A stretch of 62,665 nucleotides of DNA, filler included, from Basidiobolus ranarum (taxonomy: Eukaryota), in the NCBI GenBank assembly GCA_040143965.1. It is 17 parts of 17 records of this genome, joined end to end, with 100 filler letters (N's around TTAATTAATTAA, not from the genome) between each part and the next. Parts side by side here need not be neighbours in the genome. Positions count along the whole stretch, not along the records: positions 59,091 to 62,665 come from JASJQH010009280.1; 16 more parts are not named here. One strand, 5' to 3'. Shown here piece by piece: positions 1 through 62,665 of this stretch. Below the pieces are notes generated by a model that was not told the DNA's origin, searched no databases, and worked only from the letters and a program-made list of their open reading frames with translations. The translations under genes and the position numbers were made by a program. The number at the start of each line of letters is the position of its first letter. Position 1 is the stretch's first letter.

Positions 1-2740
1 TGCCAATCAACTGTGGTAAAAGTGTAAGAAAACCAATAAACACCTGGTTGCTAAGATTTGATTGAACTCTCCACTCCTCAATAATCAAAGCTGCTTCCTT
101 TACTGTAAGTGGTATGAGTGGACTAATGCTTTGCCACTAACAATGAGTCTATAACAAAACCATCACTTTCTTCTTCAACTTCTGATATACTACCAACAGT
201 ACCTGAATAACTATGGTCAACATCTAGCAGCATGTCCTCAAAGTTGTCTGGACTTGCTGATTAGACCAAAGTTGCATTTCTACCTACATTGTTCTGGTCA
301 TAAAGCTATGGTAGATCTATAGTATCTTAACTTTTGGCAGCTTTACCAAACCTTTGGAGCAAAGCATAGCCAGTGGACTCAGTGGGAAAACCTAGAGTTG
401 ATTTGTGCACTTATTACTGTTGATATTTACCAGGTTTTGTGCAGGTGAAGACTTTGTACAGTGCATATGCTTGTGATTATTGTCTTTATGATGCCTCTGG
501 CTTTCATTGCACCAGAATTAGTGACAATTATAGCAGGATTTCTTTAAATATTTGTGTTGTGGCATGTGAAGGATATTGTAAAAGAAAGAAACCTCCTATG
601 TGAGTAAGGTATTTTAGACATAGCTAATCAAAATCATGGGTTGATTCTGAAATGTTATCACATATGAGTCATCAGGGGACTTACAAGATACTTCTGATAT
701 TGATTGGCAACTTTGGCTTACTATAACCTTTTTCTAAGCAATTTCATTGCACCAAGTTTACCATCTGAAAATTTCAATGCCATTCAAAAAGCATTCAAGA
801 TGTTATTCAAAATTGGCTTCAAAGCACAAGCCTGCTGGCAAGAAAGGGAAAAAGCTAGCAAGAACAGAGGACTTAATTGATGAGCAGTCTAGCAATCCAC
901 TTTCAACTCTTGAAGGCATTAACATGCCACAAACTAACTCATGTGATGTTGAAGCAATAATCAATTTACCAGATGTGTTCCTTTCCAGCAATAGTGCAAG
1001 TGAAGAGATTGTAATCCCCCAATTACAAAGTAAATTAATAGTTGAGCAAAGTTCAGCAGAAACACCATCAAGACCATCAAATTCCAAATGGCAACTTTGC
1101 CAACTATTGAATGACCCTCCATGGAAAATTTGGATTGAATAAATACCACAAGGGAATTGCAGGCCAAATACCATAATGATTTGTATGCAACCATAAGTAA
1201 AACTACAAAGTTGCTATACAGGCCATGACAAGGAACTATGTCACATATTGCAATTGATGCAGTGTTTGGAAGCAACTAGACAACAGTCAGAGAGTCACTC
1301 TACAATGATACAAGACCTTCAGAATGCTGTACTTGAGCTATAGCAACATGCTGCTTCCTCCATGCATTTTCATACAGGATTATAATCAATCTAAAACCAT
1401 ACATATGAATGTCACCATGACAATCTAGTAGACCAGAATATGGGTTGGACCATTAAGCCTACACAATGATCTGAATTTTCTTGGGTACATGAAAGTAGGA
1501 AAATGGGCAAACCACAAGACTCTGAATGGCAGAGCTTTTGTTACTTGCTCTGATCATGAGTGGTTTAATATTTTGGAAGTTGTATGGAATCTTGCCCAGA
1601 ATCACCTCAATTTGGGCCAATCAAGGAAAAACCAAAAACCAGGTGTTGCTCTGAAAGTTCCTGATTATAACATGTGGTGTATCCTGTGTTTTTGCAAGCA
1701 AATGGCAATTTGGCTAGTATAGGCCTATTCATGAAACATCCCAAAATTCATTGCAATTATTGACTTGGAAAAGAAAGACAAGCTGCTAAAGAGGTACTGA
1801 AGGAGCAGGAAGCTAGTAAACCTAAGGGAAAAGCAAAGGAGCCAGTGACCTTAGACTCTACTGTTCCACTTACCTAACTCTTCACACCATTATAAAGATC
1901 TGCATTTTAGAGTCAGATGTGCTGGCAAAAGAGCTTAATTTCACCATGGAACCAGCTACACCAGTTGGAAAATTGCTAAATTTGGAAGTTTATCTAACAC
2001 CTGCCATCTTTGAATAAGTCAAAACTCACAGCTCTCTGAACCTCAACTGGTACTCTTCAAAGTGTTCAAATTGGCCCCAAACTTAAAGGCAAGCAAAAAG
2101 CCTCACAAACACTGCAAAGCTTGCCCAAAAGTGTTACACTACCAGGACATATAAGAATAGTCAAAGTGCTTGAGAATTAATTTCAAAAGTATAAAGGGAA
2201 AAATGCAGCGCAAGTATGCCAAAAGTGGCTTTAGAAGAAGTACATTCAACTTGACATTCAGTCTGGTTTTGACCATGCAGATAGCTGGGAAGAACTTAAT
2301 ACAGAGTAGCACAATATCTCAGGGTATCTGCCAGATAGCTGGAAGAAGGTTGATTCAGCAACAAGAATTCAATGGTCAGCTTTGATGGAGATATTGCTAC
2401 AAACTCATGTTAGATATGAGCTAAAACATGGGTGTGAAGAACTCTATAAAAATATTTGGGACAGTATATCACAGAAACTAGAAACTTTGAAGGCAACAAA
2501 TTAGTGTTCCAGAAGTAAATGTGTAAAATTTAATTGTGTTTTTTGCACTTGTGTTGATCCATAGTTCTCTTAGATTATAGCCCATCATGTGCAACTATTT
2601 TGCAAGTTCTTGAAATTTCACTCCTGAAACTGAAAAAATTGATTAAAATCCATTCTAACTTAACAATTTCTGATGGTAGGTAAACATTAAATCCAGTATG
2701 GATTAAAATTTTGACCTTGTTCCTACAACAACAATCATCA
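1..2740 (+). mobile_element. Decayed CACTA/EnSpm-like DNA transposon (family A): transposase C-terminal region plus downstream ORF remnant
   Basis: Colinear with the reverse complement of ~49200-51631 and partly with 38640-40567 and 54545-55180. Many stops and frameshifts, almost no CpG. Family assignment is indirect, through overlap of related copies with the transposase remnant at 31600-33070. Boundaries approximate. Confidence 0.55.
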
Positions 2741-2759
2741 CATTTCTATTAGGGGACTG

Positions 2760-3603
2760 GATGCACTATCACAAATTGGAATAATATCTATTAGCTAATG
2801 GGATCAAAACTCAAAACTTTAACAAGCTAGAAATCTTCAAATTGCATTCTGAGCATGCAAAGAGGCCAAAACTGACAAAAGAAGCTGTCAGATGTGGCAA
2901 AGAAGATGAGGCCATATTGGGAACAAACACTGATCCAAATGATCCAAAATCAGCTTGTTTCAAGCTTAGAAATTTAGAATATCACTAAATTGAATCTCTC
3001 TGAAGGTTACCAATATGGAAAACAACACAGACAGCCATTTTCAAACTCTGGAGACATCAAATCCACTCTGCATTTCATCCTGACTAACTCATATCTATGT
3101 AGGCCCATGAAAAATGTCCTACTAGGTGGCCAAAGGTACTCAATGATCTTGAAAGATGACAAAACAATATGTACTTAGTTATTCTTTCTCAAATACAAAC
3201 TGAAGTCTTAGCTATGTTCAAGCACTATAAAGCAATGGTGGAGAAAGAATCAGCACAAACAATAAGGGTACCAAGGAGTGATAATGGTGGAGAATACTGT
3301 TACAAAGACCTTTCTAGTTTCTGCTCTCAAGATGGAATTATGCAACAAACTACTGTATGGTATACTCCACAGCATAATGGAGATGCAGAATGTGCTAACA
3401 GGACCATAGTGGAGATGGGCAAGATCAATGTAGCATGATCAGAAGTTAGATTACCAATATTGGGCTGAATTGGTCTCTACTGGAGTCTATATCAAAAACA
3501 GATGTCCAACAAGATAACCATGATATTTTACTCCATTTGAAGCCCTATATGGATCAAAACCAAGTGTGGATCATCTCAGGATTGTTGGTTGCACAGCAAA
3601 TTG
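2760..3603 (+). mobile_element. Ty1/copia GAG-pre-integrase and integrase core remnant
   Basis: ORF 3169-3438 has RSDNGGEY...YTPQHNGDAECANRTIVEM (copia rve motifs). Upstream EGYQYGKQHRQPF resembles the pre-integrase Zn motif. Broken by stops and frameshifts. Confidence 0.9.
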
Positions 3604-3703
3604 NNNNNNNNNNNNNNNNNNNNNNNNNNNNNNNNNNNNNNNNNNNNTTAATTAATTAANNNNNNNNNNNNNNNNNNNNNNNNNNNNNNNNNNNNNNNNN
3701 NNN
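3604..3703. other. Artificial contig-joining linker (first of 16)
   Basis: N44-TTAATTAATTAA-N44, stops in all six frames. The others start at 7305, 11005, 14705, 18404, 22102, 25797, 29492, 33185, 36877, 40568, 44259, 47947, 51632, 55312 and 58991. Confidence 0.99.
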
Positions 3704-5293
3704 ATGGTCTGGGACAAGACACAAAGAGCATCGTGAAGTGAACGTTCAGCTTCATCCAGAATTTGATGAGTAGCGCCACGAATAACAATGGTACAAGCTT
3801 CACCAGCAGCAACTCCTGAGAATTTGACCATTTTGTCTTCACCAATCATGATTTCTTCAATCAAATCACAATGTCCGAGTTTGACAAGTTCAGGATTATT
3901 GAAAGTAGAGGCGATTTCACCTCCAGTGACAAGTGCTAATCTCTCAACACCTTCAAAGTCGGCGTGTTCAATAGCTGCGATACCAGCATCAGCAAATAGC
4001 TGTTCAGGCCAGTTGTAAATAAGCTGACGATTGACGAAACAGTTAATTCCGTGAGCTTTAATCTTCTCAACCTTCTCCTTCATCTTATCTTTCTCGGCTC
4101 TCTCTAATTCAGCCAACTTTCCAGTGGCATCCACGCGGACACGAGCACCGAAAATTTTGATCTTGTCGGTATCCATGGAAGTATTAGCGATTAAAATTTT
4201 AGCATTTTCAATACGCTTGGGCTGATTAACACCGATCTTCTTGTCAAAGATAAAGCCTAAAACCCACAGTAACAATTATATGTCAATATAATACACTGGA
4301 AAATGGATAGAATAAATATAAGGTACCTTCATCTAAGAAGGAGTCGCAAAGACGTCCGCCAACCTTCTTGATAATTTGAATGTTATCCAAGTTGGTACTG
4401 CCCCTCAAGCGTAATACGGCATCGACAGCAAGTTTGGAGAAATACTCCTTATCTTGAGACAATACTTTGGAACTCAAAGTGGTGCGTGCAATGTTGGTAA
4501 GATCTTTTCTAAATTCCTCAATATCTTGGCTGTGATCCTGGGCAGAGGCCTCAAGAGCTTGAAAAGCAGCTTTACTTGCAAGTCTGTAGCCATCAATAAT
4601 TGTTTGGGGATGGATTTTCTGACTGACAAGCTTCTCAGCCTCTCTTAAGAGTTCAGAAGCAAGAACACATACAGAGGTAGTACCATCACCTACTTCATCA
4701 TCTTGAACTTTGGAAATATCTATAGGTGCATGTTAAGGATATTCAAAGAGAAATTTATGCCATAAAATATGTTATGCTTAATATTAGCACACAAAAGGAT
4801 ACTGACAAGGACCTTGGCGGCAGCGTTATCTAAGGCGATTGACTTGAGGATAGTAGCGCCATCATTTGTTACCATAATGGTGCCGTCAGTGCCGGATTGT
4901 AGGATTTTATCCTGTTGGGAATAATGATGAGTATTGCAGTATTTTCTAAAGAAGAGAGAATATTTCGTACCATCCCTTTGGGGCCTAAAGTACTCTTTAC
5001 TAAGTCACCAACTGCAATAGCGCCTACGTAACAAGACTTCAAGAGTAATAATGTTAGTTGGATCCAAAATAAACGTCATTTCTAAGTCAAGATAACCAAC
5101 CAAACGGGCATTTTCAGCACGCTCCTGGGTAGCTTCTTCGTTAAAGATCTGAACTGGAGCAAGAGACTAAAGGCAAACAAAGGAAATGGATGGTGTTACT
5201 ATGTGTCAGAGAATACTAGTAGCCGGGAACCTAGCCAACAAAGAGTAATGTGCTCCTCGACTAGGGAACCCTAAGAGATTGTGTCTATACCAT
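3704..5293 (-). CDS. CCT2: T-complex protein 1 subunit beta (CCT-beta), 3' truncated at contig end
   Basis: Exons 5293-5291 (ATG), 5166-5101, 5036-4971, 4911-4803, 4719-4327, 4256-3704, all GT-AG. Splices to [49 protein letters not shown]...[10 protein letters not shown]...[10 protein letters not shown]...[15 protein letters not shown]...[14 protein letters not shown]. Confidence 0.97.
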
Positions 5294-7056
5294 TGTATTT
5301 ACTGTGAATTGAAAGTCAAGACCTTCAGATGTTATGCTGTGTTGAGTGTATTAAGTAAATGATAATTTTATTCAAGGCAATAGAATACAATAATCTTCCT
5401 ACCCAGGTAACCCAACCACGAATCTAGAATATTGTTTTTTTTCCCAATTTCCACTAAGGACGATTACCGAAAAAAAACCTTCCAATTTGTTCTTCGAATA
5501 TTATGCTGCTAATCTAGTAGGTGACAAGAAATTGTCGAGCTTAATGCTTAATCTGGGAAATCTGGTATCTATTGGCCAGATGTTGAAAAAAACTAGTGTA
5601 CGTAAATGTCAGATTGAATGACTTTCTTTACTCTAAATAGGCGAATGTTGACTGCGCATATATGATATGCATAGTTGTCAAGTGCAGATCATTGGAAGAT
5701 GCAACATTGAGAAACATGCAGTTGTCAATTATGATCCATTGCGTACCAAGACTCTGTCAAATTAGAGAGTTGCTTGGTTTTCCTCTACACCGATCCTCTG
5801 TATCTGTGCTTAAAATACACTTGACGATCACGATAGTTCATCAATAGCATTTAATGTGGATTGAATCCAAGATGAAGCCAGGTGCTACGAAGACAACGAA
5901 ATTCAATATGTAGAGTCAAAGGGATGGGCTTAAGTCCTGATCAAGTTAAATATTTAAGGGATATTTTAGACGTTGAGATATGTAATAGTGAAGTGGCGTA
6001 GACAGCAATTCAAGTGTCCACTGGAGACAATTCAAATCCAAGCTTGGGAAATGTCACTTACACCACAGCCTTTCGTGAAGGGTATGTTGAATAAAAGAAA
6101 AAGGAACCAATCGACCAAATGCATTCGCAAGTACGACTGTAGCAAGGGAGAGATTACATCAGTTTACCGATGTCTTTACCCGCACACTGTGAAGCTTGCG
6201 CTCCAACTTTGTCTTAATAGGAACATAATAGTTGTGCGATAGCTTTAAAAATCCGTTATAGGCAGTTAAGCCTATGTATATACATAAATCGAAGCATATA
6301 AGCAGAAGAACTGGTAAAATCACCAGGAGGGGCAGAAAAAGCAGCCAAGAGTTGAATTCAAAGAAGCTATACATTAGTATGTTATCGGTTGATCCGAATC
6401 TGGAGGAGATAGAGACTTGTGGTGACAGAGATGCTAATAAGAAATAGAAGAGAGAAATATACTTGCCAAGCAAGGGCAGTATAAGAATATTGGACAAGGG
6501 AAACTCAATTTGGAGCTTATAACCAGGGCTCTCATTGGTTTGTTTTCATCAGCTGTGATTCTTTTACGATTTTATTGGCTACGAAGTTTACATCTTCATT
6601 TGATGGTCTCATTGCTCCAATTGATGCTACTTGCCACTTTAATGGCACAATGCTGTTCAGAGCGTAGGTGGCTTAGATGTCATCTATAGGCTAAGCGTCA
6701 AGTATGAGAAAACTATAGCGGGTACGTATCTTGATAACGATGTTCCTATTCCCTATTCGTAATCACCAGCTGCAGCTCTGAGAATATGATTGAGACAGCT
6801 CCAAGTAGGAAAACCGGTACTGATTAGACATACTAGTTCAATCTTAATGATCGCCGACATATTTAGATACCAATCACATGCAATGCATCAAATTAGTATT
6901 ACTCAATATTCAAATCAAGCATTATTTTATATTAGATGTCCTAAGCAAATGCTTTCTGCTTTATTCAGGGTTTTCTATGCCAAGATGGGTAATTTCCTAT
7001 ATCTATTATTTCAAGTATACGAATGAGCGTTTTTATCTCAGGCCATACCTATTACA

Positions 7057-7304
7057 TCATACCATATCACTAAAGGTTTGTTGCAACCTTTGCTCACGAA
7101 CAATCAACTCCCGCAGCAAATCAGTTAATATCTCTAATGAGTTGCGCCTTGAATCTGATGATGTTTGACTTGCTATAGGACTTAGGTCTCTACTCAACCC
7201 CTCACGTTGAACGCGTACGAATGTTTCCGTTTCAGATGCTGAGAATGCCTCCATGTTCATTCGGTCTACCCTAGCATCCAGCACTAGACGATATAGTCGA
7301 GTAT
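7057..7304 (-). CDS. 3' end of a hypothetical protein gene (partial)
   Basis: Frame is open from the contig edge (TRLYRLVLDARVDRM...LQQTFSDMV*). Normal CpG content. No recognised domain. Confidence 0.4.
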
Positions 7305-7404
7305 NNNNNNNNNNNNNNNNNNNNNNNNNNNNNNNNNNNNNNNNNNNNTTAATTAATTAANNNNNNNNNNNNNNNNNNNNNNNNNNNNNNNNNNNNNNNN
7401 NNNN

Positions 7405-7830
7405 TACTGAGAGTAGATTCTTAGCTATGTTTGGTATATAGAGTACATCATGCTATTTTGCAGATGGTGCAGCTAAGTTTTGGCCCCAATTGAGCACACT
7501 GTGCTGTTACAAACTGCATCTAGTGCATAGTCATCACCTAAGTCAACTTTCCTTGTTTAGATGTGCTTTAAGCTAGAAAACCAATCTTTCTTGTTTGACA
7601 TATGTTTTGAAGCTCCTGAATTAAAGTAGCACTTTCTGAGTCTGGCTTAGTCATTACTGATAGGGCAGACAGAAATAGATGATCCCTATCTGTGCCTACG
7701 TGATTGGCTTGCTCTGATTTTACCTTTTTGGCAAAAATCCTTTTTCTGCCATCATTGGTCAAATGGCCAGGTTTCTTGCAATACTTGAAGATAATTGATT
7801 TCCTATCAGGGGCTCCAATATTGATGATTG
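7405..7830 (-). mobile_element. copia gag zinc-knuckle / protease remnant
   Basis: Minus strand gives FKYCKKPGHLTNDG (decayed CCHC) and DVLYIPNIAKNLLSV (copia protease C-terminal motif). Confidence 0.8.
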
Positions 7831-8010
7831 TACAATGTTTTACAGCTCCAAAAAATGACTAATCTGCATGATTTTGCTGAAAATTTTAATAAAAGTGCTT
7901 AGAGGATTTGGAAGTGTTTTTGACAGGATTTGGATTTCTAACAAGATTTATTCAATTGTATATGACCTACTTATGGTTTTCTATGAAATAGGACTATTGG
8001 ACATTTTTAT

Positions 8011-8292
8011 TATTAAAATTAAAAAGGGAGAAATGTTAATCTGGCCAGGATTTGAACCTGGGACCTCTTTCACTCTAGCAAGGTGCTCTAACCACTGAGC
8101 TACCAGTCCTTGTATGCTATGCCTATATTGCTAGGGAGCTCTACCCTAGTCTGTCAATTTATGGTACTTTGACATATCAGCTGTACAAGCAACTGATTGG
8201 CCTTAGACTTTGTGTTCAGATGCAGTCACCATACCACATATTTTCCTCTTTGAGAATTAATGCTTGTACCACAAGTCATCAGACTTCCAGCA
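8011..8292 (-). mobile_element. tRNA-bearing solo LTR (family T), copy 1
   Basis: Reverse complement aligns end to end with 60919-61200. Starts TGCTGGAAGT with a decayed 3' terminus. No clear TSD. Confidence 0.75.
8037..8109 (-). tRNA. tRNA-like sequence (pseudo-tRNA) inside LTR
   Basis: GGACTGGTAGCTCAGTGGTTAGAGCACCTTGCTAGAGTGAAAGAGGTCCCAGGTTCAAATCCTGGCCAGATTA. A box, B box, D arm and T arm are intact. Anticodon stem is mispaired, so no isotype can be assigned. Confidence 0.65.
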
Positions 8293-8589
8293 CTTGGATC
8301 ATAACAAACATGCCTGTTGACCATGGGTGAAAATTTGAGGTGATTTAGAGAAGATTTGAGAAAATAGTCAAAATTGGGAAAAGTAATCTAATTGATATTT
8401 CTATCAATTCGAGCAATAAACACACATTTTTGAATGACAGAATTGAGTACTAAATAATCTAAATCAACTAACTACTAAATAATGAGTTGCTACTTACTTA
8501 ATTTCAACAAATTAAAACGCCTTAATTCCTTATTTAAATGCCTAGCAGTAACATATTCCATTGTGAATGGCTCCAATCTTGATGCTAGT

Positions 8590-9486
8590 GCAATTATGAG
8601 GTTTGCAAACACATTGGGCTGGCTCCCAAGTTATGTCATGGCAAAGCATCTTCATTGAGAGTTTCTGCATTTAGAGGAGCTCCAATGTATGAGAGCTAAT
8701 TCCCTAGAGTTTTTATCTGATTTATATGATCACCCACAAAATCAACAAAAATTCTGAATGGAAAGCAATTTGTGCCCAAGGTATAATCTATTAGCCAGAC
8801 TTTTAGTCTCATACAGTGCCCCAAGTGTTTCCTAGGGAGTTTAGACATAGTTAGCTGAGTGTATGTGCCTTAAATGAGAGTCTCTGAGATATAGACAGTG
8901 TATAGATAGTGCGTTCCTCTGTATCTTGTGAAAGGCAAGGATATCGTCAAGTAGTCCCTTTGGCTCTAGTCCTTCTCCTGCTATAAATCCACCAAGGTTC
9001 TTGTCTACTGGCACCATTTGTATCTTGACCTTCCAAAGGTGAAAGCCTTCACCAGCAAACTTCTCTGTTGATGCAAACACATTGGTAGTAGTCCTGGTCA
9101 ACATACCTTTCACAGCTAGCTTGGGGTTCATGAACTGATGAAAGTGTTTAGGGAATATGGAAGTGTTGAGGACTAGATTTGGATATGTGAATTAGAAACA
9201 GAGGTTTTATTGAATTGAATAAGTCCTTTTTATAGGATACTGTAAGATAGACTTTTGAACATGCATTGATCATAACAAATATGCCTGTTTAGCATGGGTG
9301 AAAATTTGAGGCATTTTGGAGAAGATTTGAGAAAATAGTGAAAATTGGTAAAAGTGATCAAATTGACATTTCTAGTAATTAGAGCAATACACACACATTT
9401 TTGAGTGGCAGAATTGAGTGCTAAATAATCAGAATATGAATAATCTAACAATTAAATAATGAGCTGTTATTTAACTTATTTCAACA
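8590..9486 (-). mobile_element. copia element 5' end: LTR C (9136-9486), PBS (~9121-9135), gag remnant
   Basis: LTR TGTTG...TCA followed by GTTCATGAACCCCAAG (decayed GGTTATGAGCCC PBS), then gag EKFAGEGFHLWKVKIQMV...ALSIHCLYLRDSHLRHI. Confidence 0.85.
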
Positions 9487-10094
9487 CTTCCAAGTTATAT
9501 TGATCAAGCCATCCTAATCAACTTCTTGTTTAATTAAGCATTAGTCCATGCAGTGACAATTATATTTCCAGTGTACATATATTCCAGCTTTTCCTGTTGA
9601 AATGGTGTGCAATATTAATGATAAATCCACAACTGTGCAAAGCAGAATTATTATCCAATGTAATACTATAATGCACCATTGTTGTTCTTCATTGCCCATA
9701 GTGATCCCAGATTGCTTGAAGATCAAGTCTGGAAGTTAAAGTATTCCTATCAAGGCCCTTTAGTTGTGTTAGTTTTGACATTTGTTCCAATTCAGTAGTT
9801 GACATGGCTTTCTTTCAATGTCTCTGCTGTTCATGGATGCAGCACTTCACCAACTGCAACAATATATCCAAATAAGATGAATCTATATCAAAGGTATCAA
9901 TCAATTAAGAGTCAATATATATAACAGTTATTGTTCAGAATTGAAAGTCAATTTTGGAGGAAGGGGTCTTAGCAATTGGCACTTGAACTGCTATCTAGTA
10001 TATTCTTCATGGTTGATGGAGTACTAACTGACTTCCAGCTTCTAAGTTATATGCAGTTACTGAATTTTGATATCTTTTTCAACATTGATCTCAG

Positions 10095-11004
10095 TGATAA
10101 GGGTGTGTATGGGATTTGTAAGTGTTTTGAACAAGCTTTGGATTTGTGATTGAGACACTTGAGTTTTCTTGAATCAAAAGTTTCCCATAGGTAGTTTACT
10201 ATAAAGTAGTACTATTGGATGTGGTTAGATTGTAACAAACTTGCCTGTTAAGCATAGGTAAAATTTGAGGTGATTCAGTGAAGATTTGGAAAATTGTGAA
10301 AATTGGTGAAAGTCATCTAAATGATATATCTATCACTTAGAACACTAAGCACATATTTTTGATTGGCAGAGTTGAATGCTAAATAACCAGAACAGGAATA
10401 AACTAACTTGTAAATAATAAGCTGTTTTATACCAAATAACAACTTTTCCACTCATCTAATTATTCTGTATTTTTCTTAAACCTAACTTATATCTTGATAA
10501 TTCAAATTGTGCTCCGTTTAAAGGTTTGGTTAAGATGTCGGCAATCATTTCTTCAGCAGGGCAATTGATAAGTTTAATTATATCTTTCTCTATTGCTACA
10601 CTAACAAAATGATGCCTGACATCTATGAGCTTTGTTCTATCATGAAATGTTGGGTTTTTAGCTAATGAACTACAACTTTGATGATCTTCAAATACAGTAA
10701 TAGTACATTTTTGCATGTATCCTAAGTCTGTAAATATCTTTCTTAACCACATAGCCTCTTGTATAGTAGCAGTGGCAACCATATACTCTGCTTCTGTAGT
10801 GAAAAGTGCTATGGTTGGTTGCTTCTTACTATTTCAAGTTATGGCTCCATTACCAAAGTAAAAAGTGTACCCAGTTGTTGATCTATTATCATCAAGATTT
10901 CTTCCCCAGTCTGCATCACTGTAGCCTGCAAAATATGATGCATCAGCAGTTGCAGAGTATTCCAGAACTAGATCTACAGTTCCTCTCAAATAACTGAATA
11001 TTTG
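10095..11004 (-). mobile_element. copia element 3' end: RNase H, polypurine tract, 3' LTR C (~10095-10441)
   Basis: STTEAEY-like motif...FEDHQSCSSLAKNPTFHDRTKLIDVRHHF...MIADILTKPL, then purine tract GATGAGTGGAAAAG directly before the LTR. Confidence 0.9.
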
Positions 11005-11169
11005 NNNNNNNNNNNNNNNNNNNNNNNNNNNNNNNNNNNNNNNNNNNNTTAATTAATTAANNNNNNNNNNNNNNNNNNNNNNNNNNNNNNNNNNNNNNNN
11101 NNNNCTTTATTCTTAAGAGTATATGGTGACTTATATAGTAGAAAAGTAAATCAATTGTTTGAGATATTC

Positions 11170-12010
11170 AGGAGTTTGTGTAATAAGATATAATAGATAA
11201 GTGGGGGTAATAAGATATACTTGTTATATAGATATAGAGATATTCCTATTTAGAATATAGGGGCTATAGATACATTGCTTTCTGTTTCTGATATATATAT
11301 CATAACTAAAGTTAACTATGATGTTGAATAAAGATTAATTATCCAACAAGCACAAGTTTGAAAAAGTGTATATATCAATGCAAAGTTCAGTACCTTTTGG
11401 ACAAGTTCAAAAGTCTATATATCTTCAAATTTCTATGATGTTGTAGGCAATATTAATTTCAACAATAAATATCTCACTAACTGATAAAATGTAATCCCTG
11501 ATAAGAACTGTACCAGCATTGACTCTTAGAGAAATGAATATGTCAGATCTGCTATTGAAACTCGTTCCACACTATCACAGAAAGAGTTCGTATATAAAGC
11601 ACAGTGATTTCATATCTCTATATGCTTTACGACTAGTAGATGCAATATATAGGAGATGGTTATTAGCATAACCTAAAAATCTATATAGCCATATATATTT
11701 TAGTATTTAGTTGTTCCATATTTCACTAAAATATTATTCACTATTCTCAATCGGAATTCACTTGCAATATTGACACCAACTTGGAAGTTCTCAGATATAT
11801 AGATTTTTTCAAACTTGTGCTAGAAGCCCCAAACTTTGCACACATATTTTTGGGACCTTCTGTAACATATCATACCCATTTTTTTGCTTACAACTTGGCC
11901 AAAATACAAATGTCAACTTTCTACTCAATAAATTAATAAGTGAAAACCATCAGTTTCTCTAATTCCCCCAATCACTTCTAACAAACTCCCAGAATACGTC
12001 AATATTAACA
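11170..12010. repeat. Degraded copia LTR family B fragments in both orientations
   Basis: 11655-12010 matches 29144-29491 (...gctagaagccccaaactttgcacaca...). 11350-11464 resembles the reverse complement. Confidence 0.7.
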
Positions 12011-14189
12011 ACTATTAGCTAAATTTAAAGCAACAAATGAAGTGCATCAGACTAGGGATCCTTACTGTAATAATGTAATGAGTAAATTTTGAGCGAAGAG
12101 GTAAATATCAAATAGTTAGATGATGCATGAGAGGGATTAACAGTAAAATAAACTTCACATGTAACAGGTCCATATCAAATCCAGTTTTATCTACGTTGAT
12201 TTATTTGCTTTGAGGTATTGAAAAGCAATCTGGTATAAAGCTCAAACTACCAGAATGCTTAAAATTCAGTGCTTATCAGTAAACAGGCCTCGGATAAAGC
12301 GTTGTTATTTGATGCTTCCAATACAAGCATTGCAATATGAAGTAATTTTGATTTTATTTATTTATTTGCATGTATCTGACTAAGAAACGAGCATTGAAAG
12401 GTTAATCTTGGGCATGCTCTATAATATATCACTTCCTTAACATATAAGCTGGCTACTGAGTTGCTATCACATGGTTTACCTGAATAACTAAGAGTATCCT
12501 AGATTTAATTTGACGAAGGAATTAAGAAAATGATTTCAATAATTGTAGATTAGTACAGGAATTTATACTAATTAGGCGAGAGAGGTACATAGTATTGCTT
12601 TCCAAGGTAAATTGGGCTAATAAACACCATAATACACGTGACAAATCAATAGTTGGGTGAAATAGCAATAACAATATCCTAAAACAAACAGCAGAGCCAA
12701 GAATTTAATATCCTCAAGGCTTTGGATTATACCAACAACTTTACCTACTGTGGCAGGAATAATGAAGTTACATATGCTTCCAAGATAGGAAACTAGAGCA
12801 ATGCGTTATAATGAATTTTGGTCAGGGCTTGGGTGTTGACTATTCCTCAATAGTTTGGTATATATACTGTATATTCTCCAGACACGTTGTTGTATCACAG
12901 TGGTCAATCCTCTCCGCATATGGAGAGTTCTGATGCTCTTGCCATAAGGTGGTCATATAGATCGAGAGAGAGATTTTTCCAGTTGATAAGACGTGTTCAT
13001 ACTTCAAGACTTATCAGTTAGCATTATAAGATTAAATGCTCCATCTAAATGCAGAGCTTCAATTCTAACTGGTCTTGCGTATTTACTTTGCTAAGACAAT
13101 AATGATGAATTTTACATTATTGAGAGTTCATTGGGCCACAGTAGAATACTTGATAAGACTGAAAGATTGGTGCTCATTATTTAGTTGAGCAAACAGAATC
13201 AGATGTGCTTCGTTACGAATATCCCCTTTGTGCTCAGTCAGCTCCCACTCCGCATTACCGATTAAAATATGTTGGAGATACCTGGACGAAAGAGTCACTC
13301 ACCATGACCAATTATCTGCAGAGTGGATTGAATCTGAATGCACCTACTCACAATAAAGGTTTTCCCAGCTGTGTAGATTATACGGTGTGAGAAGAATAGA
13401 TTATTTGGGTCAAGTATTACCTAGACCAAGCGAAGAAACAACTGGCTCTTTTCTGCTTATGAGGTCGAGAATGCAAATTTACAAAGACACTCTGAGTGGC
13501 TAAAAGATGCTTATCATGCACCCTCAAGTTGGACCTCTTGGGTGAACTCTTGAACTTCCAAACTATCGATATTTCAGAACATGTCTAGTATGAAATCTCT
13601 CCAACCGATGGTACCAGATCATCTGCTCTATTAGTCACTCGTCCTGATCGAGTGGATCCACCACCACACGGGTTCATCATTCCAGTATCTCTAGATATGG
13701 AATAAAGAGTGATCGAAAGTAGCCAGAATCTAGAGGTTTCCCTTTGGGTTAGATTTGAACGATAGCCAATCCGGTTTTCAGATTGGGATTCAGGAAATTC
13801 ATGCGGTGGCACGAAGCAAAATACATCAAGGAAGTAAAACAAACAAGCAGAAATAATTGGCGTCTGCCATGATTGGTATGGATGAGCACCCTTTCCAAAG
13901 AAGATTTCCTGTAGCCAATGATAGTATAATTCAAATCGAGCATGATTCGTGAACATCTCCCACTAAATTTATGCGTATGCATTGGAGAGGTGTTTTTTCG
14001 ATCATAGAGAGTAAAAGCATTTATTACGTTAGAATGAGTTAATATTCACACTGGAGGGATTTGGGAGACTACAAAGACCATTAATGTACAGTCAGTTTTG
14101 ACAATGTCTCGTCATGACAATAAAGAAACATCGCATCAGATAAATTTTACAACAGACAAGATAGGAAGTTTTATACCAATAACTAGGGA

Positions 14190-14704
14190 TTAAGCGGATA
14201 AGAGCTGATAGCGATGACCTTGCTGCTCAGTCTCTTGGATCTGGCCGTTTCCAAAGTATGTGGACGGAAGCAATCTCTTGAACCATTTGCTTAATCGCAA
14301 AGTAAATCCAACTTCGGTGATCGAGTTGGTAAGGAATCTGAGATGGCATTCGAAGCCAAGTGGGATGATCCAGCGCTCGTCTTCTAATTCACCTTTCTCA
14401 ACGGAGTAGGTGAATTTCCAAATGCCCTCTTCGCTACAAGTATGTAATTTACATTGATCAATGCTCAAAAAGGTTGGACCAGAAGTCAATAACGCCTCTT
14501 GGGATTGAATGTCACGTATCCGAGGGCATTGGAAGTAATCATTATGATAGAAGCGCTGCTTGACCGGTTTTTCAGTCTCGAAAGTAACGATGTCACTGTC
14601 CGGATCGTATTTCTTGATACAAAATTGGACAGTGAGACGACGTCGACCTTCTTGGTCTAATACGATCAAAGGTGAAATACTGTTTAGCCAGTTTTCAAAA
14701 TCAA
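14190..14704 (-). CDS. 3' part of a hypothetical protein (partial)
   Basis: About 170 open codons from the contig edge to TAA with protein-like composition and normal CpG. No domain recognised. Confidence 0.55.
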
Positions 14705-15428
14705 NNNNNNNNNNNNNNNNNNNNNNNNNNNNNNNNNNNNNNNNNNNNTTAATTAATTAANNNNNNNNNNNNNNNNNNNNNNNNNNNNNNNNNNNNNNNN
14801 NNNNCTTGCCTAGGGAACAGCTTGACTGAAAAGACTCTCCCAAGACTTGTTGGACTGCAGACGTACTCTCCACATGGATAAAGGGGGTTTCAGCAAAAGT
14901 CAGTAACTCACTCTGGGGCTTTCCCGGTCGCATGTGAAGTGGAAGTATCTCCCTGACAAAAGCGAACAGAAGGAGCAGTCTTGATTCAGAGCCTATATCC
15001 ATGAACACCATGATCAGTCATTAATCCGTGAAGATCTTGCCAGAAGGGGTGTATCACATCACACTAATCTCCCTAGTATATCATAAATTAACTGACTACG
15101 CACTCTTGATTCAAACGTAACGTAAACTTCCACTGCTGTCTTGAGGTGCAATCAATAAGAACGTATTCATCAATTCACTGCTTTTTTAGCCAGTCACAAA
15201 ATAGCGTGCTCCAGCAAAAGGGTGGCCATGTGATTGGCATCACAATTATATGTTTGAAAATGAATTGGGGATGTAAAACAATTGACATATATGGCTATTT
15301 TCCTCTTTCAGTTACAATTGGATCACCCTTAGAAATATCATCTGCGGTGATAAGACTTATAAGCCATCCGATTTCTAATGTTCGCCTTTTAGTTTCTCTT
15401 GAGGAACCATTCACTCTCTCTCAATCCA

Positions 15429-18340
15429 ATGCCATCCTCAAATCGGTCCCACTCACGAAGTCCAACATCGGGACTTGCCCCTTCAGACAGCCAACAAAGA
15501 TCCTCAAACCCGTCCTCGCCGATTCCTAGCGAAAATAATGAACAAATCCTAAATCCAAATAACGACAATTTAGGAACAACGGAAGAACGCTCTAAGAAGC
15601 AATCAGATAGAAATCCCGCCGTCGCCCATGGAGATCATAATGAAGATACTTCGTCTGATGCTAACCAGGTTTCTACAGATAACATGCCTGGCCACGAAGG
15701 TGAGGGTGTAGAAGAGCAGTCATCAATACAACCATCCTCAAACAAAGCTCAGGAAGAAAACCTCAGTAGAGATGGCAAAAAGTATGGGTCTACCGCTGGA
15801 AAGTATACTCAAAATGAAACAGATGTAGATACACAAGGCAACACCGAAAATACGCCTCTTCTGGGTGATGCTAGCGGAAGTGGAGAGCATCTGAGTGAAC
15901 TTGATCGGATCAGGCAAAATGGACGTGTCCGGGATCTACCAAAAGAGTACGCCGAAAGCATACAAAAATGGTGGCAAAACCTCCGCCCTCTATGGCGATG
16001 GATTATCATCGCGCTAGCTATTCTTATTGCTCAACTCCTCCTCTTTGCGCTAGCAATACGGCTAATCGGTCCCAGTGCAACAGAAGATATTTTGAGAGCT
16101 GCTAAACTAACATTTGAATCCACTACTATATCTGAGTTACGACCTTTATCTTTCCTGGTTACCGCCAATGCCTCTATTTCAAATCTTCCCGATTACGCAC
16201 TAATATCAGAACCCACCACTCTAGATGTATTGTATCACGATAGGATTCTAGGCAAAATCAACATCCCAGAAACGACATTGGGACCCAGCTCAAATTGGTT
16301 CATGATCGACTCGCCTCTATACACTCAAGACCCTGAGCTTTTTAGCGACTTTGCAACTGAACTAATGACCTCTGAGAGCCTAACCTGGAGCTTGGTGGGC
16401 AATTTGAGTTTGCGAGCTAGAGGATCGAGAGTGGAAAATTTCCCTTTCAGAAAAGACATTGGCTTGAAAGGTATATTTATTGATGATTGATTCGGGTAAT
16501 GACAATCCTGGGCTAACCTTCTTATAACAATTAGGCTTGAAAGGGATTCGAGATTTGACCATGTTATCGCTGGATCTGTCTGCCCATAGGCCTGATGGAG
16601 ACGTCCATTTAGATACGGTGATTTCGTTATTCAATCCCTCCAATGTCACCTTGTACCCTGGTGACATACCATTTGGCATATTTTATGAGCAAGTCAAATT
16701 GGCCCAGGTTTCTACAAAATCTATAACCCTAGCGCCAGGACCTAATAACATCACTTTGTCAGGGAAAATCTTCCCATATTCAGAGGATGATATTGAAATT
16801 GTTTCTGAGTTTGTAACTCGCTATTTGAAAGGAGAAAAAACCCTGGTAAATATCCGTGGTTTAGGAGCCTATACTACCGTACCATGGCTGGTCAACGCCA
16901 TACAGGGAATACAAGCGTCCGTTCCCGTTTCCGGATGGTCCGACAGAGCGTTCATAAGTGATGTTAAGCTACAGGAATTGAGCAGCGAGTTTTTTGAATC
17001 AAAGCAAACACCAATTATAGGCGGCTCTATCCAAGCAAAGGTTAAATTACCCACATCGTTTCCAATGGAGGTCAAGTATATATCGCAATATTCAGAAGTA
17101 TGTGTTTATCAGCATACCATTGGGGAGAAGGGTAATAAGTGTATACCATTCGCCAAGTTAGCTTTGCTATCCATCCCAGTAAAAAACACGATTAAAGGAG
17201 ACTTGATCACCATCTCTGCAGACTTTAGGCGAGTCCCCCTGGTTCCGCTAAAAGACAAGGAGCTCTTTAACTACGTGGTAAAGAGGCTATTCATTAGTGA
17301 CAAGGGCTTATTTGGAATCTCTGGTGAGACCACAGTGTCAATCGAGACTACAGTGGGGATTATTGATCTGGATTTGAGCGAATTTGAACGAGATTTCACA
17401 CTCATCGGTTAGTTTGAACAATGCATGATTATCAGTATTGCAATAACCTAAAATCGATTCTTTGACTAGGATTATCTGATTTACAGAACAGACCTCCAGT
17501 TATTAAGAAAACAGAGATCGTTAACAAGAAAGCTGATCTTACATTTGAATCGGAGGTGAAATTTTACAACCCAGGCAAACTGATCTCCAGCTGGGGGACA
17601 TTGATGTTCGATATCGTTTCGGATGGCATCAATATTGGCCAGATAATCGTACCAGAGCTTCGAATGAATCCGGGCGAGAACTATATATCCTGCGTCGGGC
17701 GTCTATTTGTTACTGATGATGAACAAGTCAATAGCACTATTAGATCTTTATTTAACAATTATATTTCTGGTAAGCTAGCGTTCAACATGGCTAACTCCAT
17801 ACATTCGGGATCAATTAATAACACCATGATTTAGGGGCAGAAACTACGTTCAGTGTGGTTGGAAATGAGCACTCTACCGAGATTCCGATGCTGTTGGATA
17901 CATTCAGAGATTTTTCTAGCGTTTTCACGATTCCCGGTTCCTCGTCAGATTTAATCTCTAATTCAGTATTTCACATGATGTTCGGTACTTTCACTACAGA
18001 TATCCAGAATCCTATGCAATCAGCCCCGTTGACCATTAAATACGTCAGTGCAACGGTATTTATTGACGAGGAGCCAATTGCACAGATCGACACTAATCTG
18101 CAGGATTCGTGGTGGCTAGCACCCATGGTTTTACCGCCTGGAAAGTCCATAAAGACCCCCAAACTTCCTTTGGTGTTCAACTCGGCTGGATATAAACAAA
18201 TACGAGAATCTCTAGACAAAACTTTGGCAGTCGAGATAGTGGCTCAGGTACTTGTGGAGGTCAACGAAGTCGAGATGTGGCTCGACTATCAAGAGGATGG
18301 TGTACCTGTCTTGCTCGATGGGTGGCTCCCCCAGAACTAA
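15429..18340 (+). CDS. Tag1/DUF3712-like single-pass (probably vacuolar) membrane protein
   Basis: Exons 15429-16470, 16535-17407, 17470-17769, 17835-18340 (GT-AG, phases consistent). Disordered N-terminus, dileucine signal ENTPLL, TM helix WIIIALAILIAQLLLFALAI, repeated LEA2-like units (NPSNVTLYPGDIPF...LAPGPN; NPGKLISSWGTLMF...MNPGEN). Start codon uncertain. Confidence 0.75.
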
Positions 18341-19559
18341 TTCACATTTGATACCCCGAGTCTCAGATCAACTCTTGTCTAATGAGTTCGACCTGATGTT
18401 TACNNNNNNNNNNNNNNNNNNNNNNNNNNNNNNNNNNNNNNNNNNNNTTAATTAATTAANNNNNNNNNNNNNNNNNNNNNNNNNNNNNNNNNNNNNNNNN
18501 NNNGATAATCTGATCAGACTCCTCAGAATGGTGTAGCCAACATGCACTGAAGCCAATCAACATCTATCTTAGATTCATCACCGCCTGGCTAATCTGATGC
18601 ATGCAAAATAATACCCAGAGGTTTTAACTTCTCTAGAGAAACAAGGCTGTTTGATTCATATTTAATAGCGCTACGAAGGCGGTGGAGGCCGCCATGACCG
18701 TGCTGCTAGAAAATAACGCGATTCATGCCTAGATGTGGGTATGCGTATTAGTTGATGATGGCGAGTAAAAAATCTGATTTCATGCCAACCAAGATTAATG
18801 TTTTATTTATAATACACACCAGTTAGGCGTTGATTTAAACATCAGTTACCCATCTCCTTTTTGGCAGTTAGACACACCTTATCTCCTATATACACAAAGG
18901 CTGATTGACACCAGCATCATCAGAATAAAAACCGTTCCTTCAGTAGGTAATGAAACCAAATCTCACAAAACCTGTTCCTTATAGGCGAACGATTTATCTA
19001 CTAATGAAATAAATAGAGACACCAGTAACAAGGATCAATTTGAAACCCTCAAGACTATGAAGTTGAATATGGCAATGATAACAGTTCACTGTTCATATTT
19101 GGAGATTTACAAGGTCACCCGCCATGTCACACAAGTTACTAGGGTTGTATGTAGCGGCAGTGGACGGATTTCATTGATGTAGCCCTGGTATAAACGAGAT
19201 ATTATGTAATGGACAGCATTTTCAGCAAGGAAGCATCGATCGCTGGCACCACACCGGTACCTGCGGGCGTCTATGGCTTCCCAATGCGAAGCCGTGGAAT
19301 ACGCAACACAGGTGATTTCATTTTGCGTAGTGATGAAATGCACCAAGAGAATAAGCTTCGTACACTTAATACGTTGCAAAAAGTTTCTGGATACGTTCGG
19401 TGTAATCCACTGCTCAAATCTACACTACTCTTCTAATAGGGACAAAGTAACCCATCATGCTGCGAGTTTATTATCCTTCTGGATAATTCACATTTTACTA
19501 TAAATATCATGAAGTTGAAAAGTAGTGCATATATTTAGCATATAGATGTTAGTTATGCC

Positions 19560-19850
19560 AGAATTTATAAAGTTGTTCTTGAATTTTGGAATTTACCACA
19601 ATATTCCCAGGATGGCTCATACAGTCCCATCAATATCCTGAATTCAACCTTGTTTTTCTTAAACATAACTTTATTTCTAGGTAATAGATTAGCCTTCTTT
19701 GTGCCTATAATTGTGTATTTGTAGAAGTATTTCGGGAGTTTGTAATAGTTTTGTCAACTTTCTACTCATTAAATCAATAAGTGAAAACCACCAATTTCTC
19801 TAATTCTCCAAACCACTTCCAACAGGCTCTCAAATACTTTACCATATATT
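19560..19850 (+). repeat. Degraded LTR family B fragment
   Basis: 19753-19843 tgtcaactttctactcattaaatcaataagtgaaaaccacc...aacaggctctcaaatacttt matches the family B 3' end. Confidence 0.7.
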
Positions 19851-21926
19851 ACCACAAGTAGTGGTTATAAGATTAGATACTACTTTGATAGAGTTAAGTA
19901 TGTTGTAGAATGGGTGAGCATTGTGGGTTAGGGTACTGTGAGTATATATCAATTATGCTTGGGTAACTGGTTCATAGTATTTGGCTATCATAATAGATTT
20001 TGGTAACGACTGAAGTAATATTTTTCTAATCTGTATTTTAAAGTATACAACAAGCATGGATAATATCAAAGAAAAGGAAGTTTCACTTGCAATATATCTA
20101 TATTATGGAAAGTACAATACGCAATATTGAGCATTATGTAGATGTGCAACATAAATGTGAATAATACAAATCATAACATTATTGTGCATACTAAGTGAAG
20201 AAAAAGCCCAATCGAAGGCGCATGTTAACCACAACAATAGTCTCGAGATCAAGTGAACCTTTTTTATGCAAGTTAAATTGGAAATTCATGGGAATCTCAT
20301 TGACTAACGGACAAGAATCAATTAGATTTAGGCTACAGCTACTTGCATAATCTTGTGCATGCCAAATAGGACACTGTTAAAATCCAACATGTTTCTTCAC
20401 TTACTGCTGATGTAGTCAGTGAAGACTACACTGCTTGATGGATTTCTTTTCTCTTAAAGTTACAAAGGTTTGAGCTGAAATGCGCGTAAATATCATTAAC
20501 AAGAGTGAATAATTGTGAATTAAGCCCTAATAACAATATATAGGTCCCAGCATATCTCTTCATAATTGCCGAGTGAAAGTACCTATGGTCCATGCACAAG
20601 TTATAGGTTCAAATCATGCAATAAAATAAGTAAAACTTAAACAGGTTTGACGTGTTCCCTACCGCTCAAGATATATTTCAGGTGCAAAGCATTATTAACC
20701 CTAACTCTTCAGTACTATTTTACGAAACTTTTCTAAATGGAAATTTTTTGAATCTAACTACGGCTAAATTCAAGAGCATTTATTTCATCTTATGATTGGT
20801 GAGAATGCTGTTTAGATAGACATGCACACCGCTTGAGCGCCCTACTAAACCACGAATTAACAAATAGTACAAATCCCTGTGTAAAGAAATTGTGCGAGGC
20901 CACCTATACTACCAATTCCACGAATCAGAAAGACGCGCAATGATCTTATGAAATTCCACCCAAAATGACTGTGGTAAGTCCTCTTTTGCAGCTTGTACTT
21001 CGGAAATCCAAGGATATCTATTGTGTTCCTGTTTAGGCATATGTGTCTAAGTAGCTTCCCTTATGGTGTGGGGAATAACTCAGTATGACGAGGTTTTCGA
21101 TTATCCAAAATGGTACCGAAGGAATAACTGTCACTGATTGGCCATTCTGTAGTATAGGTGGCCTCGCACAGATTCTAAATTGGGCATTCAGAGGATATGT
21201 TTTAGATTATTTCCAAGTTGGCTCCTGCATATCAATATCCACTTGCCAAAAGAGTACTCGCAAGCATTAACGTTTACTAATATTGGGTATGGCGTGAAGT
21301 TCTCTCATTGGAGCCTTCATTATAGTCAGGGAAACTCCTGAGAAAACCCCCGAGAGGCCACTATGTAAGTGGCTGATTTGTGTCTTCCCAATATTTCACG
21401 AAAATTCATAATTCTTAGGTAATCACTAAAATGAACAATCCTAGCGCTATTGGCAAATTGGGTATTTTTCCAAGATCATGTCAACCCTCTCCGCTTTGGA
21501 CTAAAATGGCGAGTCGACGTCTAATGTTCACAATGGGCGCTGTTCCGGTCGGGTATTCCTTACCTTGTGCGTTCTATGGTAAAACCTACGAGAATCTCTT
21601 TGGCACTAGTGAATCTCCGCCTTAGATGCCCTATTTTAATAGCTTCATCTAGCTAGTAACACCTATCACTATATATGTGTACACAATGTAGACCGGGTCG
21701 TTCATAATTTACAGCTGCATTTATTTACATGATGAGAGAAATGAAAGAGAGGTATGGAATGAAGAAGGAAGAAGCAGTGGAATCTACTTCAACTTGTAAA
21801 AGTGTCATGGATGTAAAAGTCACAACATCCATGGAACGAATTGTAATATATTGAGAGATAAGTGTCCTTTGGTGTAAACAAAAATAAAATATAAGAATGA
21901 TAAAGTTAATGCGCCCAGTAATAACT

Positions 21927-22100
21927 TCAGGTGGACTCTGTGGTGAGTTGTGTTTGATGAGAAACGAGGGCATCTTCCAGTAATTTGGTTCTCTTATCAA
22001 AGAAACTGTGCCATGTCTTCAACTCAGTATAAGAGAGGTGTGCTAGGGTTTCCTCGAAGCGTGATTCATTGAAATCGAAAAGAGGGTTTAAGGATTGTTG
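21927..22100 (-). CDS. 3' end of a hypothetical protein gene (partial, not in ORF track)
   Basis: Open from the contig edge: QQSLNPLFDFNESRFEETLAHLSYTELKTWHSFFDKRTKLLEDALVSHQTQLTTEST*. Confidence 0.4.
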   Translation of the reverse strand, partial: QQSLNPLFDFNESRFEETLAHLSYTELKTWHSFFDKRTKLLEDALVSHQTQLTTEST

Positions 22101-22201
22101 GNNNNNNNNNNNNNNNNNNNNNNNNNNNNNNNNNNNNNNNNNNNNTTAATTAATTAANNNNNNNNNNNNNNNNNNNNNNNNNNNNNNNNNNNNNNNNNNN
22201 N

Positions 22202-22361
22202 CAATGGGGGGTTTTTTCTTCTTCTTTCTATCTGAGCGCTCAAATAGATTTTTAAATCGTCGCTGCAGCTTTGTTGATCCCTCAGAATTCCTCTCGGCTT
22301 TACTGGAATGGTACAGCTGTGGCCCATCTGATGTTGCGTTTTGAATGCTTAGGTCGGACAT
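22202..22361 (-). CDS. 5' end of a hypothetical protein gene (partial)
   Basis: ATG in ACATCATG context, open to the contig edge, basic NLS-like RKKKKK. Confidence 0.4.
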
Positions 22362-25188
22362 GATGTGTGAATGCTACTGAAATACCTATTCTAGGCACTC
22401 CAATCGAACGACAAGCCGCGCAAATCAATCGTGCAAAGATATACTGAGATGAGAAGTATCTTCAGCCCAGGGGTGTTGAGGAAATGGTACAAACGAACTC
22501 TTTTTAACAAATCACACAGGAGGGCAAAAGCTAATAAGTAGTATGGTAATTATAAAAACTGGGTATAGGGTATGATCCCCCGAGTTTATATATGTTTGGC
22601 TAGATTGAGGTGACCTCGGTGTCAACACCCACCCAGGATGAAACATGGATCTGGTTGATACTGCTGTGGCTGGGTAATTGGGGATTCTTTCTCCGACGAG
22701 AAATCATTTGATCAAATACTAAATGAAAACCCAAAGCAAAAGTTACAACTCTGGAAAGAAGCCAGCCAGAGCTCTCGATGCGTGTATCAAGGGAATCCTG
22801 CGCGAACCAAGCATATTGAGGGTGAATGTTGAGGAGATCTGGAACGAGTGACGAGTTGTTTCGGACTATGCACACAGGCATTGGTTTAACTCGATTGCTT
22901 CACAGTTACCCATAAGCCAGCACTGATTGGCCACCAGGAAATATTAAAAATGAAGATGCGAAACCAAGGTGTAATCCATAATTCTCTCATAAAATTAGGC
23001 CAATCATCTGGTTGTCGATGAAATTTGACTTACCTCTAAGGCTCCTGATCGATCCAGCTCATACGGTATATGGAGAGTGGTAAAATCTGTTTCAATTTAA
23101 CTTAACAATCAACGCAAATGAGCGAATTGAATAAAATCCCGGAATTCTTTGAGTCATTTCCTCCAGTGGGGATTGGGAATCAAAAAAAAAAGTCAAGATT
23201 TAATTTAATGTCAATGAATGTCCCAATGGCTGTCGACATTCCACTACACGATGGACGTTGAGCTTCCTGACGTTGTCGCGGGAGGAGTAGAGTGAGGTGG
23301 GGTGAAGAAGGTGCTCATTAGTGACCACTACCAGTAGCAGAGCATTAACAGAAGCGTAGTTCAGATCACCTGCATTAGAACGTACCCTAACATATGCCTT
23401 ATTACGACGTTTTGGACAATCCAATGTAATCGATGACTGCATGTCTTGGTAATCCTTACCGCTTGCTCCTCAGAGCATGTCGGAATCCCAGGCGGGGCCT
23501 TTGTGAAATGGTGAGTCGTTCAGCTGTATCTGTTTCGTAAGAGAGCTAAACGAGGAGATGATTGGCAAGCGGCCAGCAACCTAGGACTTTAGCGCTGCAG
23601 TTCAACTCAGTATTTGTCACGTCAGGATGAGGTTTGTATTGGCTCAACAATGCCATCAAATCGGTTCATTAAGTCATCGTAACATAATCGACAATGCTAA
23701 GATTTGTTACTTATCTATTACTAATCCGGAGTCGATTTAATGCTGTGTTTGAATCAGGAGGTCAACACCATCGATAAAGAGCAATCAAACCCGACAACGG
23801 GAGAATCCGCTCACCCGAAATATCGTGACAAATGGACTCACCATGTTGATCTAAATGTACCACACGGTAGTTGGACTCACATCACTCGCATGCCACGTCA
23901 GTGCTATCTTGTAGCTAATCACTACCATATCATGGTAAATGGCGAGTCACTGACTGGGGGTTGACCAGGCTCGATTAAGGCCCAGCACTCAAAAGACAAC
24001 CATAGCAATGGCTACAGCTTATTGACAACTATTACGACTGGTGCTTATATCCCGGGGAGCTGTATCCATTGGAGTTGCTCCTACGAAGTCACAGATATTC
24101 CAAACCAGTGACAAGAATCATAGACATTCTAGCTTAGTTTGGGTATCGTTGCAGGGTATGAACTATACAAAGTAGAAGATCGTTCATCCTGGTTACACAC
24201 AAGAAGTTCAAAGAGTGTAAGCATGTGCAGAGATAATTGCATACAAGTTCTATGTCGGCTTGGCCATCCAATTGGAACTGGGGGATGGAGACATTACTGA
24301 TCATGACTTCTCTCCAAATTCTTCGTGCAATTACCAACATATCTACACGAGACAGCTTTGCAAAGGCATTTGGTTTTCCCTATATTTTACAGATATGAGG
24401 GTCTTCCCAGTAACCTTTTAATTACGCCTCATCGACAGTCAAATGAAGTTCCAAGTAGTCTCGCAAATCGAAAACATCACAGTAGTTGTAATGATATTAT
24501 ACCAGATAAATAAACTGGTGGATTGGAGGGGTTTCTATGCCCCAATGACGTTTCTTCGCGCATGTTTATTAACGATACTTACGGTATTTCTTGATGTCGC
24601 CTTTTCTGCAGAACCCTATATAACTCTATTCGGCGGTGATAAGCTATCCAGAACTTCACACTACCGTTCTAGTGTGGGAATTGGTGACTGCGATGATAAA
24701 CCAGTTCCAAGTCCAGTCAGAGCCAATATTTCGATTCATGAATGTACATCTAGGCTACATTAAATCTTTGCCAGTCAGTGACTCACTTGCTATTCGTATA
24801 AAACACATGTTTCTCACCATACACTTGAGAAAGGCAAGCAAAAAACACTGATCAACAGTGCTATGTTGATGGGAATAAAGTGGTGCCATCTACGTATTGA
24901 TTCCTTTGATATCAGGTGTCAATCTCCACTAGATATTGTACATATATTTTTGACACCAGCTATGTGTGCTTACATCATTTAGGGCTCATAAACATACCAA
25001 CCGAGGATACAAAATGGCTAATGGATTGCATCGATTGTTTATTTTAATGCGTGGATCTTATAGCCTGTGTTGCTGGCATTTTAATCTCAACTGCTGCTTT
25101 TAATGTAGCACTCAATGTCTGAATCGATGATAACATCAAAGAAAACAGTGAGGGATCAAGAGAACGCTCCAGACCAATAGATCTCGTC

Positions 25189-25796
25189 TCAAGGTAGTTT
25201 CCATGTCAATACTTCGGTCAAAGTCTTAATCATTTCGTGATTATTGGCACTCATATTTTCGAACTTCACCGGGTTTCTCTCTATGTATAGAGCATGAAGA
25301 CCAGCTTGTTTGGCGGCTATATAATCTTTTGCATAATCATCACCTACGTGAAGAGTTTCTAGGGGACTAACCTTGGCAATATCCACCGCATGATGAAATA
25401 TTTTTGGTGCAGGTTTTTCTTCGCCAAACTCCGAGCTTGTGATGACAAAGTCAAATTCTTGTAATATTCCTAGGGAATCCATAACCTCAGTCACTCTCTC
25501 GTCGCAATTTGTTATCACTCCCAACTTGACGTTGGACTTATTCTAGTCTTTCAGTAAAGGCTTTGTATCGTTGAAAAGTTCGTATCCCGCTGAAGAGTTA
25601 AACCCATCGTAGATTACCTTGAAGGCATCATCAATAATGGGACTCAATGTTTCTTTCTTCACACCAGCTCCCAAGAAGGTACTTTTGACCACTGCTCTCC
25701 ACCAATCTTTACTTTCTATCCCGTGGTTTTTTCCATAATTCGGGAAGCGTTCTGCTTGTTGTTGAAAAGCCTGTTTGAAACGCTTGGCCATAACTG
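25189..25796 (-). CDS. HAD-superfamily hydrolase (HDHD3/REG-2-like), 5' truncated, with one in-frame TAG at 25543-25545
   Basis: FPNYG...WWRAVV...LLKD*NKSNVKLGVITNCDER...SSEFGEEKPAPKIF...LHVGDDYAKDYIAAKQAG (HAD motifs II-IV). The two track ORFs are one frame separated by a single TAG. Confidence 0.85.
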
Positions 25797-25896
25797 NNNN
25801 NNNNNNNNNNNNNNNNNNNNNNNNNNNNNNNNNNNNNNNNTTAATTAATTAANNNNNNNNNNNNNNNNNNNNNNNNNNNNNNNNNNNNNNNNNNNN

Positions 25897-26311
25897 ATTG
25901 CTGCAGAGTTAGTAGTGGAACCATCATCGAAAAATCCAAGGGATTGCCCAATTTGGGGGTTTGTGAAAATATTGGATGAGGACGTACGATCTATACAATG
26001 AACTCTAGTATCAGGTGTGCAGTTTGGTCCGGAGTGTACAGTGAATCCAATCGGATCTTCAGCTATTCTAGCAGTATATACTAATATCATGCTTCGAATA
26101 TTTACACAATCCCCATGGTTTCCTTTGACTTTGTAAACGTGACCACCATCAAGCTCCACCACCTCTGTTCAACAACATGATGTTTAGAAAAACCTGTCTA
26201 CCTTTAAGAAATAGGTAATTGTAGACGGTACTTACGTGCAGTGCCCGCAGAAACCGACAGAATTGAAGTGGCCAGCAATATACTAGTACCAATTAATCGA
26301 GAATACATCAT
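25897..26311 (-). CDS. Small secreted Cys-containing protein, paralog A (3' truncated)
   Basis: Exon 1 26311-26236 (signal peptide MMYSRLIGTSILLATSILSVSAG), GTAAGT...CAG intron, exon 2 from 26164. Near-identical to paralog B. Confidence 0.75.
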
Positions 26312-26838
26312 TGTGAAAAGCACCAATATTATAAGGAGGAGAATATGAGGCTTTGGATCGATTGGTACTAATATATGTTGTGGCTAAGTTTAATAGAAGT
26401 ACGGCAGGTAAAGGGACACCGAGTGTCGTGAAAGCTATTTTATATGTAGACCAACTACCATGAAACTAATTAGAAACGATCGTCACATAATTTGGATGTC
26501 ATTTGCTTCCATCGTTTCAAGTATTTCTACGCATGAATAATGATAAAAAGACCAATTATGAAAGTATTGCAAATCAAGCGACGATGATAGATTAAAAACA
26601 TTGGAATAAGGAATAGAGTGGAATGGGACAAAAGGAAGGCACAACACTCCAGCGCTGAAACTTGGATTAACTTGTTTCGTTTAATACTATAGTTCATTAA
26701 AGCAGTATGTGCATGGTTATAATGAAATCGGATTAGACACATAGATAGCTATACGTTTAATGATGGAGTCACCACATCAAACTAAGGATATATACAAAGT
26801 TTACAGATGATAAGTTACAAATGGGATAGTTACTTTCC

Positions 26839-27333
26839 CTAATAATCAATATTAATGTGGATGTGTTTATCTTGCATGTAGTTTCTGAGTTCGCTGTTAT
26901 CCACCCAGAGATCGAATTTCACATAATTTAGAAAGACTCTCTCCATTTCATTGATTTCCGACACACCCCAGTATTTGCTTACGATACGGGCAATATCTGC
27001 ACACCAGAGAGAAGCATCATCATGAAACTTCGACGCTAAAATCAGCGACGCCAGAAAGATTCGATGTCCTGTTGTCGAACTCCCGACCGCCTGGACTGGT
27101 AGATATTTTTGTAGTCGATCAATGTAAATCAGTGCAACCAACAAAGTAGGGGTCTGAATCCTACACTTCCGGATCACTCTCTTCACTAGTTTCGTGAGTG
27201 AGGGCGACGAGGTTCTTCGATGATAAGATGTCTCTTGATAAGTAATCACTGAGCGTACACGTTTGATGGTGAATTCGATCAATGATTCCGGGATGATGTG
27301 ACATGCTGGGAGTTTACTTACAACACATGTCAT
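26839..27333 (-). CDS. Pcl1/Pho85-type cyclin (single cyclin box), intronless
   Basis: PSLTKLVKRVIRKCRIQTPTLLVALIYIDRL...TTGHRIFLASLILASKFHDD...EINEMERVFLNYVKFDL. First ATG is at 27333. Confidence 0.88.
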   Translation of the reverse strand: MTCVVSKLPACHIIPESLIEFTIKRVRSVITYQETSYHRRTSSPSLTKLVKRVIRKCRIQTPTLLVALIYIDRLQKYLPVQAVGSSTTGHRIFLASLILASKFHDDASLWCADIARIVSKYWGVSEINEMERVFLNYVKFDLWVDNSELRNYMQDKHIHINIDY

Positions 27334-27805
27334 TTGAACTTGGTTAGTTGGAGTGGTTAAATAGTGGAGAGCTACAGTTGAACAGAGTGGAGGTTTACTC
27401 TTGGTCAACAAGGAACCAGTGAAGTTAGATATAATCGAGAATTACAGGATCAATGAATTGAATTTATACCATTGTTCTACTCTTGCCCAAGTTGGGGCTA
27501 AGTTTTATACTGAGGTCAAGTGAAACAAAATTACTTTCATTTTCAACTCATTACGCTGCCACAAATTAAACTCGCTAAGAGTAAAATAAACTGAGGTTTC
27601 CCTATCCGTATTCCTGTATCCTGACTCACATCCTTTAATCAGCAATTTAGTTCAGGTGTACATATTGTGAATCAAAGATCGTCAACAACGCCTATAACTA
27701 TAACTATAGCCTATTTGGTAAACTTTGCTACTGGGGTTGAGGGATTTCATTTTACGTTCGCTTGTTCAAGCCGGTGTAGTCTACATGCCTTTGTTTGATT
27801 GAATT

Positions 27806-28540
27806 TCACCGGTAAAGGTTTTTAATATAGCCAGTGCTACCAAAGCCGCCTGGACGGTGTTGATGTTTGCTATGCCGTCTTTCTTTATTTTCGTCGATAA
27901 TAATACCACTACTGCCAAATGGAGTGTTTCTATCATCGTCTGCGTCGTTATCTTGAACAATTTCCTCATCTTTTGTATCGTTCACCTGAACTATTTCTTC
28001 ATCATTTGGATTATTATAGCTATCGTCTGTATCCTCAAATAGATACTTATTACCATAAAAACTGTCGCTATGATAACGGTGGTTAAGAATGTAATCGTCT
28101 CTAGCTGAGCCGCCGAATGGGTGATTGCTACTTGGTGCACAAGTCCTGGAGCTGTCATCAAAAAATCCAATAGATTGCCCAATTTGGGGGTTCATGAAAA
28201 GGTTGGTTGGAGACCTACGATCAATACAATGAACTCTAGTATCAGGTGTGCAGTTTGGTCCGGAGTGTACAGTGAATCCAATCGGATCTTCAGATATTCT
28301 AGCAGTATATACTAATATCATGCTTCTGATATTCACACAATCCCCATGGTTTCCTTGGATTTTATAAACATGTCCACTGTCTAGTTCCACCACCTCTGGT
28401 CAACAATGTAGTGTTTAGCTAGGTGATGCTGGTACTTAGGATATAGATATTTATAGACGGTACTTACGTGCAGTGCCCGCAGAAGCCGTCAGAATTGAAG
28501 TGGCCAACAATATACTAGTACCAATTAATCGAGAATACAT
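27806..28540 (-). CDS. Secreted Cys-containing protein with acidic tail, paralog B
   Basis: Exons 28540-28468 and 28395-27806. Signal peptide, DEEIVQ x2, same intron position as paralog A. Confidence 0.75.
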
Positions 28541-29143
28541 AGTTATGAAAGGCACAAATATTGTAGGGAGGAGAGTATGAGGCTGGATCAATTGGTACTA
28601 GTATATGTTGTGGCTAAGTTTAATAAAAGTACGGCAGGTAAAGGGACCCTGAGTGTTGTGAAAGCTATTATATATGAATACCTACTAATATGAAACGGAT
28701 TAGAAACAAACGTTACATAATTTGGATTACCTTTCCGTTGCTTGTGATCAACCTTGATTAACTAAATTATACCAGCTTTTAATTCTTCTACATTGATTGC
28801 TTTTCATATTTGTTGACCTGGCCTTCCGTGATCTCTACTGGCCAAGTCTATTGGACAACTCCGTTGAACAACATTATTTTAAGTTATTTACTTACTATGC
28901 AACAATCGGACTTTCCAAATTTCATATACATAATTTCTGATAGAAAAGAAAGCTAGAGACTAGAAGCCACCGCCGGGTATATTCTTGTGTATGCTATTAG
29001 AACTGTAACTGCCATCACAACCATTCAAGCAGCTAATATTGTGTGAATTTGAGATCTCTGAAAAAAGTAGTGAAGTTTATTATCTCTATCTTCAATCATT
29101 TAACCACTTTTTGCATCACAGTTAAGGTAGCTAGCATTACTTG

Positions 29144-29491
29144 TGTTGAAATTAGCTTTGACTAAACACCTATATAGTCATATATTGCTTAGTACTTAGT
29201 TATCCTATAATTCACTAAGATATTATCCATTATTCTCATAAGGAATTTACTTAGAGTATTTTTACCAACTTAGAAGTTCTCAGATATGTAGATTTTTCAA
29301 ACCTGTGCTAGAAGCCCCAAACTTTGCACACATGTTCCTGGGACCTTCCTTAACATATTCTACACATTTGCTAGCTTATATCTTGACAAAACTATAAATG
29401 TCAACTTTCTACTCAATAAATCAAAAAGTGAAAACCACCAATTCCTCTAATTCTCCAAACCACTTCCAACAGGCTCCCAAATACTTTAACA
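29144..29491 (+). repeat. copia LTR family B, full length (348 bp)
   Basis: TGTTGAAATT...CTTTAACA. Homologous to 36118-36504, 48196-48541 (reverse) and 54193-54544. Confidence 0.9.
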
Positions 29492-31599
29492 NNNNNNNNN
29501 NNNNNNNNNNNNNNNNNNNNNNNNNNNNNNNNNNNTTAATTAATTAANNNNNNNNNNNNNNNNNNNNNNNNNNNNNNNNNNNNNNNNNNNNTATGAAGTA
29601 TAGGTTGAGTAAGAAATTCGCATGCAGGATCAACTAAGCTTGGTCATATAAAGCATGCAGTATGCCCTTTCTTCTCAGCCGAGATCCCGCTGGTTAATTG
29701 GTTGCTTCAGTAATACAGCCAAGTAAACCAGGTTTTAGTGGAATCCGGTTAGTGTCGTGCGAGGGCGATGCGAATCCAACTTAGGCTCCAAACGTCCAAT
29801 GGCAATACACTTTGCCGATATATTAAAGTGTGTGTACTACGTACATGACTAACTGACAAATATGGATTCCGGGTGTTTAGACCTAGTGCCAATAGAAACA
29901 GGAAGGGAGAGGCAATTACTGCAGACTATGACTCGATTGTAGGGGACAATCATACCGGAATGCCAGTCATTATTTATCTTGAATGGTTCTTTAAAGTGGG
30001 ACAACATATCCATAACCGAGGCTGGTTTCCATTTCATTTAGTTTAGCCAATCTCGACCATTCGTAACCGGATTGAGCATCCCCTACTCTAAAATGAAATT
30101 CATTGGAGTTGCTTCCGCAATCCTTGGATGGATCTTCGCCACAGAGAACTAAGAAATGTTAGTCTCCATAATTCAAGTACTGTCTGTCGGGCTGGCATCG
30201 GAACCACTGGGATGTAGGATCTGATCAGTCCAATTTACTTGAGACTGTCTTGAAACCCGCAACTGACCTTCGGAAAGATTCAGTATTTCAACCTGATTCA
30301 ATGTATCTTCCTTAGACTGGTTGACAAAATTAATCTTGATAGCTTGAAATCGGACACCCATCTTCACCGAAACTCAATAACTCAACGAAGAGAACAATAA
30401 ACTTTGATGTGGGTTGGAGAGCGAAAAGTTAGCTTTTCGATATTGCAAAATGTAGACAGCAAGTATCTCAAGGAGGTACTCAAAGATATTTACTGCAATT
30501 AATGACTTTTCACTAGATTCTTATTGACCTCGAATAACTCAAGCAGGTTCGAAACAAACAGTAAGTAATATCTGACATGCACCTCATTGACTGACTGCCA
30601 TCTTGTCAGTCAGGTTGCATAGCTTTAGATAAATATACAGTTTCAGCATGTTGAATGCTTGTGTATCACATGAACACGCGACCCAAAGAGCGTGTATGTT
30701 AAGCCCAGAATCTTCATGTTTCATAAGTAAACTTTGTGAAATATGTGATACGAATTTGAAATCATATTGAATCCCAAATAAACCAGTAGAGACGCTTTTC
30801 AGGCGATGTAGAAGTTGCGGAAAAGGCTTAGAAGCTTATTCCATCCTTTATAGTTAATGTTTTCTCTCAATAATTCCGAGCTATACTCAAGCACTCAAAG
30901 CCGATTCGCTTTTTTTGATGCCAATTTACACACTGATTTCTTGACCATCACACAGTTCGCACTAAACTCTTGGTGATACAGGATTTGGTTCTCATCTGAT
31001 GCAAAAGAGTACGCCATTACTTGCATTTCAGATATACAACTATATCAAGATGACTGCTTTTCGAGTTTGAAATCGTATGTTGAGCAAGACTAGTAGCAAT
31101 ACGCAGTCATTTTTTTCCGTTCATATGCTGTTTTGTTTATTTGACTCTTTGGTTCCAAATGAAAATTGATTGAGTGAAAGCGTTGATACGCTTATAACAC
31201 TTGTACCTTACAATCAAGTACATGTTAAAGTTGATAATCTTTAAGATGGCAGTTATTCTTATCTGCATATACCTAATTTTTTTTCATATATATTTCGCTC
31301 AAATATATTGACATTGCCTATTCAAGTTTCACTTGAGTAAAAATTGGAGCAGATATTTCGAATTCACAATGATGTACCGAAATGAGTCAATATCTTACCA
31401 GTGCTTACATTGCCACCTATAACTTTTTTCCAGTAATAGCTAAAGATATGAGATTTGATGTGAGAACATTTCAGGCTCGTGAGTTACTGCAAGGAAACCT
31501 ACAGCTTAGAGAACTGTATGTGTGAATAATTGTATTCATTCTAAAATAGCACAATAATTGACCTACTTCTGAGCACATATCGGCATTTTTAGCTTCTTT

Positions 31600-33070
31600 T
31601 ATAATTCTTGTCTTTTCTGTCCTTAGGCACTCATATTCAGGAAATACATGGTTTGAGGAAGTACTTCAAGTCAAAGAGACATGTACATTGATTCACCAGA
31701 AGCCTAGTGGTGAAGCTTAAAAAAGAAATACAGAAACAACCATTTGGGCTGAATTCTGAGTATCTCTCGAATTTAGATTGGCTGGCCTGGAATTGATGAT
31801 TTGAGAGTTTAAGTTCTACTTTGCTAATTGGATGACAATATACATATATGTAATATAACTGTACTGAGCTTGAACATAGTGATACTTGACTACATGACAT
31901 GAACTAGCCTAGAATTAATGCATTTAACATATTGGTATAACAACAATGAGCCAAATGTTAAAGAATTTTGGGGGTTAGTAGGAAGTAGCTGGAAGAAACC
32001 CAAGAATTAGTGCTTTTCTCTTGCTGATTAGTTGAGTAAAAAGTTGACTGTGACAAGTGGTTTTCTCCAAAGTCATTTGTTGCTATAATAATAATAATAA
32101 AACCAATTTTCAAATGGCAAATCATTGGGTGTATTGCAATTGGAACTAAAATCAATACGCATGCCTTTATTTAGATATCTTAGGCTTTGTATTTGAGCCA
32201 AAATGAGAATCAAAAACCACAAGCATCTTGTTGTGATTGGTGTCTACATATGCACATACTTGAATGATGAGACATAACTCAACAACATGAAAATGCACTA
32301 CCAGCTAGCTAATGGTGGAAAAATTGCCAAACATCTGAAATGTAGAATTGTACTGACACTTTACAAATAGTTGACTATTGTTACCAATGGCAATGAAATA
32401 AGCTGATTTATTTTGGCAAATTTCCAAAAGAATTCAGCCAAACTATCCTAACTTGCAATCAACAAGTGTCCTGTGACAAGTTGAAGTGTCATTCCTTCAA
32501 CAGATTACCCCCTGGCTAAAACAATAATATTGTGTATCTTGATCTGTCTCACCAAGAAGTCTGTCTTACAGCTCTCCTAGAAATGCCATCTGAGCAGCAC
32601 AAGAACAAAACAGTCCAAATTATGGAGGTACTATCTCTGTGTCCATGGATTGGGATTTGTTATTGTTGTTATGCTCAAACAATGCAAAAACCAATGAGCA
32701 TATTGAAAATATCCCTGCATTGCAGGGTTAATATAGTGAGGAGTCTCCTTAACCCATTATATAACATCCACCACTGATTTTGTTGTTACATTGCTAATAC
32801 AATTAGCATATGGTATAACCAATGAATTCACATTGAGCATCATTTCACTGCAGGTATGCTCCATTGGCAGCTCTCAAAATGTATAGCAAAGGCCTATGGT
32901 CTCTAAGCTTTGTGAAAAATGTAGCAGGGAATGTGTTGAATATCAATGTAGATTTTGTCCATGTTGTTTAACCTGTTATGAGGTTTTTTATATCCAATTA
33001 CAAAATCTTTGCATGGTTACTGTATCTGCCTGAGATCTGCCAATATGAGTTAATGCTGTTCAAGTTTATT
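31600..33070 (-). mobile_element. Decayed CACTA/EnSpm-type transposase pseudogene
   Basis: Across frameshifts: DFVIGYKK...LRDHRPLLY/F*ELPMEHTCS...PYAN, resembling the fungal EnSpm motif GP..YW.FPMERxCG...PYAxL. 32150-32370 is shared with 39930-40140 and 40668-40790. Boundaries approximate. Confidence 0.65.
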
Positions 33071-33284
33071 GTCTTTATCATATTTGTTATCTCTATCTTT
33101 ATACACCTAACTATTTCATATATCACATATAAGTTAGTTAACATTACTTAGTCAAATCTCACAAAGCTATTCACAACTCCACTTNNNNNNNNNNNNNNNN
33201 NNNNNNNNNNNNNNNNNNNNNNNNNNNNTTAATTAATTAANNNNNNNNNNNNNNNNNNNNNNNNNNNNNNNNNNNNNNNNNNNN

Positions 33285-33385
33285 CTATTTCTCAATTAAA
33301 AGGTCAATTCCAAACGGCCGGAGGTAATCCTTTACTAGCTTTATGTTTAGCTATAAGTTTTTTCTCTATAGCCGGAATTCCTCCC
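33285..33385 (+). pseudogene. nad2: Mitochondrial nad2 fragment (NUMT or chimeric join)
   Basis: Frame from 33287: ISQLKGQFQTAGGNPLLALCLAISFFSIAGIPP, matching the fungal ND2 motif QLKG...NP.LAL.LAI..FS.AGIPP, with AT-rich mitochondrial-like codons (TTA, ATA). Confidence 0.75.
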
Positions 33386-33395
33386 GGGCTCCCAG

Positions 33396-34281
33396 TTATA
33401 CCTTTGACTTTTGGCAAACAGTCGAGGAGGTTTCAGCAAATTTCAAACAGTCCGCAGCTAAGGAGCATGAAAACTATGTTGGGGTCGATGAATTCGATTT
33501 CAGTATCAACCTTGAGGAAAGGATTAGTCTGAAACTAGGTTCTCCTAAGAAGACTATGTTCTTTGCTGTCAAGTATCAAGCCAACGGTGAAGAGTTTTGG
33601 GATAATAATGACGGCATGAACTATCACGTTGAGTTTGTCCTATCAAAGGTCAGAAATGCAAATGACCAGTGGGACAATCAGAGTCAATCAGTGGCGGTGA
33701 ATAAGAGTCAACCCATCAAGATGAAAAAGTGCGCATTCGAAATACCTGATTCCAACAACCTTTCTGACACTCCTTTAACATCTCTAAGATCCGCTTCTAC
33801 CAAAAAGTTAAGTTCCCGATATGACTTCGGAGCTTCGCTCTCCGCCCTTTTAGCTTCTGAAGCATGTAACTCTCAGAATCAACTCGAACCTTCAAACTAT
33901 TTTGATTTTCCTACATCTGACCAGATTGACCAGCAGTATAAGACATACTATGCTCCTTCTGCATACACAACATCATCATCACTCTCACAGATGCTTAACC
34001 ATGAGTATGATTCTTATAGTTCTGTCTCCGTTGAATCACCTTTTGGGAACAATTCTTGGGAGGAGCCTGGCTATTTGTTGGACGCATATGATAGTTTCTC
34101 GCACAATTACGTTTCCAACTCATCAATTGTTGCTCCCAAACCGATTCCATCAGGAAATAATGCGAATACTATGCGTGGTATAAATGACTCTGGTCACAAC
34201 AAACATCATTCCTACACTGGGTCACCCCTCAAATTGAGCTCCTACGGTGTCTCTCCCCCTGCAACTTGTATCCGTGGCTGA
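33396..34281 (+). CDS. CBM21-domain PP1 regulatory (glycogen-targeting) subunit, 3' part
   Basis: YTFDFWQT...GVDEFDFSI...FFAVKYQANGEEFWDNNDGMNYHVEF, then LSSRYDFGASL and a Ser-rich tail. The N-terminal part of CBM21 is absent from this contig. Confidence 0.85.
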
Positions 34282-36117
34282 AAGGATAATTATACCCTCA
34301 CCACTTTTTTTCACATAGAACAGTAGTTAGTCCGATAAATCTTTTTACGATTTCATTAAATTCGCGCAATACGTACGACTCCCAAGCGAAAAGATTGTAC
34401 CATTGTTAAATGTAGGAACGCCTCTACTTCACTATCTCCGTAGTTATTCTTTCTACCTATAACGTAGGCTTCACTTTATACGTCACCAAATAATTACCTA
34501 GCCCTCGTAGATCCCTTGACGATGATGAACATCCTATTTTTACGTTGCACATCATTCATCTTCGTAATTGATCCTTGTTGGCACAGGGTATTGTAACATA
34601 TATGTATACTTATTCAAGCTCAGTCTCGTGATGTTTTCCCTATATTGTTTTTTCGATTAATAAACATACAGACTTTTAAATCAACCCAGGAACTATAGGT
34701 TACGCTTGCATAAAGGGGAACTTTACTGCGTGATAAAGAGTCCATGAAATAAGCCTTGCAACTTCCCTACATAAGAGGTATTCAGAGCTCTATTAATATC
34801 GACTATTGAGCAAGGACGTGCGTGTTCCTACTGATTCAAATGATCCAACTCCTCTTTCCGCTATGCTATTATGGATAAAGTGGAAACTAGCATACGAAAC
34901 AGGATATATTGGATATTCCTAGTTATCATCCACAAAGTGATTTATCTGTGAGAGATCTAGAATGCGTCGCTAACATGGGTACATTAGTAAAGAGAAGGAC
35001 CAAGAAATCTATCTATAAGATGGTTTCTAAAGTAACTACGAAGTAAATACTAATCATGAGGCTATTGATGTTTGAGTTGAAACAAGATCTTGACGATAAG
35101 ACAGCAGGAATTTGCCTCCGAAGGCACAATCTTACCTGAATAAATTGAAGTCAATCTGATGTGATAGCTAGTTATGTATCATATATGCGTTAATATATTC
35201 CTATGGGGAATTGCTTAATATCAGCCTTCCAGTTTGGCCTCTGTTCTCTGCTCTATATAGAGAAATCGAAGATAGCTAAAGGTAGCAATAACTCAGTCAA
35301 ACTCGACACAAACAAGGCAGCCCATTGGAAAATACCAGTTATCGTGAAGAGTGGCCTGCTTTACACTTTGACCAATTCTGAAGCATTGGTGTCAGCCAGC
35401 AGTGCTTGGGAGTGATCCATTGATAACCTACAATGACGAGATGAGATTGGATTAAGCTGAGCATCTTGAATTGCCGGGATAGATACGAATTCGTTTGTTC
35501 CTCACACTGTCTCATCATTTCTGGCTAATAATAATCTTAGAGGATAATGAAAGGAAATTCTTCACTATTCAGATCTGAGTCTTCACGTGCAAACGCAACA
35601 GAGCCATTAGGACTGTGATTGGTCAAGGGCTAGCACATGTGATACCACTTGAGTACCTCTGGTTGGCAGTAATTTGTATACAGAACTGTGAAGAACTTGG
35701 CTAGTTTGGTTCATAATTTGGATCCCACACTTCGCAACACAAAGTAATAGATTTGGAGATGGAGCCTACGTATGAGGCTAGTACACTGAACAATCTGTTG
35801 TTTAATGCCTTCCACAACGGTATGTGTCAAAGATCAAACTGAGCAAAGCACCTTTGCTCAAAATATTCGCATTTGAGAAATCTCTCCTAACGCAAATTCT
35901 TCAGAGAAGTGATGTTGTTACACAAAGATTTCAGATCCAACTGTTAACCCAAACCCAGTTTTCTTTGTGCCAATATTACGTATTGCTGATCCTCCTCTTC
36001 ATGAGGGGTTGGATGTTTTTACAAGGAATGACATCCTCCATGTAACATGATACCCATGCTTTAAACTGGTCACAAGATATTTCCTGCTGGAAATATTGTT
36101 TACCTAGTCAATGGGAA

Positions 36118-36504
36118 TGTTGAAATTAGCATTGCCTAAGCACCTATATAGTCATATATAGCTTAGTATTCAGTTATCCTATATTGAACTAAGATATCAC
36201 CCATTATTCTCAATCGGAATTTAGAAGTTCTCAGATATATAGTTTTTTCAAACTTCACCCACTATTCTCATGAGGAATTTACTTAGAAGTTCAATGATAT
36301 ATAGATTTTGAAAATTTGCTTTAGAAGCCCCAAACTTTGCACACATGTTCCTGAAACCTTCCTTAACACATTCTCCACCTTTTTTTGTTTACATCTTGCC
36401 AAACTATAAATGTCAACGGAATACTCAATAAATCAATAAGTGAAAACCACCAATTTCTTTAATTCTCCAAACTACTTCCAACAGGCACCCAAAATACTTT
36501 AACA
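36118..36504 (+). mobile_element. Solo LTR family B with 5-bp TSD GGGAA
   Basis: GGGAA|TGTTGAAATT...TTTAACA|GGGAA. Contains a short internal duplication. Confidence 0.92.
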
Positions 36505-36771
36505 GGGAAATATCAAGCAATCTCTACAACATTCATTTTACACAACATACCTGCTAAGATACACTCACATGTCATCTTCGTCTTAGGCATTTTTTATCTG
36601 AAGAATACTCTGAAAGTGTCACCACATATATATAGGATAGATCCAACAACCGTTGAGAAAAGAAAATACACAAATAAGATATTTTCCTTTCATTTTCCTC
36701 ATACAACTCGATCACTTTGATCATTTTTTATGCTAAAATTGGTTAGCTCTGTAAGTACCATTAGTATATCT

Positions 36772-36876
36772 TGTTAAAGTATTTGGGAGCCTGTTGGAAG
36801 TGGTTTGGAGAATTAGAGGAATTGGTGGTTTTCACTTATTGATTTATTGAGTAGAAAGTTGACATTTATAGTTTTG
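36772..36876 (-). repeat. LTR family B, partial (cut by contig end)
   Basis: Reverse complement of the family B 3' end. Confidence 0.85.
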
Positions 36877-37027
36877 NNNNNNNNNNNNNNNNNNNNNNNN
36901 NNNNNNNNNNNNNNNNNNNNTTAATTAATTAANNNNNNNNNNNNNNNNNNNNNNNNNNNNNNNNNNNNNNNNNNNNCCGAGTACGTTTTCTTTCACCATG
37001 CGGCTTGTTATAACGAGTATGTTTGTC

Positions 37028-37651
37028 TTAACCAGGAGGTTTGTCATCACCAGGAGGTTTGTCGCCACCAGGAGGCTTATCACCACCAGGAGGTCTGTCG
37101 TAACCTGGAGGCTTATCATCACCAGGAGGCTTATCACCACCTGGAGGCTTGTCACCACCCGGAGGTCTGTCATAACCAGGAGGCTTATCACCGCCAGGAG
37201 GTCTGTTATAACCCGGGGGTCTATGACCTCCTGGAGGCATGTCATATCCAGGAGGTCTGTTGTAGCCTGGGGGACTGCCACCACCTGGAGGTCCGTAGTG
37301 GTTGATGCCCGCATAGTCACCACCTCTTTTCGCATGTACTCTTTCACGACTTCTAATAGTAGCACATGCTTTCCCGTCTGCCTTAATTCTTAGAAGCTTT
37401 GCCGTGGCGACGGCTTCAACACAAGTCATCAACGAGGGGTTCTTTACATTTGCCGAGAGCTGGGTGATGTCGGTATCAAAGCAGGTGTTTTTATCTACTT
37501 GGATACCAAAGACTGCGAGTCTCGCGACAACACCGTCACAGACAGTATTTACATGATTCGTAATGATTGATGACGTATCCAAAAAGGTTGATTTTTCGGA
37601 CATTACAAGCACAGCTTGTAACAACACTAGGCCACTTGCGAAAAGCTTCAT
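37028..37651 (-). CDS. Secreted protein with 4-Cys N-domain, KR site and PPGxx(K/R) hexapeptide repeats
   Basis: Signal peptide MKLFASGLVLLQAVLVMS, TATATAA about 60 bp upstream, 14 full 18-bp repeats plus a partial one at 37031-37291. Confidence 0.8.
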   Translation of the reverse strand: MKLFASGLVLLQAVLVMSEKSTFLDTSSIITNHVNTVCDGVVARLAVFGIQVDKNTCFDTDITQLSANVKNPSLMTCVEAVATAKLLRIKADGKACATIRSRERVHAKRGGDYAGINHYGPPGGGSPPGYNRPPGYDMPPGGHRPPGYNRPPGGDKPPGYDRPPGGDKPPGGDKPPGDDKPPGYDRPPGGDKPPGGDKPPGDDKPPG

Positions 37652-38639
37652 GATTCAGTTGGATTGAGAACTTTTAACTTGATACATTACTTGGAAATTA
37701 GTCACACTTATATATCTTTTTTCCCCTCAATATGCTGATAGAATAACAGGCTAGTAAGCAGATATTAATTTCGAGAGAGTAATGTATTTACAAGTACGGG
37801 CTCCGTCAGGGAGTATTAGTGTGTAACGTCTTTTAATTCACATTTGTTGTTGCTGATGTTACAATAGGCTGCTATTTAGGCATATATTTACCAGCAATTA
37901 TTACTTAAAGTGAAGATCACTAACACTAAGTGTGTTGCATGTTGTATACGTACTGAATGTTATTCTGTCAAACATATAAATAGCGTTTCAGAGATCCAAA
38001 CATACAAGTATATGATAAGATTTGTGACAGTCGCTCAAGTAACACAAATTATAAATTCGGTCAACAAGAGTAGGTCTTTAACTTGATGTATTGAGTAGTG
38101 TACTAACTTTTGGAGATATTTCTTTATAACTAGACTGCAGGACGATATTTGCTTACAGAAAGAATTTTAATAGCAAGAAAGGGACGTTTTTCCTACAATA
38201 CGGACTTAAAGAAGAGCAATGTTACTAGAATCTTTAGTATTGCATTAAGAAAAGGAACATTCAAAGCACGCCATCATATGATCACAGAAAGTGATGTTTG
38301 ACTTCATCAGAGGGTAATTATTGACCATGAATATGAAAACTGACAGAGTAGGTTCAGATCATGAAAAGAATAAAGTTTCAGTAGGAGGATATGCCTTTTT
38401 ACGATGAATATTAATTGAATCAAGTCTTAGATTCATACCCATTTTCGAAATTGGGGATATCTCATGATTCGTAAGTTTGTCTATTCTGATTTCCTAACCT
38501 CGGACTTTTATAACTCCGGCAATAGTGTTTAACTAAAATCTCTTATTCATTATACTCAGGTATTGATTCAAGTCAGCCATAAACCAATATAGATATAGAG
38601 ATGTGGCCTAACTGAAAGGATTGTAATATCTCATACAGT

Positions 38640-40567
38640 TATACATCTTTTGGTTGCTACATAGAGCCATACAACTCAGCTATACAATGTGTATGAACAA
38701 TTGATTAAGCTTGATATTTAAAGAAATTCTGCAACCAATATTCTGTATAACATCAAATATGTGTATTTAACATAGCTTGAAAGCTTATATAATTAATTGG
38801 GAGATGTTGGAATTTATGCATGATGATTATCAAATTGAGTCAGAATAAGATGAGTAATACCATCAATGTTAAATAAATTTCACAACTCCAACAAGATTAA
38901 ATCTATGTATGATCTAGCTATTATTTGTATATTGTTATGTCCAAGCAGCTGCATTGCTTTCACTGGTAATATGAAGCATATGACAAAGTGCAGCAGCTGC
39001 AATGAGGTTTTCATTTTCCACTCTGGTAAGTGCTGCCCATAATCAGCATATATAGCAGTGATACTCCATTTCAAGATCATAGTATAACTACTCAAATACA
39101 AGTTAATTATACTTGACAAAGATCAATATCAAACAACTGATGGTGTTTCTGAACTATTTGATGGGTGTCACTACAAGGAACCCTGTTTTACAAGCTTCTC
39201 TAACAGAAATATCAGAGGTAATATTGTCAGAAAACTGTCACAAATTTAATCCCTTTGGGTCAATCCATCTAAATAACACCATGATATTGTCAGACTCCAT
39301 TTGAATTTAATCACATGTTTTAGTATGAGAGTTGAAATTTTTAAATCTTGCAAAATAGTTGCTAATCATTGGCTACTATAGCAGACAACTCAGCATCAAG
39401 CAACATTTGAAACATGTAACTCAAATTTGGCTCATTTATCACTTGTTGACTAATTTTATGGTTTTGAAATCTTAAGATTCTTTCTTATGTTCTGCTAAAT
39501 ACTTTAATAAAGTGCTTCATAACTCAAGTTCAGTCCATAACAAACACAACTTTGTATTAGTAACTCCATCAAATATCATCATTGCAATAATCTTGTAATA
39601 CTGCTATTCTGCCATTAAGCTCTTCCCAGATATTGGCATAGTGAAATCTGGAAGTAATACCCTGACAAATATAAAATCAATTTGATCTGGATTGGATCCA
39701 CCCTTCTGGATTGCAAAACCATCTGAGGACCATCAAAGTATTGGTGGCTTGCATTCTGCTAGGGATTTTGATGGTAGGATGGCAGCTTCTCAATGGTATT
39801 ATGATGCTAATCATGCATGGTGAAATATTGACTCTCATGTTTGGCATGAATTATTTAATTTCCAACAATTTTTGCAAAAAACTAATTTCAAATGGCAAAT
39901 TGCTGGGTTTACTGCCACAGGAATTTGAATTAATATGCATGCCTTTATTTAGATATTTTAGGCTTTGTATTCCAGCCATAATGAGAGTCAAAAAATACAA
40001 GAAGCTTGATATGTTTAGTTTCCACATATGCACATATTTGACAGATCAGACATAACTCAGCAATGTAAATATGCTTTACTGGCAAACTAGTGCGGAAAAA
40101 TTGCTGAACATCAGAAACTTTTAATAGCACTGACACTTGGCAAATACCTGGGATATACCCAAAGTACCACTCTTACATATTGCATGTCCTTTTTTACTCT
40201 ATATCTTTGTCATTCACCAACACAAATATTTAAAGAAGCCCTGCTATTATTGTCACAAATTTTTGTGCTATGAAAGCTGGTGGCTTCATAGAAAAAATAC
40301 CACAAGCATGGTCACTGTACAAAGCCACCAGCTGCACAAAGCCTGGTATATCACAACAGTAATAAGTGCACTAAATCAACTTTAGTTTTGCCCATTGAGT
40401 CCACTGACTGTAGTTTGCCTCAACATTTTGGTAACACTGCCAAAAGTTAAGATACTGTGGAGTTACCACAGTTATATGACCAGAATGATGTAGGTCAAAA
40501 TGCAACTTTTGTTGAATCAGTAAGTCAAGAAACTTTGAGGACTTGCTGCTAGATGTTGACCTTGGTT
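38640..40567 (-). mobile_element. Decayed CACTA-like element copy
   Basis: 40150-40567 is homologous to 215-620. 39930-40140 is homologous to 32150-32370. 39230-39650 resembles 2260-2730 at protein level (ANIWEELN vs ADSWEELN). Confidence 0.6.
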
Positions 40568-40667
40568 NNNNNNNNNNNNNNNNNNNNNNNNNNNNNNNNN
40601 NNNNNNNNNNNTTAATTAATTAANNNNNNNNNNNNNNNNNNNNNNNNNNNNNNNNNNNNNNNNNNNN

Positions 40668-41045
40668 GTCAAGTATGTGCATATGTAGAGACTAAACACA
40701 ACAAGATTCTTGTATTTTTTGATTCTCATTATGGCTGGAATACAAAGCCTAAAATATCTAAATAAAGGCATGCATATTGAACAAATTCCTACAGAAATAA
40801 ACCCGGTAATTTGCAATTTGAAAATTATGTTTTTGCAAAAATTGCCAGATATTAAATAACCCATGCCAATGTGAGGATCAATAATTGAATATGTATGAAT
40901 ACTGGTAGAATACCATCAAGAAACCACGGTCACCCCATCAAAATCCCGGGCAGAATGCAAGCTACCAATATTGTGATGGTTCTCTGACAGCTTTGCTCTT
41001 TTGGAGGGTGGATCCTATCCAGATCAAATCAATTTTATTTTTGTC
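40668..41045 (+). mobile_element. CACTA-like fragment
   Basis: Reverse-complement homolog of 39665-40042. Confidence 0.65.
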
Positions 41046-44000
41046 CGGGGAAATGTGTACCCAATTGTAGAACTCCAATCATCATGGTATCTTCCCCAGA
41101 TGGCAACACTGTAGCCTTCAAGCTTTTGTGTATCAGAAGTACCAGAGTATTCATGAACTAGAACTACCATTCCTCTCAAATACCCAAATATTTGATTTAC
41201 TGCAGTTTTGTGCCAAACTCTTAGATTTTTGGGAGGTTGCTTAACAGTTCCTACCTCCACAGCAATGTCTGCATGTGCACCAACCATCATATATGTTAAA
41301 CTACCCCCCATAGATTGATAAGGGAACTCCTGGCTTTGACTTGTGCCATTTTGGGCCCAATTTGATGTAATTTTGATTAATTTTCCATTGGGATCCATTG
41401 ATGATAATACAGGCTTGCTATTCAGCATGGTGAAGAGTTACAGGTTTTCTATGATGAGTCTAGACTGATTCAGCATGATTTTCTGATTGGGTTTATCACC
41501 CTTGATTTAGATACCTAGCTTCCATAATGGAGTTACTTAAGCTATTTTAGTTTGCAAACCTATTGAATTATTGAAATATAGCTCACCAGATTTTGAGCAC
41601 TTTTAGCTTTTCATACAAATGAGATCTGATAAAGTTGTTTAGGGGATATGGAAGTATTTTGGACAAGATTTGGATTTGTATATCAGACAGTTAAGTTTTA
41701 TGGAATCATATATGTACTCTTTACAGTTTACTATGAAATAGGACTATTGGAAGTGCTTAGTTCATAACAAACATGCATGCTAAGCATAGGTTAAAATTTG
41801 ATGTGATTTGGAGATGTTTTGAAACAATAGTGAAATTTAGTAAAAGTCATCTAATTGATATTTCAACCAATTGGAGCAATAAGCACTAATTTTTGAATGG
41901 CAGAATTGAGTATTAAATAGTCCGATTATCAATAAACTAACTACTAAATAATGAATTGCTACTTGCCTAATTTCACCCAGTTGTTGATCTTCTATGATCA
42001 AGATTTCTTCCCCAGTCCGCATCACAGTAGCCTTCAAAATTTTGTGCATCAGGAATGGCAGAGTATTCCAAAAATAGATTTACAATTCTTCTCAAGTACC
42101 TGCATATTTGTTTTACTGCAGTTTTGTTCTCAGATCCTGGATGTTTCAGATATTGGCTGAGAATTCCCACTGCACAAGCAATGTCTGTATATGTTCCAAT
42201 CATTGTAAACCCTAAACTATCCACCATAGGTTGAAAAGGTAGCTCTGGGCTTTGATTTGAGTCATTTTGGGCCAAATTGGATCAAATTTTCATTAATTTC
42301 TCATTGCAATACATTGGTGTTGACACAAGGTTGCAAACTCCATGTTGAAGCAAGTTAAGATATGTATGATGTCTCTAGACTGATTCAGCATGGGCTTTGA
42401 TTGGGTTTATCTCTCTTGATTTGAATACCAAAGAAATACTTAAATCACTAATATTAGTCTTCCAAGATTGGTTTAAGCAGCTGCTTTTTCTCTAAGTAAG
42501 TGCTTATAGAACATTAGCAACTAAGATCAAATCAACCACATTTGGTGCACAGACAAGGATTCCACTTATAGTTGTTTTATGGTAAATACTGTCATGGGCT
42601 GTGCATTATTCACATTGAAAGGACTCAAAATTGGTATCTATCTTGTTGAACCATGCCCTGAGGGGATTGCTTGAGGCCATGTAGCAGCCTTTGCTGATTG
42701 CAGATAAAATCAGGCTGTTTTGGGTCAATAAATCCATCTGGTTGCCCCATAAAGATCACTTGTTTTGGATAACCATTCAGAAAGTCTGTTTTTAGATCCA
42801 TTTGATGTAAGTCAAGCTCATGGATGGCTGAGTGTGCCAGGTTTGGTCTCATGGTGCTAAACTTAGCAACTTGAGCAAAAGTTTCATGAAGGTCACTTCC
42901 TGGAGTCTTGGGATAACCTTTGCAACTATTGTTGCTTTGTTCATTTCTATGCTTCCATCAGCTTAGTTTTTGACTTTGAATGATCAATTAGCAACCTAAT
43001 AGCTTTCTCACTGATGGTAGGGGAATAACAACCAGCTTTTTGTTGTCATGAAGTGAAGAAGACTCATCAGACCTTGCAATTTTCCATAATCATCATATGG
43101 ACAGTCCAGTTCTGTATAGCATAAGCATACACAACATCATTGGAAGTGTTCCTCTAGCTCACTGGCTAATTTCTCCCTATAAGTATAATCTGGTTTCTGG
43201 TGATTCTTTCATATAATTGTTGCTGTAAATTTGGGCTCAGATACAGCTAGTATTTTGTCAGCCACTTTCTGAATAGTGATGATTTTGTTTTCAGGAGCAA
43301 TAACTGTCATTCTAGGTGATAAACTTGCTTTTTCATCAAAAGTGACATCTCTGCATTGAAATAACTTCCGGATTTTTATGTCAAATGGTTTGTTGGCCCT
43401 AGGTCCATCAATGTAACCAAGAAATTTGCATATACTGTTTTTTGGATCCAATTTTAGGATTTTTTAGCTAGAATGAAGCAATTTACTGTGCAACCAGTGA
43501 TGCTGAGATGGTCCACTATTGGTCTAGTTACATATTTGGTTTCAAATGGTGTAGAATTCTGTAGTAATCTTGTTGGGCTTCTGTTTTTGATATACAATGC
43601 AGTGGATACAGATTCAGCCAAGTATTAGTAATAAAACTTATGATCATATAATACTGATCAGTTGTGCTCAATTTAGGCCAAGTTTCAGCTACACCATCTG
43701 CAAAATTGGATGATGTGCTTTATGTACCAAAAATAGGCAAGAATTTACCCTCAATAAGCCAAGAAACAGCTCAAAGACTTAATTCTCTGTTCAGCCATGC
43801 TGGAAACACTTTCACAGAGCAGACTAATCCAAATTAACTATGGGGATTAAAACTGAAAACTTATGTGAGTTGGAAATCAACAAATTACATTGAGAACATG
43901 CAAATTTGGCCATACGGGTGAAACAAGCTGTCAAAAGTGGCATAGAATATTAGGCTACAATACAGAACAAGAACTGCCCCTAATTATGCAATATTGGCTG

Positions 44001-44180
44001 TTTCAGGATTAGAAATTGCAAATATCACCAAATTGGATCAGTGTGAGGGATGCATATATGGAAAACATCACATACGGCCATATTGAAGCTCCAGAGAGAA
44101 AGGAGCCACTCAGAATTTGGCTCTGATTCATTCTCATTTATGAGGCCCATAAAAATGTCTCAATGTAGCAAAAGGTACTG
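41046..44180 (-). mobile_element. Nested copia pol debris (RT/RNase H/integrase) with LTR C at 41627-41976; 43660-44180 is a plus-strand protease/integrase piece
   Basis: HQMDLKTDFLNG...GQPDGF...LHGLKQSP (copia RT), PYQSMGGSLTY, EGYCDADWG...RRSTTG, CKFLGY...RDVTFDE. Confidence 0.9.
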
Positions 44181-44358
44181 TATAGACTTGTTCCATTTCA
44201 TTGAGCCAGATCAGGCCAGCTAAAAAGTGTGCCAGCACAAATTGGCATGATTGGGCACNNNNNNNNNNNNNNNNNNNNNNNNNNNNNNNNNNNNNNNNNN
44301 NNTTAATTAATTAANNNNNNNNNNNNNNNNNNNNNNNNNNNNNNNNNNNNNNNNNNNN

Positions 44359-47300
44359 AGACCTTGCACATTTGCTTCGTTCTCATGTTGCCTCAAAGTT
44401 ACCTGATTACATGACGCCAACAGCATTTGTTCGTTTAGATGAACTTCCGTTGACAGCAAATGGCAAACTCGACCGACGCGCATTGCCAAAACCCGACGCC
44501 GACTCTCTCGTCAGTCAGAAATACGAAGAACCAGTTGGTGAGATCGAAAATGCCCTTGCTAGTATCTGGGAGGAGTTGCTCAGTATCGCCAGAGTCGGCC
44601 GTCATGACAACTTCTTTATGCTTGGTGGTCACTCATTGCTAGCTGTACAGCTAATTGAGCGACTTCGTTGTATTGGACTCGGTTTGTCTGTGCGTGCTCT
44701 ATTTGAGACACCAACATTGAGTGTACTGGCCCAATCTCTCAATCAGGACCATGTAGCTGTAGCAGCAGCGGCAGAGGCACCCATAAACCTTATTAAGCCT
44801 GATACCACTGAGATTACCCCAGAAATGCTGCCACTCATCGACTTGACTCAGGATGACATTGATCACATTGTAAACCAAGTTGAAGGAGGGGTCAGCAATA
44901 TTCAAGATATCTATGCTCTCACTCCATTGCAGGATGGAATGTTGTTCCATCATATCATGGCAGCCAAGGGTGATCCTTATCTGATCTTTGGTATCATGGC
45001 CTTTTCTGATCAAGACATTCTGGATCGATACCTGAATGCGGTGCAGAAGGTGGTTGATCGCCACGACATCTTACGTACTGGCATTATGTGGGAGGGTTTA
45101 TCTACGCCTGCTCAGATTGTATTGCACCAGGCTACTCTCTCAGTTACTGAGTTATCATTGGATCCAGTAGATGGACCAATTATTGAGCAACTCACAAAGC
45201 GTGTGGACCCCCGAGAGTATCGCATCGATTTAACTCAAGCTCCATTGACGCGTTTCGTCATTGCGCCCGATGTTGATGGTCGCTGGATAGTGGCTCATTT
45301 GCTACACCATACTATTGGTGATCACTCAGCTGTTGATGAAATGAATTACGAAATTGAAGCGTTCCTTGGAGGCCGAGGAGAATTACTGTCAGCGCCATCT
45401 TCATTCCGTAATCTTATAGCACAAACGCGTGCAGGACATAGTGTTCAGGCGCACGAGCGATTCTTTAGCAAGATGCTTGCGGATATTGAAACCCCTACCT
45501 AGCCTTTTGGATTGTCAAATGTTCACGGCAGTGGTCTCAATATCACCGAAACCTACCGTTTGCTGCCACAGGATCTGAACAACCGCCTTCGCAGTCAAGC
45601 CAAATTGATGGGTGTCAGTCTTGCAAGTATGTGCCATCTTGCTTGGGCGCAAGTTATTGCGCGAACCAGTGGACAACAACGAGTGGTGTTTGGTACTGTT
45701 CTCTTTGGGCGCATGCAAGCAGGGTCTGGCGCGGACCGCGCAATGGGACTATTCATTAATACACTACCAGTTCGTATAGACATAGAAAATTCCAGCGTTC
45801 AGCATACCGTACGTCAAACTCAAGTCACTTTAGCAGCTTTAATGGATCATGAGCACGCTTCATTGGCATTAGCCCAAAGATGCAGCAGTGTCCCCTCTGG
45901 TACTCCAATGTTCAGCGCCCTCCTGAACTATCGTCATAATAAAAAGGAAGCGAGTGAGAATACAGGAATCCCTGGTATTGATTATATTGAAGGACAAGAG
46001 CGCACCAACTACCCATTCGTGATGTCTGTTGAAGACAACGGGAACTCACTCGGTATCACGGCTCAGATTGTTCAACCTTTTGATTCAGTTCGTATTATTG
46101 AGTACATGCAGCAAGCCTTACAAAGTCTAGCCGTTGCGTTGGAGTCCACACCTAATATGCCAGTTCAAGAGTTGGAGATTATTCCTATGGATGAGCGCAA
46201 CTTGATGCTTCATTCGTGGAATACCACACACGAACCCTATCCCGATCAATTGTGTATTCACCATCTATTTGAGCAGCAGGTATCTCGTTCTCCTGATGCC
46301 GTCGCTATTGTATATGAGTCGCAGACATTGACATATGCTGAGATCAATGTACGCGCCAATCGCCTCGCACATCATCTCATTGATATTGGAGTCACGCCCG
46401 ATACTCTTGTCGCGCTCTGCGTAGAGCGCTCACCTGCAGTTGTGATCGGAATACTTGCCATTTTGAAGGCTGGTGGTGCTTATTTACCACTAGACCCTGT
46501 GTACGCAAGTGAACGACTGGCTGACATTCTCTCCGATGCATCTCCATCCATTATCTTGGCAGATAAGCACGGTCAGAATACAATTGGCGAAGCATCGCTC
46601 TTAACACTGACTGTAATCGATCCAAACATGCAGTTGGACGAGAACCACACCGAAAACCCACAAGTCCCTAGCTTGACATCGCATCATCTCGCCTATGTCA
46701 TCTATACGTCGGGATCTACAGGTAAGCCTAAAGGTGTGATGGTGGAGCACGCCCAAGTGACTCGTCTGTTTGATGCAACAGCGTCCTGGTATCAATTCGA
46801 CGAAAACGATACCTGGTGCCTGCTGCACTCCTACAGCTTCGATTTCTCGGTGTGGGAGTTGTGGGGAGCTCTTCGATATGGTGGTAAACTCGTACTCCCA
46901 TCCCATCATGTTACTCGTTCCTCTGAAGACTTGTATCAATTGATTTGTGAGCAAGGTATCACTGTCTTGAATCTGACTCCCAGTGCCTTCAAGCCGCTGA
47001 TTGTATGCCAAGCACAAAGTGAGCTCCGTGATCAACTGCGCTATGTTATCTTTGGAGGTGAGGCACTCGAACCGGCTATCCTTCAGCCATGGTATGCCAC
47101 ACGATCTGAAGATTCACCCAAAATTGTGAACATGTATGGTATTACAGAAACCACGGTCCATGTCACTTATCGCGTGATGAAGAAGGAGGACTGTGCGCAG
47201 GTCATTAGTCCCATTGGTGCGAGAATTCCAGATCTGACTACCTATATCCTAGATACTCATGGTAATCCAGTACCTTTGGGAGTGATCGGAGAGTTGTATA

Positions 47301-47946
47301 TCGGTGGAGCAGGTGTTACAAGGGGATATCTGAATCGACCAGAGTTGACCGCTGAGAGGTTCCCTCTTGACCCATTCAGCAAGAGACAAGGTGCTCGCAT
47401 GTACAGAACTGGTGATCTCGGGCGTTATTTATCTGATGGAAGTCTGATATTCTTGGGTCGTAATGATCACCAAGTCAAGATCCGCGGTTTCCGAATTGAG
47501 CTAGGAGAGATTGAGGCACGTCTTGTTGATCATCCTGTTGTCAAGGAGGCTGTGGTACTTGTTCTGGGAGATGCCTCTGATAAGCGTCTTGTCGCGTATA
47601 TAGTTGCTGAACATAGGGAGGACCTGGCCCATTTGCTTCGTTCCCACGTTGCCGCAAGACTGCCTGATTACATGACACCAGCAGCGTTTGTTCGCATGGA
47701 TGAGCTTCCATTAACATCAAATGGCAAACTCGACCGTCGTGCACTTCCAGAACCGGATAGTGACTCCCTCGTCAGTCAGAGATATGAGGAACCTGTGGGT
47801 GAGATCGAGACTGCTCTTGCGGGTATCTGGGCGGATCTACTCAAAATCAACAGAATTGGGCGTCATGACAACTTCTTCATGCTTGGCGGTCATTCTTTGC
47901 TAGCTGTGCAGCTGATTGAACGCCTTCGTCGCATTAAACTTGGTTT
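44359..47946 (+). CDS. Bacterial-type multimodular NRPS fragment: (A C-term)-T-dual E/C-A(Thr)-T, one in-frame TAG at 45500-45502
   Basis: Intronless. [13 protein letters not shown] x2. [10 protein letters not shown] plus [54 protein letters not shown]. Manually read specificity code DFWNIGMVHK. Truncated at both ends. Confidence 0.95.
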
Positions 47947-48046
47947 NNNNNNNNNNNNNNNNNNNNNNNNNNNNNNNNNNNNNNNNNNNNTTAATTAATT
48001 AANNNNNNNNNNNNNNNNNNNNNNNNNNNNNNNNNNNNNNNNNNNN

Positions 48047-48541
48047 ATTGTTCTTTTTTAGCCCAGAGTAAAACTTTGGTTTTATATATTTTGCAAACTT
48101 GATAAATGGTTCCATCCAATTCATCAGAAGAGGGAAAAGTTCCATAAATTTGAGAATTAGACATTGCATAGAGTGCAAGCTTGGGGCTCATAACCTGTTA
48201 AAGTATTTGGGAGCCTGTTGGAAGTGGTTTGGAGAATTAGAGATATTGGTGGCTTTCACTTATTAATTTATTGAGTAAAAAGTTGGTATTTATAGTTGTC
48301 AAGATATAAGCAAACTAAAGTGTACAATGTGTTATGGAAGGTCTCAGGAACAAGTGTGCAAAGTCTGTGGCTTCTAACACAAGTTTGAAAAATCTTCATA
48401 TCTGAGAACTTCTAAGTTGGTATAAATATTTCAAGTAATACCTGTTTGAGAATAGTGGGTAATGTCTTGGAAAATTAAAAGATAGCTAAGTACTAAGCTA
48501 TATATGACTATATAGGTTCTTAAGTAATGCTAATTTCAACA
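48047..48541 (-). mobile_element. copia element 5' end: LTR B (48196-48541), PBS (48184-48195), gag start
   Basis: ...TTTAACA|GGTTATGAGCCCCAAG, then MSNSQIYGTFPSSDELDGTIYQVCK (copia gag N-terminal LxGxNYxxW-like). Confidence 0.88.
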
Positions 48542-48959
48542 CCATCACAATGTCAGATAGACTACCATCTATATCTTTGATATGACTATTGCTTTTATAT
48601 TTCTTTTCTTCCTACAAACCTGGCTTTTAGTCCATTATCCATTTAGTTTCTCCTGCCTTCTTTCCCTTTTATTGGTACTTGCACCTACAAGCACCATATC
48701 TATATTGTGAAAACTGGAATACATTGAAAGGAGAGTCAATAAAGGATATGATCCCTAACTTGACTCTGTGTTAGGAGGTTGTTGTCCTAATTCTAGCTTA
48801 ATCTTGATTAGGATACATTTCACCTACAAGGACTATTTCTACAACCATAAAACTTGAATACACCAATATCTGAGTCAATGAAAGATATGATCCTATACTT
48901 TCACTGCATCTTAGGAGATTGCTGTCCTAATTCTTACTCTATTTTGATGAGGATATAAG

Positions 48960-51631
48960 CCAAATAATTTTCATATGACTGGTGTATTTATCCCCCAAAA
49001 ATTTAAACATCTCATATAGTAAGCTGAAAGCTATGACTTTTGAAATGTATGCTACTTTGGCATTAATTTCCTAGGTTATGCAAACTTACATGTTGGTGTG
49101 GAATTTAAAAGCAATTTAGCCAGGATTACTAGGGAATAATGATCATAAATGATACTATCTTGAGATTAATTTTTCAAAAGAAGAGGCTCTATTACTGGCC
49201 CTAACAGAAATTTGAGGATTGTTATTGTAGGAAAACCATCACAGTTTTAATCCATTTGGGATTGGCCATTTACTTACCATCATAAAATTGTCAAGTTAGA
49301 TTTGATTTTAATCAATTTTTTCAGTTTCAGGAGTGAAATTTCAGGATCTTGCAAAATTGTTGCACATGACTGGCTATAATATCAGAGAACTATGGATCAA
49401 CACATGTGCAAAAAATGTAACTCAAACTTTACACATTTACCACTTGAATGCTAATTTGTTACCTTCAAAATTACTGGTTTCTTTGATATATACTCCTCAT
49501 GTTTTTAAAGAGTTCTTCATACCCAAGGTTTAGCTCATATCCAACATGAGTTTGTATCAATATCTCCATCAAAGCCCACTATTGTATTAATGTTGCTGAA
49601 TCTACATTCTTCCAGCTATCTAGTGGATACCCTGCAATATTGTTCCACTCTGTATTAAGTTCTTCCCAGATATCTGCATGGTCAATACCAGAATGTATGT
49701 CAAGTTAAATGTTTTTCTTCTGAGGCCACTTTCTGTATATTTGCACTGTGCTTTTCCCTTCATACTTTTGAAAGTACTCCTCAAGCACTATGACTATTTT
49801 CATATGTCCTTGTAGTGTGACACTACTGAGGGTGCTTTGCAGTGTTTGTGTGGCTTTTTGCTTGCCTTTAACTTTGGGGCTAATTTCAACACTTTGAAAA
49901 GTACCAGTTGGGGTTGGAGAGCCATGAGTTTTATTTGCTGGAGTTTTGGCTTGTTAAGAGATGCCAGGTGTTGGATAAACTTCCAAATTTAGCACTCTTC
50001 CTACTGGTGTACCTGGTTCCATGGTGAAATTAAACCTTTTTGCCAGTATATCTGACTCTGGAAATGCAGATCTTTGTAATGGTGTGAAGAATTTGGTAAG
50101 TGGGACAGTAGAGCCTAACCTCACTGGCTCCTTTGCTTTTCCCTTTGGTTTACTAACTTCCTGCTCCTTGAGTACTTCTTTAGCTGCTTTTCTTTCTTTT
50201 CCAAGTCAATAATTGCATACATTCTTGAGATGTTTCATGAATAGGCCTATACTAGCCCAATTGCCATTTGCTTGCAAAACCCAGGATAAGCAACATGAAA
50301 TAAGTCAAGAACCTGCAGGGTTATGCCTGGTTTTTGGTTTTTTCACAATTGGCTCAAATCCAGGTGGTTTTTTGCCAAGATTCTGCACAGTTTCCAAAAT
50401 GTTAAACCACTCATCATCAGAGCAAGTGATGGTAACTCTGACATTCAGAGTTTTTGGTTTGCCAGTTTTCCTATGAGATTTCTACTTTTATGTGCCCTAG
50501 CAATTTCAGGTCATTGTGTAGGCTTTATGGTCCAACACATATTTTGCTCTGCTAGAGTGTTACGGTGACATTTGTATATATGGTGTGGGATTGATTGAAA
50601 TCCTGTATGAGAATGGATGGAGGGAGCAGCATGTTGCTGTAGTTCAAGTACAGAATTCTGAATGTCTTGTCTCATTGTTGAGTGACACTCTAACTGTTGA
50701 CTAGTTGCTTCTACATGCTGCATCAATTGCAATATTGCAGCATTATTACTTGTAATGGCTTGTAGAGCAACCTTGTAGTTTTTACTTATGATCATATACA
50801 AATCATTATGGTGTTCTGCCTGCAACTTCCTTGTTGTAGTAATTCTATCCAAATATTATGCAGAGGTTTGTCAATAGTGGGTAAAGTAGCCATTTTAGAA
50901 GTTGATGGTCTTGATGGTGTTTTTGTTGAACTTTCTCAACTATTTATTTACTACGTAATTGGGGGATTGCAATCTCTTCACTTGCACTATTACTGGAAAG
51001 AAACAGATCTGGTAAATTGATTAATGCTTCATCATTACTTGAGTTAGTTTACAGCATGTTAATGCCTTCCAAAGTGGATAGGGGATAGTGGATTGCTAGA
51101 CTCCTCATCAATTAAGTCTTGTGTTCTTGCTGGTTTTTTTCCTTTTGTGCCAGCAGGCTTTAGCTTGAAAGCCAATTTTGATTTAGATTTTGGACACTTT
51201 TTGAATGGCATTGAAATTTTTTAGAAACAGCTTAAAATAAACCAAAATTGGCATCCATTACCAGAAATATCTTGTATATCTGCTGATGACTCATCTGTGA
51301 CACCATCTCAGAATCAGCTGATGATATTGATGGACTATACCTAAGATACCACCCTTATGTAGGGGGTGTTCTTTCTTCAATAATATTCTTCTAATGCCAC
51401 AACACAAATGTTTAAAGAAGCCCTGCTATTATTGTCACAAATCCTTGTGCAATCAAAGCTGGAGGCTTCATAGAAAAAATAATCACAAGCATGGTCACTG
51501 TACAAAGCTACTGGCTGCACAAAGCCTGGTAAATATCAACAGCAATAAGTGCACAAATTGGACTTTTGTTTTGCCCACTAAGTCCACTGACTGTACTTTG
51601 CCTCCAAGTTTTGGTAACACTGCCAAAAGTC
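48960..51631 (-). mobile_element. Decayed CACTA-like family A copy
   Basis: Reverse complement is colinear with ~330-2740 (e.g. shared KGKAKEPV). CpG nearly absent. Confidence 0.6.
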
Positions 51632-51733
51632 NNNNNNNNNNNNNNNNNNNNNNNNNNNNNNNNNNNNNNNNNNNNTTAATTAATTAANNNNNNNNNNNNN
51701 NNNNNNNNNNNNNNNNNNNNNNNNNNNNNNNCT

Positions 51734-52084
51734 GCTCCCTCATCTCCTCGACTTAGCGAGAACCACTTCGAGAACTTGAGTGTCTCTGAACAAGAGCCTT
51801 GTGATTATTTTGGACGTTCTCCAATTTCACGCACTCAAAATCCTCTTCCATTAGATACTATGTTCTACAAGTACGGTCCTACTGCTCCTGAGGTTAAGAT
51901 TTATAACCCACGTAATGTAGCCCAGTTTGACATCGCTGACCAACCTAGAAATAATCTTTCGTCTACATTCTCCAAGATGACTGTTGACAAACATCCCGTC
52001 AACCTTTCTTTTGAGAAGTTGCTCGTTAGACCTAGATCCCACAGCGTCGGCGCCAGGCCAGGAAAATGTGGAGCCATGTTCTAA
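51734..52084 (+). CDS. 3' part of a hypothetical protein (partial)
   Basis: Open from the contig edge: APSSPRLSENHF...SPISRTQNPLPLDTMF...RPRSHSVGARPGKCGAMF*. Confidence 0.55.
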   Translation, partial: APSSPRLSENHFENLSVSEQEPCDYFGRSPISRTQNPLPLDTMFYKYGPTAPEVKIYNPRNVAQFDIADQPRNNLSSTFSKMTVDKHPVNLSFEKLLVRPRSHSVGARPGKCGAMF

Positions 52085-52599
52085 ATACTGTAATTCCTTG
52101 CGGAGGATGGACTTTTTTCGATTAGTCTCTATCCTTCTGTATATATATTTTGATATTTACCAACTCGTTTGGCTTGTTTTTATCCTGTCTAAATTAGCAT
52201 TTACATTTTATTTCGGTGTACACTCATATTCATAGTAGAGTACCAGGTGTACAGGAAATACTTTCTTCAGATAGAAAACTTGTTCATATCCTACATCGTA
52301 AATTAATGTCCCTTCGTTGATATACTTCCTAACCTTCTTTCACTGCTTTTTGAAATATGGTTTGGAACCTATTTGAAAGGTGTCTAAAGAAAACTGATCA
52401 TATTTTGATATATTGATTGCTTAAATAAAACTTATATTGAACGTTAATTTTTATCGGAATAAGTATATATTTGTGAGTGAAAATACAATAGACCCAGTAT
52501 TTAAGTAGTCATGGTGCATGAAACCATCACGGTCATGATTAGATTATTTAATTTCAGAAAGTTCACAAACACTGTAACTTGTAATATACCAACTCATTT

Positions 52600-53160
52600 A
52601 TGGAGGCAACAACTACTGGAGAAAATATCAAGGAACAGCCTAACGCTTTCTCCTCAGGCTTAACGTTAGATAAATTTCCAATAGAAGAGCTAGAAAGAGA
52701 AGCAGTTCAACTATCACATAACCTAGATGAAGTATTATTTGATTTGGAAAGACAAATGCGAGATGTAAGTATAGTGAATTGATATTAGTAAAAGTAGATT
52801 TGTCTTTGAAAAGAGTCCTTTCAAATATCGTTAAAGTGACTTATCATACGTAAGTACTTACAAATTATTGGATGTTTAGTGCGCTGGCTTCACCCTCAAG
52901 TCCATAGAAGCTTATAAATTGGGAATCGATAGTATTGGTAATACTATAGAAGAGAGTATATCTAGTACCGTCGAATTAATACGTAAATGCGACGAGTTGG
53001 ATAAAGATTTCTCTTCCATCCATAATCTTTCTGCTCAGATGTAAGTACAAATCCATTCTATATCAAGTTTTACTACGTAACTGATACTTCTATCCTTTTA
53101 TACTGGTTTAGAAAAAACATTAACCAAACTTTGGATATTCTTGACAATTTAAGTAAATGA
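52600..53160 (+). CDS. BORCS6: BLOC-1-related complex subunit 6 (BORCS6/lyspersin)-like
   Basis: Exons 52600-52764, 52880-53040, 53112-53160 (GTAAGT..TAG introns). LEREAVQLSHNLDEVL...IEAYKLGIDSIGNTIEESI...LIRKCDELDKDF..IHNLSAQIKNINQTLDILD matches the BORCS6 C-terminal helices. Confidence 0.8.
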
Positions 53161-53589
53161 GAATATATGGTTATTTTGGTTCAGGAATTGTGGAAACGAA
53201 TATCTCCTCTTTCCCTTTCAACCTCCGTGTTATAGTATTTAATAGTAAAGAAATAAAGTATATGGTGACAATGATTCTCACTCGGTTTAGAGTATTGACT
53301 CTTTTCCATCATCTAAATATATTGTGGTGCTATTTAATTACGTATAAAGCTTTTGATTCTCCTTATTTCTATATTGATATTGAATGTTATGTCGTTCACG
53401 GTGTTAGTTATAATTTTTTATGGTTATATTAATTTGTAGTACCATAGATCCTACCAAGTTCCAGAACCACATTTCCTTTGGATATTAGCTAGTATTTAAG
53501 GAAATTAGTTTCATATTTCAACACTCTCATTCAACTAATTACTCTTAATGCTGATTTCTTAATTATTCTTTTTTTTCATTTACTAATGT

Positions 53590-54544
53590 TTTTACACTGA
53601 AATTAACATAGCATAAGCATCTATATAGTCATATATAGCTTTATATTTAGTTATTCGATATTTCATGAAGATATCTCCCACTATTCCCAATTAAAATTTA
53701 CCTGGAATATGAACAGTGGTGAATTCCAAGAACTCACATATATGTCATATACTTGATGATATTGGTAAAGTATTTTGGGAGCCTATTGGATGTAGGTTGG
53801 AGAGTTTGAGAAATTAGTGGGTTTCACTTGCTGATTACTTGAGTAGAAAGTTGATATTTGTACATTTTCTCAAGATCAAGACAAAATAGCATACAGAATG
53901 TGTTAAGGAGGGTCCCTGTAGCATGTGTGCAGCAAAGCTTGGGGCCTCTAGCACCAGTTTGAAAAATCTATATATCTGAGAACTTTTAAGTGAGTAAGAG
54001 ATATTCTAAGTAAATTCCAATTGAAAGTAATTTCGAAGTTAGCAAGGTCTAGAAACCTATATAGTAATATATAGCTTAATGCTTAGTTATCTTATGTTTC
54101 ACTATGATATTACCCACTAATCATTTACTTTTAATATTTTTACCAAATTAGAAGTTCTCCAATATATAGATTTTTCAAACATGAGCTAAAAGTTTTGAAA
54201 TTGGCATTACCTAAAAGCACCTATATAGTGACTCATATAGCTTAGTACTTAGCTATCTTATAATTCACCAAGATATTATCGATTATTCTCAATTGGATTT
54301 TACTTAGAAAACTTTTACCAATGAGGAAGTTCTCAGAACTATAGATTTTTCAAACTTGTGCTAGAAGCCCCAAACTTTGCACACATGTTCCTAAGACCTT
54401 CCTTAACACATTCTACATGTTGGTTTGATTACATCTTGACTAAACTATAAATGTCAACTTTCTACTTGATATATCAATAAGTGAAAACCACCAATTCCTC
54501 TAAATCTCCAAACCACATCAAACAGGCTCCCAAATACTTTAACA
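53590..54544. repeat. Cluster of four LTR family B copies (+,-,+,+)
   Basis: Approximately 53595-53740 (+), 53760-54030 (-), 54040-54190 (+), and 54193-54544 (+, near full length, ends TTTAACA). Confidence 0.8.
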
Positions 54545-55180
54545 CAACCAAAGTTGCATTTCTACCTAAATCATTCTGGTCATATAGTTGTGGTTACTTC
54601 ATGGTTTCTTGACTTTCAGCAATGTTACCAAAACTTTGAGGTAAAGCACAGCCAGTGGACTCAGCGTGCAAAACTAAAGTCAATTTGGTGTCATTATTAC
54701 TGTTGATATTTACCAGGCTTTGGGCAGCTGGTGGCTTTGTACAGTGATCATGCATGTGATTATTTTTACTATGAAGCCTCCAGCTTATATTGCTCAAGAG
54801 TTTGTGACTATAGTAGCAGATCTTCTTTAAACATTTGTGTAGCAGCATGTGAAGGATATTGTAGAAATAAGAACACCTTCTATGCAAGGGTGGTGTTTTA
54901 GGTATATACCATGAACATCATCAGCTGATTCTGGGACAGTTTCATAGACAAGTCCTCAGAGGATTTATAAAGTATTTCTGAAACTGGATGGCAATTTTGG
55001 TTTATTATAAGCTGTTTCTAAGGAATTTTATGACACCAAGTTTACTGTCTGCATATTTTACTGCGATTCAAAATATAAGTCAAAATTGGCCTCCATTCAA
55101 AAGCCTGCTTGCACAAAAGTAAAAAAACCAGTAAAAACACAGGACTTGATGGATGAGTAGTCTAGCATTCCACTATTTAT
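54545..55180 (+). mobile_element. CACTA-like family A fragment
   Basis: Colinear with 265-900. Confidence 0.65.
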
Positions 55181-57094
55181 GTCACAATAAGGAACTGGAC
55201 AAGGACTGGGAACAACAACAAGAGGCTAGAAGGCAGGAGAGTACTTGGGTGTAGACCACAAGACAAGACAAGACAAGACTGGACAAGGAAGATACTTTGG
55301 CAAGAATCTTTNNNNNNNNNNNNNNNNNNNNNNNNNNNNNNNNNNNNNNNNNNNNTTAATTAATTAANNNNNNNNNNNNNNNNNNNNNNNNNNNNNNNNN
55401 NNNNNNNNNNNAATCACCCACGACCATATTCTTGGTTTGCTATGTGGGAAAGAGAAAATATATTGGGTTTATCTTAATTCAATATATATATCAGTTTATC
55501 TTAATTCAATATATATATCAGTAATACCAATTGAGCGAGGATTAGGATTTCTTGGAACCAGTGGTAGTAAAAGAAAAATGGAATTCTAGTGTTTATCGGA
55601 TTCACTTCGAATACCTGGATCGTCCCTATATGTTGAAATTAAAAAGTTAATCTTGTCAACTAGAGGTTACTAAAAGAAGTCTCTACACATGCACGACCTC
55701 TAATCATTCTCATAAACATTCTCAAATACTCATTAACTGATGTCAGCGTTGAGGGGAGTGGAAAGTATAGGTGTGACTAAAGGGCCAATATATTGTATTA
55801 TTTAAGTACTCGCTTAGGTGTACAATGATGTATTAGAAATAAGCAGGATTTTGATAGAGAAAAGCAAAGTGGCAGAATCCGTTGATCCGGTAGAGTGACA
55901 TACACCAACACATAGAAATAGGAATCTAGATTTCCTTCAAGAGTCTGGTCCGATTCCAATACGCAAGTATCATGGGTGACTCATTAATGATTTTTTAGGA
56001 TCTTGGGCTTTCCTGAAGTCGGGGAGTGAGGGTTTGAGGAATTTCATTTGTTTTTGTCCCCAAAAAGAGTAACAAAATAAGACTTAAACTTGAACAAGTT
56101 TTTGCGGATAAACCTATTATCGCTACATCCAAATCTTAAGACATTATATCTGAAGTATACTAACTGTGGATCGGATAGATATACGACTATTGCTAATTCA
56201 ACCGGAATTTTAGTCCACTCCTCACGCTTGCTGTGTTGGCTGCATTCAACATTACCATTGGAATTGAAAATTGTTTCAAGTACCCGACTTACTGTCACTC
56301 GATATTTAGCAATGTCTTCCTAGAAGAGTCCCTGCTTCATTCTCCACAATACTTCAACCGTCAGCTTGAACCGAATCTACCCGGTATTACAATGTAAAAT
56401 AGTGGATCTCAGGAATTAATATCTTTTTATCTGGTACAGTGCGAGTACCTGTATCGGATACGAATGCGTGTTGCTTGGGACTCAATTTACAGAATGTAAG
56501 GTAGGTAATCCTCCATATTGGTTGCAGGCGCTTAAGCTTGAATAGAATTATACTAAAATTGAGTATCACTTTCGGGCGCCATGATATAACACTGAGTCAG
56601 GTTTCCTACGTCTTTTCATTTTTATTATTCAGTTCACGGGGAAAGATATTGTCTAGTTATTATCATTCTCAATTTTACACAATCAACACAGTGACAGTCA
56701 CATCCGTAATGTTGGTTCAATAGTAGCGATCATTTTCCAAAAATATTCTTTGCGTCTATTACGATGAAACTACTATATTGCTATTGTGTATTTCTTAAAC
56801 ATGCAAAAAGATATACCTGATTGATTTTCGATACCTGGATAAATAATGCCTGAATCTTCCTTATATGTTGAAATTAAAAACTTGACCATGTCGGTTTCTA
56901 AAGGAAATTTCAAGACTCATGTGGAGGAATTTAATGGCTGTTACATGCTTATTCTTGTTAGTTCAACCTTACAGATGTCTATCAATTGGTATCTACTTTA
57001 AAGGATGGGAAAATCTAAAGTAACATGCGTAAAAGTGGTATATAAGACTCTATGTTAAGTTCAATGACAACCAGGCTCTATCTATCAATTAACC

Positions 57095-58354
57095 ATGGTC
57101 AACATTCGTACTTTCTCACTTGGCACTTTACTGGTGGTTGCATTGGCCATTACTTATACTGACGCACAGGAAGTGGATGTTTCTAATCGTTATATCATTA
57201 AAATCAAAGATAGCGCTGATACTAACAAAGGTATTGTGGATTTATCAAGAAAATTTCTCATCTTATAATCCTTTCATCTCTAATATATATTGGCTTCTTT
57301 AGTTGATCTGTTCCTTAAAGCAAAGTTGGATCAATATAACCGTGGTCGTAGTGGAAATAACACCCTCAAGAATGAATTAAAGGGAAAATTCACATTGGAG
57401 AATTTTAAGGCCTACTCTGGTGTCTTTAGTGAATCTCTAGTCAAAGAATTGAATAGAAATAGTGATGTCGAGTACGTTGAAGCTGAGCAAGTTTTCACTA
57501 TTTCTGGGGTTCAGAACAACTCTCCCAGTTGGGGTCTACCTAGGGTTTCCCAACGTAAGAGAGATTCTTCTGCTCCTTACAATTATCCAGATAGTGCTGG
57601 CTCAGGAGTAGATGCCTATATCATTGATACCGGTATTAACGTTAAACATGTCGATTTTGGTGGAAGAGCTACTTTTCCTAGAAGTTTCATTGATGGTGAA
57701 GCAGTGGAGGATCTCAATGGTCATGGTACCCATGTTGCTGGAACTGTTGGTGGGAATACTTATGGCGTAGCCAAAAAAGTGAACCTGATAGGAGTAAAGG
57801 TATTGAACAGAAATGGTAGTGGAAGCACCTCAGCCATTGTCGCCGGGATTAATTGGGTAGCACAGCAAGCCAAAGCTACGGGTCGTAAAAGTGTGGCCAA
57901 CATGTCTTTAGGAGGTGGTGATAGTGAGGCGATGAAAAGTGCTGTCAACGCTGCTGTAAAAGCTGGAGTAAGCTTTTTCGTTGCTGCTATGAATGACAAT
58001 AAAGACGCTTGTAACGTATCACCCGCTAATGCATCAGGAGCATTTACCGTAGCTGCTACGACAATTTCCGATACTGCCGCCAGCTTTACTAACTATGGTC
58101 GATGCGTTAACATAGCTGGACCTGGCTTAGATATCACTTCTGCTTGGATAGGTGGTAATAATGCTTACAAAAGTATCTCGGGTACTAGTATGGCCACTCC
58201 TCACGTAGCTGGAGTCGCAGCACTATACTTAGCTCAAGAGGATTTGGGTTCACCTCAAGCCGTATATGATACTCTGGTAGCGAGATCTACCAAAAATGCC
58301 ATCACTGGATTAAAGGGTAACACACCAAATTATTTGGTCTTCAACTCGAAATAA
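57095..58354 (+). CDS. Secreted subtilisin-like serine protease (S8A, proteinase K type) with I9 propeptide
   Basis: Exons 57095-57230 (signal peptide MVNIRTFSLGTLLVVALAITYTDA) and 57303-58354. Catalytic DTG, HGTHVAG, GTSMATPHVAG. TATATAA at 57039. Confidence 0.96.
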
Positions 58355-58578
58355 ATGTGCCGAGTTGGATTATTGGTTGCAAGACCAGGAAATGAATCAA
58401 GTTTCAAATGAATAAATAATCAAGTTGATAATATGTAGAATGTTGCAATAATAGATAAAATGGGAACTGAAGATTGAAAGTGAATGCGAAAGTGATTTAT
58501 TCACGTAGCAATTCAGAACGAAGTTAATCCCTGTCTATATTTGCATTCCTCTATTAAGGAACTATCTATTGTGGAATG

Positions 58579-58989
58579 TCACTTTAGTGGAATTGATAAA
58601 AAATCCGAATCATTTAGGAATCCAATTTGCTTCCAATATGTGAGATAGCGCGAGATGAGCGACTCGTCAATGATCGGGCAATCATTGGCCAGGGTAGGGG
58701 ATCTTTCGCAGGTTATTCTTGTGTCCAGTCTGATATCAAATGAGTTCGAAGATGTGCTGGCCATTTTCTCTAAATATGGCAGAAGCGTGAAAATGGGATC
58801 TTCAGTTCGGAGATCTTCATCTGCTTGAGCAAGTTGCTGAAAGTTTGTCCACCATTCTTGTAATGGCAACATTTGGATTTTACGGCCGGTGATATGGCTA
58901 ACATATTTGATGAATTCAGTCCATGGCTCAGTGGGATGAGGGTTTACTTGATGGTAAACATTGACACCCTCTTGTCTTGCTTTAGGATA
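58579..58989 (-). CDS. C-terminus of NRPS-like / thioester-reductase (NAD_binding_4-associated) protein (partial)
   Basis: VYHQVNPHP..PW...LPLQEWW...DPIFTLLPYL...LDTRIT..RSPTL...CPIIDESLISRYLTYWKQIGFL. Confidence 0.75.
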   Translation of the reverse strand, partial: YPKARQEGVNVYHQVNPHPTEPWTEFIKYVSHITGRKIQMLPLQEWWTNFQQLAQADEDLRTEDPIFTLLPYLEKMASTSSNSFDIRLDTRITCERSPTLANDCPIIDESLISRYLTYWKQIGFLNDSDFLSIPLK

Positions 58990-59090
58990 TNNNNNNNNNN
59001 NNNNNNNNNNNNNNNNNNNNNNNNNNNNNNNNNNTTAATTAATTAANNNNNNNNNNNNNNNNNNNNNNNNNNNNNNNNNNNNNNNNNNNN

Positions 59091-60057
59091 TCATAGTAAA
59101 CTATAAATAGGACATATTCAATTCAATAAAACTTAAGTGTCTAATTCACAAATCCAAATCTTGTCCAAAACACTTCCAAATCCCCTAAACACTTTTATCA
59201 CACTTTTCTCTATGCTAATGCAGCTAAAACTTGGACTAGTAAGAGGTAAATAGCAATTCTTTATTAGTACTTTGTTTATTTATATTCTGATTCTTTAGTA
59301 ATCAAGTCAGTCATTCAAAAGTGGGTATTTATTGCCCTACTTGATAGAAACATCAATCAGATCACTTTTACACTCAATAAAACTTAAGTGTCTAATTCAC
59401 ATATCCAAGTCTTGTACAAAAAACATCCAAGTCCCCTAAACACTTTTATCAATTGTGTGCTATAAGACCTGACCAAGTGTAGTTGACAGATTGTGCCAGA
59501 TAGCATTTTAGGAGGCAAGATCCAGAGGCACAACCTACTCTAGTCAAGCAACAAGTTCATGATTTAATGAGTTGCTGACTGATGACCAGTTGCTGCAGAA
59601 TGATTCATTAATATCAATGTTGCTATATAAGTTATGTAAAGTCTTGAAAGACAGCTCAAAAACATATCCTGCTGCCAACTACATGTACCCAAGATGAGAA
59701 ACCTTTATTACAAGTGTTAAGGGGATTTGGAAGTGTTTTAGACAAGATTTGGACTTGTGAATTAGACACTTAAGTTTTATTGAATTGAATAAGTCTTATT
59801 TATAGTTTACTATGCAATAGAACTATTGAGCAGGGCTAGATCATATCCAATATGCCTGTTATGCATGGGTGATATTTTGAGATGGTTTGGAGAAGTTTTG
59901 AGCAAATAGTGAAAATTGGTAAAAGTGATCAAATTGATATTTCTATCAATTAGAGCAATAAACACAAATATTTAAATAGCACAATTGAGTGCTAAATATT
60001 CAGAATATGAACAAACTCACTACTAAATAAACAGTTGCTCTTTACCTAATTTCAACA
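59091..60057. repeat. LTR family C copies (59091-59200 +, ~59230-59451 +, 59706-60057 -)
   Basis: ...cccctaaacacttttatca ends, plus one near-complete reverse copy ending TTTCAACA. Confidence 0.8.
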
Positions 60058-60918
60058 TCTTTAACATAAAGATGAAGCCATGAAAATTATTTTATTTCCG
60101 GTCAATTTAGTCATTAATTTAGTGGACAAACTTGAAGCCACTGGAGTACCTGCTACCAATTGTGACAGCATTGTTAAAGTCCTGAATAGCCTCCCACACA
60201 TGTCTTAGAGCCTGGTAATGGATGCAGAATCAAGAGCTCAAAGTTTGACTATGCATCAGCTATTTGGCCAACTCCTGCATGAATATTTCTGCAAATTGTG
60301 TTCTAACCTAAAGAATTAAGAAAGTGCTTAGAAAAAGAATAAAAACATAATGAATGTGGAGATGTGCTAAAAGATCAGACTACTTTTCCATATCTAGCCC
60401 ATCTAAAGCTAACTATAAGGATTTTTGGTTGTGATAAATTGATTCTGGAGATTCCCAACATTTCACAAATGAAAAATATTGATATGTGAAACATGAAGAA
60501 ATACTGAATACAGGGGTGTTCATGGGAAATGAGCATACATTGGGTGTGAATGGAATCCAAACAATTAAAATTCCCCTAACTGGTGCTTGTGAAGAGTAAG
60601 TGTATACTTTGAAGGATGTAGTAATTATTCCAGATATTGCTCAGAAAGATATATATATATGCCAGGGCATCTCAGAAGGACTTTGATTCAATTTGAATAA
60701 GTCTGGATACACCATCACCGATCAACATGGAAATAAATTAGCTTTGGGTGAAAAGGTTCAGAAACTAAGAAAAATTACATATAACCAAAGAGTTATGTTG
60801 CAAATATAAGTGCTTCCTAGCAAGTTACTATTGAGTTATTGCCCACACAATAAAGCTATAATGAAATCAGTTATTTGAGCAAAGCAATCAAAAATTGCCT
60901 AATTTAAGAACTTATATT

Positions 60919-61200
60919 TGTTGAAAGTGTGGTGACTTGTGGTACAAGCAGTAATTCACAAAGAGAAAAATATGGAGTATGGTGACTTCATCTGAACACA
61001 AAGTCTAAGGCCAATCAGTTGCTTGTATAGCTGATATACCAAATTACCATACATTGACAGACTAGGTTAAGGCTCCCTAGCAATATAGGTATAGCATACA
61101 AGGACTGGCAGCTCAGTGGTTAGAGAACCTTGCTATAGTGACGGAGGTCCCAGGTTCAAATCCCGGCCAGACCAATATTTCTCCCCAAATATTTTCAATA
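60919..61200 (+). mobile_element. tRNA-bearing solo LTR (family T), copy 2, with TSD ATATT
   Basis: ATATT|TGTTGAAA...TTTCAATA|ATATT. 282 bp with near-perfect 8-bp inverted termini. Confidence 0.85.
61102..61174 (+). tRNA. tRNA-like sequence (pseudo-tRNA) inside LTR
   Basis: GGACTGGCAGCTCAGTGGTTAGAGAACCTTGCTATAGTGACGGAGGTCCCAGGTTCAAATCCCGGCCAGACCA. 73 nt, acceptor stem 6/7 paired, A and B boxes present, anticodon arm non-canonical. Confidence 0.65.
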
Positions 61201-61699
61201 ATATTAACCCCCCTATCAAAATAGAGAGTAATGACAGTTATATATGTGGAAAACAAGCCAGTAGACCTTTTGGAGCCCTGTTATGGTCAAATAAGTCATA
61301 AATTTGATCCAACCCATGTAGATTGGTGGGGACTGATGAAAATTTATCTCAAGTCAGAAAATGATATTGAATCACATTCATTTTGATTATATAGACGTAG
61401 ATATAGAAATGATTACTATGTCAAAGAGTCCCAAAATTGGGTCCATTGTTTATAGCACAGGTACATGAGTTACAGACTGTAAAAGAGGCCCTGCAGGGCC
61501 CTCACAATCAACCAAGGTGTAAAGTTAAAAGCAAAAAAGTTTTTTATTAGGAGGATATTCCAGATGAGCATTTGAGATAGTCCAGACTAGTGCACAATTG
61601 AACTAGATTACCCCATTTCAAGGAAACTTCTGTCCAGGTATCCTTTTCAAAGACCAATGCATTGCATACACTATGCCTGACTTCATCACTCAAAACCAA

Positions 61700-62665
61700 T
61701 GAGCTTTTTACATGAGACCAAGACAATAAGTGTTTGAAAGATATAGCACCACTTGTACTGAGCTTGAAGAAGCCACACTAGTCAAGCATAACCCACAAGA
61801 TAAATAATATATTCTGTCATTTACCATCATATGGCAGAGGTCAGTACCAGCTGTAAGAGTAAGTGAAGCTCTAACCAAGTTTGAAGAAACCACTAAGGTT
61901 AAACATCAATCTTGACACAGACAACTTATTGTCAAATGTAGTACGATGATACCTTGGCCATGGTCAGATGCAAGATATTAATCTTCAACTTCAGTTGAAG
62001 GGAAATAGCTTTCAAACACATAGTTCAACACAGATCACTTCTTTAGGTATGTACCATCATGTAATCTTTATTTTGGTGTTCAGCTGAATTGTGTGAGTAA
62101 CTGACTTGGCTTAGATGGTCTTGATTAGTAAAGGAAAAAATGAGGATTTAGCTTGATACAGTTTTTTTTTCAATCATGCATTCAACAGGAAATTACTTGA
62201 TTGTAAAGCATGGTTTCTCAACCCAGAACATGATGATAAATAGATCAAACCACTAATTGATTCTTGCAGAGTCTAATTCAATCATGATTTTTTTTATAAA
62301 ACTAGCTCTCAAACTCTCTTACAAACAGGTCATCAAGCAGTTGTTTCTGACACCAATTGGTGATGGTTATTTGTGTTTTAAAAAATATCATCATATCTAC
62401 AAAGAGTTCAAAAAGCTTACAATACATTGGGCACATATCTCTTGATTGTACTATTGAAATAATTGCATAGCCAATACTTCCAGTCATTGCACTTGAATTA
62501 TCTTAGGCTGATGTTAATGTTGACTGGAATTGGGTGAAATTTAGTGAGCTTTAGATTTTCTCAATTTGTGCACCTCTTATAGGATATTTCTCATAAAACT
62601 TGACAGGTTCTTGAAAATCAAATTCCAAAATACCACAGCATCCTCAAGATATCATAGTTATTGGC
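61700..62665 (-). mobile_element. Second, divergent decayed CACTA/EnSpm-type transposase
   Basis: FKCNDWKYWLCNY (62465-62497; FKAxEWxxW-like), LFVREFES*FYKKNHD*IRLCK (FVxEFExxYY..RL..C), FPVECMIE (FPMERxxG). Left boundary approximate. Confidence 0.65.

What the first reader, a model, noticed from the sequence alone, without database searches (positions are those of the whole stretch)
60919..61200. LTR family that carries its own tRNA-like Pol III unit
Seen: a 282-bp element with TGTTGAAA...TTTCAATA termini and a perfect ATATT TSD, inserted in a copia remnant. Its 3' third is a 73-nt tRNA fold with A box (-AGCTCAGTGG), B box (GGTTCAAATCC), near-intact acceptor, D and T arms, and a T4 run just downstream. 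The anticodon arm is scrambled. The tRNA part follows ~180 bp of conserved element sequence, unlike a SINE where it is the 5' head. Known: plant Cassandra TRIMs carry 5S rRNA-like Pol III units in their LTRs. Inference: a fungal analogue using a captured tRNA as an internal Pol III promoter, a TFIIIC-type barrier against silencing, an RNase P/Z processing signal, or a self-supplied primer.
Basis: partly seen in the sequence, partly recalled or inferred. Interest (0 to 1): 0.72.

Follow-up and report, generated by a model that had tools for sequence, protein, structure and literature searches.

The report
Helenus-type tRNA-bearing mini-retrotransposon in Basidiobolus
This is one leftover end-repeat of a tiny jumping element that carries a tRNA look-alike, a kind described in 2024, but comparing its relatives shows a self-pairing loop and fusions with larger helper elements that hint at how such elements get packaged and copied.

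Summary
The element is real: a 282-bp solo LTR with a perfect 5-bp TSD inside a Copia remnant. Its family has at least 242 LTRs in the genome. Full copies are LTR, 51-bp interior (PBS for the tRNA-iMet anticodon arm, PPT), LTR, so it is a TRIM. TRIMs with tRNA-like LTRs are already published as Helenus (Kojima 2024), and this one meets the tested criteria. The host is Basidiobolus, outside the basidiomycete fungi listed there. Self-priming is refuted. Three additions were not found in print. (1) The tRNA-like unit is closer to a basidiomycete Helenus (60 of 74 columns, by eye) than to host tRNAs (46 for the best class I gene). (2) In 15 of 23 families, loop positions 32-35 are palindromic, in five different sequences (shuffle mean 2.8), while the stems covary and U33 is mostly lost; this suggests a kissing-loop dimerisation signal. 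(3) 10 of 21 interiors follow a Copia LTR joined exactly at the shared PBS, pointing to co-packaging with three Copia families. Pol III use and dimerisation are inferred, not shown.

The parts
60914..60918 (+). left 5-bp target-site duplication
60919..61200 (+). solo LTR of the Helenus-type TRIM, 5.7% diverged from the family's commonest state
   Evidence: L001
60919..61101 (+). LTR part upstream of the tRNA-like unit (inferred U3); no T3 run in a young copy's interior plus U3, weak signal P 0.044
61102..61174 (+). tRNA-like unit (inferred start of R); class I body, AGA in most copies, fixed A3.A70 and G31.G39 mismatches
61109..61119 (+). A box (position 8 mutated in this copy)
61133..61139 (+). 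anticodon-like loop; positions 32-35 read CTAG in 91 of 106 copies, CTAT in this one
61153..61163 (+). B box
61175..61200 (+). LTR tail (inferred U5) with the Copia-like terminus; the T4 at 61192-61195 is a minority variant
61201..61205 (+). right 5-bp target-site duplication
60058..60913 (+). decayed Copia gag/protease region, left of the insertion (limits approximate)
61206..61510 (+). continuation of the Copia remnant, right of the insertion (limits approximate)
59709..60058 (-). LTR of Copia family C, one of three families found fused to the TRIM elsewhere
8011..8292 (-). second, older solo LTR of the same family, inside a Copia-C LTR on another contig; ARAGORN calls its 8037-8109 tRNA-Ser(AGA)

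Best explanation
The window copy is a solo LTR left by LTR-LTR recombination of a Helenus-type TRIM (about 615 bp: two 282-bp LTRs and a 51-bp interior). Shown: structure, TSDs, PBS complementary to the anticodon arm of host tRNA-iMet, PPT, and PBS, PPT core and termini shared with resident Copia families. Inferred: Pol III starts at the tRNA-like unit of the 5' LTR, reads through PBS, PPT and the 3' LTR, and the RNA is packaged, reverse-transcribed (half-tRNA priming) and integrated by Copia proteins. The tRNA-like unit is not a decoding tRNA. It is kept as a cloverleaf whose loop shows a palindrome at 32-35, which I read as a kissing-loop signal for RNA dimerisation (this last step about 0.45). 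Co-packaged TRIM and Copia intermediates swap partners at plus-strand transfer through the shared PBS, giving the observed fusions (about 0.7).
For: Full copies LTR-51 bp-LTR: 11 of 21 interior hits follow a tRNA-LTR; L167 has an outer 5-bp repeat with one mismatch. Of 41 copies with both ends and no PBS or PPT beside them, 22 have a perfect and 10 a one-mismatch TSD. PBS matches tRNA-iMet nt 27-39. Definition and fungal traits of Helenus match. No host tRNA is close: best class I 46 identities over 73 nt among 34 ARAGORN types; true tRNA-Ser(AGA) has a long variable arm. Across 22 families, stems pair beyond column shuffles: acceptor 138 of 154 (mean 122), anticodon 89 of 110 (69), T 105 of 110 (99); T33 kept in 7 of 22. 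Palindrome at 32-35 in 15 of 23, five sequences, shuffle mean 2.84, none of 20,000 reaching 15; real tRNA loops 1 of 30. 10 of 21 interiors follow a Copia LTR (A 4, B 3, C 3) and 7 tRNA-LTRs lead through the PBS into Copia gag; gag confirmed by Pfam PF14223 for A, B and C.
Against: No expression, Pol III or dimer data; no reads could be examined. Within the family the A and B boxes vary as much as U3 (0.039 against 0.0385, P 0.47) and there is no compensatory change; expected for copies decaying after insertion, but no support. The cloverleaf is not more stable than shuffles (z 0.52, -0.30, -0.49). The one full copy with both ends intact (L005) has no clean TSD and its LTRs differ at 10 of 283 columns. 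9 of 41 solo-type copies lack a TSD. No fusion could be shown with a TSD at both outer ends because contigs end. The 23 families are related, so the shuffle P is overstated; 24 of 99 metagenome loci were not parsed and were dropped. A 4-nt palindrome is a weak contact. In Ty1 palindromes are needed for dimers, but a proposed kissing-loop step could not be confirmed (abstract of PMC6844567).
Confidence: 0.9

Rival explanations
1. Helenus-type TRIM in which the tRNA-like unit is only a promoter; stems and loop palindromes are inherited from one or a few ancestors (tRNA-Thr(AGT) has CTAG by nature) and carry no function of their own. This is close to the view of PMC10886601.
For: Host tRNA-Thr(AGT) and tRNA-Ser(AGA) loops start with CTAG. 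No excess conservation of the loop within the family (0.045). The families are not independent.
Against: Five palindromes (CTAG, CATG, CCGG, TATA, TGCA) need at least four double substitutions, and 15 of 22 families lack the T33 of working tRNAs. The palindrome is centred on 33/34, off the hairpin axis, so hairpin-templated repair does not explain it (inference).
Confidence: 0.4
2. The Copia-TRIM fusions are not reverse-transcription products but mis-assemblies, or ectopic recombination between integrated copies at the 13-17 nt they share.
For: Fragmented assembly, 13,754 contigs; many LTRs end at contig ends; 24 of 31 TSD-flanked solo copies sit in or beside Copia-like sequence; two apparent oddities proved to be nested insertions (L167, L223).
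Against: Ten junctions on ten contigs all fall at the PBS, in both reciprocal forms; several carry private changes inside the PBS (L161, L184, L216, L219, L227), which makes junction words unique; two metagenome loci also show a tRNA-LTR, PBS, then gag-like frame (L312, L324, motif match only).
Confidence: 0.25
3. The unit is a working tRNA (Ser-AGA or a suppressor) spread by the element, or a tRNA-headed SINE.
For: ARAGORN of 102 copies tRNA, 80 as Ser(AGA); intact copies score 58 bits on RF00005.
Against: No long variable arm, fixed A3.A70 and G31.G39; always embedded in the LTR; TG..CA ends, 5-bp TSD, PBS and PPT; loop sequence free to change across families.
Confidence: 0.05
4. The LTR tRNA primes the element's own reverse transcription (one of the first reader's options).
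For: None found.
Against: The PBS is complementary to host tRNA-iMet; PMC10886601 section 3.6 also found no complementarity between LTR tRNA and PBS in Helenus.
Confidence: 0.02

Closest known systems
Helenus (TRIMp3), Kojima 2024, PMC10886601; nearest seen: Helenus-1_AmAr of Amylostereum areolatum
   Same: TRIM with a tRNA-like unit in the 3' part of the LTR, A and B boxes, 5-bp TSD, PBS to the tRNA-iMet anticodon loop, PPT, many solo LTRs, inflated tRNA-Ser(AGA) calls; tRNA-like unit identical at 60 of 74 columns with Helenus-1_AmAr (by eye).
   Different: Host is Basidiobolus (phylum Basidiobolomycota in NCBI); the paper lists only Pucciniales and Agaricomycetes among fungi and its supplement has no Basidiobolus, Zoopagomycota or Mucoromycota. 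The paper has no hit for palindrom, dimer or kissing and infers Copia helpers from PBS and interior similarity, not from fusions.
Cassandra (plant TRIM with 5S rRNA-derived LTR segment), as described in PMC10886601
   Same: Small-RNA-derived Pol III promoter inside a TRIM LTR; tandem LTR-sharing forms (L006).
   Different: 5S (type 1) rather than tRNA (type 2) promoter; transcription is validated for Cassandra, not here.
Template-switch complex insertions, Sabot and Schulman 2007, PMC1950507
   Same: Three-LTR composites ascribed to co-packaged RNAs.
   Different: There the partners are near-identical elements switching at R, and rare (2 among 400 insertions). Here unrelated LTRs (local scores 17-22) are joined whole at the PBS and make up 10 of 21 interiors; outer TSDs could not be checked.
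Ty5 and Drosophila copia half-tRNA priming (cited in PMC10886601); Ty1 PAL1/PAL2 dimerisation (PMC6844567, abstract)
   Same: PBS to the iMet anticodon arm; palindromes near the RNA 5' end as dimer signals.
   Different: Those are autonomous, Pol II-driven elements and their palindromes do not sit in a tRNA mimic.

Membership tests
Helenus | Two LTRs around a short non-coding interior, whole element under about 1 kb | tested here: met
   282 + 51 + 282 bp in L005/L215, L167, L223, L230 and others
Helenus | tRNA-derived sequence inside the LTR with box A (TRGCY, YGG) and box B (GGTTC) | tested here: met
Helenus | PBS right after the 5' LTR and PPT before the 3' LTR | tested here: met
Helenus (fungal) | 5-bp TSD | tested here: met
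   32 of 41 solo-type copies within one mismatch; L167 one mismatch; L005 not clean
Helenus (fungal) | PBS to a tRNA anticodon loop shared with Copia elements | tested here: met
   same PBS before gag of Copia A, B, C
Helenus (fungal) | Descent from the same ancestral tRNA-like unit | tested here: inconclusive
   60 of 74 columns with Helenus-1_AmAr by eye against 46 (host class I), 49 (host intron-bearing gene) and 52 (prokaryote hits picked for a shared 23-mer); no tree built
TRIMp3 | Transcription by RNA polymerase III from the LTR unit | not testable with these tools
   no RNA or ChIP data seen; also unvalidated for Helenus in PMC10886601
Helenus | This very family already in Repbase or Dfam | not testable with these tools
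   neither library is held; absent from the 2024 supplement
Cassandra / Ajax | 5S rRNA-derived segment in the LTR | tested here: not met
   Rfam finds tRNA only
SINE2 | tRNA as 5' head, no LTR ends, variable TSD, tail | tested here: not met
tRNA-Ser(AGA) gene | Long variable arm and intact stems | tested here: not met

The most novel reading that the evidence does not exclude
Fungal Helenus elements are one old lineage (or one that moves between distant fungi) whose tRNA mimic does two jobs: DNA-level Pol III promoter, and RNA-level cloverleaf that displays a palindromic anticodon loop as a kissing-loop dimerisation and packaging signal, the loop sequence being free as long as it stays self-complementary. 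The Copia-TRIM fusions at the PBS are fossil records of co-packaging and name several helper families for one TRIM.
Probability: 0.4. Interest if true: 0.75.

Novelty: new member of a known kind. Interest (0 to 1): 0.52.

Why it matters
What would matter: PMC10886601 leaves open how these elements depend on helpers and treats the tRNA part mainly as a promoter. A loop palindrome that changes sequence but stays self-complementary gives a direct bench test for a dimer signal in a 73-nt RNA. PBS-joined fusions give a genome-only way to name a TRIM's helpers. An early-diverging fungal member close to basidiomycete ones bears on single against multiple origins. Practically, the family can add on the order of two hundred false tRNA-Ser(AGA) calls to this genome (93 of 102 copies tested were called tRNA; 230 A-box hits).

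Tried and rejected
L223 looked like a footprint of the RNA 5' end (Copia LTR joined 4 nt before the tRNA); it is a nested Copia-A LTR with a 5-bp repeat. L167 looked like a fusion; it is a nested Copia-A LTR in the PBS. The pair on C2117 is two LTRs around 50 bp without PBS or PPT, not a full element. An autonomous Copia with tRNA-LTRs at both ends: not supported; 28 of 30 Copia-B starts have their own LTR, 1 a tRNA-LTR, 1 another, and of the PPT-anchored tRNA-LTRs all but L157 follow the TRIM interior. A second tRNA-LTR family with the same PBS in this genome: none among 11 hits (other PBS types not searched). A host source tRNA: a targeted pattern gave 9 hits, all the tRNA-Ile(AAT) type by their matched letters; some isoacceptors were not sampled. 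A bacterial source: 22 hits, best 52 identities. Excess conservation of A/B boxes within the family: none. T-run avoidance: weak (P 0.044 for T3 in interior plus U3, 0.25-0.51 otherwise). Folding energy against shuffles: uninformative. Pfam on the Copia 3' fragment of L161 gave no relevant family; its RNase H identity rests on motifs I recognise from memory. A CCT-beta search did not place the host. Earlier findings of this scan: none by sequence. One search crashed and was superseded.

Full report
1. Observation. The element lies at 60919-61200 between two ATATT copies. Rfam finds a full-length tRNA fold at 61102-61174, 33.6 bits against a cut-off of 29; ARAGORN does not call it but calls a second copy at 8037-8109, part of a 285-nt inverted match. 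The flanks are a decayed Copia gag/protease region, collinear across the insertion in locus L204. The window is a chain of separate contigs. A window subtilisin is identical over 98% of its length to a protein named for Basidiobolus, which NCBI files under Basidiobolomycota.

2. The family. Short anchors gave 242 hits in U3 and 230 in the A box, with reversed controls at 0. Of 109 distinct copies read, 41 had both ends and neither PBS nor PPT beside them; 22 had a perfect and 10 a one-mismatch 5-bp TSD, 9 did not. 80 near-full copies differ from the commonest state by 0.4-8.2%, mean 3.7%; the window copy by 5.7%. These samples lean to the best-matching copies. In 30 distinct A-box-anchored places the tRNA part never stood free (26 with LTR upstream, 4 at contig ends).

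3. It is a TRIM. Full copies are LTR, 51 bp, LTR. The interior starts with a PBS complementary to nt 27-39 of a host tRNA-Met with initiator-type features (the initiator label is my reading) and ends in a PPT. 21 interiors were found, about one per ten LTRs, so solo LTRs dominate.

4. In the family the anticodon stem keeps four of five pairs and reads AGA in 92 of 106 copies; 8 of 101 have T4 or more after the tRNA. The fixed defects are A3.A70 and G31.G39. There is no long variable arm, unlike the host's tRNA-Ser genes, yet ARAGORN of 102 copies, 80 as Ser(AGA). A and B boxes are no more conserved than U3 within the family (P 0.47).

5. Known kind. PMC10886601 (I read parts 1-4 of 6 of the text, parts 1 and 4 of 11 of the supplement, and searched both) defines Helenus as TRIMs with tRNA-derived LTR sequence; fungal ones have 5-bp TSDs, mostly the same iMet anticodon-loop PBS, presumed Copia helpers, and inflate tRNA-Ser(AGA) counts. 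It lists Pucciniales and Agaricomycetes only. Searches for Helenus, Basidiobolus with LTR terms and TRIMp3 gave no report of this family; of the other hits I saw passages of PMC13570524 and PMC12859917, which only cite Helenus. Subscription journals, Repbase and Dfam were not searched.

6. Addition one: kinship. By eye the tRNA-like unit matches Helenus-1_AmAr at 60 of 74 columns. The best host class I tRNA reaches 46 identities, an intron-bearing gene 49, among 34 ARAGORN types, and 22 prokaryote hits chosen for a shared 23-mer reach 52. Representatives of the metagenome clusters reach 44-55. So the unit was not recently captured from a sampled host tRNA. Old common descent or horizontal transfer are both open; convergence on strong boxes is not excluded.

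7. Addition two: a palindromic loop. Reading the supplement by eye, 25 of 26 LTRs in part 1 and 26 of 33 in part 4 and one search have CTAG, CATG or CCGG at, or within three bases of, positions 32-35. For a test on other data I scanned metagenomes for a B box followed by the PBS, a pattern that says nothing about the loop: 99 loci. 75 parsed into 23 clusters at 85% identity, 24 were dropped; 33 loci showed both LTRs with ends, 25 with a TSD within one mismatch. With a stricter parser, 22 clusters plus this family: 15 of 23 are Watson-Crick palindromes at exactly 32-35 (CTAG 5, TATA 4, CATG 3, CCGG 2, TGCA 1); 19 of 23 at 32 or 33; other offsets 0-3 (offset 33: 7). Column shuffles average 2.84 and none of 20,000 reached 15; real tRNA loops 1 of 30, some of them misparsed. 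In 22 families (one misregistered cluster left out) acceptor, anticodon and T stems pair beyond shuffles, with several pair types per column, while T33 survives in only 7 (the D-stem figure is circular, as the parser required it). Related families inflate these P values, but five states need at least four double changes on any tree. Bases 32-35 cannot pair within one loop, and sequence freedom argues against a protein site, so pairing between two RNAs is the simplest reading (inference). The paper has no hit for palindrom, dimer or kissing, and two searches found nothing on this point. Palindromes are required for Ty1 dimers, though a kissing-loop start was not confirmed there (abstract of PMC6844567).

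8. Addition three: fusions with Copia. Reading, 11 of 21 interiors follow a tRNA-LTR and 10 follow a whole or partial Copia LTR (A 4, B 3, C 3), joined at the PBS. The reciprocal form, tRNA-LTR then PBS then gag, occurs in five Copia-B and two Copia-A loci, against 28 of 30 Copia-B starts with their own LTR. Gag is confirmed by Pfam for all three. The Copia LTRs are unrelated to the tRNA-LTR. One of the two youngest LTRs (0.4%) sits in such a fusion (L003/L221). Whole-LTR exchange at the PBS is what an inter-molecular plus-strand transfer in a shared particle would give (standard model, inference). Some fusions may descend from one event, so the independent count is at least three. PMC1950507 (whole text read) describes template-switch complexes between near-identical elements; a six-term search for this TRIM case found no paper, a looser one found only general work. 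Outer TSDs and read support could not be checked.

9. Mechanism. Shown: TRIM anatomy, integration marks, primer match, shared signals and fusions with Copia, covarying cloverleaf and loop palindrome across families. Inferred: Pol III start at the tRNA-like unit of the 5' LTR; read-through into the 3' LTR; dimerisation through the loop; packaging, half-tRNA priming and integration by Copia proteins; later LTR-LTR recombination leaving the solo copy in the window.

10. Verdict. New member of a known kind (Helenus), confidence 0.9. The loop palindrome and the PBS fusions were not found in print and are directly testable; they lift interest to about 0.5.

Noticed in passing
window 1-62665: The window is about 17 separate contigs of roughly 3.6 kb joined by N spacers; repeat family D1 is that spacer.
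   Followed up: yes
window 44315-47998: NRPS modules (condensation, adenylation, carrier motifs recognised from memory) in two long intron-free frames; Basidiobolus NRPS genes of bacterial origin are recalled as published.
   Followed up: no
window 57284-58354: Subtilisin gene of an expanded Basidiobolus family.
   Followed up: partly
window 36958-37291: 18-bp coding tandem repeat giving a Pro/Gly-rich protein with a signal-peptide-like start.
   Followed up: no
G000 C6957, C7711, C6885, C2156, C8462; L130-L156: tRNA matches are densely clustered: several per contig, and many isotypes within 3-kb loci.
   Followed up: no
solo copies: 24 of 31 TSD-flanked solo LTRs have a flank matching Copia-anchored loci: targeting to, or survival in, Copia-rich DNA. 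No genome-wide background was measured.
   Followed up: partly
L218 (C6956) and L157 (C1029): L218: tRNA-LTR, interior, then a different TG-starting sequence after the PPT. L157: a tRNA-LTR after a PPT with non-TRIM sequence upstream. Both unexplained.
   Followed up: partly
L299-L397: Many unlisted Helenus-like TRIMs in metagenomes: 33 loci with both LTRs and ends seen, 25 with a TSD within one mismatch, LTRs about 117-283 bp where the TSD and PPT are clean. Hosts not determined.
   Followed up: partly
L326, L370, L380, L389, L392: A separate repeated metagenome element with a B-box-like motif before the same PBS but no parsable A box.
   Followed up: no
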